The position numbers were made by a program, and so were the translations under genes. A stretch of 59,574 nucleotides of DNA, the filler included, from Diploschistes diacapsis (Eukaryota), in NCBI GenBank assembly GCA_023645945.1. It is 5 parts of 5 records of this genome, joined end to end, with 100 filler letters (N's around TTAATTAATTAA, not from the genome) between each part and the next. Parts side by side here need not be neighbours in the genome. Positions count along the whole stretch, not along the records: positions 35,833 to 47,654 come from JALAIB010000798.1; 4 more parts are not named here. The stretch is one strand, 5' to 3'. Position 1 is the first letter of the stretch; each line of letters begins with the position of its first letter. Under the pieces are notes generated by a model. That model had not been told where the DNA came from and searched no databases. It was given only the letters and a program-made list of their open reading frames with translations. Below, piece by piece: positions 1 through 59,574 of this stretch.

Positions 1-3000
1 GTCGTGTGCGCCATTCGACAGCTCGCCGGACAGGTCGAGGTTTGATGGGGGCAGGACGAGCTCTGGGTCTGGGGCTGGGGCAACGGCCGCGGTGGGTGGG
101 GCGGTGAGGTTCAGCGTTGCTAGCTCGGGGGCGAAGGTTGATTGGAAGAGGATGGAGAAGTTCTTGTGCTCGATGCGGTGGCCTGTATGGGAAAGGTCTG
201 TGAGGCAGCGCTTGAGGATGCTGACGAAGTCGAGGAGTGCGGTTTGCAGAGCCGCTACAAGAGGCTGCGTCGCTTCGTCCTCTTCCGTAGAGGCGGTATG
301 GTTCTGCAGGATGTTGCGGTACTGGGATACGCTTGTGCTCGAGGTCGCATCTACCGAGCTCTTGATGGCTTCTATCATCGTATGAACGCTTGCTTTGTCC
401 GCATCTTGTAGACGTCTCTGCAATATGGCTAGCTCGAATGTCTTGCGGACTGTTCGTTCGATGGCGGTTTCGAGTGGGGAGAGCTCCACCGTCTCTTCGG
501 TAATGATTTCGCTGCGGCGTAGGATCGTGGGAAACGAATCCGCAGTATGATAGACTGTCTTCTCGACCCATTGCTCCTGGATACCAGTCCTGGGCGAGTG
601 CCTCCGTGAAGTAATGGCGAATTTGTTTGGTTTGGACGACAACAGAAACTCTTTCGTCGAGAGAGGCACCCTGGGCTGCTGGTACGCGGGATGGTCCAGT
701 TCCCTGTGCGGAGACACGGCCGTCACGTGGAGATGCTGCCCCTCTGTGTTGTCCACATCGGCCTTTGAGCTGACTTGGGCGGCAGGATGCTGTTGCTGGA
801 GCCTGTCGGTGAAATTAAGGAGCCTTTCGGAGCCCTTCCCTTCGTAAACAAACTCCTTTCCACGAAGCGTGGCCGGAAAGCCGAGGCCTCGAAAGGCAAC
901 TCGAAAGTATCGCGAGGTCTCTCCTGCGCCTCTGGCAATGAACTCATAGATTCTGGCCGTCGAACGCTGCGTCCTGGCAAGCTTCGCAAAGTCAAAGCTC
1001 GTATGCTCGTACTGGTCCGCGAGTTCGCGGTAGCAATCCAAAGCACAGCCCCAGGCGCCCGCTTCCTCAAAATGCTTGATCATCTCGAAGTAAAGGCTCT
1101 CTTTGCGCTCGAATGAACTCTGCTTTGGGAACGGCGGGTTCTTGAGTTCCCTGACAGTCCGGGAGAGGTCCCAGCTGTAAAGATCGGCATGCAGCCCCAG
1201 GGCCAAACCAGCTTCACGGAAGTTGGACGCTTCGACTTCGACCGTCACCAGCTGATGCACATAACCGATAAAGATGTCCTCCTTTTCCAAACCTTTCAAG
1301 AAGTCCATGAGCTTCAGGGTGTTCATGATGCGCAGCGACTCTTGCTGTTCAGGGGCATGCACAGCTATCAAGAGATCAAGAAGCTGGTCGATAGCGTCCA
1401 GCAGCTCTTTCGTCGCCTGCCATAAACCATTATCTGGAGTCTTCGAGAAAGGCTCGAACAATCCTAGGAGCTGGTCGATGAAGAAGCGGTTGTGTGCGCT
1501 CTCTCCAATGTTCTTCGTCTTGAACAATTCGTCAAGTGCGTAGATCATCGCTCCCTCTATCACAGCCAGGTCTTCGTTCAACGACCATTCGCTTATTATC
1601 ATGGACTGCAGAATCTCGACGGAGCACCCACGAAGACCCTCGTGCACGCTCAGGCAGAGCTCGAGGATCGGTCCGACGAGTGACGGCACGTATTGAACCT
1701 GGTACCCGCCGAGTTTCTCCAGCCCATACTGTCTCCTCTCTTCCGGGTCAGTCTCCCAGCCAATAGTGTCCCAGATACTGCCGAGGAGCTCGGCTCCATG
1801 TTGGCGAATGTCTCCAACGATCTTCCATACAGCCCGCCGTTTCTGCTCCGGAAGGATTTCCAAAGCCAGCGTTTCGCTACGGACGAGTTCAAGAAGAGCC
1901 AAGAGGAGTGATTTCCACATCTCGGTGTCGAACTTGTCCGCGTCTTCGGGAGGTGGCAGATCATCGCGGATCATGAGCTGGGAACCGAAGTCGAGCAGGT
2001 CGAAGATGATGCGATGATGGTAGAGATAAAGTGTGAGCCAGGTTTTCGGAAACGCCTCTCCCCGCAAAACCGACATGTTCATGTCCAGAGCCATCCGCGA
2101 GATAGTAGCCATCTCGTAAGGAATGTTCTTATAATGGGCCATGAGCTGATCACTCTTGAAGGTGGCCTTCAGTGCTGCAATTTCTATCAAGGCCTCGTCG
2201 TAGTTGCGCGGGCAGTTCGTCGGTCTCGAAGGGAAGGGATACGTGGACGGGAAGAGCAGGGAGAAGTGACACGTTGTGGGAGTTCCCTGGCTGCGTATGC
2301 GGTGGTACGACTCGAGGACCTTGACGTAGTAAAGCGCGGTTTGATCGCCATAGTCGCCGTCCCTCAACGCCACGATCGAGCAGCATAGCCTTACCTGTTC
2401 CCGGTACTGGTCGTTGGGCTCTTCGATGGCACCCCAATATGGATCCAACCAGTTTCCAACCTTCCTCATTAACTTCGCACGCAGCTCAGGCTCAACGGAC
2501 AAGGAAAGCCGCGCGAAGTTCCAGATAAGAACGAGCTTGTGGAGGATTAGTTTCCCGGTGACGTTGGCGCATGCATCCACGAAGCTAATCCCAATGTTCA
2601 ATATATCTTCTTGGCTGAAGCAAGTTAGGAGCTCGGGGAGCCAAGTGTGAATATGCTGCACGATGAGTGTCTTGCTTCCGATGAGAGACGGCGACTCGTC
2701 TCTCATCTGATCCTCGAGTGCCTCAAAGATTCCCTTGAAATCCCGCATAAAGGCAGCTTCATTGCTGGTAATGCCAATGCCGGCCTCCTTCGCCTTCTGT
2801 TGCTTTCGAGCCACGATTATGAACTTGATTATCTGACGGCCGACCTTGAGGGTAGCACGGAGCTGCCTCGAGTTTTGATAATCGGTCCGTCTCGCGATTA
2901 GTCGGAGATAACTTCGAATCAGGCAAGGGGTAGCAAAGGGATAGTTGAATCTCAGCTCGGCGTACTCGTTGACCAAGGGATCCAGATGAAACCTTCGATC

Positions 3001-5616
3001 GTGAACTATGCTCAGCACAGTCACCAGGGCATTGAACACAAGATCCTCAAACTCGTCGTTGCCAGACCTATCAATAAGGATGGAAAACAGCGCATCAAGG
3101 GTGTCGCTAACAAGTTTGACGATCTCAATCTCGGGCACAAAGACCATTTGCCGCAGGAGGAGAAGTAGCTGGTCATCGCTATGCTCCTCCCATCGCAATA
3201 GACCGAGAAGCACCTGGTCTTGCGAGAAGGTCGTACTACATAGAAATGAGTCAATTCGAAGGCATGACATGTGTGCGGACCAAGATTCTCGGTTGATGGC
3301 GTCCTTTGATTTCGAGTCCCACACGAGGTCCAGATATGCGCCCCTGCCCTCAACAACCTGGGTAGTCATCTTGCTGTACTCGTGCAGGAGGAGGGTGTGC
3401 GGCCCGTCTTGAAGAAAAGCACCTTCTTTCCATAGGGGCATCCAGCACAAGGCAAAAGGGAAGTCAGGGAAGTCAGCAAGACTCATGACGATGTGGCAGT
3501 CGGGCACATCTTCGCTGGGAATCGCAAGTCGGATCGTCTGTTGCCAGCTTTCTCCCCGACAGATGGCAGTGGTTCTCCACGCGGTTTGGCTGTCCGAGTC
3601 GGATGAGGGATGGATGCAATGATCAATGCGTTCACCAGAAGACTTTCGGACCTCAAGAGTCAGCTGGAAATTGTGCATCTCCGAGACGTTCGGAATGGGA
3701 ATAGCGCCCTTCTCCGGATGCGAAAAGAGAGCTTGGCCAGGAAAGCTTGGCTTCACGAGCGTCAAATAGATATCGGAGCGTGATTTCGTCGGCGCTCCAG
3801 AGAACCCGATCTTTGGTGTTTTGGTGACATGTTGCAGGAGTGTCGGCTTCGTTCTGATAAGGTGATCGGCATCTGGATCGATGAAGGAGTAAAGGCGGAT
3901 GGTGATTCTTTCTACAGGTTTCGAACGTCCGTATCGTCCTGACGTAGAGGGGTAATGTTCGTTAAGGAAGTCGACCTGGTCACCTGGCTCGAAGGGTTCT
4001 TGCTCGGATGCCGTCGGTGCCCAGACCATCAGAACTTCTTCCCCTTCACTGCTCTCTTCGAAGAATTTCTTGTTCAGATTTAAGAAGGCAATGCCGGCAT
4101 CTCGCTCGACTTGCGGCTTCTGCAAGTCATTGACTTCCTGCAATCCAAGACTTTGTCCTCGGTGTTCGCTCGGCTGTTGGACCGAACTGCCTCTCTCTTC
4201 CAACGCTCCAGCAGCATGAGGCCTCTGTCGCTGAGACCCACCTTGTCTGTTCTGGCCCCACATTAAGCTACGCCTTCCCCTTACGCTCTGCGCTCTTCCG
4301 TGATCTTGAGAGCTCTCCGGTCGTTGAAGGTGATCATTCACTGGACTTGTAGGACTAGGGGCAACCAGGGTTTCCTTGATAGCGGTGCGCACTTGGACCT
4401 TGACAACCAGATACACCTGCAGGCCTGATCCAGAAGTCTCCCCGATATCCAGGGAGCTCAGATCGGCGAACAGAGTGCGCACCCTCGACTGCAGCCCCTT
4501 TGGTATGGTTTCCCGCGGGGAGACGCCCAACGAAAAGGGTTCGCTTAGTAACCTGGCGGGCTCCTCCCGTTTCTTCGAACAAATGTACATGACCAATGTA
4601 ACCATATCCTGGCTTTGACCGGAGATGCCTCTAAGCTCGAGAAGAAGGTGATGTAGATTGATGCGATCTGGGCCATGCGAGGGCGGCTTATCCAAGAGAC
4701 TCATGGAGGCTTGCAGCTTGGCCACTTCAATCGCGTTATCGCTACCAGTGAGTAGCCTTCCCCGCTGCTTTGGGTCCCGGATGATGATCTCTTCTCCTAC
4801 AACCTTGTTCCCGTTAACTAAGTGCCATACTGTCTTCTCGCGGAGAAGATCCGACTCTTGATTAGTAAGGACTCCATGAAGTAGCTGTCTCCGGCCCAAG
4901 TCAACGCGCTGCACAAGCTTCCCTAAGTTGGCGAGGTCGGTGTATCTTCTGGATAGAAGGAGCTCGTGTAGCTTGGTGGACTGCCATTCACGGAGACACG
5001 AGGCGATCTCATCGACCAAGGGCTCGGAGGCCAGCGAAGGTGTCTCGTCACCAATCTTGAGCAGTGGAACGGGCGGGGCCGGTTTCCGCTGTGTTTCCGA
5101 TCCGGAGGCGCCAGGACCTTCGGCTGTCATTCCGGTCGTCTTTCTCTTCGCTGGCTTTAATTTCCTCGTCACCTTTTCTATCATCCCATCCTCAAGTGAG
5201 CTTTCGGCCGATGACTCTGCGTCCGCGTCATCTGCACTTTCGCCCTCTTCCGTGACATCTTGCTCATCATCTTCGTGAGACTCATCCTTCCGCTTCACCC
5301 GATGCCCATTCACTCCATTTGTTTCTCCCTCTTGTGCGCTAGTATGCTCCATCAATTCCCGTATTTCGACACATGCTCGAGGAAATATCCCGGAAAAGAC
5401 TCGTGCCTCCAGAGTCTGCCCCTTGATACTGGTGAGGCCAGCAAGTATAGAAGGCGGTGCCACTAGGTATCCACGGCACCATGAGTAATCCTTGCCGCCC
5501 TCCTCTATGATGTAGAGTTCGTCGCCCAGCTCGAGCGGGAGATCGGCGGGGGAGGAGGGCTCAAAAGGGTAGATTGCGATAGCAAAAGCTATCCTCGGTA
5601 GGGGTCGCCAAGGCAT
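1..5616 (-). CDS. DOCK-family Rac/Cdc42 guanine-nucleotide exchange factor (SH3 + DHR domains; Dck1-like), 3' end truncated by the window edge
   Basis: ATG at 5616 gives MPWRPLPRIAFAIAIYPFEPSSPADLPLELGDELYIIEEGG...WCRGYL (SH3). The same frame near 540 reads QWVEKTVYHTADSFPTILRRSEII (DHR-2-like) and is still open at position 1. It is absent from the ORF track, which fits an uninterrupted frame of at least 1872 codons with no stop in the window; frame spot-checked, not every codon. Confidence 0.92.
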   Translation of the reverse strand, partial: MPWRPLPRIAFAIAIYPFEPSSPADLPLELGDELYIIEEGGKDYSWCRGYLVAPPSILAGLTSIKGQTLEARVFSGIFPRACVEIRELMEHTSAQEGETNGVNGHRVKRKDESHEDDEQDVTEEGESADDADAESSAESSLEDGMIEKVTRKLKPAKRKTTGMTAEGPGASGSETQRKPAPPVPLLKIGDETPSLASEPLVDEIASCLREWQSTKLHELLLSRRYTDLANLGKLVQRVDLGRRQLLHGVLTNQESDLLREKTVWHLVNGNKVVGEEIIIRDPKQRGRLLTGSDNAIEVAKLQASMSLLDKPPSHGPDRINLHHLLLELRGISGQSQDMVTLVMYICSKKREEPARLLSEPFSLGVSPRETIPKGLQSRVRTLFADLSSLDIGETSGSGLQVYLVVKVQVRTAIKETLVAPSPTSPVNDHLQRPESSQDHGRAQSVRGRRSLMWGQNRQGGSQRQRPHAAGALEERGSSVQQPSEHRGQSLGLQEVNDLQKPQVERDAGIAFLNLNKKFFEESSEGEEVLMVWAPTASEQEPFEPGDQVDFLNEHYPSTSGRYGRSKPVERITIRLYSFIDPDADHLIRTKPTLLQHVTKTPKIGFSGAPTKSRSDIYLTLVKPSFPGQALFSHPEKGAIPIPNVSEMHNFQLTLEVRKSSGERIDHCIHPSSDSDSQTAWRTTAICRGESWQQTIRLAIPSEDVPDCHIVMSLADFPDFPFALCWMPLWKEGAFLQDGPHTLLLHEYSKMTTQVVEGRGAYLDLVWDSKSKDAINRESWSAHMSCLRIDSFLCSTTFSQDQVLLGLLRWEEHSDDQLLLLLRQMVFVPEIEIVKLVSDTLDALFSILIDRSGNDEFEDLVFNALVTVLSIVHDRRFHLDPLVNEYAELRFNYPFATPCLIRSYLRLIARRTDYQNSRQLRATLKVGRQIIKFIIVARKQQKAKEAGIGITSNEAAFMRDFKGIFEALEDQMRDESPSLIGSKTLIVQHIHTWLPELLTCFSQEDILNIGISFVDACANVTGKLILHKLVLIWNFARLSLSVEPELRAKLMRKVGNWLDPYWGAIEEPNDQYREQVRLCCSIVALRDGDYGDQTALYYVKVLESYHRIRSQGTPTTCHFSLLFPSTYPFPSRPTNCPRNYDEALIEIAALKATFKSDQLMAHYKNIPYEMATISRMALDMNMSVLRGEAFPKTWLTLYLYHHRIIFDLLDFGSQLMIRDDLPPPEDADKFDTEMWKSLLLALLELVRSETLALEILPEQKRRAVWKIVGDIRQHGAELLGSIWDTIGWETDPEERRQYGLEKLGGYQVQYVPSLVGPILELCLSVHEGLRGCSVEILQSMIISEWSLNEDLAVIEGAMIYALDELFKTKNIGESAHNRFFIDQLLGLFEPFSKTPDNGLWQATKELLDAIDQLLDLLIAVHAPEQQESLRIMNTLKLMDFLKGLEKEDIFIGYVHQLVTVEVEASNFREAGLALGLHADLYSWDLSRTVRELKNPPFPKQSSFERKESLYFEMIKHFEEAGAWGCALDCYRELADQYEHTSFDFAKLARTQRSTARIYEFIARGAGETSRYFRVAFRGLGFPATLRGKEFVYEGKGSERLLNFTDRLQQQHPAAQVSSKADVDNTEGQHLHVTAVSPHRELDHPAYQQPRVPLSTKEFLLSSKPNKFAITSRRHSPRTGIQEQWVEKTVYHTADSFPTILRRSEIITEETVELSPLETAIERTVRKTFELAILQRRLQDADKASVHTMIEAIKSSVDATSSTSVSQYRNILQNHTASTEEDEATQPLVAALQTALLDFVSILKRCLTDLSHTGHRIEHKNFSILFQSTFAPELATLNLTAPPTAAVAPAPDPELVLPPSNLDLSGELSNGAHD

Positions 5617-6911
5617 CTTGAACAGGAGCGCGACGTTGCGCGCGCGACGGCTGAATCCGGTCCACCGGTATTGTAGGCCTGACCTAGCTGGAAGGGCGAG
5701 TGAATGTATCTCGCGGCGGCATGGGTGAGGTGAAAAGGAAGCGAGGCGCTTCTGAATCGATTAACGCACGCTCTTCGACATGGCCATCCAAATTTGCTGC
5801 ACCGGCAGCAGTCGGCCCTTTGAGTCCTCCTCTTTAACACAAGGATGAGTTAGTTTTAGTAAGTATGTGCTCAAGAAAGCCGGAACACCGCTATGGTTGT
5901 TACTGAAGTCCAAGTCAACTCACTGCGATCATACAAAACCGAGGCCACGCAGTAAAAATGAGGAATAATGCATGGACAAAGTATGAGGTAGGGAATATGG
6001 ATACACTGATATGCAGCTAAGTAATTGTGTGTGTATGTATGTATGTACATGGAAGCTCAGAGAGAACCTGTGCCAGAGTTTTTGCCCTGTCAGTTTAGGG
6101 GGATAAAATGCTATCGGATTGGCTTGCACATCCGGTTCAGGGAGCTTTGCCGGACTCGAAAACATGGCAATGGCATGGGCATGGGCATGGCATGGGGCAT
6201 CATGGCATGGGCACGCACGCTACTTCCGAATTAGTAGCTACTTGTATAGCTCCCCCAAATTGTCCCCTGTTAGATAGATACTCTTCCGCCTGTTCGATCT
6301 CCTACGCATGCAGCATGCAGCATGTATCATTTTGCCAGTAGATTCTCTCTATGTTCTGTCCTGTCTGCCATAAACCAACCATCTCAAAAATGGTTAGCAA
6401 CGTGCCCTCCCCGACTGCAAACCGGCTCACCGGGAACAGCTTTGCAGGATCAACGCGCCACGAGCTGTAGCCGTAAACCTTTCTCAACTCAGCATTGCGC
6501 CTCTATAAATCATTTATAGCGCGGTAAAAGTCATCCGATGGCCATGGATCAATACGCAAAGATCAAAAGATCTATAACGTACTACTAAGGGTGGTGCAGG
6601 GTTCTTGCCACGTGACGTCTCCTTTTTTACACTACACGTAAGTTTGTTTATCTCTTTTGTTAACATCTTTCAGTACAATGGCATGGCATTTTGAGCGGGG
6701 TACTGGGTATAGTTAGTTATCTACGGGTAACGATTTCACACGGAGAGAAAAAAAACAGTACAGTGCCATTGAGCGCTGTAAACGTGTGGCAGCAAAGGCG
6801 GTGAGGGCCCGCCTAGTGTAATAATGGGTGGGATATCAATTATCCGAGGTATGGTATTATTATACTAAGATTCTAATCGTTGTCATTTATGGAGCCTATA
6901 TTGGCGTAATC

Positions 6912-8167
6912 TCATAATTTGTTCCGCACTCCGGAGGAGTCGTGAGGCGACGTGCTAATATTGCTCCGCCACAGTTTCCACGAGGGCAACCACTGCCTTT
7001 GTTTGTAGCTGGCTCCACTATTGTTCCCTCTTCCATAGTGGGTGAACAACGGTCGAAGCGTTGGCAGACAGGCGCTTATCACGCCAACGCATGCTTCCGT
7101 GACAGTCCAATAGACCGTCGGTGCTAATTCGTCTGCCAGAGTCTATCAGCTTGGAAAAACTCCTGCAGCGGGGGCGGCCATACATGAGTAGTCTTCTGCC
7201 CTGCCGGCAATCCCGGCCGTTGGTAGAATACAGCGTGCGATACCGGTAAACACGACGAAGCTGCCAAGGAGGAAGATGACATCCAGTTGAACCTTGCGGC
7301 TTGTCGGCAGTTGCAGCTTCCATATCTGCGGGATTGGAATCGTGAGGATGACAACTACCAATGTTGAGCGAGGTATGTCGTGCCCAAGATGCCTATTCAA
7401 CTCTTACCATCGGTGAACACATCGGTCGCTGTGATAGCAGCAAAGACAACAACGCTGTTGGTGCAGTCACCTGTTTTGCCATCCCAGTATTTCTGGAATG
7501 GTATACAGAAGACTAACTATGTTAGAGCTGTGCTCGAGTGATATCCGAAAGACCGCTACTCACAAAAATTGGTGAGAATGAAGCCAATGGTCCAAAGGAT
7601 AACGATGACAATCATGATCTGCACGATAGTGTCAAAGTACTTGCCCCGGAATATTCTCTTATAGAAGAACAACACGCTAAGTTTCGATAATCCTTGGGCA
7701 GGGACGGACAGAAGTTGAGCGGCCACGATGAGCTTTGGAGACACGGCTAGTCATTACCCAGTACCCTGCCTGTTGTGATGGAAGCAATATACCTTTTGAA
7801 GGACTACTAGTTGATCGAAAATTGGTGGATTGCTATCAGGGTCCAATGCAAAATGGCCGCCGAGGTTCCCCAAGTACACAGCTACCCCACGATCAGCCTT
7901 TTGAGGTCCGTACATCTTATTGTCTGTAAGCTGATTACCAAGGATAGAGTCAACGGCGAAGCAGATTGAGAAGAACTTGGAAAGTCAGAGTGAAGCTCAG
8001 ACCTTGTATCGGGGACTGCGTACAAGAGCGCCCAGTACCAAATAGTCGTCGATGCCTAAGCCCGCACTCGAAAGCCTTCTACCATGGAATCGCATCAAAA
8101 CCACTATAGTCGCGAGAATCGACAGAGAGATGTTCAGGCCAAGAACGGTAGATTTCAGGTCGGACAT
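6912..8167 (-). CDS. PTH11-like (rhodopsin-domain) integral membrane protein/GPCR without CFEM, about 7 exons
   Basis: Spliced translation MSDLKSTVLGLNISLSILATIVVLMRFHGRRLSSAGLGIDDYLVLGAL / ...KLSVLFFYKRIF... / TDVFTD / LTIPIPQIWKLQLPTSRK / YWTVTEACVGVISACLPTLRPLF...NKL*. These are the typical PTH11-family motifs (DDY, K.S.L.FY.RIF, P.IWKLQ, E...G.ISACLP.LRPL), joined by GT-AG introns. Confidence 0.88.
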
Positions 8168-9965
8168 AATGAAGAAACTTCTTTCTGAGGCTTCCTCACA
8201 AAAATATAGACGAGGAATTAGAAGTAAAAGTGATAGAAGATATCAGATTTACATGAAACCTGTAACGTAGACCATGCTGGCCAGATCGCAGTTCTCCCCA
8301 TGCGCAGCCTTGTACGGACATTTCAACGATAATAAACTGTACCCAGTTTGTACATTGGTCTGCGTTCCAGATGTAAACGCCGCTTGTGCTGCACGGAGTG
8401 GTGATGGCCAAGCGTGCGCATTGGCTGAGAAGGCCACATCAGCCTCGCATAACTTTGTCAGCCGGTATGCAGGCTGCAGAATGGCCGAATAATAAAATGC
8501 CTAGTAGGCAGTTGTTGAGTTGGAATGAAAAAGTATAGGGGTATCATTGATTCGAGGGCGGCCCAGATCCCCTGGTCCTGATTGAGTGATTATGCACCTT
8601 CTTTGCCTGGAAAGTGTCGATTCTTCGCTGTAATGGTTCGTTGAGTATAAGATAGGGAAGGTAAGTAAGAGAGTAGATCCCGAGGATCAACAGCAGAATG
8701 GATCTGGCTAATCAGACAGAATCCAAATACGTTTTCGGTAACAAGTTGGAACTAAAGGAGGCAATGGGTATGATCTAGTAGTAAACGTCGGGATAAGCTT
8801 TCTATAACATCTTGAATAGTGTTTCTTAATTAGGAAAGAGAATATAGGTACGGTCATGACTTACTTTGGAGTATTCCGACGAATAAAATCTGCTGTTTCT
8901 AACATGTACAGACAATGCTTCCCTAAGCCCCTTATCAAGGCTGTTACAGTCAGCACATCCAAGTGCTAGCGGGATTAGACTATGTTAACCCACATCTTCG
9001 GTGAACGGGGACTGCTGCACTAATAGCTGGTAGCTGGGGTATTTACACTGATCTTAAGCTTCAGTGGCACAGTGGGACTAAGTCATGCAAGGACAACGTG
9101 CATCCATATCGCCCCTCGAGCTCATTCAAGATGGATGTTCATGGCTGAAAACACTACTTTGCGGTCAGGTTATTAGGAAGATCCAAGGTTTTTCCAATAT
9201 CATCACTAAAGAGCATCGCAAAGTAGATATTCACTTCTGCGCTGGACGACAATGGCATCAAAGGTGTTTTCTATTGGCAGTGTTAGTCAAACTCTTTCTT
9301 TCAAGCCTTGACGCCTATCTCACGCATGCATTTCGTTACCGCTGTCATTTCTGAGTTGTAGCCTTGCCCTTTGTGTTAAAAATTGATTGCTTTTTACTTG
9401 CTGCATATTGGTCATCAATATACGTAAATACAAATATTGGGGTTGGATATTCGAAAATCAAACGTCTTTTCTGGATTAACGGACATTCACGAGAATAAAG
9501 CGGGGTTCTCTGATTGGCTGCCGGAAACTTCCTGCAATGGTGCTCCTCTTTGTGCGTCCGAAGGTCTCGTCGGCGCTCAGACGCCCTGCTGTCAACGCTG
9601 CCAATGATACAAGGGCATATCTGGAGCGGCTTACCTGTACAGCTTTGCTGGTCATATCAACGTTTAGACCGGAAGGCTTTCTTCTGGATCTCGGCGTGTC
9701 CTGATGGTGTGGTCGTCATAATATCCAGTACCGCTTTAGGGCGAACGGTTTTCTTCACGCTGTTTCAAAGGCTTTCGCTAGCCGAAGAAAAGAAGTATAA
9801 GGAACTAGTCTCAGGGAAGCCTATGAGAAATTCCATGACGCAGACAAAAATTTACTGCTATAACTGGTCGGGAGGCCCTGGAACGGACTTTCATAATCTA
9901 CTCTTGCTTATACAATCTTGTCTCCAGCCTCAGAGTTGTGCACCCTTGAAGAAAGCCTCGAAAGG

Positions 9966-11649
9966 ATGTCGTTTGCCCTCCCTCGTGTCACTAATATGAG
10001 GGGAGTGCAGGTCGAGGACACGCGAATATGCGTTGTGATGGTTGGCCTTCCTGCTAGGGGGAAGAGTCTCATTGCCCAAAAAGGTAGATTGCAACAGAGA
10101 GAATATCCCATGATATCTGACAGTGGCACACAGTCGTGAGGTACCTGCGATGGCTCTCCATATCTGCCAAGACCTTCAATGTGGGCAACTACAGGCGACT
10201 TGACACTCCACAGCCAGCAGCCTCTTTCTTTGACACGAGTAACAAAGAAGGAGAGAAGCTCAGGCATGCCGCTGCCGAGGCGGCCGTCAACGACATGATA
10301 AAGTACTTTGACAACGGCGAAGGTATAGTGGCCATATTGGACGCAACGAATTCCACCAAAGCTCGGCGCCTGTGGGTCAAAGAACGTTGCGATGCGGCCA
10401 ATATATCAACATTGTTTGTAGAGTCCAAGTGCGACGACGAATCTCTGATCATGTCCAACATCATGGAGGTAAAGACAACTTCGCCGGACTACAAGGGCCA
10501 GGACCCGGAAGCTGCAGCCAAAGATTTTCGAAATCGAATACGAAACTACGAAAAAGTGTACCAAACCATCGATCAGGACGAAGAGGATATGACGTACGTC
10601 AAAATAATAGACGTAGGTGGCAGGGTCATTATCAATCAGGTCAAAGATTACCTCCAGAGTCGGGTAGTATACTACCTGATGAACCTCCACATAAAGCCGC
10701 GCTCCATCTGGCTCTCTAGGGTACGTTGAGCTCCCCACTTCCCTCAAAGGCGGCACACAAGAACTCAAACAATGCACAGCACGGCGAATCAATCTACAAC
10801 CTCCAAGGCAAACTGGGCGGCGACTCCTCCATTTCGCACCGCGGCGAAGCCTACGCGCGCGCCCTGCCCGCCCTCGTCGCGCAGTCCGTCCCGCCCGACA
10901 CGAAACTCCAGATCTGGACCTCGACCCTCAAGCGCACCATCCAAACGGCCCGCTTCCTCGCCGCCAGCAACAGAGGCTGCACGCAGCTGGAGTGGAAAGC
11001 GCTCGACGAGCTGGACAGCGGCGTGTGCGACGGGCTGACGTACGCCGACATCGCGGCGCAGTACCCGGAGGACTTCGCGGCGCGGGACGAGGACAAGTAC
11101 AACTACCGGTACCGCGGCGGCGAGTCGTACCGCGACGTCGTCATCCGGCTGGAGCCCATCATCATGGAGCTCGAGCGGTCCGAGGACGTGATGATCGTCA
11201 CGCACCAGGCCGTGCTGCGCTGCATCTACGCCTACTACATGAACGTGCCGCAGGAGGAGAGCCCGTGGATGGAGGTCCCGCTGCACACCCTCATCAAGCT
11301 CACCCCGCGCGCCTACCACACCCAGGAGGAGCGCTTCCCCGCGAACATCCCCGCCGTCAGCACCTTCCGCGAAAAGGGCACCGAGGCGAAGCACCAGGGG
11401 GGCGCGGAGGGGAAGGATGCCGGGGTGGGCGAGAGGGAGATCGAGGATATCGAGCGCGCCGCGGCGGAGGAGCGCGCGGTGGAGGGTGCGGACACGCCGG
11501 TCGATGGCGGGGAGCTGGAGAGGGCGCAGAGCGCGGTGATGCCGCAGGTGACGTATACGCTGAGCGAGGGGCACATGGACGGGGTGTTTGAGAGGAAGAT
11601 CGATCTGGACGAGGAGCGGGAGGGGGCGAAGTCGCCGCTGTCGATGTAG
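9966..11649 (+). CDS. FBP26: 6-phosphofructo-2-kinase/fructose-2,6-bisphosphatase (Fbp26-like), 3 exons
   Basis: VMVGLPARGKS P-loop, FNVGNYRR, DATNST, RHGES formed across intron 2, plus LDELDSG, RGGESY and VTHQAV of the phosphatase domain. Confidence 0.93.
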
Positions 11650-11848
11650 AAGCTGCATGCTTACGGTGATGGAAATCTTAGCCCTTTTGATTACAGCGCA
11701 GCATATCCCCAAGCATTAGATACAGGATCCGATGGCAGGAATGCTGATAATAGTTTGATGCGGTGAAGAAAGGGGGATCCCCGCTAATCTGAATATATGC
11801 GATTTTGTGAATTCCTACGCAGCCCCCAAAAGCAAAGACCGGAAAAGC

Positions 11849-11948
11849 NNNNNNNNNNNNNNNNNNNNNNNNNNNNNNNNNNNNNNNNNNNNTTAATTAA
11901 TTAANNNNNNNNNNNNNNNNNNNNNNNNNNNNNNNNNNNNNNNNNNNN
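11849..11948. other. Artificial contig spacer N44-TTAATTAATTAA-N44
   Basis: Exactly 100 bp; the core has stop codons in all six frames; identical to three other spacers. Confidence 0.98.
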
Positions 11949-12551
11949 GGCCGGAAGATGTGGGATGTTTAGTTATTTTTGTGCGTGGAGACTTTGTAGA
12001 GAGAGCTTTGTTGACTCGATGATGGGAATGGGGATGTTTTGAGCGGTAGGGGGGTTGCCTTCCTCAAGGAGCCTTGAGCAGGGCTGCTGTAGCCTGTATT
12101 GGGGCAGGGACATCGAGGCAGTTGGGAGATGGCCGGTCCGCTGTGATAAAGGGGGTTCGCCTGTGCGAGTGCTTTTGGCACGAGGTATAAGATGGTAGAA
12201 AATACTGCTGGGTATGGAAGGAAATAAGAATCATCGACATAGGAACATAGTAGGTCAAAGGCCATGCATGCATTCAATCCGCCCTCGTAGCCTCCTCGAC
12301 ACATACAATACACTCTACATCGCCTCATCAGATACCGCGTATTCATCAACCAGAGGGTAAATATCCGGAACTCCCATTCCTATGCACATGCACGATGCGT
12401 CGTCGTCTTATCTTTTCTTGTCTAGTCCTTGGCGGAATATTCCATCTTCTATTATCCCTCGCTGCACACTTTTCCCCGTCACCCACATCACCCCATCTTC
12501 ATCAGATCTCATTTCCACACATTAAGAACGGCCGTCCACAACTCCCTTTGT

Positions 12552-13014
12552 TTACTTCCGCCGGAAGGAGCACCCCTCTGTGAGTCTGGCTTTGCCGCCC
12601 GTGGGCTGACACAGCACGGTCGAGCAGCCCTGGCAGATGACGACGGTCTGGGCGTGGCTGAAGACGGTGGTGATTGTGAAGCAGCCGGGGCACTTGACGT
12701 CCATGAAGAAGGAGCGCGGGGTCGGCACAAGGGTCTGTGGATGGGAAGTAAGTTTTATGCAACGGGCTTCTGGAGCGGTGGTGGCGAAGCTTCTACCTTG
12801 AGCTTGTGCTTGCGCGCCTCCGCAACGGGAGAGGGGTTGAGGAGATCGACTGCGAGAACCTGGGAGAGAGGTTAATGTCAGCTTCGCTTCATTCTGGACG
12901 TTTATAATGAGGGTCACGGTATTCGAAGTATGCTTGAAGAGAGAGAGGGGAGATGAGTGGGCGTTATAGGCTTGATACTGTAATGCCAGCTACGGTGATG
13001 AGAAAGCTTACCAT
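12552..13014 (-). CDS. RPS27: 40S ribosomal protein eS27, 82 aa, 3 exons (13014-13012, 12859-12797, 12734-12552)
   Basis: M / [21 protein letters not shown] / [61 protein letters not shown]4 zinc finger; canonical introns. Confidence 0.98.
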
Positions 13015-13505
13015 CTTGACTGGAACTTTGTTGTAGTATTGCCTTAGGTTGATGAGCGTAGCCCGAGACTTGCGCAGTTGTTGAAGGGAGTTAGATGCAG
13101 TTGTACTTGATGAGGTTATCGCGATCAGAAGCTGGAAGTGAAAGTGCTGCGGTGGGCCTCTAAAGATACTAGTCCCATAAAAGAAGTATAAGCGAGGTTG
13201 CCATTCTAGGGAAGAGAAACCTTACCAGAGATCAGATAGGGGAACTCTAGCGTGCTACAACATCTTATGGGATATATTGAGTCACAGTACGTAAAGCGTG
13301 TATATTTGCGCATATCAATCTGCAGTATTAGAATATTTTTTCCATCTGTTCTAGCTTTAAGAGCTTTGTGGCCAAGAGGACTTGCTTTCGCTACAATATT
13401 CACGGAATAAAAGCCAGAGCTCATCGCTCACTTGCGCATGAGGCTTGGTGATTTCGGACCAGCGGTGTACTCACAAACCCTCACTTTATTGAAACTAGGA
13501 AGATA

Positions 13506-15418
13506 TCATTCCGATTGGTCATATTCTCCCCATACCTCTCTGGCATCCAGCAAGTCACGTTGCCCGAACACTTCTCCCACTATTGTGATGATTATGTCCA
13601 ACGTCGCAAGTGCCCGTATATTGAGATTATCTGAGTCAGAAGTTTTATTCTCAGAATTTTCCGGTACCAGAGGATTCAAAATCTTGCGACCATTCGAGTC
13701 TTCACAGTCTAATCTCCATGGCTTTGGCCCTTGCGACTCTTGCTGATATGCCTGGTCTTTGATGTCTGCCTTGGGTGTCGGTGTTGTGGTATGGTTATTC
13801 AAGGCGAGAAGAGAGCGCCTTTTAGCTAGTTCGAGCTGTATTTTCTCCTCTATCGCAATGCTCGACGACTCCTGCTCCATTCGAGGCATGTTATCCCCTT
13901 GTCTCTCATCCATTACTGTGTCTTCGTCCGAAAGTCGGGGTTTGTTGTTCCTTCCAACCAGCAGTGTAGCGTCCACGTCCTTGCCTTGCTCTGCGCCTTC
14001 AACGATTTCCCCATCCTCTACCTCATCTTGCAAACTTTTAGCGAGTTCATCGCTCCCAATGGCCCAATTAGCTTTCCCAGTCCCATCGTCAGCTTCACCC
14101 CTTTCCATTTTCGCAGCTCCGTTGGAAAAACTCGTATCCTCACTGCTTAGATCCGTAGCAAGATCTTCGTGGGCCTGATGCACGGCTTCAACCATCCCAC
14201 TATCTCCTGCAACACTGTGCTGGGTTTTCTCAGGCTTGTCGTCATCCGCAGCTACCCCAGCCTCCGTCGCAACGTCTGTAATATCGTCCGGCCTGATTTC
14301 CTCTGTTGCACCAGCGCTGCTCTCTTCTTCTTCTTCGTCATCATCCTCCTCCTCGTCCTTTGTCAGCTCACCTTTCTGCTCCCCGATCATCCTCGCCCGC
14401 ACGTTAATCCTAAGCCTGCCGGCCTTCCTCCCGAGCTCTCTTAGGGTCGACACTTCTTCGCTCCTCATCTGCCCCAACTCTCTGCACTTCGCCAACAAGG
14501 CCCATGCCCAAGCGCCAAGGGTTCTACCAGTCCCCCCGGGGTGTACCAAATGCCTTTTTGACAGGAGATAGTCTACCCTCTCTAGACCCTTGATAACGCC
14601 TTCCTGTGATAGAGTCGCTATATGCGCAGCGGTGGGCGCGTTGAAGCGCATCACCATGCCCCATTGCGATTGTTTCGAACGGAAGTCCGTCGCGGCGTTC
14701 AAGCTAGTTGAGGGGCTTTGATTCGAGGTGGTTTTGGTGTGCAAAGGCGGATGCAAAAGCGAATTTCGGAAGGCGTTAAAACGCTTCAACAGTGCGGTAT
14801 AGTATACTTCTTGCGCATCCAGTTCCTCCTCCGTATCCTGGTCAAGACCTCCCTCTTCCCGTCCGCCACCAGCGTTTATATGCGTCTCTTCACCCTCTGC
14901 GTACTCGTATCCCTCATAGTCGTTTTGATAGTCGCCATAGCCATCCACCGGCGCACCTGTATATGCCCCATCGTAATACCATCCTCCTCGATCTCCATAA
15001 ATCTTTCGGCGTTCATCTGGAGCTGTAGTATCGTCGGAAGGTGCAACGAGTACATGCGGCACTCCTCTTGCTTCTTCTCTAACGAATAACAGTCAATACC
15101 TACCCAATGCCCTACGCTCTGATCAAAAGAAAAAATAATGGTCTGCGGCGAGGGAAAAGATGTCTCAGCCAAGCCGCTCATAGATGTGATCGAATGCGAA
15201 TGGGAGAGAAAGAAGGTACAGAAGGCTCACCGAACTTTGCGCAAATAACTCAGCCCATCATACTCTGTATCAACTCCTGTGGTAGCATCCGCATCCCCAT
15301 CATTGAGATCGAGCCCTGGAAAGGCGCCGCGCTGGCCGTATGTCGGATCCATGCGAGCAAAAGTTTCGTAGCCGGAAGAAGAGGGCTGGCAATCGTCTCG
15401 TTTTCTTTTTGGTGCCAT
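13506..15418 (-). CDS. Gemin2/Brr1 (SIP1)-family snRNP assembly factor, 2 exons (15418-15231, 15078-13506)
   Basis: Spliced GLSYLRKVREEARGVPHVLVAP, LGAWAWALLAKC and C-terminal LDIIITIVGEVFGQRDLL match Gemin2-family motifs. Confidence 0.8.
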
Positions 15419-16283
15419 GATGTGGATGCAGCGCTTGGGAATGCAGAAGGTTGTTTTTGAGACAGGTATTTTTTTCTATCGATACGCATATGATGTTGGT
15501 CTAACAAGGTACTAGTCTGGCGGAAACAGCAAACGAGCTAAATCACTGAAGTGGGAAATACCACATAATGTTGGAGGTAGTACTGCGGTCTATAGAAGAA
15601 TCCGTCAGACGCATTTATGTGGCCAAGTCAGAAACATCAACCCAGCTGTTACCCATGCGATATTAAGAATAATTTGCATAGCAAAACACCTTTTCCGTCA
15701 CTTTAGGCCCACACACAAGAGCTCGGGAGTTTGCTTTAAATCAATTATAACACAATTCTGAAAGTTCTGGGAGAATTTTGAATGGCTCATCTATGCAGCT
15801 CTTGAACGGGCATAAAGTGGTGGAACAAAGGACGGAATATAACTTAATGCGTGTGGCTCAGAGAAGAAGCGTAAGCAGCGAGGTGTGCGATTGGTTCAAA
15901 GGTTTGATCTAAGACATCTGACATGTACTGCTGCAAGTCGTAGCATATCTCTGTATTTGCCTCAAAAAGCTAGTTGCGGATTGCGAAACGATAAGATTGC
16001 GTTCTATCCTCCGTCTACTTCTCCATAGATTCCACGGCGGCGATTAAACAAGCAGCTCGTAACAGCAAGTCCTCCTTCGGCCGCGACTTGTGTCCTTCCC
16101 GTTTATATGCAAAACCTCGCCGGGCCAAGGGTATCAGTGTCTGTTGTTTTATGCCCCGGACGCCATGCTCGAGCTGATGTGTGAAATGCCATTTCCCCCG
16201 CTCCGCTCCCATATCCCAAAATTCCAGCCAAAGTACAATGCTCATGAGCAAGGGTTTGAAGGCGTGCTCAACGCATAAGCTTT

Positions 16284-17366
16284 TCAAATCAGCTCATCAT
16301 TACCACAAAACACACTCTCCTCGATCGCTCGCAGCACCTCGCTCTCCTTGAACGCAGCTCCTCGCCCGTCACAAGCTGCTCGCCCTTTGAGTCTTCGGTG
16401 CACGTCCGCGATGTCAATCATCCCCTTCCTATAGCTTTCGTGGTTTATGATGTAGTCCCAGGTTGCACCCACGGCGAGCAGCCTCTGACCCTCGGGTCCG
16501 CCGAAATCCTCAAAGCTTAGCGGATGATGCCCTTCTCCGACGGCAGCTTGGAAATCAGTGGGCGAATAGGTCTGTGGTCCGTGGACAGGAGATGGAGCGC
16601 GCATGATCGGCGTGGGCTGTGAAGCAGTGGCGCGCAGTATCTCATTCTGGGTCCGCAACCGCTGCAGGTCCCGTTGCAGACGTTCATTTTCCGTGAGCAG
16701 TGTAGTTGAGTGGGCCGAGAGGGAGTTCAGCTTGGATTCCAAGTCTTTGACATGGCGCTCCTTGCGTTCTCGAAAGGCTCGTTGACTGTGTTGGCACGTG
16801 TCAGCTGCCGAAGCTCTCCCTAACACCACAGCCCTATAGTATGATACCTCCGCAATATGAGTTATGGGAACACTCACGCCGCCCTGTTCTGTGCCTTTCG
16901 TCTGCTTTGTGCGGGTGTCAAACTTTCTTTATCTTCGCTGCTACTTCGGTGCCCGTTTCCATCAGCGCTGATAGACTGGTCGTTTGGAATAGACCCATTC
17001 GACCCCTCTATAGAATCGAGAAGAATGGTCTGGGGATCACTCGGCTGTGGGGGGGACGGCTCAGGCTCGGTGTGTTGAGTCGTGGGGACGAAAGCGTTTG
17101 CCGAGGCAGCGAATTGGAAATTTGGGTCGAATTCTTGGTAATCGTTCGGGTCCTGATAAATGTTCTGATATTTGCCCTGAGTGACGTCGGAGTCAGCTCA
17201 GCCGATTCGATAAGCAAGGCGGCAGGAGGCCTTCTTTATATCTTGGATTACGCACCGACGCATCATTGCTTTGATCACCATGTGGCTCGTATGAGTGAGC
17301 TGGAGTGGGAGGGAAAGCAGTGAACTGATAGGTCTGCGGTTGAGCTGAGAAATATGCATAATCCAT
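16284..17366 (-). CDS. Yap/AP-1-like bZIP transcription factor (Fcr3/RsmA-like), 3 exons
   Basis: Spliced basic region LTPAQSRRKAQNRAA/QRAFRERKERHVKDLESKLNSL with leucine zipper, and C-terminal GATWDYI...IADVHRRLKGRAACDGRG...IEES...DELI* typical of this subfamily. Confidence 0.88.
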
Positions 17367-17466
17367 TACTGCAGATTTGATGCTTGCACTGCTGCTCAAG
17401 AGATAAACGCTCTTCTCAGTGACAGCAGCGATGTGGAAGGTCGAGGAAGGAGGATACTGTAGCGGT

Positions 17467-17499
17467 TGGAAGCTGAGATGGAAGCTGAGATGGAAGCTA
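17467..17499. repeat. Tandem 12-bp repeat (TGGAAGCTGAGA) x ~2.7 upstream of the bZIP gene
   Basis: Seen directly: tggaagctgagatggaagctgagatggaagcta. Confidence 0.85.
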
Positions 17500-18984
17500 A
17501 TAAATCTGGGTACCCAGATGAGGTCAAGGCAACTACCAAAAGGGCGAATCAATCACGCATCAGTGCATGGCTGAGTCTTGACTCTTTGACTTGCCTTGCT
17601 CTGCGAATCCACAGGACACAAGAGGCTTTTTGTGAAACGTGGAATTACGCATCTATCCACACGAACAGGGTACAAACGAGCCATGATGGGTCCTGCGCTT
17701 ACCGCGGGACGGAATGGAGTCGAGGTCGAATATCCAGACAAGGATCTTCCTTCAATGGGCCAGACGTTAAAGTCCCGCATCAAGTGAGTTCCTAGCCGAG
17801 ACGGTGAGCAGCAGAAATGAGAGCTATCTACACCGACTTGTTTGACGATCTTTACCCATCGTGAGCGACGAATTCACTCCCAGGAGCATGATAAATTGGA
17901 TGAGCCTTTGTGCTTCTTTTTACTCCCCCAGCTGCGGGCTCCACCAGTGCAGGGCCAGTGGCGGTGAGAAGTAACCATCACGCCACACTATCCAACAGGT
18001 GCTTACTTCCGAACTCCCCCACGTTTTCGCGCATTGCAACCAATAATGTAGCTTATGGACCATCTTCACATGGCCATGCGGCTGCATTGGAACTTTGCTG
18101 GGGGAGCAAACGGAACCCCCAGCCTGATACTCTAAAGACCGACTCACAAATCGTTCATAGGAGCAGCAAAATCCCACATAGATAGTATGTCCTTGCTAAC
18201 GACTTAAAATATAGATAACCTTAGGCCGCCATAAGAGTAACTGCTGCCTGTCCGAGAGAACCCCCTTTAATATTGGCCAACGTCTGGAGAGCTGCGGGAG
18301 CGGCATGTGAGCAGCAAGCGATCGGTTGGTCTTCCTAAAGCCACAAAACGCAAATTCAAACCGTCAATTGCCGAACACCATAATCGCAAAAGAGTCTCAG
18401 TGGGACTGGTGGTTCTTTTCAGAGCTCCATTCGAAGACAATCATGTTGTGCTTACCAGGTCGTTGAGCCTAAGCTTAAAAGAATCTCGGAAGTAATCTGT
18501 CTAGCTAGCTGCCGCACGATCTGGGGAAAAAGTACGCCACATTAGAATAGCTCAGCCGGAGTAATTAACAGATCTTACTGACACCCATTTCTCACAACTT
18601 AAATCTAGAACCCCTTTTGCTCTGCATCCGCATATCGGCTAAACGTTTGGTCTCAGTCTCGCGGAGTCTTTGGTACGCGGTTGAACTTCGTACGAAGCTC
18701 AGGAGCAATGCACGCATCCTTGGTCCGATATATTCGGACTATCCTGCAGAGGCCGGGTTGCGTAGTGGCTGGAATGAGACAACCGTTGAGAGGTCAGAAG
18801 CACAAAGCACAAGCTTATGCAGAGAACCGCCCAAACATTGCAGATGTCATACCAATGCGGCAATGCCCTCTAAAGCACTATCCCCTTGAGTAGCACAGCA
18901 TGCGGAAAAGGCTGGTCACTTGATCATAGGGAGATCTTGCAGCAGCTTTAGCCGAAACCTGCAAACGGCTTGCTTAAGTTTGTC

Positions 18985-19875
18985 TCAATCCCAATCATCG
19001 TCATCTTCACAGGGCTTTAACCTGCTCGACCGCAACGAGTTTGAGGTGTGACGATCCCCCGAAGACTTGCGACGAATCGCACGATAATCGCTCTCCTTGA
19101 CCGCACCAACTGCAATCAGGAGCTTTTGCATATCTTCCCGTTCTTAGTACCTGCTTCAAGTGGAGATAGGTTTTTTCGCATACCTTCTATAGTCGTATGA
19201 GCTCCTCTCATTTCTTTTAAGGTGACAATCTGCTTCGTGATATCACCATCCTTATACACCAAAATAGTCGGCGTATTCTTTTCGGGGTATCCCTCGATGC
19301 AGAGGTTGGCACGGATTTCGCAAAACTTTACGTCTCCAAACTTCTGAGCCAGCTGGCGCCACAGCTCCGTCACAAGTCTTGACTCAGTATTTGTACCGAG
19401 AGAAGATGTCAGGTTAACGAAGACAAATGCGTCTTTGGAGGCCTCTGTAACATCGCGGGAGTAATCCGGTTTCTGCAAGGGGTACACTTGGTTGAATTTG
19501 CTGGCCTTTGAGACGGTCGATAATTCTGCCATTCGCCGTTGACTGCTTGTGTGAGCTCTGTGTACAGGCAGCAGTGCAGGGGGACTAACCGATAGCGATT
19601 CAAAAACTCTTCGTCCTCTTCATCCTCGAGGTCATTGAGCTCGTCGAGGTCCTTACCCTCAAGCCTGTTCTGGTATGTGCGTTCTGCTGCCTCTCGCAGA
19701 GCTTCTTGGATGATAGGAGTGGGTGATGGAGGCTTTTCCGGAATTATACCCTGCTTCCGTAGGATATCGTTCCTGGTCGGGTTAGTAAACTTCATGCTGA
19801 GTTGAAAGGCGCATAAACTTGCCATTCAGTATCTGCATTTGGGTTGTCTATAGGTACATTGACGGGGACATCCAT
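18985..19875 (-). CDS. PLP2: Phosducin-like protein (Plp2/PhLP2), 4 exons
   Basis: NPNADTEW/NDILRKQGIIPEK, EDEEDEEFLNRYR, thioredoxin-fold CIEGYPEKNTPTILVYKDG, acidic end EDDDDWD*. Confidence 0.92.
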
Positions 19876-20253
19876 TATTGAAAGAGTAGAAATGATCAAT
19901 TGTTCAGTAGAGCTAGCAATAAGTTAAAGCCCTTGGGAGGCAGCCTGCAGTGTTAGTCAGCAAGTTTCTGGCCGCACAGCAAGGGACGTAGCGAGAATTG
20001 TTCCGCGGCGGGATCTGGAAGCCAGCACAGCACTGAAAGCTACGCTTAGAATAACGCAGTCTATACTGACTGCCAGACATTACGGCCCAGGCCAATACTA
20101 TTGACTACCCGGAAATGGATCTCCTTCTACGATAAAAGCCAACCTTGATCTTACATATGCTTTGTCGTGCCATTCATGGGCAGCAAGCCTTAAATCCCCT
20201 GCCCGGCATTCTCTATACTCTGTTAATCCTCGAGTGAACTCCGCACTACCACT

Positions 20254-23200
20254 ATGAGTTACGCAAAGAAAGATGAGGATGCCGAGCAGGCGCTTCTGAA
20301 GGTTGATAGGACCTCGGTCTTCCAAGAAGGCACGTCTTGACAACCAGTCCCAGAGAATCCATGCTAATCTAGTGCAGCACGTTTGTTCAACTCGTCACCA
20401 ATCTCGCCCTTAAGGAAAGAGAGAGACTCAAAACATACATGACCAAGGACTGACTGATTCTCAAGGTGCCGCCAACTGTTGACTAAGATTGCGTTTCTCC
20501 TCTTTACTGGGGAGAAGTTCCCTATAAATGAAGCAACCTCGCTCTTCTTCGGCATTTCGAAGCTCTTCCAAAACAAAGATGCATCGCTACGGCAGATGGT
20601 TTACCTTGTCATCAAAGAGCTTGCAAATACTGCCGAGGACGTGATTATGGTGACAAGTAGTATTATGAAAGACACGGCCGTCGGAAGTGACATTTTATAC
20701 CGAGCAAATGCTATTCGGGCCCTTTGCAGGATCATTGACGTGAGTGGTGAGCATTCCATTAGGAGAGCGGTAGCTAAGGATACATAGGGCTCAACGGTTC
20801 AAGCGATTGAACGACTCATCAAGACCGCAATTGTTGACAAGACACCGTCTGTCTCTTCCGCTGCTCTCGTATCCTCCTACCACCTGCTACCAATCGCTCG
20901 CGATGTAGTGCGGAGATGGCAAAGCGAAACACAAGAGGCGGCTTCGTCTTCAAAATCATCCGGTGGCTTCTCTCTAGGTTTCTCATCTTCGGGCAGCCAG
21001 CACTCGCTGGCAGCTGCTAATACCAATTACATGACTCAATACCATGCCATTGGTCTCTTATATCAGATGAGGTCTCACGATAGGATGGCGCTGGTGAAGA
21101 TGGTACAGCAACTCGGCGCTGTTGGCGTTGTCAAGAGTCCTCCGGGTGTAGTCATGCTTGTTCGACTGGCAGCCAAACTCGCCGAGGAGGACCACAATCT
21201 CCGTAAACCAATGCTTCAGCTTCTTGATGGCTGGCTGAGGCATAAGAGTGAGATGGTGAACTTTGAAGCCGCAAAAGCCATCTGTAACATGCATGATATT
21301 ACGGATGACGAAATGATACAAGCAACTCACACGCTGCAGGGGTTCCTTTCGTCTCCACGGGCCGTCACCAAGTTTGCTGCGGTCAGGATCCTCCACTCTG
21401 TTGCTTCTTTCAAAGCTTCGGCTGTTCGTCAGTGCAACATAGACATCGAACCCCTAATCTCCAACACTAACCGATCTATTGCTACTTTTGCTATTACCAC
21501 TCTTCTCAAGACGGGCAACGAAGGTAGTGTAGACCGCCTTATGAAACAAATTTCCACTTTTATGTCGGACATCACGGACGAGTTCAAGATCACTATTGTC
21601 GAAGCGATACGTACTCTATGTTTGAAATTTCCCAGTAAGCAAGCCGGCATGCTTACCTTCCTCAGCGGTATCTTGAGGGATGAAGGTGGCTACGAATTTA
21701 AACGGAGTGTCGTGGAGAGTATGTTCGATTTGATCAAATTCGTTCCAGGTAGCAAGGATGAAGCTTTGGCTCATCTTTGTGAGTTTATCGAGGATTGTGA
21801 ATTCACCAAGCTGGCCGTTCGAATATTGCATCTGTTGGGTGTGGAGGGTCCAAAAACATCTCAGCCTACGAAGTATATCCGATACATCTACAACCGGGTC
21901 GTGCTTGAGAACGCACTGGTAAGAGCAGCAGCTGTTACCGCGTTGGCAAAGTTTGGCGTTGGCCAAAAGGACCCAGAAGTTAAGCGATCGGTCACAGTCT
22001 TACTAACTCGATGTCTTGATGATACGGACGACGAAGTAAGGGATCGTGCTGCTTTTAACCTCCGGTTAATGCAAGAGGAAGATGAGGTAGCAAATCTCTT
22101 TATCAAGAACGGTAGGCAGGGTTTCTGGCGTCTGCGACATAAGCTGATCGGGAGTCAGATTCCATGTTTTCTCTAGCTACCTTTGAGCATCAATTAGTCA
22201 TGTACGTGACAGCCGATGACAAGGCCACGTTTGCCGAGGCCTTCGACATCAAGAGGGTTCCGGTCGTATCGCATGAACAAGCTTTGGCCGAAGAGAGGTC
22301 GAAGAAGCTCACCTCGGCCACACCAACCCTCAAGGCGCCTTCAACTGCAACGAAGAAGCCATTAGCTAACGGCACAGCAGACGGTGTTCAGCCAGCGACG
22401 GCACAAGCACAAAAATACAGCGCGCAGCTTGCCGCAATCCCAGAGCTCAAGCCATATGGCGCAGTCCTCAAGTCGTCCGAGGTTATCGAGCTCACAGAGT
22501 CCGAGACGGAATACGTTGTTACCGTTGTCAAGCATATGTTCAAAGATTATATCGTGCTACAATACGAAGTCAAGAACACCCTGCCAGAGACTGTTCTCGA
22601 AAACGTGTCAGTAGTGGCTACTCCATCTGACGAGGACGAGTCGCTTGCGGAGGAATTTATCATGCCAGTTGCAAGTCTTAGGACTGATGAGCCTGGCACA
22701 ATATACGTCAGTTTTAAGCGGGCCGCCGAGTCTCAATTCGTATCAACAACGTTCTCGAGCTCTTTGAAATTCACCACAAAGGAGATAGATCCAACAAGCG
22801 GAGAACCGGATGCCGAAGGCTACGAGGATGAGTACGAGGTCGATGATTTCGAGCTCGCTGGAAGCGATTACATGCTTCCAGCGTATGCGGGTAGCTTCGA
22901 CCATGTGTGGGAGCAGACGGGTGCGAATGGCGACGAGTCATCGGAAACATTACAACTGAGCAACACCAAGAGCATATCAGGTTCGTTATCCACCTCTTCC
23001 CCCCTCCCCAAAAAAAAACACCTACTAATATCACCACAGATGCGACCGAGCAACTCGCAAAGGCTCTGTCGCTACAGCCACTCGATGGCACAGACGTGGC
23101 TCTCTCGACGAGCACACACACGCTTAAGTTATATGGGAAATCGGTGTTTGGGGGCAAGGTTGCTGCGCTGGTCAAGATGGCGTACCAGGCGAAATCGGGC

Positions 23201-23272
23201 GTCACGACCAAGATCACGGTCCGGGCCGAGGAGGAGGGTCTTGCGGCTATGGTCATTGGTAGCGTTGCATAG
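20254..23272 (+). CDS. SEC21: Coatomer subunit gamma, 6 exons
   Basis: MSYAKKDED...DRTSVFQE/ARLFNSSPISP, LFFGISKLFQNKD, EMVNFEAAKAI, HLCEFIEDCEF, DDEVRDRA, LTESETEYVV; the last exon ends GSVA* at 23272. Confidence 0.96.
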
Positions 23273-23793
23273 ATTGCTTGCCTAGTCAAGGCTGAGAATA
23301 AATGCAAATCGGGTATTTTGCGCTCGTGATGAGCTCTTCTTCAAGACCGTATCCAATCCAGTATACGCGCTCGCCTACATGTTGACGTGCACCTTATTCA
23401 CGTGGATTAGAAGTTCCGGAGGGGGTGTTTGAGAGGTTAGGTTTTGGAAACAACGCGCTCAACAGGCAATACTTTCGGCTTTACCGTATCAAGCTTCAGC
23501 AAATCGGGTAACTTGTGATTCTGAAAGGATGGCAGACGTTAGATACCTACCTATCGTCAATTTGTAAACCATGGATGCTGTAAACCAGAAAACAAAACCT
23601 CCGATGTGCCTTCACGAGGGGGGCTTCTGCAGGAGCTCCCCCACAAGCGAGCCACGACGGGGTTCCCACCACGCTCAGAACTTTGACCACGGGCAGCCAA
23701 AGCAAGCAAGCAAAAAGGCAGGCCACAAACCAGCTTTTGAAACCGTTGGTGCAATAATTCCATAATCGTAGCTAAAAACCAAAAGCCCGGGGG

Positions 23794-23893
23794 NNNNNNN
23801 NNNNNNNNNNNNNNNNNNNNNNNNNNNNNNNNNNNNNTTAATTAATTAANNNNNNNNNNNNNNNNNNNNNNNNNNNNNNNNNNNNNNNNNNNN
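23794..23893. other. Artificial contig spacer N44-TTAATTAATTAA-N44
   Basis: Same 100-bp structure as the other spacers. Confidence 0.98.
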
Positions 23894-24173
23894 TTACTGC
23901 AGTATTAATATTAATGTTAATGGATTCACGGAAATATAATATTAGTGTTAATATTAATGTTTTAGATTTTAGCTGCGATATCCGTGTCCGTGCTTTTATA
24001 ATAGTGTAGTGTTAGTGTTAATGTCAGTGTTTTAGATTTTTTAACTGCGGTGTCCGTGTCCGTGCTTTCACTACAGTGCAATGTCAGTGTCAGTGGCAGT
24101 GTCGAGAAAATTTTTGCTGCGGTGTCAGTGTCAGTGTCAGTGTCAGTGTCAGTGGCATGGAACGGCCAGCCTA
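23894..24173. mobile_element. Terminal fragment of a DNA transposon (possibly hAT-like) with (AGTGTC)n / GTGTCC subterminal repeats, RIP-like mutated
   Basis: About three degenerate units of (agtgtc)n...gctgcggtgtccgtgtccgtgcttt ending in ...ggcatggaacggccagccta, at a contig edge; units become TpA-rich leftwards. The superfamily call is inference. Confidence 0.6.
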
Positions 24174-24185
24174 AATTACAACTCG

Positions 24186-24500
24186 TACGAATCGAGAAGG
24201 GTGTCCGCTCGCTATGAATGTCCGCTCGCTATGTATATACGTTAATGATATTTTAAATACTATAATATTAATATTATTGATATCTTAATACTATCCACCA
24301 TTAAATAGTATTCAACGGTAGTAAATATTTCTCGGTGAATTTGTTGTGCCAAACTCATTATCTTCTTTGGTAGAAATTGCATCCCTATACCTCTCTCTGC
24401 ATTCAATTAGCTTGCTCACGTGCCTTCCGAGTTACTTAAACAACTCAAGTCAACTTTAATTAACTCTAAACAACTCTAAATACTCTATCTAGTCCCTCGC
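24186..24500. mobile_element. Probable Tc1/mariner(pogo)-like TIR followed by AT-rich degenerate sequence
   Basis: TA then CGAATCGAGAAGGG, with a 15-bp direct repeat TGTCCGCTCGCTATG at 24202-24216 and 24219-24233 (internal direct repeats are typical of pogo-type TIRs), followed by TpA-rich DNA. Confidence 0.4.
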
Positions 24501-24819
24501 TTCGCTCAGTAATAATCTGGAATGCTAGGAATCCACAGGAGCGACTGGCTAAGACTCAGTAAAGATACAGACTTATCACATCACCTTGCCATACAAGCGC
24601 TTGGAGCCAATGGGTATCTATCCCTAGCACAGACATTCGTGTGTTGGACAAAAGAATTTCCATGTGCAACTATAGCACTGAATTTGAGAAGCTGTGAACG
24701 GATCCCTTCCGCATAGATAATGAACCCGGAAGGATGCCTTACCCACTCCATTGCGAATCTAGTCAACTCAAGCTCCGACTCTCTTGCCACACATCATTTG
24801 GACCGAGAAAGCATTTGAC

Positions 24820-26421
24820 ATGACTTCTGGAACGAAGAAAAGCGTGACCAAAGCAGAGCTTCAAGTGCTAAAAGTTTCAAACAGCCCAGAGCCAAGGCAG
24901 CAGCCCGCTTCTTTAGATATCGACAACCGGCATGACGCCCTGAATATCAGTGTTGTGGGAGATATCAAAGTTGATGACCCGGTCAACTGGTCAGGAGCTT
25001 ATAAATGGACAATAATCATTCTGATTTCTCTTATGACCACCGTCGTGTTAGTTAAGCACTCGGTAGAGAAATTGACTGACAGCTAATGTTTTTTAGCAAC
25101 TTCGCTATATTCATCTGTGCTCCGGCTACCCCGCAGATATTACGAGATTTCAAGTCCGATAACTATCTTTATACCACCTTGATAGTATCGATATGGGAGC
25201 TCGGAGAGACTGCTGGGCCGTTACTCATCGGTCCTCTTTCGGAGGTCTTCGGCCGGCGTCCTGTCTATCATACGGCGAATATACTTTTTATAATGCTGTC
25301 CGTGGCTAACGGCTTTGGCGTGAATATCGATATGGTGGTAGCTTTTCGATTCTTAACCGGGCTGTCTGTCGCGTCCCTATCGCTCAACCCACCCATAGTC
25401 GGGGATATGTTTGTCAAGGATCAACGTGGTAAAGCTATGGCTATCATGGGCATCGCTCCCCTGTGTGGCACCGCAATAGGGCCAATAATCGGCGGATACC
25501 TCTCCGCGGCTCTTAGCTGGAGATGGAATTTTTGGCTTGTCGCGATCCTGGCCGCAGGCATTGAAGTGATCCTTTTGGTTCTTTTACGGGAACCGTACAA
25601 GGCAATCATCTTGCAACGCAACGCCAAGCGCTTGCGGCGTGAGCAGGGCATGTCGGATCTTAGCATGAACAGCAACCGCAGGTTCTTTATGTCGAACGTC
25701 TTCAAAACCGCGCTGCTTCGACCGCCGCGGCTGCTGGTACGCTCTCCTATCCTTCTCCTAACCACTTTATACGTCTCGTACGTGTACGGGACGACATATC
25801 TGGTATTTACAACCCTCGCAGAGGTCTTTCAAGGCTTTTATGGTTTCGCACAGGGGCCTGCAGGCTTGGTATACCTCGGGATAGGTGAGTCTAACGATCA
25901 TTGCCAGATTGTCAGAAATCTCCTAATGATGTTCAGCCCTGGGCATGGCAGCTGGCACTCTTATTTGCGGCCTAACTCTTGATCGATTCCTAAGATACAA
26001 AGCGGCACATGGATCTGCAGAGCCCGAGAATAGATTGTTCCCAATGGCCTGCGGAGCGATACTGGTGCCAATCGGCCTCTTGATCTACGGCTGGACTGCG
26101 GCAACCAGGTGTCACTGGATTGCGCCCATTATAGGGACAGCAGTGCTCTCGTGTGGTCTCGCAGCCGGCCAGATATCTTCCTCGAGCTATCTTGTTGATG
26201 TTTTCGGTGGGTACTCAGCTTCGGCGATTGCAGCAAGTCTAGTCATTCGCTATCTCACCAGTACGTTGCTGCCACTGGCCGGTCCTCCATTGCTCGCGTC
26301 GGTGGGTGTTGGCTGGACTGGAACCATTCTGAGCTTGATTTCCCTAGTGTTTATGCCTTTACCGTTCATACTAATAAGATATGGTAAATATATGAGAAGC
26401 CGATACAATGTCAAGCTATAA
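24820..26421 (+). CDS. MFS transporter, DHA1 (drug:H+ antiporter 1)-like, 3 exons
   Basis: DDPVNWS..KW, GPLLIGPLSEVFGRRPVY, FRFLTG, GDMF...QRGKAM, GPIIGGYL...WRWNFW, PENRL, SYLVDVF. Confidence 0.92.
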
Positions 26422-26685
26422 CATCTTGGTGGGGTTGTCCTTGGAGTGGATGGTTTTGCTCGCAGAGCGGACGAGAATAATAAGCTTCGTATATTAGACA
26501 TGTTTGTGTGAAGTTAACAAATCGTATTTATTTAGTTTATCTGTTAAAAGCGTACCGGGCCGGAGTAACAAGTTCCCCGAGGTGAGAAATTGTATCCCCT
26601 CATGTGACTCATACGACCCTCTTGACATATAGTATCTCTCATGTTCATTGAAACTTAGTCGGCTTGACTGAAGACCTAATTCGCT

Positions 26686-28271
26686 ATGGCAGTTTTAGGA
26701 GCGGAAGAAAAGTTTGCTCTCATAAGTGAGAATCTCGCTGAAGTTCTCAATCCAGAGTTGATTCAGCGCATTCTGGCTGAGGGCCGAAATGTAAGAGTCT
26801 ACTGGGGTATGCTCGTACAAACCTCGAATTGCTTTCTCTTGTCGTTGAAGATATCTCAGGAACTGCTCCGACTGGGCGTCCACACTGCGCGTACTTCGTT
26901 GCTGCTATTAAGATAGCTCAACTGTTAGCGGCAGGATGTGAGGTAGTGATCTTGCTCGCTGATATGTGCGTTATTATTGTTCTCGAACGAAGTCCTGGCT
27001 TCTCTAAATCAATGATCTAGCCATGCATTCCTTGATAACCTCAAAGCGCCTATTGAACTTGTGGAATATCGCGTCAAATTCTATAAATTTACTATCTCTG
27101 CGATACTTCGATCCGTTGGCGTTTCGCTTGAGAGATTGAAGTTTGTACTTGGCAGCTCCTATCAGAAAACCCCAGAGTATATAATGGATACATACCGACT
27201 CAGCGCGGTAATATCCGAGCACGATGCAAAGCGAGCCGGTGCAGAGATCGTTAAGCAAAGTGCGAATGCGCCCCTGAGTGGCCTTCTGTACCCCGTCCTC
27301 CAAGTTCTGGATGAGCAGTATCTAGACGTCGACGTACAATTCGGTGGTAAGTTCAATGGTGCTAGTTAGGTGCATTCTCGCCCGTTACCAAGGCTATTGT
27401 ACAGCAACCCTAAGCCAAGATAAGTTCGTCCAGCGCTTTATCAACGGATATGGGCAAGAACAACCCTTACTAAACTGATGTTGTGGGCTGAAGCATTTTG
27501 GCTGATGAGACTAGGGCTTGACCAGAGGAAACTCTTCATCGCCGCAAAGGATTGGCTGCCCAAGATTGGCTACAGAGAGGTGGGTCCATAACCGCCTCGC
27601 ACTTCCGCCCTCTCTAGGGACTAACATCCCCATGGCGTGCTCATCTTATCAATCCTATGGTGCCTGGATTACATGGGGGCAAAATGAGTTCCAGCGACCC
27701 AGGTCAGCGTGCATTGTTCCCTGGAAAACTCTGATTGCTCAAGAATGCAGACAGCAAAATCGACATTCTCGATCCTCCAGATGTCATCACCAAGAAAGTC
27801 CGCAAGGCGGTCGCTGCACCCCGGGTCGTTGAAGAGAATGGCATTCTTGGGTTTACAGAATTCGTCCTCTTCCCGGTTGCTAGATTAAGCGGGCGGCAAG
27901 CACTTAGCGTAGAACGAAAGGACCTGGAACCCTTGGAATATACGAGTATTGATAAGATGCATGACGACTATAAGAACGACGTCGTACGTTGCAGAGCCTA
28001 TCCAACTCGTCATCTCCTACGGCTTCGCTAATTTTTCTAGCTGACACCGCAAATGCTGAAACCATTTGTAGCAAAGGCCCTGGTTGAGCTTGTTACCCCG
28101 ATCCAAGCAGCATACGAGGCCTCGGAGGAGTGGAAAGAGGTTACGTTGAAAGCATACCCACCACCCCCGAAGAAGGAGGCAAAACCCAAGAACAGGGGCA
28201 CGTTCTACCCTGGCAAAAAGATCGATGTGCCAGTTCTCCCTAGCCGGAAGCCGGAAACGCAGGCCGACTGA
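26686..28271 (+). CDS. TYS1: Cytoplasmic-type tyrosyl-tRNA synthetase, 7 exons (one with an anomalous 3' splice site)
   Basis: [14 protein letters not shown] (HIGH-equivalent), [48 protein letters not shown] (KMSKS-equivalent), AYPPPPK. Confidence 0.93.
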
Positions 28272-29344
28272 TCTAAACCCCAACGCTTGCAATGTTCCCA
28301 GCAAATCAATTGGTAGATTCTTGACAGAAGCTGGGATTGGATTGATTGACTGGATGAACAAGGGTCTATCACGACAGAGCTTGGGATCGGCTTGACCCAG
28401 ATATAAGGCTTTATCGCTTAGGTGTCTCGAAGATTCTCATCCTTCGAATCCATCACGACTGTCAGATCCTAGTCCTCCTGGCCATGGTCCATAGCTTACG
28501 CTTGTGTGACGCCCAATGAATCCGCACTTATCTATGATTCTACCCTCAATCTGTCGCCCCTACAGAACTGATCGACTGCTCAATGAGTGCAATATTCAAA
28601 ATGCTATCAGTTTCGTGAACATTAATCATCAACCCAAAAGTTTTGTAGGCTATAAAAAGCATAGCATTATAAGAAATTTCTTGTCTTTAAGTGATTCCTT
28701 TCCGATTCCTTCGCTTGAGTTGAATTCAGAATCCGATATTCTAATTTTGGGTGAGACTGTCTGTCTGTCTGTCTGTCTGTCGTGCTTAGCCTGCCCCCAA
28801 GCAGGAAAAACCTTCCCGAAAGATTGCTTGGCGAAAATCCATCAAGACAGCACAGAGCACTGACTCTCTCTGAAACGCCTTCCACTTCAGATGCAGAGGG
28901 AAGAGTCTCAGTAGTAGACCCTGCCTGTCTATGAGTAGCTGCTGAGATGACCCCCGCGCGCTCGTATAACTGGGCGATGCAGCGGAGTAGGCTCTGTGCT
29001 GCGGCTTTTCCGCGTCAGCTTGCCTAAGCCTAACGAACGACAAAGGTGACGATTTACAAGAGGCTCCATGGAACCTGCATGATTACGCATAAACAACTAC
29101 GGATCCCATGTCATTCATTGCCTCAGCGACTTTTGTACGGTGTATTTTTAGCATATTTGCCATTTTATCTGCATATACATACTGCTGACAATCTGCTCTT
29201 GCCTTTTCAAACATCCTGTTCACTGTGCATGATCAGCTAATTCTCTCTTCTTTCCTGAACCCTTCAAAGCTCATACCTCCCCATCCAATTCTTCCTTTCC
29301 CCTCTCGAGCTAGATTTTGACTCTGCAGATAACCTGTGACAATC

Positions 29345-30067
29345 ATGCATTCGACACTCGTCCTCTCATCATTGCTCTTCGCAATGGGTGCTTACGCTCA
29401 GTCATCCCCAGCATCTTCTTCGGCCACACCAACGCAAAAGGCATCATCACAACCTTCTGCCTCGGGAGCTGCTGCGTCACAAACGGAGAATCTGGCGGAG
29501 GTTGTCGACTACCTAATCCCAACTGCTTCCATTACGAGCCTTAGCCCTGCCCAGGTAAGTGTTTTCCCCGCGATCCGAGGCTTATATTGCAATACTAACC
29601 TTTTTCCCGTCCAGTCAACAAAGCTTGCATCCGACATTTCAGTCTACTTCTCTCAGTATACAGCGTCAAATCCTATCTCGGCCCTTGAGCAATCTATAGT
29701 CGTCAATCAAGGCATTGGCGGTCTCTTGGGCGGCGCGACCACACCATCTCCTGCCCAGATATCCAGCATCGAGGGCCTTGTGAACAACGCTGAGAACGGT
29801 CTGGTCGGCAACCCTTCGGCTTTCATCTCGTCCGCGAATGCCCTCATCAGTCCCTTCCCCTTTGCGACTATCGTGCAGAACTACGAGAGTGGCTTCGTGG
29901 ATGGGTTGAGGACAGTTGTGGCGAGCGACATGAGCCTCAGCGTACCGCCGCCAGCATCAGCCACAAGCTCGCATAGCACTGGCGGAGCAGCTCCTGCTAG
30001 GCCTACGGGTGTTATCGCGGGTGGTATCGCGGTCGCGGCCGGGCTTGTTGGGGCTGCTCTGTTGTGA
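29345..30067 (+). CDS. Secreted Ser/Thr/Ala-rich, probably GPI-anchored cell-surface protein; one 60-nt intron (29555-29614)
   Basis: Signal peptide MHSTLVLSSLLFAMGAYA; C-terminal STGGAAPARPTGVIAGGIAVAAGLVGAALL (omega-like site plus hydrophobic tail); GTAAGT...CTAAC...CAG intron. Confidence 0.82.
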   Translation: MHSTLVLSSLLFAMGAYAQSSPASSSATPTQKASSQPSASGAAASQTENLAEVVDYLIPTASITSLSPAQVSVFPAIRGLYCNTNLFPVQSTKLASDISVYFSQYTASNPISALEQSIVVNQGIGGLLGGATTPSPAQISSIEGLVNNAENGLVGNPSAFISSANALISPFPFATIVQNYESGFVDGLRTVVASDMSLSVPPPASATSSHSTGGAAPARPTGVIAGGIAVAAGLVGAALL

Positions 30068-31048
30068 GGATTGGAAGACAACAAGGAGCCAGGAAAGGGG
30101 ATAATCGTGCATTTGCTACATAGCATGGGTATTGGTCGGCGTTTGTATCAACTTTTGATGACCGGGGAAGAGCATTGGACTGGGACATTAGAAGGAATGG
30201 CTGCAAAAGCATGAGGAGGACGACCACGGGCAGAATGACAACCCCTGCATTTTCTTCGATGACCAGGAGGATATCACGATCCTCGAAGTTGGTATTTTAC
30301 GGCTGCATACTGCGCATACTGCGCAGGCGAGCGCCTGGGACCTGTGGCCCAGGTAGTATATAACATCGCGCATTTACCCTACCTTAACAATACGATACGA
30401 TAAGCATTTCAAGCTCGGCGCTGCGGATGAAATGACATACGAGCCGAATATGCTGTGAGGACTTTCGGTAATGCTATGATTTTGAACGATGATAAAATTA
30501 AGTAGATGCAATACAAACAACGATAGAGATACATACGTACCTTGAGTTGTATCTGGTTGGTTGGCCGGTGTCCAAACGCCGGGGCAACTGCTTTGAAAAA
30601 CCGCAAATTCCCCGGTGGTTGCCGCCGGGGATGGAAAACGTTTGACAGCCTCCCCACGTCTACGCGTACGCGTAAACGCTAAGCAACCTTTTCTTCCCCC
30701 ACAGTTGCTATGCATGTCATGAGTGCAGGATATGCAGATAGCCTGATGCCACGCTCTGCACTCAAAACACCAGCAGCAAAGCTTCTCGGCTACAAGGGGC
30801 ACATGCTAAGATCGCCCAACCGAAGCCAATCCCAAATGCGGGCTTTGGTGCCGGTACAGTCCGCCCCTGGACTTCGCCGCTATCCATGCAGATGCAGGAA
30901 CCCCCTTCGCTCTTCCAAAACTTTAAAAACCCGCCACACATGCCCTCACGGTCACTCCTAAGTATGTGATCCATACATGACCTCGATTCGTGGATCCGCA
31001 AGTGGATGAAGCTCTCCCAGGGTTTGAAGTCCATGGAGAAGCGGAGAG

Positions 31049-32778
31049 TTGGGACCGCAGTTGGGGTTTCGACTTCCGCGGCGTAGCTCTTCGGAGGAAT
31101 TGACTTTGCTTTCAAATATAACCGATGCCCGCGACTCTTTGGAGGCTGATAGAGCTACTCCTCGCAAAGGAAAGGCGGCCAACAGGTTGGATGAAAAGGC
31201 CGTACTCGCCGATCGTGTTGAGAGCGGCGCTCAGGGTGACACGGCTTTGAAGCCTGTGATCACGCAGGAACACCATGACTATCTCATGAATAGGCATGGC
31301 ACGACGGACCTGAAGCCCGTGCCCACCATGGACGATCTCTATCCCTACAACTGGCCATCGTGGAAGGTACGCTCACAAAGAAACAGGCCGACGCTCAGCG
31401 CTGATGAGTAGTAGAAGAACGTGAACCTTGTTCTACTCGGGTTTCACGCTATGATGACGACCTTCCAGGCGGCTGCGATCATCTCGGCGTACGAGCCACT
31501 GGCGATGTCACTTGGGACGACCATTCAAGGCGCCAGCTACTTGACATCCGCTCAAATCATTGTCTTAGGGTTCGCGCCTCTGTTTTGGAAACCGGTATCC
31601 CAACGCTTTGGTCGGAGACCCGTCTGGCTCATCTCAACTCTGTGCTCGGGTCTCTTCAACATCGGCTGTGCCTTGAGCACAACCTACGGGTCCATGATGG
31701 TCTACCGGTGCTTCTCGGCGTTCTTCATTGCTCCGCCAATCGGCATCGGTAGCGGTGTAGTTGTGGAACTTTTCCTTGCAAATCAGAGAGGTCAGAAGAT
31801 GGGAATATGGACACTTCTGATCACACTTGGTCCTCCTAGTGGTCCCGTTTATCATGGGATTCATGACTCAATATGCAGGTTGGGTTTGGATCTATTGGAC
31901 TCTCGCAACCGTCAACTTCGTTCAATTCATTGCGTATCTGGGTTTCGGCTCCGAAACGCGATACCTACGGTCGAGTGAGCAACAACACGAGCCAAACTCA
32001 TTACACCGAGATCTCGTTGTTCAAGCGCATTGATCATGACCGGATTAGCCTTGCCGAACTCATCGATCCTATTGTGATTGGGCGCTATCTCACTGTGCTG
32101 TTACCCACAAGATCCTATGCCGTTGTCTTCGGCTTTGCCAGTGTGCTCATAACCGTTGAGATGCCGCAGACATGTATACAGACTTTCGGGTTAGATCCCC
32201 AACGGCTTGGTCTTAATTTCATAGCTATCATTATTGGGTGAGACATGGGGATGATTATATCTAGGCTTCAGGCTGACTCAAAGTAGATCTATTCTTGGGG
32301 AGCAGCCAGCAGGTCCGCTAAGCGACACCTCATGACCAGAAAAGCGAAAGCACTAGGCCGCCGCCCAGATCCCGAGTACCGCCTCTGGCTTTCCCATATC
32401 GGCTTCATCACCGTGATGGTCGGTCTTATCGTTTTCGGCGTGCAGCTACAGAATGCAACTCCGATGCAATGGAACGTGACGCCAATCGTTGGGCCTGGTA
32501 TCGCGGCATTCGGGAACCAGATTGTGACTACAGTTCTCGTGACCTATGCCGTGGACTGCCATCCGGACCACGGTGCGTCGGTGGGCGGCTTCATTGCGCT
32601 CATCCGCCAGACTTGGGGTTTCATCGGGCCGTTTTGGTTCCCACCCATGTTCGCTAGTCTTGGGTATGCGAGCAGCATGGGTCCTTGCGTTGCTATTGTT
32701 TTTGCCGTGTCTGTGTTCCCGATTCTGTTCTTACAGTTCGCTGGTCGGAAAGTGAGGAGCAGTTCGAGGGTTGATTGA
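31049..32778 (+). pseudogene. MFS transporter pseudogene (two +1 frameshifts)
   Basis: Homology moves from LGPPSGP to FIMGF at ~31845 and from ...NSLHRD to LFKRID at ~32015, with no intron signals at either point. No in-frame ATG lies upstream of the YLMNRHGTTDL segment. Confidence 0.8.
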
Positions 32779-33389
32779 GCATTTTTGTATATACATGTGA
32801 TTCCCTCTACTTGTGTTATTATAGTTAGTCAATGAATCCGAATGGCAAGATGGCCCAATATTCAACGAATTGCCCTGATCCATTGTGGGTGTTCCAAATA
32901 GTGTTCCAAACACGGCCTGCCTTCTAACAACCAGGAACTTGGTAGGCGTGACTGCGCGATGAGCTTGGCTTGCTTGGCGTGGCAGCTGCTTGGCGTGACC
33001 GTGGTACAGCGTAGATCCGGCAACGCTCTTTCAACAATGCATTCAGGTCGTTCTGGAACTTTACAACCTTAGTGTACAAGCAGTTGCTACCAGGAGGTAT
33101 TTAACTCGGATACAAAGATACAGCTGCACTTGCTGGTTGCCAGAAGATGCCCGACCCAATGGCAGTTGCTATGAAGGATTCAAAGCGCATAAAAACGGAC
33201 ACGACCGCTGTGAAACAGCATCAACAACACATCGTCTCATTACTTACACAACTTCAGCATCTCGTCGAATAGAATCTTTATTGTGCTCCAATATCGTTTG
33301 CTTGCGTTTGATCGTTTACAGAGCATACAAAGAGTACCACTACAATCTACTTATCCGTAGCCAGGGTCTAAACTGCTGCCTACATCACG

Positions 33390-34479
33390 ATGGTTGTCAC
33401 ACTACTTGGCCAATACCTCCGCATGGCCCCTCTCAGCGTTGCAGCACTACCGCAGCATGCGGCCTTCGACTCTGCAGAAAATAAGCACCTCCTGGACCCC
33501 AGCGTCGAGAGGCCAGCACTACACCAATTTGTCCGGGTAGTCTTGGACGACGCTTTTCGTCTCATTGACCGGAGACTGGAAACGTTCAAGCTAACGGGCA
33601 GGAAGCAGTCTCCGCCAGCCGAAGGCGATGTCTGTCAGCTTCAGCAGACGGTTTCGGTGAAAGAGCTGCGGACTATCTCCAGAGATCCCAAGCTCAGTCC
33701 CAAAGGATACCAAAACTGGCCCAGAGCAGCAGAGGCATGGTTCGCTCGACGCAGCTGGCACGCCGAGGAGATGCGAGCGGGGACCGCAGAATGGGACGAA
33801 TTCAAATTCGGCCTGAAGGACCTGCACAGCGAGCACGAATACGAGTATACTCCGGACGTCTACGACGCTCACGAGGTGCTTTCGTGGAACGATCAGCTCA
33901 AGGGCCTGACCATCACCAGCTACCACGGCTGCGAGATGAGAAGTATGTCTCTCGTTATCTAATCCACCGCCCCACTGCCGCTAACCCTGTCTCCTCGCAA
34001 GTCATGGAGATGTGCCACCAAATGCCGTCCATCCTCAACCCGAGAGTCTTCCCCGTCCTCGTCATCACCGCCTACTCTGGTTCGGACTCCTTCATCGTCG
34101 CGCAGGTGCCCGTCGACATAAGCCAGCTCCACGAGGCTCTGTACTGCAACGGGAAGAACACCCGAGCCGGTGCTGTGGACGACCCTCAGAAGCAGAAGAA
34201 GACGACGATCGGGTAAGCAGAAACGGAGGGGCAGAAGCTGACCGGGGCCCTTTTGCGCTCTCAAGCTACCCAGCTAACGCGTCGTGCAGCATGTATACGA
34301 GCGTCGAACGCTGCCACCGCAATGCGGGAAACCGGCCAGGTACGGACTGGGCCATGGCCACGGCCAGCGATGCGAAGGGCAATCTGCCCATGGCCTTGCA
34401 GAAGATGGGCGTGCCGGGCGCGGTGCTCAAGGACGTGGGGCTCTTCATGAAGTGGGCTGCTAAGCGACGGCAGCCGTGA
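33390..34479 (+). CDS. DUF3074-domain (START/SRPBCC-like) protein, 3 exons
   Basis: AWFARRSWH, HSEHEYEYTPDV, EMCHQMP..LNPRVFPVLVITA, YTSVERC, WAMATASDAKGNLP, KDVGLFMKW. Confidence 0.85.
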
Positions 34480-35624
34480 TGGAGGAAGCGTTGGACCCTA
34501 AAGGTGGTTTTTTTAATTCGTTTGGTGTTCGTGTGATGATCGTTGTTAGTGTGCGTGTGTGCGTAGGGGAGATTCTCGAGAACTTTGGCGTTGCCATGTC
34601 ATCTGGGTGCAGCGATCGTCTGGCGAAAAAAAGTGATTATTCCGAAATTAGCATAGCGTTTGTATAAAACATTACTAGTACTCGTGTACCATATCTCAAG
34701 TCACTGGGGATTTACGTGATTCTTTGACTCGAATCTCAAGCATGGGGAACATCAAGTTGGGCAACCGGTTCTTGAAGCAGAATACCTTCAACGAGTTGCA
34801 GGAGCTTTTTACTTTCACTAGCCCCCTCCCAACTATTTACGCAGGTAGGTAGCATTTCAAGATCTTTCAATTCCGCCGTCGTACAACTTTCTCCCAGGCG
34901 CACGGTCGCATCCCAAGATGGCATTGAGCAGAACTGTGGGTGTGTGGGTGTATCTCCCCAATTCCTTTGTTGCTCCTTCACCTTCACCTGCTCCTCTCCC
35001 TCTCTTCTTACAGAGATCAATTCGAATCGTGATTCGGTAAAAACTCGATTGTTCCATACAAGCGCGGCGTCCCAGCTCGTTAGCGTGCCCTAGCTTTTTT
35101 TCTGCCTTCGTCCAGGGGAAAATTGAGCCAGGCATACTAGCAATTGAATTCGTGTTGGAGGCTGTAGAAGAAGTACGGAGTCATCAAAAGCTGAAAATGA
35201 CTGGCCGCCAAAAGCCCATCGGATCCGATCCGCGCCAGTGATTGATTTGGGCATGCTTGATAAGAGCCTTTTTTTTTGGGGGATAGTAAGAGCGTGAGAG
35301 CGCGAGAGGGGACTTCAGGTCTGCCAACAATGTCCCGCTTCTGCAAATAGAAAGAGAGGGGAAGGGAATACTAAGAGCAACTCAAGCAAAAGGCTGAGGA
35401 CCTAAGGCTTCTATGGTTGTTCGTCAGTGGCAGCTTAGTGGAGAGAAGTTCGGGATAATACAAATCTAAGTAGCTCTGTATTTGCCAAGGCAACTGAGCT
35501 TAGCGTCTGTAATTAACGGTCACAATTAACCGCTGCCACTACTGCTGGCAACCACTGGCATACGTACTACTAGTCTACTATAGTCTAACCTCTTAGCACG
35601 TCAGCCTCAAGCCTATTACTACTA

Positions 35625-35732
35625 GAGTGTTACCCCTAGTAACCGAGCGGACCCTAATAACCGATCATCCATAAACGCTTTTTACACCCAAAATGCCCTT
35701 CCCTTTTTTATCCATTATAAGCTCCATATATT
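35625..35732. mobile_element. Probable Fot1/pogo-like transposon end at the contig edge
   Basis: TA followed by GAGTGTTACCCCTAGTAACCGAGCGGACCCTAATAACCGATCA, which contains a duplicated CCCTA(G/A)TAACCGA resembling the TAACCGA direct repeats of Fot1-type TIRs. Confidence 0.55.
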
Positions 35733-35832
35733 NNNNNNNNNNNNNNNNNNNNNNNNNNNNNNNNNNNNNNNNNNNNTTAATTAATTAANNNNNNNNNNNN
35801 NNNNNNNNNNNNNNNNNNNNNNNNNNNNNNNN
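35733..35832. other. Artificial contig spacer N44-TTAATTAATTAA-N44
   Basis: Same 100-bp structure as the other spacers. Confidence 0.98.
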
Positions 35833-37728
35833 CCTCTCGCCCATCCTCTCCCCCACCTCCTTCCCCTCCCTGACCGCCGCGTACGCCTCCTCAAAGTACC
35901 CCTCCGGCGGGCCCAGCCCCCCCATCTTCTTCTCCCCGCCACTGCCTATGGAGCTCCAACCGACCCGATGCGCCGTCCCGCCACCAAGCTTCTTGCTCAT
36001 GCGCCCGCACCCCAGCAGCGCCTGTGCCAGCACCTCGTAGTCGTCCATCACCATTCCCGTTCCCATCCGCTTACCACCACCACCGCCCCACCCCCTCATC
36101 TCCGCCGCCGCCCTCTTATACGCCTCGAACGCCTCGTACCGCAGCTCTTTCACGCGGCTCTTCGGCGCCTTCCCACGCTTCTCGTCCACACGGGCCTCGC
36201 GCGCTTTCAGATGCGCCTTGTTGAGCCGGGCCCGCGCCAGGAGGCCGGGGGAGGCTGCACGACTGGCGCGCCCGGCGAGGGCGAAGGCCGTGTCGTTGGC
36301 GGCATAGGCCTTGGTCAAGTGCGGCGCGGCTGGGAGTTGGACTTGCGAGAGGCCGAGCTCGGCGAGGGTTTGGAGGTGGGCCTTGCGGAAGAGAAGGGAG
36401 TCAAGGCTGCTGCTGCTGCTGCTGGCAGCGGAGGAGGATGGGGAGGGCGGGTAGGAGAGGGCGGATTTTTCGGTGACGCAGGTGAGGATCTTGAGGGCGT
36501 TGTGGTAGCGCTGTCGTGCGATGCCCGGGTAGTCGAGGGTGCAGTTGGAGCCTTCGCGGATTTCGGCGAGGGTGGAGATTAGGGCTTCGTCTGCGGTTTG
36601 GGTTAGGGAGGTTGTTTGGGGCTGGAGAGAGGATGTTTTGGCGTTGAGGATTAGGGATGGGTTGGGTGGTGAGAGCTCGAGATAAAAAAAGATGTAACTT
36701 ACTCGGATCTTGGGGCAGGGGAAGACGGGAGGAGTGCGCTGTTGCGACTGAGGGTTCGGACTTGTCATCCAGGTCGATTTGGGGGACTGAGGTGTTGTCG
36801 GAAATGCCACTCAAGTTCGGAGTCTCAAATTGAATCGCTGCGATAGCTTGGCTGGGTTGCTTCTTCAAGGGATAGCATCTATTTTCGTCTTGATTCTAGG
36901 AAAGATAAGTTTGAGGGGACGCTGACCGCAAGGGCGTTGTGGGCTACCAGTGCTTCGGCTGAGAGACCCTCTACTACACGTGGTACAGGCCCAGAGTCGG
37001 TCATCATGACGCCGACGACCTGCGCATGGTAGACATTATATGTGTTATGGATTTGGGTCGTCCCTTGGAAACTGACGGTACTGGAGTTGGTCTGGAAGTT
37101 CTGCGTGCTTGCCTTTGCAGAGTCCAAGGAGATGCCGGAAGAAGCGGGTTGTTTCGCCTGCTACCTTATTAGATCATGCAGACTAGGACTAACTTATGAA
37201 GCTGGCCTTTAACTGCGATACGAGGTCCTTGATCTTGTCATCGAGCCTCGCTCCAACTCGATCAACAGTCTTTTCTATTTCTTGTGAGGTAAGGGGTACC
37301 GCACCGGCTTGATAGATGACAAGCTGATAGCGCATAATCTCCTCGGCCAATTCGTTGACCTTACTTTCGTGTGATAGGTTAGAAGCAGACTTAAAGAGTA
37401 GCTTGAATCGACTCGTATTCTCTGCGGGCTTCATCCGCTCGAAGGCGTTTGCGAGTTCGTTCACTTTCGCCTGACAACTCTCGACAGCAGGCTTCAGAGT
37501 CTTTGCGGTCTCTTGATCCAGCTCGCCGGCGTCTATCTGAGCCTTGGTCTTGATAAGAGTAAGCTCAAAAAGTGGCAGAACAACCTGTAAATTCTCAAAG
37601 GCCTTTGGAACATCTCTTGTTTTCTGGTGCAGCGCGATGGTGTCCTCAACGACACTTTTGCAGAAATTCAGCACAGATACCACATTGCTGATGACCCCAA
37701 CGACCGCCAAAAACTCTGCGCCAGACAT
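35833..37728 (-). CDS. SesA (HeLo-like, NLR N-terminal type) domain protein with polar linker and helical/TPR-like C-terminus; about 4 exons, 3' truncated
   Basis: MSGAEFLAVVGVISNVVSVLNF...DVPKAFENLQVVLPLFELTLIKTKAQIDAGELDQETAKTLKPAVESCQAKV...SRFKLLFKSASNLSHESKV matches the SesA pattern as I recall it. Phase-compatible splice sites link it to the ORFs at 37157-36929, ~36865-36703 and 36590-35833; the linkage of exons 2 and 3 is less certain. Confidence 0.72.
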
Positions 37729-38354
37729 CTTCGCAGGATTCTCGACGAGCGCACTCAGCAATGAATTGGCTAGACTAGGTTCCTCCTGCCGTTGATCGAC
37801 TTTGGGATTCTCCGCTTTCGTCTAGCAATATCGCATCGCATTCGGTAGTCTAAATGTAAAACTTTAGCCGGACCTTACTGGATTGACGCACACCACCATC
37901 TTGCAAAAAAAAAGGAATGAAAGATATCAACGGCGTTTTCATCATCAAGCGACGTATAGAGCTTGCTACAGTACTTCCGTGAGCGCACTTGTGAGCTTGC
38001 AGAGAATGCCCAGAAGGAGAACCTCGACTGACTGCTCGCTCACGCACAAAAACCCCAAGTAAAGTAGCCACAAAATTCCTACTTTGATGAGCCTTAATTT
38101 CCATTCGGCATTTTGGTAACGCAGTGAGTAGATCAACTCAAGAGCTGTGATACGACACGTGGGTTTGTTGCGCCATTAAGCATCCGTGGTTGCTGTTCGT
38201 GAATGTTGATTGCTTTAGGAAGAGCGACGCTCTCGGTGCGTTGCCAGGATGAACAACACAATGTTTTGGTCATATTTCTCTTCGCTCTGTGATCTATTTG
38301 CTTTCTCTATTCCCTCGTCTGTCATATTTTCGCTCATTGCTCTACCTGTTCCGC

Positions 38355-39935
38355 ATGATTATGGCATTGCTACTGAATTCGATCCCTCATCTCTCGCGAG
38401 CGGAGCGCTGGCAGACGGCGTTCTTCGTCACCGGGATTTTTTGCATAAAGTACTCGTGGGAGAGCACCTCAGTAACAGGCTTGACAGTCAACAGATTCGA
38501 CCGAGAGGCCCTTCGACACCATACAAACGCCAAGTCGTTCGGCCAGTACGGTGTCTTATCTTTGCTCTCGATCCTGTTCAGTGCGTTGGGGAGCACATTC
38601 GTCGCACCGCTTGTTAAGAGATGGCCTATGAGGTTGGTGTTAGGATGTTGTGGGCTGCTTCAAGCTTTGACCGGCGTCGCGTTGCTCGCTTTGGAGGCAG
38701 GAACTGGCGGGAAGATCAAGCCTGGTAACTGGGACAAGACACATCAAGCTGATAACTTTAGCTACTATGGTGAATACAATCCATACGGTCTTGTGCCCCT
38801 GTTCTGTTTGTCAGGGTTTTTCTGGGGCATCATAACCACTATGCAGAAGACGGTGCCAAGGCAGATCGTCGCTCCCACTATTACAAAGCTACAGTTTCTC
38901 AACGCAGCCACACAAACCTTCTATGAGGTAGCAGCTATCGCCGGTGCGCTTTGCTCAGGGCTCCTCTTTATCCCTCACTTTGGAGCGAATTTCCCTATTC
39001 TCACCCCAATATTTGCCGCGCTTGCCGGGTTGGCCTGGTTCTTTCTGAGAGATACCCGATCATCTCGTCAGGCTGATTCGACCGAGCCGGGAATTGATCA
39101 AGCAACCGAGGAAGTATCCAGGGCTCCAGATGAGCAAAAGGCCAGGCATTCTGGAGCACCAAATGAAAACGATTCGAAACGTGCGAAAAGGACCTGGGGG
39201 GACTTTATACCTCTGAAGTCACTCTGGCAGGGCGCGGGAATCGTCTGCAAAGATAGGGAGCTCACCTGGCTGCTCATAACTTACCCCCTAATGCAATACG
39301 GCCACAGTTGTCTGGAGAACGTTATTGCCCCTCCGATTGCTGGACGATATCTAGGAGATACTTCTTACGTCCAGATCATTGTCGCCGGATCGAACATCGG
39401 GGAATTCCTCGGCGCCATCGCAGCAATGTTCCTTCAACCATACATCCCAACTCCTATTCCATGGGTTAGGCTCAGTGCTCTCATGAACCTGCTGGTGTGG
39501 ATCTTGCCATTCTGGAGTCCTCCCAAAAAGCCTGTGTCTGCCTGGATTGTGGCTGCGGTTTTTATGCCTATGGGTGCCTTCTGGTCTGCCGCTGCAGTCT
39601 CACTGTACTGCTATTTGCAGACTCAGCTGTCGAACGAGGCTCCGAATGACTCCAAGATGTTACCGCCCTTGAGCAGCGTAGTAGCCTTCTTACACGTTAT
39701 TCAGCTCATTTTGAGCGCGATTGCGGGACCGGTGTTTGGAGCCTATTTCGATGCTGTGGTTGCCCGTACTGGGGGCTTGGGGATGGGAGGCAAGATTCAG
39801 CCTGCGCTGATATACGTGGGAGGGCTCCAATTCTCTGTGATTGCTGGGTTGGTTTGTGCGTCCACATTCTGGCCTCGAGGCGCTATAAGGCTCAATCCCA
39901 AATTGTCGGTGCCAAAGGACGAAGATTTATCCTAG
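38355..39935 (+). CDS. Intronless multi-pass MFS-like membrane protein of an uncharacterised fungal family
   Basis: About 12 hydrophobic segments; motifs APLVKRWP, GTGGKIKP...FSYYG, VPRQIV...FYEVA, GSNIGEFLGA, PTPIPWVR, STFWPRGA. The first in-frame ATG is at 38355 (the ORF track starts at an upstream GTG). Confidence 0.8.
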   Translation: MIMALLLNSIPHLSRAERWQTAFFVTGIFCIKYSWESTSVTGLTVNRFDREALRHHTNAKSFGQYGVLSLLSILFSALGSTFVAPLVKRWPMRLVLGCCGLLQALTGVALLALEAGTGGKIKPGNWDKTHQADNFSYYGEYNPYGLVPLFCLSGFFWGIITTMQKTVPRQIVAPTITKLQFLNAATQTFYEVAAIAGALCSGLLFIPHFGANFPILTPIFAALAGLAWFFLRDTRSSRQADSTEPGIDQATEEVSRAPDEQKARHSGAPNENDSKRAKRTWGDFIPLKSLWQGAGIVCKDRELTWLLITYPLMQYGHSCLENVIAPPIAGRYLGDTSYVQIIVAGSNIGEFLGAIAAMFLQPYIPTPIPWVRLSALMNLLVWILPFWSPPKKPVSAWIVAAVFMPMGAFWSAAAVSLYCYLQTQLSNEAPNDSKMLPPLSSVVAFLHVIQLILSAIAGPVFGAYFDAVVARTGGLGMGGKIQPALIYVGGLQFSVIAGLVCASTFWPRGAIRLNPKLSVPKDEDLS

Positions 39936-40137
39936 TGTGTAGATGATTGGAATGTATTAGTAGCTTAATCTACATTTGCCATAGCGAAGCGCTCTAAGCT
40001 CTTGAGACGCATCTCCTTCGTCATTTCATTGGTCCTTTTAAGGCACCCGGAAGCGCTTCAAGCTCTTGAAATTAATCAAAGCGGTACATTGAATTGAGCT
40101 TCTGATTATTGTAGAAGCTGTAATTCCCCTGCCCAGC

Positions 40138-40930
40138 TTACCACCACCCCGTCCCCGGCCTCCCTTTCATAGTTTCCCTCTGTACCTCACTGGTGACCCA
40201 CCCCCCATAGAAGTCGCCCGGCTGCGCCTCCACCTCCTCACCGTCGACAAAGCACTGCCAAGGACCCGCGTAGAAGGAGAGATACCCCCTGATTGGCGTG
40301 AAACTCTGCGTGGGCGACTCATAGGACCAAATGCGGCTGCGTACGGTAGAGGGAGGGGCCCCCGGTGAAGCGGAAGAGGTGGCAGTATCTTGGGGAAGGG
40401 ATAAATCCCAGTATGTTGCTGGACCTTTCCACTCGCACATTGTGGAGCGGGAGGGAGATTTGGTTAGGAGCGTGGAGAAGGGGGGGACGAGGGAGGTGGG
40501 TGGGAGGTAGTATGCTGCATCGAAGGTCAGAGACGTGGAATGAGAGAACAAAAGTTCAAAGCTAGGATTGGTCTGAAGTAGCGGATGATATATGAGGAAT
40601 GTGGTAGACAGAATAGGACAAGCATACTCTTAACGAGCAGTATACAGCATTGTGGCACGTTACACGCTTAAGCAGATTTAGTAGCTTACTTGGCGGATGA
40701 TAGGTCTCAAGAACCCAGTAAGCTTCCTTTGTATCAGCTACCAGATTCCCATTCCACTTAATCTGCAAACGCCGTGGTGTGCGCTCCAGGAGCGGCGGAC
40801 GAGGGAACGTTGCAGGAATGAGAGGCGGCTTGGGCGGCATCCTGGTTCCGGTCCTTGAGAGGATTGCTAAAACGATTGCAAGGAGAGAAGCAGTAAAAGT
40901 CACGATACGCTTTTTGTAATTTGAAAGCAT
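40138..40930 (-). CDS. DUF427-domain protein, 2 exons
   Basis: FPRPP, VADTKEAYWVLETYHPP/TYYLPP, TMCEWKGPATYW, WSYESP, GYLSFYA, QPGDFYGGWVT, KGRPGTGWW*. The start may be 40930 or 40840. Confidence 0.88.
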
Positions 40931-41287
40931 TCATAGATGTATTGCTAAGCATTCGAGGAGCATCCCGTCCCCTTTTGTCCATGAAGCGCCGGAAACCGAG
41001 ATATCTGCACGATGATGACATTGGAGGCTCAAGATCGCTGCAATAAGATAAGCGAGCCTTTTAGCAGATGAGAAAGCTTGGCATTCGGTGAAACTAAAAA
41101 CCCGGGACCGAGGACGACAACACTTCCCAGACAACGGCGCTTGGCTATTTACTAAGTTAGTCAAGCGAGTGATGTAAATAACTGCTATTCAGTCCCAATT
41201 ATTTTCTCGCATACCCACTATTTTCTCCAGTTCTAAATTTCCCTTTACGAAGACCTCAACCATCTCATTGTACTATCCTCGAGAGAG

Positions 41288-43899
41288 ATGGAGTCTTCCA
41301 AATCCCCCCTTTTCGAAGTCTACCTCCGCCTGCGCCCTCCGCACCTCCAAACATCCCTCTACCCCCAACTTCCTTCCTCCACCGTGAATATCACCGTACC
41401 AGAGCGCTTTCTCACGGTAGAACCCCCGTCGTCGACTTCGGCTACCTTCGCAGATGGTTGTACGCAGCCTACACACATCACCATCCACCCGCCTTCCGAC
41501 TCACGGAAACGGGCGATTGAGAAGTTCGGCTTCACGCGGGTGTTTGAGGAGCAGACGAGTCAATTAGAGGTCTTCGAGGCTACGGGCGCTGCGAGGTTAG
41601 TTGAAGGGGTGCTCGATGAAGGGAGAGATGGGCTGCTCGCTACGCTAGGGGTCACGGGAAGTGGAAAGGTAAGTGCTTGGTTATGGTTGAATATCGAGGC
41701 TGGGTGTTGAGATAGGATGGTTGTGCTGACGGCATGGCGATAACAGAGTCATACGATACTCGGATCTCGAGCGCAGAGAGGCTTGACGCAATTAGGTCTC
41801 GATTTGCTCTTCCGTAGTTTGGGAGAGAAGACGCTACATCCGGCCAGCCATACTTCGCTCATCTCCTCACTCGTTGCAGCGGATACTTCAGAAGCACACA
41901 TCCAATCCGCATTCGGATTTCTGGAGACTGTCTATGGTGATGGATGGGTTAGCAACTCAAGAGCGGCTACGCCAATGACGGTAGGCAAAGACGATTTTCA
42001 TTTACCAGAAACACAACCTCAGACCCGATCAAAGGGTCTGTGGAAGCATTGGGATCTTCTTGATCTCGGAAGTGGCTCGGGCCAGCAAGACAAAAAGAAT
42101 GATGAAAGAAAGACTGCACAAGCATCACCGGCAAAATTTGCCTTTTGGAATTCCCCCAAAATTAAAGATGCAAAGACTAAGGCTCGCTTCGGCAATGCTT
42201 CACAGGATGTTAGCTTTGTACCTCGCCGAAACCTTCCGCAGCGCCCGTCTGCGCTCCCAACGTTACCTGATATCAGCAAAGTGACCGTTTCTTCGACAGA
42301 GAACATGGACTACGCCGTCTTGGTCTCCATGTACGAAGTATACAACGACCGCATATTTGACTTGCTCTCCCATCCTCGAAGCTTCAAAGACCACCGCCGA
42401 CGACCGCTTCTTTTCAAGTCGACCGAGGGTTCCGATCATAAGGTTGTGGCTGGATTGAAGAAGATCGTATGCGGAAGCTACGAAGAAGCACTTATGGTGT
42501 TGGAAACAGGTCTTATGGAGCGACGTGTGGCTGGGACTGGGAGCAATACTGTCAGTTCCAGGAGTCATGGCTTTTTCTGCATGGAAGTCAAGAAGAGAGC
42601 AAAGCATGGCATGTCGAGCGCTTGGACAGGCTCGCAGCTCACTATCGTCGACCTAGCTGGTAAGCTGACATTTCCATCAAGAGGTTCTCACCATTGACCA
42701 GAATAGGCTCCGAAAGAGCGCGCAACGCAAAGACTGCAGGCGCTACCTTGGCTGAAGCGGGCAAGATTAACGAGAGTCTAATGTACTTAGGACAGTGCCT
42801 ACAGTTGCAAAGCGACCAGAGTGATTCGAATAAGGTAATCCAAATTATCCCGACAAATTCAGAAGCCAGGGACTAACGACCCTAGCCATCCGTCGTTCCG
42901 TTCCGACAATGCAAGCTTACCGAATTACTGTTCTCGAATTCTTTCCCCTCCGCCCATGCTCTTCCCAGCCGTCAGCATCATCAACGCAGTGTTCAGAAGG
43001 GCGTCATGATAGTCACTGCAGATCCGCTCGGTGACTTCAATGCCACATCGCAGATACTTCGCTACTCGGCGCTCGCTCGCGAAATAACGGTGCCACGGAT
43101 ACCTTCGGTAACAAGCATCGTATTCCACGGGGCTCCAAATCCACGGACGCTGCAAACGCATAGCGGCCGAACGTCTCCAAACGACGTATCGGCCGAGCTT
43201 GAGGCTGCAAACGCAGAAATGGAGCGTCTGAACGATCAGCTTGAACTGATGGCCCTGCACCTTGTCGAAGAGAAGGCAAGACGGAGGGAGGCAGAAGCGA
43301 ATTGGCAGAGAGCTGATGAACGGGCCGAGAGCATCGAGGCTGAGGTTCGCGAAGATTGCTGGAGCGAGATGGAGAAAAAGATCATGGGCGAACGCAGGCA
43401 GTGGATGAACGCCATGGGAGAAGAGGCAGATCGCAATGACGCACATCTCGACCGCAAGTTGGAGATTCTCACGCAAGGTATTCAAAGTGAGACTTCGTTT
43501 TCCCGTGCTTCTCGGATTAGGATGCTAATATTAGCCTCAGTCCACGAAGATCCGCCATCTACGAGGATCGTAGATCTCGAAGACGAAAACGCGGCACTGC
43601 ATCGCAGGATTGCAGCGCTTGAGCGCGAAATACTCGGCCGGTCGCCGACCAAGCCAATGAAGCCCACGCCGCTGCAGGAGATCCACCTCATCGACGACGA
43701 TCCGTTTGGCATAGAGGACAAGGAGAACGAGGGCAGCATCATGAGACTGGCGTCACTCAAACTCATGGACAACGCAGCGGCAGAGTCAAAACAAGAAACG
43801 AGGCAGCCGAAGACTCAAAAAATGCCTGGTAAGAAGATGAGGAAGCTAACACCCCGGACGAACGTTGGGTTAGGAGATGAAGAACCAGTCGCAGCGTAG
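41288..43899 (+). CDS. Kinesin motor protein, kinesin-6 (Klp9/MKLP-like), at least 5 exons
   Basis: FEVYLRLRP, LGVTGSGK/SHT (P-loop), SMYEVYNDRIFDLL, SSRSH, VDLA/GSERARNAKT...KINESLMYLGQCL, VPFRQCKLTELLF, then a coiled-coil tail. Confidence 0.92.
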
Positions 43900-44414
43900 G
43901 AGGGTCACCAGGGTCTCCGCGCTTACCTGTTTGTTCCATCTGGATAAAATCAGTGTTTTCAAATAGATAGATACCATTCTGTTTTATAATTAATAAGCTA
44001 TGGAGTTGCATTGCGCAAAGCACTATGCTGCACAGTGCTTAGAGCCTCATCTACCATTAACGCAGTGCAACGGGTGGGGGCAGTGCCTGACGCTCCTGTT
44101 TTGGAATGTTGCATAGACGGGTTAGGCTGACCGGGCGAGACTTGTTTCCTAAAGAAGTAGTCACTCGTAAACTAGAGATTCGTTTCCGGTCAAAAAAACC
44201 ATTTTGAGGGTAGAGAACGGGATTGGGGGGTTGCATTGTGTGGCTGAGTCTTTTTTACGCCATGAACCCGTTGTGGCTTGACAAGGGGCCGTGATTGGGG
44301 GATTTTGGTAAAGGTCGAGCACGTCAACGTCAAACGCCAGCCAACGGGGTTTTTGCGAGACTTGGGCCACTTGCAAACCAAAAACCCCCCCCCCCCAAGC
44401 GAGAGCGACTAGCC

Positions 44415-44466
44415 CCCGGGGTGAAACTTCAGTCTGAAATCCCGGGGTGAAACTTCAGTCTGAAAT
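44415..44466. repeat. Perfect 26-bp tandem duplication CCCGGGGTGAAACTTCAGTCTGAAAT x2
   Basis: Seen directly at 44415-44440 and 44441-44466, about 400 bp upstream of the Zn2Cys6 gene. Confidence 0.93.
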
Positions 44467-44872
44467 TTGGGGTAGCCCCTGGTGCAGGCCCGCATTAACC
44501 TTATCACCGCCGCCGTGGTGGCTTACTTACCCTACCTGTCTTGCCTCTGTTCCTGATATCGAGTGACCGACACCAAACGAACACATATCGCTGGCTGGCG
44601 TTTCTGGGTTTCTAAATTGGGATCCTTCTCTTCGTCTTCATAAACAATCCATGTCATCCTCCGGGCTTCGAGCGACGAATCTATACTTAAAGCTCCTGCA
44701 CGACCTCTTCATCAGACGTCCCTCACCATCTCCATCTCTTGTTTCATGATTTCGACTTCAGGAGAGATATATATGTACTAGGTAGCTTTGATTACGAACA
44801 GCAACGGAAACCAAGGTGCTCGAAAAGATCATCTACCGACCAAACCATTTGGCCCTAGCATCACATCCGATA

Positions 44873-46293
44873 ATGCCGTCCCGGAGATGGCACCAGAAGA
44901 GCCATCACGGGTGCTCGACGTGCAAGGCGCGCAAAGTCAAGGTACGCCAACATCTCCCACAAATTCAATGGCAGAGATACTCAAGTGGACGAACAGTGTG
45001 ATGAGACCCGACCCACATGGTTCATACGCCAGGCCCACTCTCATTCCCCTTCTGCCGCTAACCCTCCTTAGCAAGAACTGCGCCAAACAAGGTCGACCCT
45101 GCCAATACACGAGCGAGGCAAACGTTGCGATACCCATGTCGTCTGTACCATTTTCGGCCGGCTCGTCTCAATACGGTTTCATCGACTTTCAGACTGGTCG
45201 CAAAGTCATGTCGCCCGGCTCACCGCCCTTTATGTATTGTAGGGACTCGAGCAGAGACTCTATGAGCTTCCACGCCACTACCCCAGGATCTGTTTCGTCC
45301 AAAGAGCAGAAGCAGGAACCGCTGACAGTGTCCGCTTGTCTGGACCTCAGCCTCATGCATCATTACACCCGGCACACCTATGCTACGCTTGTAGATCTCG
45401 AGACGGCAGTACCCGTCTGGCGGGACAAGTTTCCGATCGAGGCGGCTTCTCACCCCTTCCTGATGCATGGCTTGCTCTCTCTTGCAGCTCTGCACATTGC
45501 CATGGAAGACCTTCCGTCGCACAAGACCTACGTGGATCACGCCCTGCAGCATTACACGTCTGCCATTACGCTCTACAGGCCGGAGCTCATCAACGTCACG
45601 CAAAAAAATTGCCACGCACTCTTCGGCTTCTCTAGTGTCGCGGCTCTTATTTCGCTTGCTGTATCCATGGCATCCCATCACACTGGGACGGCGCTACTCA
45701 ACGACATTCACGACATCTTCAACCTACTCAAGGGTATTCACGCCGTCGTCGAAGCGGCAAGGGAGTGGATCAAAGCCGGGCCAGTTGGCGATCTGATCAG
45801 AGATTTCGTTCCTAGGGAGACGGAGCTGCCATCCGAAGTTGAAGAGACTCTCCGCGTCCTACACGAGCGCACCGGGACTTGCGGCGAAAGCGAAGAGCGA
45901 AAGGACGGATACACGGGAGCGATCGAGGCGCTTCGCATGTGGTTCAAAAATACCGTCTACAAACCAGACGACAGGACCCCATCCCTCGTCTGGCCAATCA
46001 TGGTGACCCGCTCGTATATCGATGCGCTGGCAGAGCGTAAACCAATGGCACTTGCTATCTTGGCTCACTACGCCATTTTTCTGTACGATCTGCGCGGATA
46101 CTGGTACGCCGGCGACCGAGGAACACGGATCATCGAAGCCGTTACCGGGCTTCTAAGCCCGGACTGGGCAGACACGCTTCTCTGGCCTAGCAGATATATC
46201 AGCAGGAGGCAATCGTGGGGATACACAGCTCAGGAGCAAGTATTCAAGAAGTCTCCTCCGCCTCACCCACCTTATGAGTACAGATCACCGTAG
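44873..46293 (+). CDS. Zn(II)2Cys6 transcription factor, Upc2/Ecm22-like, 3 exons incl. a 23-nt micro-exon (44997-45019)
   Basis: Spliced MPSRRWHQKSHHGCSTCKARKVK/CDETRPT C/KNCAKQGRPCQY (six Cys); DLSLMHHY, HPFLMHGLLSLAALH, WPIMV...ALAILAHY. Confidence 0.9.
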
Positions 46294-46318
46294 TGGGAAG
46301 ACACGGGGTATTGGATGA

Positions 46319-47654
46319 TCAGACTGAGCCATACACAGGCGTTGCAGGCTCATCACTTGTAGGAGCGTCTTTCTTCTTCCCCAAGGGCTCTCCGCACCAG
46401 ATATACTGTTCACGTCAGAAATGTTTGGAAATGTTTTAACACGCTGGACTCACGGTTGGAATGACGGTCATGGCGGATAATAATCCTATACTCGTTGTCA
46501 TGTTGCCCCACCCAATATTCTCTTTCATGAATCCGCCCCATAGGGGGCCTACGATAGATCCTGCAGCGAATGCCATGTTCGTCAACCCGAAAGCCTGAGC
46601 CAGTGCTCCCCTTTCTCCGTATATGCCAGGACTGCGTCGTTCCACCTCGACCACGATCCTCGAGACTTCGGCGTTCAGCGGAGTCATTCCAATGCTCCAG
46701 CAGATCCCGATGACGGCGAGAAGTGCCACCAGAAAGGCTTTGTCTCCAACCGTGTCATCCGTTACCAAGCGTAAGAGGATGTACGGTGCCACCATGCCAG
46801 CGAAGGCGATTATGACTAACCATCGCGTCCCGTATCTGTCCGCTAGCCGGCCAAGGAATGGCTCGAGGAAGGATGAACAGCACGTCGACAGGAAGAGCAA
46901 GCCAGAGCCCAACGACTCCCACCCGAAGATGTCGTGAACATAGAGCGGCAGCGCGCTATCGAAGGCAGTTATCATGGTGGACAGGACCATGATTCCCCAA
47001 AGGGCCGAGACAAATCTCGGCAGCTGCAGGAACAACAGCATGGGCAGGGGATGAGCCTTCGAGGCCCCTTGCTTGCCTGAAGGCGCTTCCGTGTCCGGCC
47101 TCCTTACCAAGGGGTCTATCTCGTCACGGTCCGCTCTCTCGGGGCCCTCGTCTTCCTCCTCCTTACCGAGCGTCTTCAGCGCCACCTTCCGCTCGATCAT
47201 CGCGGCCCTCAGGACAACATCCAACCCCAGCAACGCAAAGGTCATCGCAAACACAGCATAGTACCCCGCCTTGGCAAACACCACCCCACCGGCCGTCGGC
47301 CCCACCAACGCCCCAAAATTAATCCCAAGACTCACCCACCCCAGCGCCTCCCCCGCGTTCTCCGGGCCCGCCGTCTCGGGCGCCATCGCGAACCCGACGG
47401 CCCACACCACCGCGGCCGCCATGCCCTGCAGCAAGCGGCCGATCAACAATATGGGCACCGTGGTCCCGAAACAGAGCATCACGTTCGCGCCCGTCAGCGC
47501 GAGCAGGCCGAGCATAAAGGGCGTGCGTCGCGAGGAGCTGCGATCCGCGAAGTAGCCGGCCACCGGCGAGCAGATAATGAGGCCGGCGGCGTAGGCGGCC
47601 AGCAGGAGCGAGACCCATTGCTGGACGGAGGATGGGGGGGCGCCGGCCTCATTA
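46319..47654 (-). CDS. MFS transporter (vesicular amine transporter-like), 5' truncated at the contig edge
   Basis: VQQWVSLLLAAY, GYFADRSSSRRTPF, GRLLQGMAAAVVW, LGRLADRYG, AQAFGLTNMAFAAGSIVGPLWGG; short last exon YIWCGEPLG...GSV*. Confidence 0.88.
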
Positions 47655-47754
47655 NNNNNNNNNNNNNNNNNNNNNNNNNNNNNNNNNNNNNNNNNNNNTT
47701 AATTAATTAANNNNNNNNNNNNNNNNNNNNNNNNNNNNNNNNNNNNNNNNNNNN
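47655..47754. other. Artificial contig spacer N44-TTAATTAATTAA-N44
   Basis: Same 100-bp structure as the other spacers. Confidence 0.98.
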
Positions 47755-48028
47755 CCCCAATCCCCCCTCTTCCTCTTCAACGCCCCCCAATCCACGTTCT
47801 TCCACCGGTCATCCATGTCGACTTCCATCTCCTCCGCGTCCGTCACGGGCGACGACTCACCGGAGAACCTGTGCCCAGTATACTCGCGAGAGTATCCGTC
47901 GCCATCGATAGGCGGACTAACGCTGTAGGGGCGAGGGGGAGTGGAGATTGGGGGCAGGTCCGAAGCGTCTACAGCGCCTGACATCATATATTCAGTGCTG
48001 CTGTTGTCGCTTTCGGTTTCGCTGCTGC

Positions 48029-48087
<59 letters not shown>

Positions 48088-48551
48088 TTGTCGTTGTCGT
48101 TGTCGTTGTCATTGTCGTTGTCGTTGTCATTGTGGGCGTTGGCGGTAAGACTGGCTGAGTCCATAGGTGAAGGAGGCAAGGGGCGAGTGGGCTCGGGCTG
48201 AAGGGCAAGACGCGCAGAACGCCGGGGTACTGATCGTGGTTGGTGTGGCGCTGCCTTCCGTGGAGGTCGGAGGAACGAAGCTTGGGGCGTCGATGGCACC
48301 TTGCTGGAACTTGACAGGGAGGTGGCTTTGACGGGCAACTTCTCGGATGACGGATGCTCGTTGCGGATCTTGGCGCGGGCGTTGGCGTGTTTATTGCCAG
48401 CTTTCTTGACGCCAGCTGCAGCAGACTTCGTGGAGGGAGATGACTTCTTGAGAGGAGAGGATTTCTTTGAGGGAGACGGGATACGGACAACCGTGGTCGC
48501 CGCGGCGCTGGCCTCCTGGGTCTTTTTCTGGGCACGAGCAACGACAGGCAT
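47755..48551 (-). CDS. Hypothetical low-complexity protein (Lys/Arg/Ser/Pro-rich N-terminus, (ND)n tract, acidic region), 3' truncated
   Basis: ATG-initiated frame open to the contig edge; PRRSARL and KRKR basic motifs; no recognisable family. Confidence 0.5.
48031..48132. repeat. Hexanucleotide microsatellite (TCGTTG)~17, encoding poly-(Asn-Asp)
   Basis: Seen directly, with a few variant units. Confidence 0.95.
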
Positions 48552-49431
48552 TGCGAAATGGTCTACGTGCGAACGTTAATTGAAGCGAGAGTGGATATGA
48601 AGAGCGGTGCTTTACAGCGAAATCAAGAGTATTTGCCTGCAAATGTAGAGAAATTGAGTGATGAAGATAAAGAAGGAAGACATCTATGATGCAGGAACGG
48701 ACTTTCTTGATATTACTTTTACTATCCTCTAAGGGGCTGCTTGCGAGATCGAGCGTTTCAGATATCCGAATAGCTACAATAGCTACAGCTGCTTGGTGAA
48801 GCTAGTATAACCAGCCATTGAGAAGCGTCCAATTGGGCACATACATAGGGTCAACAGCAATAACCTGAACAGCGGCGGGTAGAGCTACTACATATTCAGC
48901 AGCAGCAACAATAAAATGTAGACGGGAGATTGATCAAAAGTATGGTTCCCCAAATCATGCCCCTTTAGTTTCATTCGTTTCAGCGAGCTTCTTATTGTGC
49001 AGGACCTGTGTGGTTGCTGAACGACTTATCTGCCTCGATGAACTCCTGAGCGGTCCGTTGTTGTTCCCTCTTTTGGACTAGTTTAGGGTTTGTCTTTAGC
49101 GAGGAACGTGCCGCCAGGCCCCAGGAGTCAACGTCCGAATGAGGCCATTAATTGCGAGAGGTGAGATATCATTATGGCCTATTGATTCATCTGTTCTACT
49201 ACAGGTCTTATGCGTAAAGACAGCTTGAGTAGGTTGGGAACAAGACAGCAGCAGAGGATGCTGACTAGATTGCAGGTAGCAGTGAGGGGTTCCTTATGAA
49301 TGTGGCTCAAGAGGTAGCGCCATCAGCCAACTTCTTCGTGTGATTTACAGTCTCAAACCAAAATCAATTCAGTTCAGCGACTAGACGTTTTCTACCTTCC
49401 AATCTCTTTGAACCAGCCATTAAACCCCACA

Positions 49432-50397
49432 ATGCCGCACACGAAAATCGTCCTCGTCGGCGCCTCCGGCCGCTTAGGCCAATTCATCCTCTCCTCTCTC
49501 CTCTCCTTCTTTCCCAACGCAACAATCACCGCTCTCCTCCGTCCCTCCTCAAAAGCCTCTCTCCCTTCCTTCGTCCACCGCGCCACACTACCAGACGATC
49601 CTACACCCTCCAACCTCCTCCTCCTTCTCCGAGGCCAAGATGTCTTGATCACCTCTCTGCCCCCCAGCACCGACACCAGCCTCCAGCGTGCAATTGCCGA
49701 TGCCGCATATGGCTCTGGCGTGAAGCTGATGATCCCGGCGGATTTTGGCAGCTGCGATAGCGCGGACCCGAGGACGCTAGAAACTATGAAGCTGTATAGA
49801 GCGAAGAGGGATGTCAGGGAGTATGTCGCTAGCTTGGCTACCCGGGCGGAGAAGGAGGGAGGGGTATTTGGGTGGACGAGCATGGTTTGCGGGCATTTCT
49901 TCGACTACGGTCTGGGGACGAAGTTGCTGGGCTTCGATGTCGAAGAGAGGAAGGTGAAGATGTTTGATGGCGGGACAGCGAAGTGGAGTACCTGTACGAG
50001 GGAGAGGATAGGGGAGGCTGTGGCGAGGGCTGTAATGGTTGATGGAGGGGAGGACGAGGGGAGGAGGGGTAAAGTGAGGAATAGATTGCTCTATGTGCAG
50101 AGTTTTGCGGTTAGTCAGAGGGAGGTGCTGAGTACGTTGGAGAGGGTGCTTGGAGAAGGCGGGAAGGGGGAGGAATGGAAGATCGAGGAAGTGGACAGCG
50201 GTAAGCTGATTAGCAGGTTGAAGGAGGAGGTGGAGAGAACTGGGGATAGTGAGAAGACTGAGGAGCTGGTAGGGGTATTGGGGATGACCGATGCGGACTG
50301 GAGGCAACGGAAAGGGTTTGCGAATGGGGTACTGGGGCTGGAAGACGAGGATTTGGAGGTGGTTGTTAAGAGGGTAATGAAGGAAATGGAAGCTTGA
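49432..50397 (+). CDS. NmrA/isoflavone-reductase-like NAD(P)-binding oxidoreductase, intronless
   Basis: KIVLVGASGRLG Rossmann motif, GVKLMIPADFG, WTSMVCGHFFDY, IGEAV, YVQSFAVSQREVL. Confidence 0.9.
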   Translation: MPHTKIVLVGASGRLGQFILSSLLSFFPNATITALLRPSSKASLPSFVHRATLPDDPTPSNLLLLLRGQDVLITSLPPSTDTSLQRAIADAAYGSGVKLMIPADFGSCDSADPRTLETMKLYRAKRDVREYVASLATRAEKEGGVFGWTSMVCGHFFDYGLGTKLLGFDVEERKVKMFDGGTAKWSTCTRERIGEAVARAVMVDGGEDEGRRGKVRNRLLYVQSFAVSQREVLSTLERVLGEGGKGEEWKIEEVDSGKLISRLKEEVERTGDSEKTEELVGVLGMTDADWRQRKGFANGVLGLEDEDLEVVVKRVMKEMEA

Positions 50398-50988
50398 GGC
50401 GAATGCGAGACCTCCGTGACTGCAAACAGAGAATAGCTTCTAACAGTATGAAGCAGGCTTTGTAAACGAATAGTATAAGGTAAATATAGCATTATTAACT
50501 GATTTTGTCTGCAGTGTGGGATGTTCCGATTGCAATCATAAATACCATTGGTATCTACAAAATTCTGTGATTTGGATCAAAAATCATATGGAAGACTTCA
50601 GCATCAGCTACTGTACCCCTTCGTTCGAACAGAAAGAAAGCAATTCGGTTGAAGAATATTGAGAATGTAAAGGGTCTTGTGCCAGAAGACAAGTACGTAT
50701 TGACCATGTCTTCTGAATTCCAAAGAATTTTCTCGACATTCGCTAGCCTCTGCTTCAACTATGAGCATTGCCTGAATCATTGTTTTACCCTGACATTCTC
50801 TACCACCGATGTATCTTTCCACCTCAGCATGCCATTAAAAAGATGATTTGACTATCAATATCTACTTCTCCGCTCAACCCATATCCATACAGCAGCCTCG
50901 CAGCCAGACCGTCGCGTCAGTCTACTTCCGCTTACACTGCAAAGCTCCTGCTAATCTGCATCTAGCCCAATAATCCTACAAGCAAGCC

Positions 50989-51882
50989 ATGGCCGGCTCC
51001 CCTAGGCCCCAAACGCGTTCTGCTCTATCAAGGTCTCCTCCAGTCCAGGGCCCAGCAACTACAGCGATGCACCCACCAGCCAGTCCCTCTAAACCAGCCA
51101 CAGCAGACACCGCCGCCTCGGAAGCCTGCAATCTCGACCCGGAAGCAGTTCTCACACGCACGGAGTCACAGGTGGCAGAGACTGAAAGACGGGGAGAAGC
51201 ACTAAAAGGCGCAGCACCACGGCCAGCAGATGCGGCCTTTGAAAACGAGAACAAGCAGGACAACTACAACGAAACCGAGAATGGAACGCCCGAAACCCAG
51301 GCCCAGCGCGACGCAGATGCAAAAGCAAGGCGGAAGATTGTGAGTTTCGCTGCACTATTTACTTGAGCCTACTCTACCCTATCCTACCCTTTAATCTCAA
51401 TCCCTTCCACCCCATCCCCTCTTTCCTCATACGCTCCCATCTCCCAATCCACCACCTCGCTCCACGCCATCCCCTAACCACTATCAAAACCACAGTCCTC
51501 CCTCCTCGCCCAGATTAGCACCACCTCCGCCAAAATCGCCGAAACAAAGCAAGCCATCGCCGAGGGTAGGGCCAAGCTAAGGTGAGCACCTTCCGTCTCC
51601 CTTTTCTTCTCTCCCTCTTACCCCCCCTCTCTTCACCCATCTCCCTCCCTTACCAATTCCCTCCCCAACCAGCATCCCTACCAATCTCCCAACCTTCCCT
51701 TCCTCTAAAGCAGAAACAGCAGCCCCAACGCCGAAGCCACGATCCAGCACCACATCGACCTCCTGCACGCCTACAACGGCATCCGGGACGTAGGCGGCGG
51801 ACTGATGGGCCTGATCGCGGAGCGGCAGCGGTGTCGGGTGCGAGATGTTTATGCGCGGTTTGGGGTTGGGGAGGGGAGTTGA
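50989..51882 (+). CDS. Swi5/Sae3-family recombination mediator, 3 exons
   Basis: The last exon (missed in-frame by the ORF track) reads AEATIQHHIDLLHAYNGIRDVGGGLMGLIAERQRCRVRDVYARFGV, the Swi5 domain pattern; GTGAGT and GTGAGC donors. Confidence 0.85.
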
Positions 51883-54800
51883 TCGAGGCTTTTGGGGAGG
51901 GAGAGCACGGCGAGGAAAGTTGAGTGTGGGGGGATTTAGATGGGGGAAAAGTAAAGGAGAGAGGAGTGGGCAAGAGGAAAAAACGAGCCCAGGAGGGTCG
52001 GGGGACTGTGTGCGGCCACACACGGGCCTTGCCGTCGAAAAAAAAAATAGTAACGACGGTAGGCGAGACAGACGAAGCGGGTGATGGGGATACGATACCT
52101 ACAGGCTACCTACTGGCGGTGGTGTTGTCGTCGAAACGCTGGCAACAAGGGGGTGCTTTTCGCGGCTGCAGCCTCTAGGAACGGGGATGGCGCACGCTTG
52201 TGCTGTTTGCCTCCTCTGGCTGCCCAGCGCTTGCCACTTGCACCTCGTGACTGCTGCTGCTGCTCCTGCTGGAGCTACGCTATGTCTCTGCGCTGCGTGC
52301 TGGATGGGGCTCTTGTGCCTCCGCCGTATGCTCACGGATGCATCTTGTCCCTGCTGTACGGAAGAGGGGAGCTCGAGCAGTACCGCCCGTTGGGGCATGA
52401 CTGAGCGAAACGGAGCCGGGCAGAGAAGAGAAGTGCCAATACCATGGTATACGGGGGGTATGGATACAGCTACGTTACGTTTTACGGGTTGTGGGGAACT
52501 TTGCTGAGGAACCGCAACGGCAATAGCAGCAGCAGCAGCGGGGAGCAGCAGTGGGGGAGCGGGGAATCACAAAAGGCAAGGGAGGCAGCCAGCTGCATGA
52601 GCTATTTCCGTTCATAGTTTCAACCCCTTTCACACCTCTTTTTGATGGTAAAAATTCCTCGGCCGCAGGGTAGCGGCAAGCTCCCGCCCGCCACGAACGC
52701 ATGGATCAAGGTGCTCGAAGCGTCACAACTTACAGATTGCATTTTTGCTGAACGCGGCCGGGGCCTTCTTCCTATATCTGGTGCTAATTTTACTTGGTGG
52801 CTTGCGTGCAGAAGCGGCCCAAAGTTCGCACGGTAGGTAGGGGATCAAAAACGAGTGCGGGCGTTCTTCTGACCGCTACGATGATGTACGAGGGAGATTC
52901 ACGGGGCGCTGGCGATTGCTTGGAGCCGTACTAATACTACTACTACTACTACTACTACGACCGTGGCGACGTTGGCATCGGTGCAAGCTTGTAGCGAATG
53001 AGCCCCTGATCGGAGGGTTGGGACGGCGTAGAAGCACTGCGTGGCCGATCAGCTCCGACTTGTGTCGAATCCCTGCGAAACGGGATGATAGGGGTTGGGG
53101 AGTCCGAGGAAGAATACATCGCAATGGCATTTGGCAGCTTTTTTGGAGAAAGCTCGAGCTCGTACCCGGTCGTTGTCTGACGAGTCTGGACGAGACTAAG
53201 CGCTTGTGTTCTACTCGGCATGCGGTGAGACTGGTTGCTGCCGGCTGGGGAGATTTGATGATGGAAAAGGAAAAGGGCCAGGGAATGGGTGCTGCTGGAG
53301 TGTATTGCGCTGTCAGTGGTCGGTCATCCGGGCAGGGGCCATGAAGGTGAATGATCAGGGCGGCGATCGAGACATTGCATTGCACCATATGCGCTGCACG
53401 GAGCAAGGGGATCCTCCTTCATGCTGCTCGATCTGCTTGGCGTTGACACTGCAGGAAGACCCCTCCAATCGAATTCGTTTCGGCGAAGCGAGCACGAAGT
53501 TCACAGAGGGACGGTAACGGAAAGTGAGAGCGCACACACAACGTCGTAGACTGCATCCTGAATATGGAATCATGAGGATGCACTTGGTAGTAGGAGAAGA
53601 CGTTGATCTGACAGGTGCTTACGCAGACCAAAGGCCAGTGGCTTTCCCCGTGCGCGAGATAAGCAGGAGAAATGGGAAAGATTGTGGAGTAGCGCTCGCT
53701 CAGGACTACTGTCAGGAGGAGGCAGAGAGCGCAGACGACTCTGGTCTAGATTCCTGTCGCAAGGAGAAAAAGCCACGATGGCTCATCTTCCGATATCACC
53801 GAGATTCTGCCGCCGACGTAATCTCCCGGTTGTAGTAGAAACACGTTGTTGGTTTGCCAATGCTCAGCAAAGCCTAGCGAGAAGGCCACCAAACACTACC
53901 ATTGAATCAGAAGAGCATCCAGCTCCGGAATTTGACTGGCCGACGCATGTTTGGGGCGAGTTATAGACTTGCTCGATTCGCGAGACGGTAGCAATAGTAG
54001 CAGCAGTAGCAGTAGGAGTAGTAGGAGTAGCAGGAGTGGCTCCGTCGGGGGAACGGAAAGGTGTGAGATTCGCAATGCAGGAACAAATTGGAGGGAGGCA
54101 ATGAGGATTTTGGCGTGCTGCTTCTTCCCCGTCTCACAGCCTTAACGGCACGTGATTGGCCAGACGGAATCTAAGGAGTCAAAGCAGAGTCGCTGAGTCA
54201 CTGACTCGGCTGACTCGGCTGACTCGGCTGAGTGAGCCACCGAGGCGGCACACCGGGGTTTTAGCCTGGCCTCGTTCCGGGACAAGGCGCGGGTTGCGGG
54301 TGCAGGTGCGGATGCGGGTGCGGGAGAATGTTGTTGAAGGGGGAGTGTTAGTTTCTACGGGCGTGGATTTCACTAAGCCCCCGTTGACCCAGGAGCCCGG
54401 GGTGGTTTGAGACGCCATTTGTGCGTGGGAAAAACGTCATGCTCGGTCATGATTGGCTCCCGTCTCCATATCCATGTCCATCCTACCGCACTCGTTGAAT
54501 TTACTACGAAGACTCAAGCACGAGAGGCAGTATAACAGAGCAGCAGTCCTCGTCCGGGGAAGCAGGCGAGCAAGTTGAAGAGAGAGAGAGAGAGAGAGAA
54601 GTTTTTCCAAGTGGGAGAGAAAGAGCGCGGAGCCTATGGTGGCGCATCACTGCTGTGCCAAGAATGAAGTTGCTGCTGCAGAGTTCCGTGCCTAACTGGA
54701 TAAAGTGCACTCACTGTCTGCAGTGCTTCGTTACCTACTTGTTCTACAATAAATGGCCTGCCTCTTTGTCGTACTCTTACTACTGGAATGCTGCTGAAGC

Positions 54801-56625
54801 TCTACCTACCTGCCTTATCTAGATAAGTGGCTATCGCAGTGCAAGTCTTTCGATAATCGTTTTCGAATGGGCTTCCCCAAGGCCCAAGCTCAAGGGCTCA
54901 AGGTTGCTAGCTGCCAAACAAGCGGGATGGAATGCCGAGAGCTGAGTGGTTCGGTAGTAGGTCCATTGCCCATTGCCGTGCCGGCGGGACGTTTCGAATA
55001 CATAATAATAATACTAATTAATACCTACTAGCTAATACCTGATACATACATACTAAACCGCAAGAGGAATGGATGAATAATGACAAAAGGTCAAGTGGAA
55101 GCGGGAACGGCGCGGATCCTTCTTGTGGCCCGCGCGACAGTTTCGTGTTGAAAGAAAAAAAAAGAGAAAAAAAAAGAAAAGAAGATACATTTTTTCCTGC
55201 CCAGAGTATTGATATGTATGATATGCGGTTGTTGCACGTTGTGCAGAAATGCCAATAATGTGCATTGCATGTGAGACAGCAGCCTGTATCTACTTCTTCT
55301 TCTTCTCCCCCAAACACCGAGAAATCTAGTCTAGTCTGTACCATTCATTGTAGCACCATTGATTCAGCCGTGGCCGCTTGACAGGCCAGTTCTCGCGGGA
55401 AAAAAGAAAGAGAGCCATCAGCTCGGCTCGGCTCAGCTCAGCTCAGCTCAGCTTCCTAGCAGAGCCTTATCTGCCTGCCCTACCCTACTTACTACCTACC
55501 TCTGTACAGAGTTTATGCTGTCCTGGCCTGTCCTGTCCTCCTGGCTCGACTCCTTCCTCTCCACAATCCCCATCCCACACAGACGCGTCCCCAGACTTCG
55601 GGTCGTAGAAAGTTCTTTTAGTAAACATGGAAGAAGAAGACGGAAAAACTATAATGATATTGGGACCTCACTCCCTTATGGTTATGACGATTAACATTAT
55701 TGTCGACGGCGGTCCACTCAGAGGCTCAGAGCACGCTTCCCGGTTGGACTGCTGCTGCTAACTTTTTCTGCTGACGTTGGTGACTTTGACTTTGGTGACT
55801 TTGGTGACTCGGTGAGTGAGAGCGTGGGCCTCGCTCGCATGGGGAAAAGGTCCGTCCTCCTCCCTGCACACGAGCTTCCCACGTTCCATTCTGGGGTTGT
55901 CTACAATAAGATAATAATAATAATAATAATAATCCCACCGAACCCTTCACCGGACCTGATGCTCCTCTCCTCCCTTCTTCCCCGTCTCCTCTCTCTTCAC
56001 GCTCACATCTCTCTTCTCTGACCTTGCGTATATCCTTCGTTTCGTTTCTCCTTTCAACGAAATCCTTTTGATACTCCTCCCATTCGCTGCCGGCAAGCAT
56101 CTCAAGTCACAGTGCCTCGATACCAGCCGTGTGCCAGGCATCCGTCTCTCTCTCTTTCAACTTGACACCTGATTCTTCAATCCCTCTCCCCCCCCCCCCG
56201 TCGAATATATACCATCGCCAATCAGGCTGCATCTCCAGATGGCACCTTGTCTTTGATATGCCGGAAGGCCAAACCGACTCCTCACTGCGGATCCATATCC
56301 GTACCCGTTGAACCAGCCATTACCGTTTGATCCTTCCAACGCCTTTGAATGAGAAATCGACAGCCAGATAGAGGAAAAAATTGCTAAAACACGCTGCGAA
56401 GACTTTTCTACGTTTCATTTTTACTTCACTTGTGCAGCAGATTGCGAGCTGGCAGGCCTGTGATCCTTTCCCTCTTCCATGTCTCCGCCGATGAATTCCT
56501 TGGGCAATCTGTGCTGTGGTAGACTCGAGACATAGGCCTGGTGGCGAATTCCTACAAACAAAGGGAAAACGACTGGGCCGCTTCGCCGCGAGATTGGAGC
56601 CGGGACACCGTGTACTCTCTCGACC

Positions 56626-58314
56626 ATGGCCTCCGCAACGCCGACGCTCGTTCTTACACCTCCGTGGACCCAATGGCTCTCTTGTGCGGTGGCTATTTTG
56701 TGCAACACCGCCACCCTTGCGCTGGAGATCTTACTTGCGGTTGCCTTTTCAAGCAACCACGGCAGTATTACGGTCATCACGTGCGTGGCACTTGCCTTTG
56801 AGGCCTCGTCATTAGGAGTTCTCTTGGTGCTTTGCGGAAGAGATGCCTTCCGCAGAGCTGCCTTTGGCTCGTTCCTGGACGGGAAGTCCTACATGAAGCA
56901 CGGTCACTTGATCTTCGGCGTCCTTCTTTCTGCTATCGCCGCAGCGGTCACGGTGGGTGTCAGCATCTGGATGGCGGTCAATGCGGCTCAGCTCGCCAAG
57001 GAGATGGATCGGAGTCCTTGGGGCTTCGTGGCCGCTCTGCTTGCTACCACCATACTCTCCACCCTCTTCCGAGTGCTCTTTTTCGTTCTCCTGAGCAGGG
57101 TCAGGCCCTCGTCCGAAACGCTCGAGGAGAGTCGGTCCATGCCCGAGATCTCGCAGACTCCTCGGCCTGATACCTCCAAGTCGACAATTGTCTCCAACCC
57201 CTTCACCAACCGCAAAGAGGCATCGAGTCCTCCAACGTCCCGGTCTTCCATCTCATTGAGATCCTCGTTCACCCTCCCTTCTCGAGACGGGTCCTCCAAG
57301 ACGCGCCTCGCTGTATCTCGTCCTTCTTCCAAATCTACGGATGCTGTCCAGCTCGACTTTGCGTGGGATACCTCGAGCGTTCCGCCGTCACTTCGCGACG
57401 CCGTCTACAGCCATACGAGAACCACGGCCACGCCGCTTGCCCCGATTCCGGGCTCGAGACCCGTCTCACCGGCCAAAGCTCTCGACGGGCCCTTCTTACC
57501 TCCCTCGCCACATCCTCCACTGTCTCAGCCGTCGTCTCCGATGGAAGCAACATTCTCTCATCCCTCATCTCCTACAACCACTACCGCGCACGCCGTCGGC
57601 TCCGTCGCTCTTTCTCCTCCCCAAGCTCCTTTCATGCTGTCGAACACTCCCAACAGATCGAGGACGACATCTCTTGCCTCGCGCAACAACGACTCTCCCG
57701 ATCCCCTTCAGCTGCAGAACCCTCGGCTGAAGCATGCTGCTTCTGCCACTTCGCTTGCTGAATCCGTCTCCCACCTCAAGGCCGAACCTTCGTGCGACGA
57801 AGAAAACATCCATCCTCTGTTTCGTGCCGCCAGCCCTATTCCTCCGCCTTCGGCAAGCCGAAATACCATCCTGAGGGCGGCTACAATATCGGACGCCGAG
57901 GAAGCTGCCATTGTTGGTCCCAGACGGAGGGCAGAGAGCAGGGTCGGGAGTCCTTTGGCCATGAATCCCCAACCGAGCATCGAAAGCCCAGAGCTCTTCA
58001 CGCCAAACGGCCCGAGGGAAGAGCCGGCGTGGCCGCTGCCTGCCTCCCGTGCCAGCGTCGATGAGAGTGCCGACGCGTGGAAAGATGGCGATCGACCGGC
58101 CCAGACGCCAACGCCAGCGTCGACGCCTTCACAGGATACTATCGCCTCGACGCCCGAGGAGAGGAACGATGAGGCCGGCCAAGGCGAAGAGCAGGAAGGC
58201 ACCTCGAGGGCGGAAGCCATACCCAGCTTCGTCCTGGCTGCCGGCTCCAGAGGAAGCATGCTCAATTTCGAATCGAGGCAGCGCAAGTCCGAGTACTCGA
58301 CCAACGACGAGTGA
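56626..58314 (+). CDS. Uncharacterised protein with ~4 N-terminal TM helices and a long Ser/Pro-rich tail
   Basis: 562-aa ATG ORF; hydrophobic first ~155 aa; tail islands WDTSSV, LAPIPGSRPVSPAKALDGPF, EENIHPLFR, IPSFVLAAGSR look like conserved motifs. Confidence 0.8.
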   Translation: MASATPTLVLTPPWTQWLSCAVAILCNTATLALEILLAVAFSSNHGSITVITCVALAFEASSLGVLLVLCGRDAFRRAAFGSFLDGKSYMKHGHLIFGVLLSAIAAAVTVGVSIWMAVNAAQLAKEMDRSPWGFVAALLATTILSTLFRVLFFVLLSRVRPSSETLEESRSMPEISQTPRPDTSKSTIVSNPFTNRKEASSPPTSRSSISLRSSFTLPSRDGSSKTRLAVSRPSSKSTDAVQLDFAWDTSSVPPSLRDAVYSHTRTTATPLAPIPGSRPVSPAKALDGPFLPPSPHPPLSQPSSPMEATFSHPSSPTTTTAHAVGSVALSPPQAPFMLSNTPNRSRTTSLASRNNDSPDPLQLQNPRLKHAASATSLAESVSHLKAEPSCDEENIHPLFRAASPIPPPSASRNTILRAATISDAEEAAIVGPRRRAESRVGSPLAMNPQPSIESPELFTPNGPREEPAWPLPASRASVDESADAWKDGDRPAQTPTPASTPSQDTIASTPEERNDEAGQGEEQEGTSRAEAIPSFVLAAGSRGSMLNFESRQRKSEYSTNDE

Positions 58315-59004
58315 GACTTGACTGCCCCCCGAAGATGCGAGACGAAATACTGTATATTGCATGATAGCATGATGCCAGCCAAAAGGAGACTTCGCTCCCT
58401 AGCTCCTCGATGACTCGCTCGAGACTCTGAAGTCCGGTCGGCAGCCGCCACAGGAGCACGCTGCCAGTCATGGATCTTGGGATAGCCTTGAGGGATGTCT
58501 CACAGCTGCGAAGCCACCTCGGTGACCGTAATCTTGCCAATCCGGAGCGGCTTCTTGAGAGCTTTGCTGCTGCGAAAGTCCCCGCCCACAGCGGAAATGC
58601 CGTTGGTAGGAAGGTAGATGGTGTCCTGCGGTGATGAAGAAGCCTCTGTCCGAGGAGCCCTACAGGATGCCTGAGCTGGCTTCGCATTCCGAGCACAGCT
58701 GCAATCTTGCACCGACGTTCGTACAATTGACCTGTCCAACGTCCTGGCTGTCGCTAACCCGTCCAACTCCACCGAGCCGCAACGGCACCGATACTCCAGC
58801 AACAGGATATATCCGTAGACATGCTTGCAAAGTGAAAGAGCCTTGCTTGGCCGAAGAAGAATCCTACCCGAAGCAAGTCGGATCGTGCAGTCAGCATGAA
58901 GCGAAGGCCCGATATTCTACGACCAATGTGCCATGATAAAAGCCAATGTAATAGATTCAAAAAAGGGCAAAAGGGGGAGAAGGTTAAAAGGGGTAGTTAA
59001 TGAA

Positions 59005-59006
59005 TG

Positions 59007-59036
<30 letters not shown>
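59005..59036. repeat. (TGTA)n / (TATG)n microsatellite
   Basis: About 8 units seen directly. Confidence 0.9.
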
Positions 59037-59037
<1 letters not shown>

Positions 59038-59574
59038 TGGATCCGACGAATAAAAAAGAATATTAATATCGATATCGACCAATATTCCGTGTTCTCTTTT
59101 TTTTTCTTTCCCCCGCCTTGTTAAATGCACATGCCACCCGCCCCATTCGTGCTCCTGTTTCAATGGCCGTCCAAGTCTCGCTCACTTGGCCCACCCACCC
59201 AGCGCCGAATTTCTTTTTCCGCCCCCCCACTCTGCCACGGAACCGCCTTTTTTTTTTTTTTTTCTTCTTCTTTTTCTTCTTCTCCCCCACCGGCCCCCCC
59301 AGACCGCGGGAAGGTTATATATATCGCGAGAAAACACAGCGAAGCGCGACGGAAGGGACAAGACAGAAGATAGAAGCGGTCGAAGAAAAGGGAAAAAGGG
59401 GGGAAGGGTAAGGAGAGAGAAGCGGAGAGGAGAAAGAGGAGAAGTAGAAGGAGAAGAAGAAGAAGAGGAGGAGCAGGAATCGCCGTGGAAAGCGGAGTGG
59501 AGTGGAGCGAAGCCCCGTGGGGACGGGGAAGTACGGTAGATAGACGAGGAGGAGAAACGATGGAGGGGGGGGGG

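What the first reader, a model, noticed from the sequence alone, without database searches (positions are those of the whole stretch)
37008..37109. Candidate amyloid-signalling motif directly after a SesA (HeLo-like) domain
Seen: the exon after the SesA domain encodes STQNFQTNSSTVSFQGTTQIHNTYNVYHAQVVGV, 34 residues with no D/E/K/R/P, rich in N/Q/S/T/G, with alternating aromatic or beta-branched residues and a weak xFQx pseudo-repeat. Established: fungal HeLo/HeLo-like/SesA effectors are often activated through a short adjacent amyloid motif (HET-s PFD, sigma, PP/RHIM-like) templated by a matching motif on an NLR. Inference: this may be such a motif, and I cannot match it to the HET-s, sigma or PP consensus, so it could be a new family.
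Basis: partly seen in the sequence, partly recalled or inferred. Interest (0 to 1): 0.75.

Follow-up and report, generated by a model that had tools for sequence, protein, structure and literature searches.

The report
Death domain, amyloid-like repeat, TPR sensor
A fungal gene joins a cell-death-type domain, a short and unusually well-conserved amyloid-like repeat and a TPR-like binding domain in one protein with no nucleotide-binding domain, which may be a way to trigger cell death by amyloid assembly without the usual immune receptor, though amyloid formation is untested.

Summary
The peptide is real (minus strand, 37109-37008) and follows a SesA domain (PF17107, E 7e-20). It is probably not a C-terminal tail. 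Three spliced GenBank orthologues (two Xylographa, one Stictis) read SesA - uncharged N/Q/aromatic segment - linker - TPR-like helical domain, with no NACHT or NB-ARC. The window holds the same parts in the same order across four exons; the exon 2/3 junction is uncertain. The segment is more conserved than either folded domain in two independent pairs: 30/34 identical versus 73% for SesA, and 20/24 versus 53% for SesA and 60% for TPR. Between clades its letters diverge, but it keeps two or three [FY][NQ]x3-5[QTHN][VIF] units. It lacks the PP/RHIM, HRAM, PUASM and GDQN signatures; the sigma test is inconclusive. No partner motif was found in the own genome. Best reading (0.35): a one-protein sensor-amyloid-executor, with the central repeat replacing the NLR oligomerisation domain. 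Rivals: a non-amyloid docking motif (0.3) or templating by an unfound NLR (0.2). Amyloid formation and cell death are inferred, not shown.

The parts
37207..37728 (-). Exon 1: SesA (HeLo-like) domain (Pfam match 37692-37327) with a hydrophobic N-terminal helix, plus a ~40-residue helical extension
   Evidence: PF17107 E 6.9e-20; match coordinates; best 19-residue hydropathy 1.83; 73% identical to P0158
37161..37206 (-). Intron 1, phase 0: a 46-nt GC-AG intron at the position where homologues have GT, or a 61-nt GT-AG intron from 37221; CTAAT branch site near the acceptor. If unspliced, the protein stops at 37191-37189
   Evidence: Splice signals. Unspliced homologue calls read through at the same point as x-[KRM]-V. 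Inference; no RNA
36948..37160 (-). Exon 2 (3' boundary uncertain): spacer, the motif, and the conserved MMTDSGPVPRVVEG
   Evidence: against P0158, spacer 9/17, motif 30/34, post-motif 13/14 identical
37008..37109 (-). Candidate central amyloid-like motif (about residues 192-225 of the model): three units at 37097-37074, 37070-37050 and 37040-37017
36896..36947 (-). Intron 2, simplest candidate (52 nt, weak donor). 38 frame-keeping alternatives exist; without it the frame stops at 36881-36879
   Evidence: unresolved
36703..36895 (-). Exon 3: S/P/T/D-rich linker with the conserved short motif AIAAIQFETP (36847-36818), matching GExIAEIQFEAP in both Xylographa proteins
   Evidence: 11/12 identical within Xylographa
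36591..36702 (-). Intron 3, 112 nt, GTAAGT...CTAAC...CAG, phase 1; the join reads QDP-N-EAL, matching EDPSEAL in P0022
35833..36590 (-). Exon 4: TPR-like alpha-solenoid of about 250 residues, open to the contig end, so the last ~25 residues are missing
   Evidence: AF2 pLDDT 82, eight long helices and one short; Z 13-14 to sNASP, PlcR, LGN and 14-3-3; hhalign probability 96.5 to the C-terminal domain of P0022; homologues P0153-P0156

Best explanation
The gene encodes a protein of at least 562 residues: SesA four-helix bundle, central uncharged repeat, disordered linker, TPR-like domain. It resembles an 'all-in-one' fungal NLR in which the nucleotide-binding domain is replaced by a short self-assembling motif. 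Proposed working: (1) the TPR-like domain binds a ligand or partner, or releases the linker; (2) clustering lets the 2-3 [FY][NQ]x3-5[QTHN][VIF] units stack as a cross-beta beta-arch polymer between copies of the same protein; (3) this frees the hydrophobic N-terminal helix of SesA to attack the membrane, as in HET-S and HELLP. Shown here: the parts, their order in orthologues, the constraint on the motif, the helical fold and the absence of an NBD. Inferred: splicing in this genome, TPR sensing, amyloid assembly, membrane attack and death.
For: The same architecture occurs in three spliced GenBank proteins: MCJ1386909.1, MCJ1396885.1 and MCJ1441605.1. Their only Pfam match above its cut-off is SesA. 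The motif exceeds both folded domains in conservation in two independent pairs: window/P0158 30/34 vs SesA 127/174 (Fisher p 0.04), and the Xylographa pair 20/24 vs SesA 53%, TPR 60% and the rest of the linker 40/109 (p 3e-5; bounds chosen by eye). All 5 segments have no D/E/K/R, 6-12 N+Q and 4-7 aromatics. On an ad hoc composition score over 127 post-SesA segments, P0158 and the window rank first and second, and the family's five segments all fall in the top 13 rows, interleaved with sigma-like tails. Tandem units occur in 5 of 5 family members and in 0 of 157 other proteins (pattern fitted to these sequences). The region is unstructured in the monomer model of P0157 (pLDDT <50), as the HET-S prion domain is before templating (PMC10197012). 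The hydrophobic N-terminal helix is retained in all 5 motif-bearing proteins (1.58-1.96). SesA-family domains are known amyloid-controlled effectors.
Against: There is no direct evidence of amyloid. The motif is glycine-poor (0-3 G per segment vs 5-10 G in 45 residues of six sigma-like tails). Both Xylographa segments hold two prolines, one inside a unit, and proline substitutions served as negative controls for BASS3 (PMC9815663). Between clades the letters are barely alignable: 12/57 window vs P0022, a window+P0158 profile reaches the Stictis motif only at E 0.14 and misses Xylographa, and a Xylographa profile misses P0158. Conserved composition alone also fits a low-complexity region. The neighbouring uncharged-run-free segments MMTDSGPVPRVVEG (13/14) and IAEIQFEAP (11/12) are just as conserved, so constraint is not specific to the amyloid-like part. 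The exon 2/3 junction has only weak donors. Exon 4 has GC3 0.84 vs 0.56-0.62 for exons 1-3 and could be read separately from the ATG at 36768. The SesA tree does not resolve the five proteins as one clade. The TPR Z-scores are at the level common for helical repeats.
Confidence: 0.35

Rival explanations
1. The segment is a conserved non-amyloid docking motif: an extended strand that binds the groove of the protein's own TPR-like domain (autoinhibition of SesA) or a partner protein, together with the IAxIQFExP motif further along the linker.
For: TPR, 14-3-3, LGN and PlcR folds are the nearest structures, and several of those entries are peptide complexes. Two other short linker motifs are equally conserved. 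Prolines and few glycines fit a linear motif.
Against: The full-length AF2 model places no part of residues 143-306 confidently on the TPR domain (pTM 0.47, 10-sequence alignment; weak test). Total absence of charge over 19-55 residues in 5 of 5 proteins and a tandem period of 7-10 residues are more than a single docking strand needs.
Confidence: 0.3
2. One reading: a classical amyloid-gated effector whose motif is templated in trans by an NLR (or other protein) with a matching motif that I did not find. It may act through a short isoform ending soon after the motif.
For: Without intron 2 the frame ends 42 residues after the motif, which would make it near-terminal. NLR and effector genes need not be adjacent (PMC9815663). 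The genome has at least 47 NACHT-type and 11 NB-ARC matches, is in 4,361 contigs, and the DNA downstream of the gene is missing.
Against: Exon 2 as a protein query finds only itself. A tight DNA pattern finds only itself. A loose one gives 12 matches vs 9 in the control; of the four in-frame matches one is the gene itself and the other three lie in charged or very short open frames. A five-sequence profile finds nothing below E 0.6 in 87 fetched loci (312 kb) or the rest of the window. The upstream neighbours on the contig are not NLRs. All three spliced orthologues continue into the TPR-like domain.
Confidence: 0.2
3. The segment is a prion-like or low-complexity spacer that serves condensation or spacing in a scaffold protein unrelated to cell death, or the gene is decaying or split in this genome.
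For: Poor letter conservation between clades. A GC donor with a weak consensus at intron 1 and weak donors at intron 2. Low-complexity insertions and high GC3 in exon 4. Five of ten further SesA proteins of this group have lost the hydrophobic N-helix.
Against: 83-88% identity within clades, above the folded domains. All four exons are open and join without a stop. The exon-3 motif is still conserved.
Confidence: 0.15

Closest known systems
SesA / SesB / Het-eN sigma-motif cluster of Nectria haematococca (PF17107, PF17106)
   Same: SesA domain followed by an N/Q-rich segment of about 40 residues built of sub-repeats (PMC5485727).
   Different: Here the motif is central, glycine-poor and followed by a TPR-like domain. 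No NLR or lipase neighbour is seen on the contig. The SesA domain lies outside the set of sigma-like-tailed SesA proteins (99% SH-aLRT set).
HET-S/NWD2, HELLF/FNT1 (HRAM) and HELLP/PNT1 (PP) two-gene systems
   Same: HeLo-like domain with a hydrophobic first helix, directly followed by a candidate amyloid region that is unstructured as a monomer.
   Different: No GxQxG, no HRAM register, motif not C-terminal in spliced orthologues, no matching NLR found.
All-in-one SesA/HeLo-like NLRs, including those with an internal amyloid-like motif (4 HeLo-like+sigma, 1 HeLo-like+PP, Fibularhizoctonia MLKL-like NLRs; PMC9815663)
   Same: Effector domain, internal motif and C-terminal repeat domain in one chain; internal motifs were proposed there to scaffold oligomers.
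   Different: Those keep NACHT or NB-ARC. This family has none, so the motif would be the only oligomerising element.
RHIM proteins of animals (central amyloid motif in multidomain proteins)
   Same: Central position of the motif; PMC7889193 section 10 names RHIM as the one motif thought to work centrally.
   Different: No GxQxG core and no RHIM Pfam match; fused directly to the executor domain, with no kinase step.

Membership tests
Amyloid-gated HeLo/HELL/SesA effectors | N-terminal HeLo, HeLo-like or SesA domain | tested here: met
   PF17107 E 6.9e-20, above cut-off
Amyloid-gated HeLo/HELL/SesA effectors | Hydrophobic N-terminal helix with membrane propensity | tested here: met
   Best 19-residue mean hydropathy 1.83; 1.58-1.96 in the four other motif-bearing proteins (scale typed from recall)
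Amyloid-gated HeLo/HELL/SesA effectors | Motif at the C-terminus of the effector | tested here: not met
   About 240-490 residues follow the motif in 3 of 3 spliced orthologues. In the window a short isoform is not excluded
Amyloid-gated HeLo/HELL/SesA effectors | Matching motif at an NLR N-terminus, usually in the adjacent gene | tested here: inconclusive
   None found, but the genome is fragmented, the downstream side is missing, and the profile search covered about 1% of it
Amyloid-gated HeLo/HELL/SesA effectors | Motif forms infectious cross-beta amyloid and triggers death | not testable with these tools
   Needs experiment
Sigma motif (PF17106) | Match to the sigma profile | tested here: inconclusive
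   No match in 6 family queries at E<=10, but only 3 of 9 sigma-like tails picked by eye matched (best E 9e-5) and none reached the cut-off; no match in the own genome
PP / RHIM / BASS3 | GxQxG core (PMC5485727) | tested here: not met
   Absent in 4 of 5 regions scanned; the one match, in P0157, lies in the linker outside the motif
HRAM (HET-s related) | Hydrophobic residues at 3, 6, 8 and 14, G at 17, usually two 21-residue repeats | tested here: not met
   Best register 3 of 4, and only when the G lies beyond the uncharged run. The published HRAM profile file could not be read
PUASM and GDQN motifs | FxGxGxQxxGxGxF; GxGDQN core | tested here: not met
   0 of 5 (patterns)
NLR01-NLR44 and BASS1-10 motif profiles | Match to the published HMMs or grammars | not testable with these tools
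   The .hmm and .fa supplements are unreadable here; six 5-letter cores were absent from the 8 of 11 text supplements searched
Fungal NLR | Central NACHT or NB-ARC domain | tested here: not met
   No such Pfam match in 3 of 3 full-length orthologues or in the window exons, while control P0139 matched
Fungal NLR | C-terminal superstructure-forming repeat (TPR, ANK, WD) | tested here: inconclusive
   A confident helical solenoid with Z 13-14 to TPR proteins, but no Pfam TPR match, no Foldseek hit at E<=0.001, and such Z values are common for helical repeats

The most novel reading that the evidence does not exclude
A family of ascomycete proteins, including lecanoromycete fungi, carries a complete NLR-independent amyloid death switch in one chain: a TPR-like sensor, a new centrally placed amyloid motif of 2-3 short beta-arch units that replaces the nucleotide-binding domain, and a SesA pore-forming domain. 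Members that have lost the hydrophobic N-helix could act as HET-s-like disarmed, prion-competent forms.
Probability: 0.3. Interest if true: 0.85.

Novelty: new variant of a known kind. Interest (0 to 1): 0.62.

Why it matters
A 2021 review (PMC7889193, section 10) lists as an open question whether fungi have signalling amyloids in pathways that do not depend on NLRs. It notes that only RHIM is thought to work from a central position, and that searches so far were biased to NLR N-termini and effector C-termini. This family has a central candidate motif, no nucleotide-binding domain and three named orthologues, so the question becomes testable with a 34-residue peptide and the standard Podospora assay. 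If the motif is only a docking site, the result is still an unannotated SesA-TPR architecture, of moderate interest.

Tried and rejected
No RNA holder was listed for the locus, so splicing is untested. The prediction of four copies of the motif gave no verdict (score 0.02, alignment not used). SesA exon against longer proteins found nothing. Two metagenome locus scans (TPR alignment, SesA alignment) confirmed no locus, so no orthologue DNA, gene neighbourhood or dN/dS was obtained. The ESM Atlas gave only weak TPR-like leads for exon 4 (recognition below threshold) and no usable hit for exon 2. Foldseek gave no match at E<=0.001 for either model. The missing C-terminal end of the gene was not found on another contig with one 39-residue query. 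An NLR partner was sought by protein query, two DNA patterns, a composition scan upstream of 45 NLR/SesA loci (4 weak windows, none like the motif) and a profile on 87 loci; none was found. Rejected: (a) the GT donor at 37193, which would put exon 2 in another frame, because the intron would be 33-36 nt and P0158 conserves the motif frame; (b) reading exon 4 as an unrelated gene, because its domain is fused to SesA in three orthologues and the exon-3 motif and the junction match, although a split in this genome is not excluded; (c) treating the contig next door in the window as a genomic neighbour, because the window is five contigs joined by N spacers. The tree is the quick search on 69 of 154 rows; the careful search did not finish. 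Earlier findings of the scan: nothing by place or by sequence.

Full report
1. The observation. The window is five contigs joined by N spacers. The finding lies on G000:C4138 (window 35833-47654). The quoted peptide is encoded on the minus strand at 37109-37008. It sits in a 38-residue run without D, E, K, R or P, the richest in N+Q of the 22 such runs in the window's six frames. The exon upstream (ATG 37728) is SesA (PF17107, E 6.9e-20) with a hydrophobic first helix. Intron 1 has a CTAAT branch site and two phase-0 donors that keep the motif frame. Unspliced gene calls of related SesA proteins read through at the same point, which marks a conserved intron.

2. A search of 1.84 billion representatives with the SesA exon gave 570 hits, of which 150 were listed. 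One, P0022 (MCJ1386909.1, Xylographa soralifera, 453 aa), continues after SesA with an uncharged N/Q/S/F segment, a linker and a helical domain. That domain is homologous to the open frame at 36590-35833 (hhalign probability 96.5, E 1e-9). A profile search added P0157 (MCJ1396885.1, X. trunciseda, 531 aa) and P0158. Cluster look-up added P0159 (MCJ1441605.1, Stictis urceolata, 691 aa). X. soralifera and S. urceolata are Ostropomycetidae; that these are lichen-associated fungi is recalled. In the window the linker motif AIAAIQFETP and the junction QDP-N-EAL match IAEIQFEAP and EDPSEAL of Xylographa. The four exons join into at least 562 codons without a stop, with the motif at residues 192-225 and the helical domain from about 311. 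Caveats: intron 2 has only weak donors and 38 frame-keeping candidates, and unspliced it gives a stop 42 residues after the motif. Exon 4 has GC3 0.84 against 0.56-0.62 for the other exons and could start alone at 36768. No RNA run was listed.

3. The C-terminal domain. AlphaFold2 on an 8-row alignment gives a confident all-helical solenoid (pLDDT 82, pTM 0.80). The nearest natural folds are TPR and TPR-like proteins (sNASP Z 14.1, rmsd 4.7, 174 aligned; 14-3-3 Z 13.8; PlcR 13.7; LGN 13.2). Foldseek finds no match at E<=0.001 and Pfam has no match above cut-off, so 'TPR-like' is a fold description, not a family assignment. None of the three full-length orthologues has NACHT or NB-ARC. In the full-length model of P0157, residues 143-306, which include the motif, have pLDDT below 50.

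4. Is the segment constrained? Against P0158 the motif is 30/34 identical, SesA 127/174 (73%) and the TPR part 94/140 (67%); Fisher p 0.04, and the best 34-residue window of SesA reaches 29. In the independent Xylographa pair the core is 20/24 identical, against 53% for SesA, 60% for TPR and 40/109 for the rest of the linker (p 3e-5, with bounds chosen by eye). Between clades the letters diverge: 12/57 for window vs P0022 (pairwise E 1e-4). A window+P0158 profile ranks the Stictis motif first among non-self hits, but only at E 0.14, and misses Xylographa. What persists in 5 of 5 is position, absence of charge, N/Q plus aromatics, and back-to-back units [FY][NQ]x3-5[QTHN][VIF]: three in the window and P0158, two in each of the others, and no tandem pair in 157 other proteins (52,453 residues). 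That pattern was fitted to these sequences, so its shuffle p-values are optimistic. Two other short linker pieces are conserved just as well (13/14 and 11/12), which weakens any claim that constraint alone points to amyloid.

5. Partner search. The own genome has 7 SesA, at least 47 NACHT-type and 11 NB-ARC matches. Exon 2 as a query finds only itself, as does a tight DNA pattern. A loose pattern is at chance level (12 vs 9 in the control). A composition scan upstream of 45 loci and a profile over 87 loci (312 kb, about 1% of the genome) found nothing like it. The upstream neighbours are a hydrophobic protein without a Pfam match (transporter-like by eye), DUF427, a kinesin and a fungal transcription factor. 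The downstream side is lost at the contig end. A partner is therefore not found, but not excluded.

6. Mechanism. Established in the papers read: HeLo, HeLo-like and SesA domains are MLKL-related; the characterised HeLo and HeLo-like effectors are triggered when an adjacent motif is templated into amyloid, which releases an N-terminal helix (PMC5485727 parts 1-2 of 4; passages of PMC10197012, PMC12881547 and bioRxiv 2020.01.06.895854). In NLRs, the nucleotide-binding domain supplies the oligomerisation. Inferred here: with no such domain, the central repeat supplies the oligomerisation and the TPR-like domain supplies sensing or restraint (0.35). A non-amyloid docking role (0.3), templating by an unfound NLR (0.2) and a spacer or decaying gene (0.15) remain. 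Amyloid in either form thus has about 0.55. Low glycine content and the prolines in the Xylographa copies count against it.

7. Comparison with known systems. It works like, at best, HET-S, HELLP or SesA. It is not a member of the two-gene class, because the motif is not C-terminal and no paired NLR is seen. It is not an NLR, because it has no NBD. PP/RHIM, HRAM, PUASM and GDQN signatures are absent. Sigma is inconclusive by Pfam, since only 3 of 9 sigma-like controls matched at all, but the SesA domain groups apart from sigma-like-tailed SesA proteins in a quick tree. The same tree leaves the Xylographa and Stictis domains unresolved. Internal amyloid-like motifs are described inside NLRs that keep their NBD (PMC9815663: passages, part 4 of 13, and supplement searches). 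That paper's HMM and FASTA supplements, which could match this motif, were unreadable. Six literature searches and the passages I read from eight papers (also PMC12261475; PMC4986451; PMC7889193 passages and section 10) showed no description of a SesA-motif-TPR protein without an NBD; subscription papers were not searched. NBD-less SesA fusions as such may not be rare: P0129 and a locus on C1746 look like others. Other reports of this scan describe unclassified fungal motif pairs (unchecked), so a new motif alone would be ordinary. The architecture is what is unusual.

8. Verdict. This is a new variant of a known kind: a conserved, central, amyloid-like repeat in an apparently undescribed SesA-TPR-like family. 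Interest 0.62. The NLR-independent single-chain switch has probability 0.3, and interest 0.85 if true.

Noticed in passing
P0059, P0084, P0097, P0132, P0146: Five of ten further SesA proteins that share the helical extension and intron position have lost the hydrophobic N-terminal helix (hydropathy 0.3-1.3 vs 1.6-2.0), reminiscent of the disarmed HET-s allele; their downstream exons were not seen.
   Followed up: partly
window 36847-36818 (-): A second conserved linker motif, AIAAIQFETP, matches GExIAEIQFEAP (11/12 identical between the two Xylographa proteins); a candidate ligand for the TPR-like groove.
   Followed up: partly
window 36590-35833 (-): Exon 4 has GC 0.67 and GC3 0.84, against 0.49-0.54 and 0.56-0.62 for exons 1-3, and carries Ser/Ala- and Gly-rich insertions absent from homologues; unexplained.
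   Followed up: no
window 37206 (-): The intron-1 donor is GC with a weak consensus at the position where homologues appear to have GT; an in-frame GT donor lies 15 nt upstream.
   Followed up: partly
L080 = G000:C1746:3231-3599 (-) and downstream: A weak SesA-like domain followed by an exon with TPR-like and ankyrin-like sequence (by eye) and no visible NBD: another NBD-less effector-repeat gene in this genome.
   Followed up: no
P0129: SesA fused to a C-terminal region of repeated beta-propeller-like units (by eye, no Pfam match), again without an NBD.
   Followed up: no
G000:C402: Two NACHT-type genes and a SesA-NLR gene with an in-frame stop and frame breaks cluster within about 12 kb.
   Followed up: no
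window 38253-39935 (+): A 560-codon hydrophobic ORF divergent from the SesA gene, transporter-like by eye, with no Pfam match at E<=1.
   Followed up: no
P0099, P0102, P0104, P0110, P0125, P0130, P0136, P0139, P0147: SesA proteins with G/N/Q-rich tails form one supported set in the tree; Pfam's sigma model matches only three of the eight scanned, all below its cut-off.
   Followed up: partly
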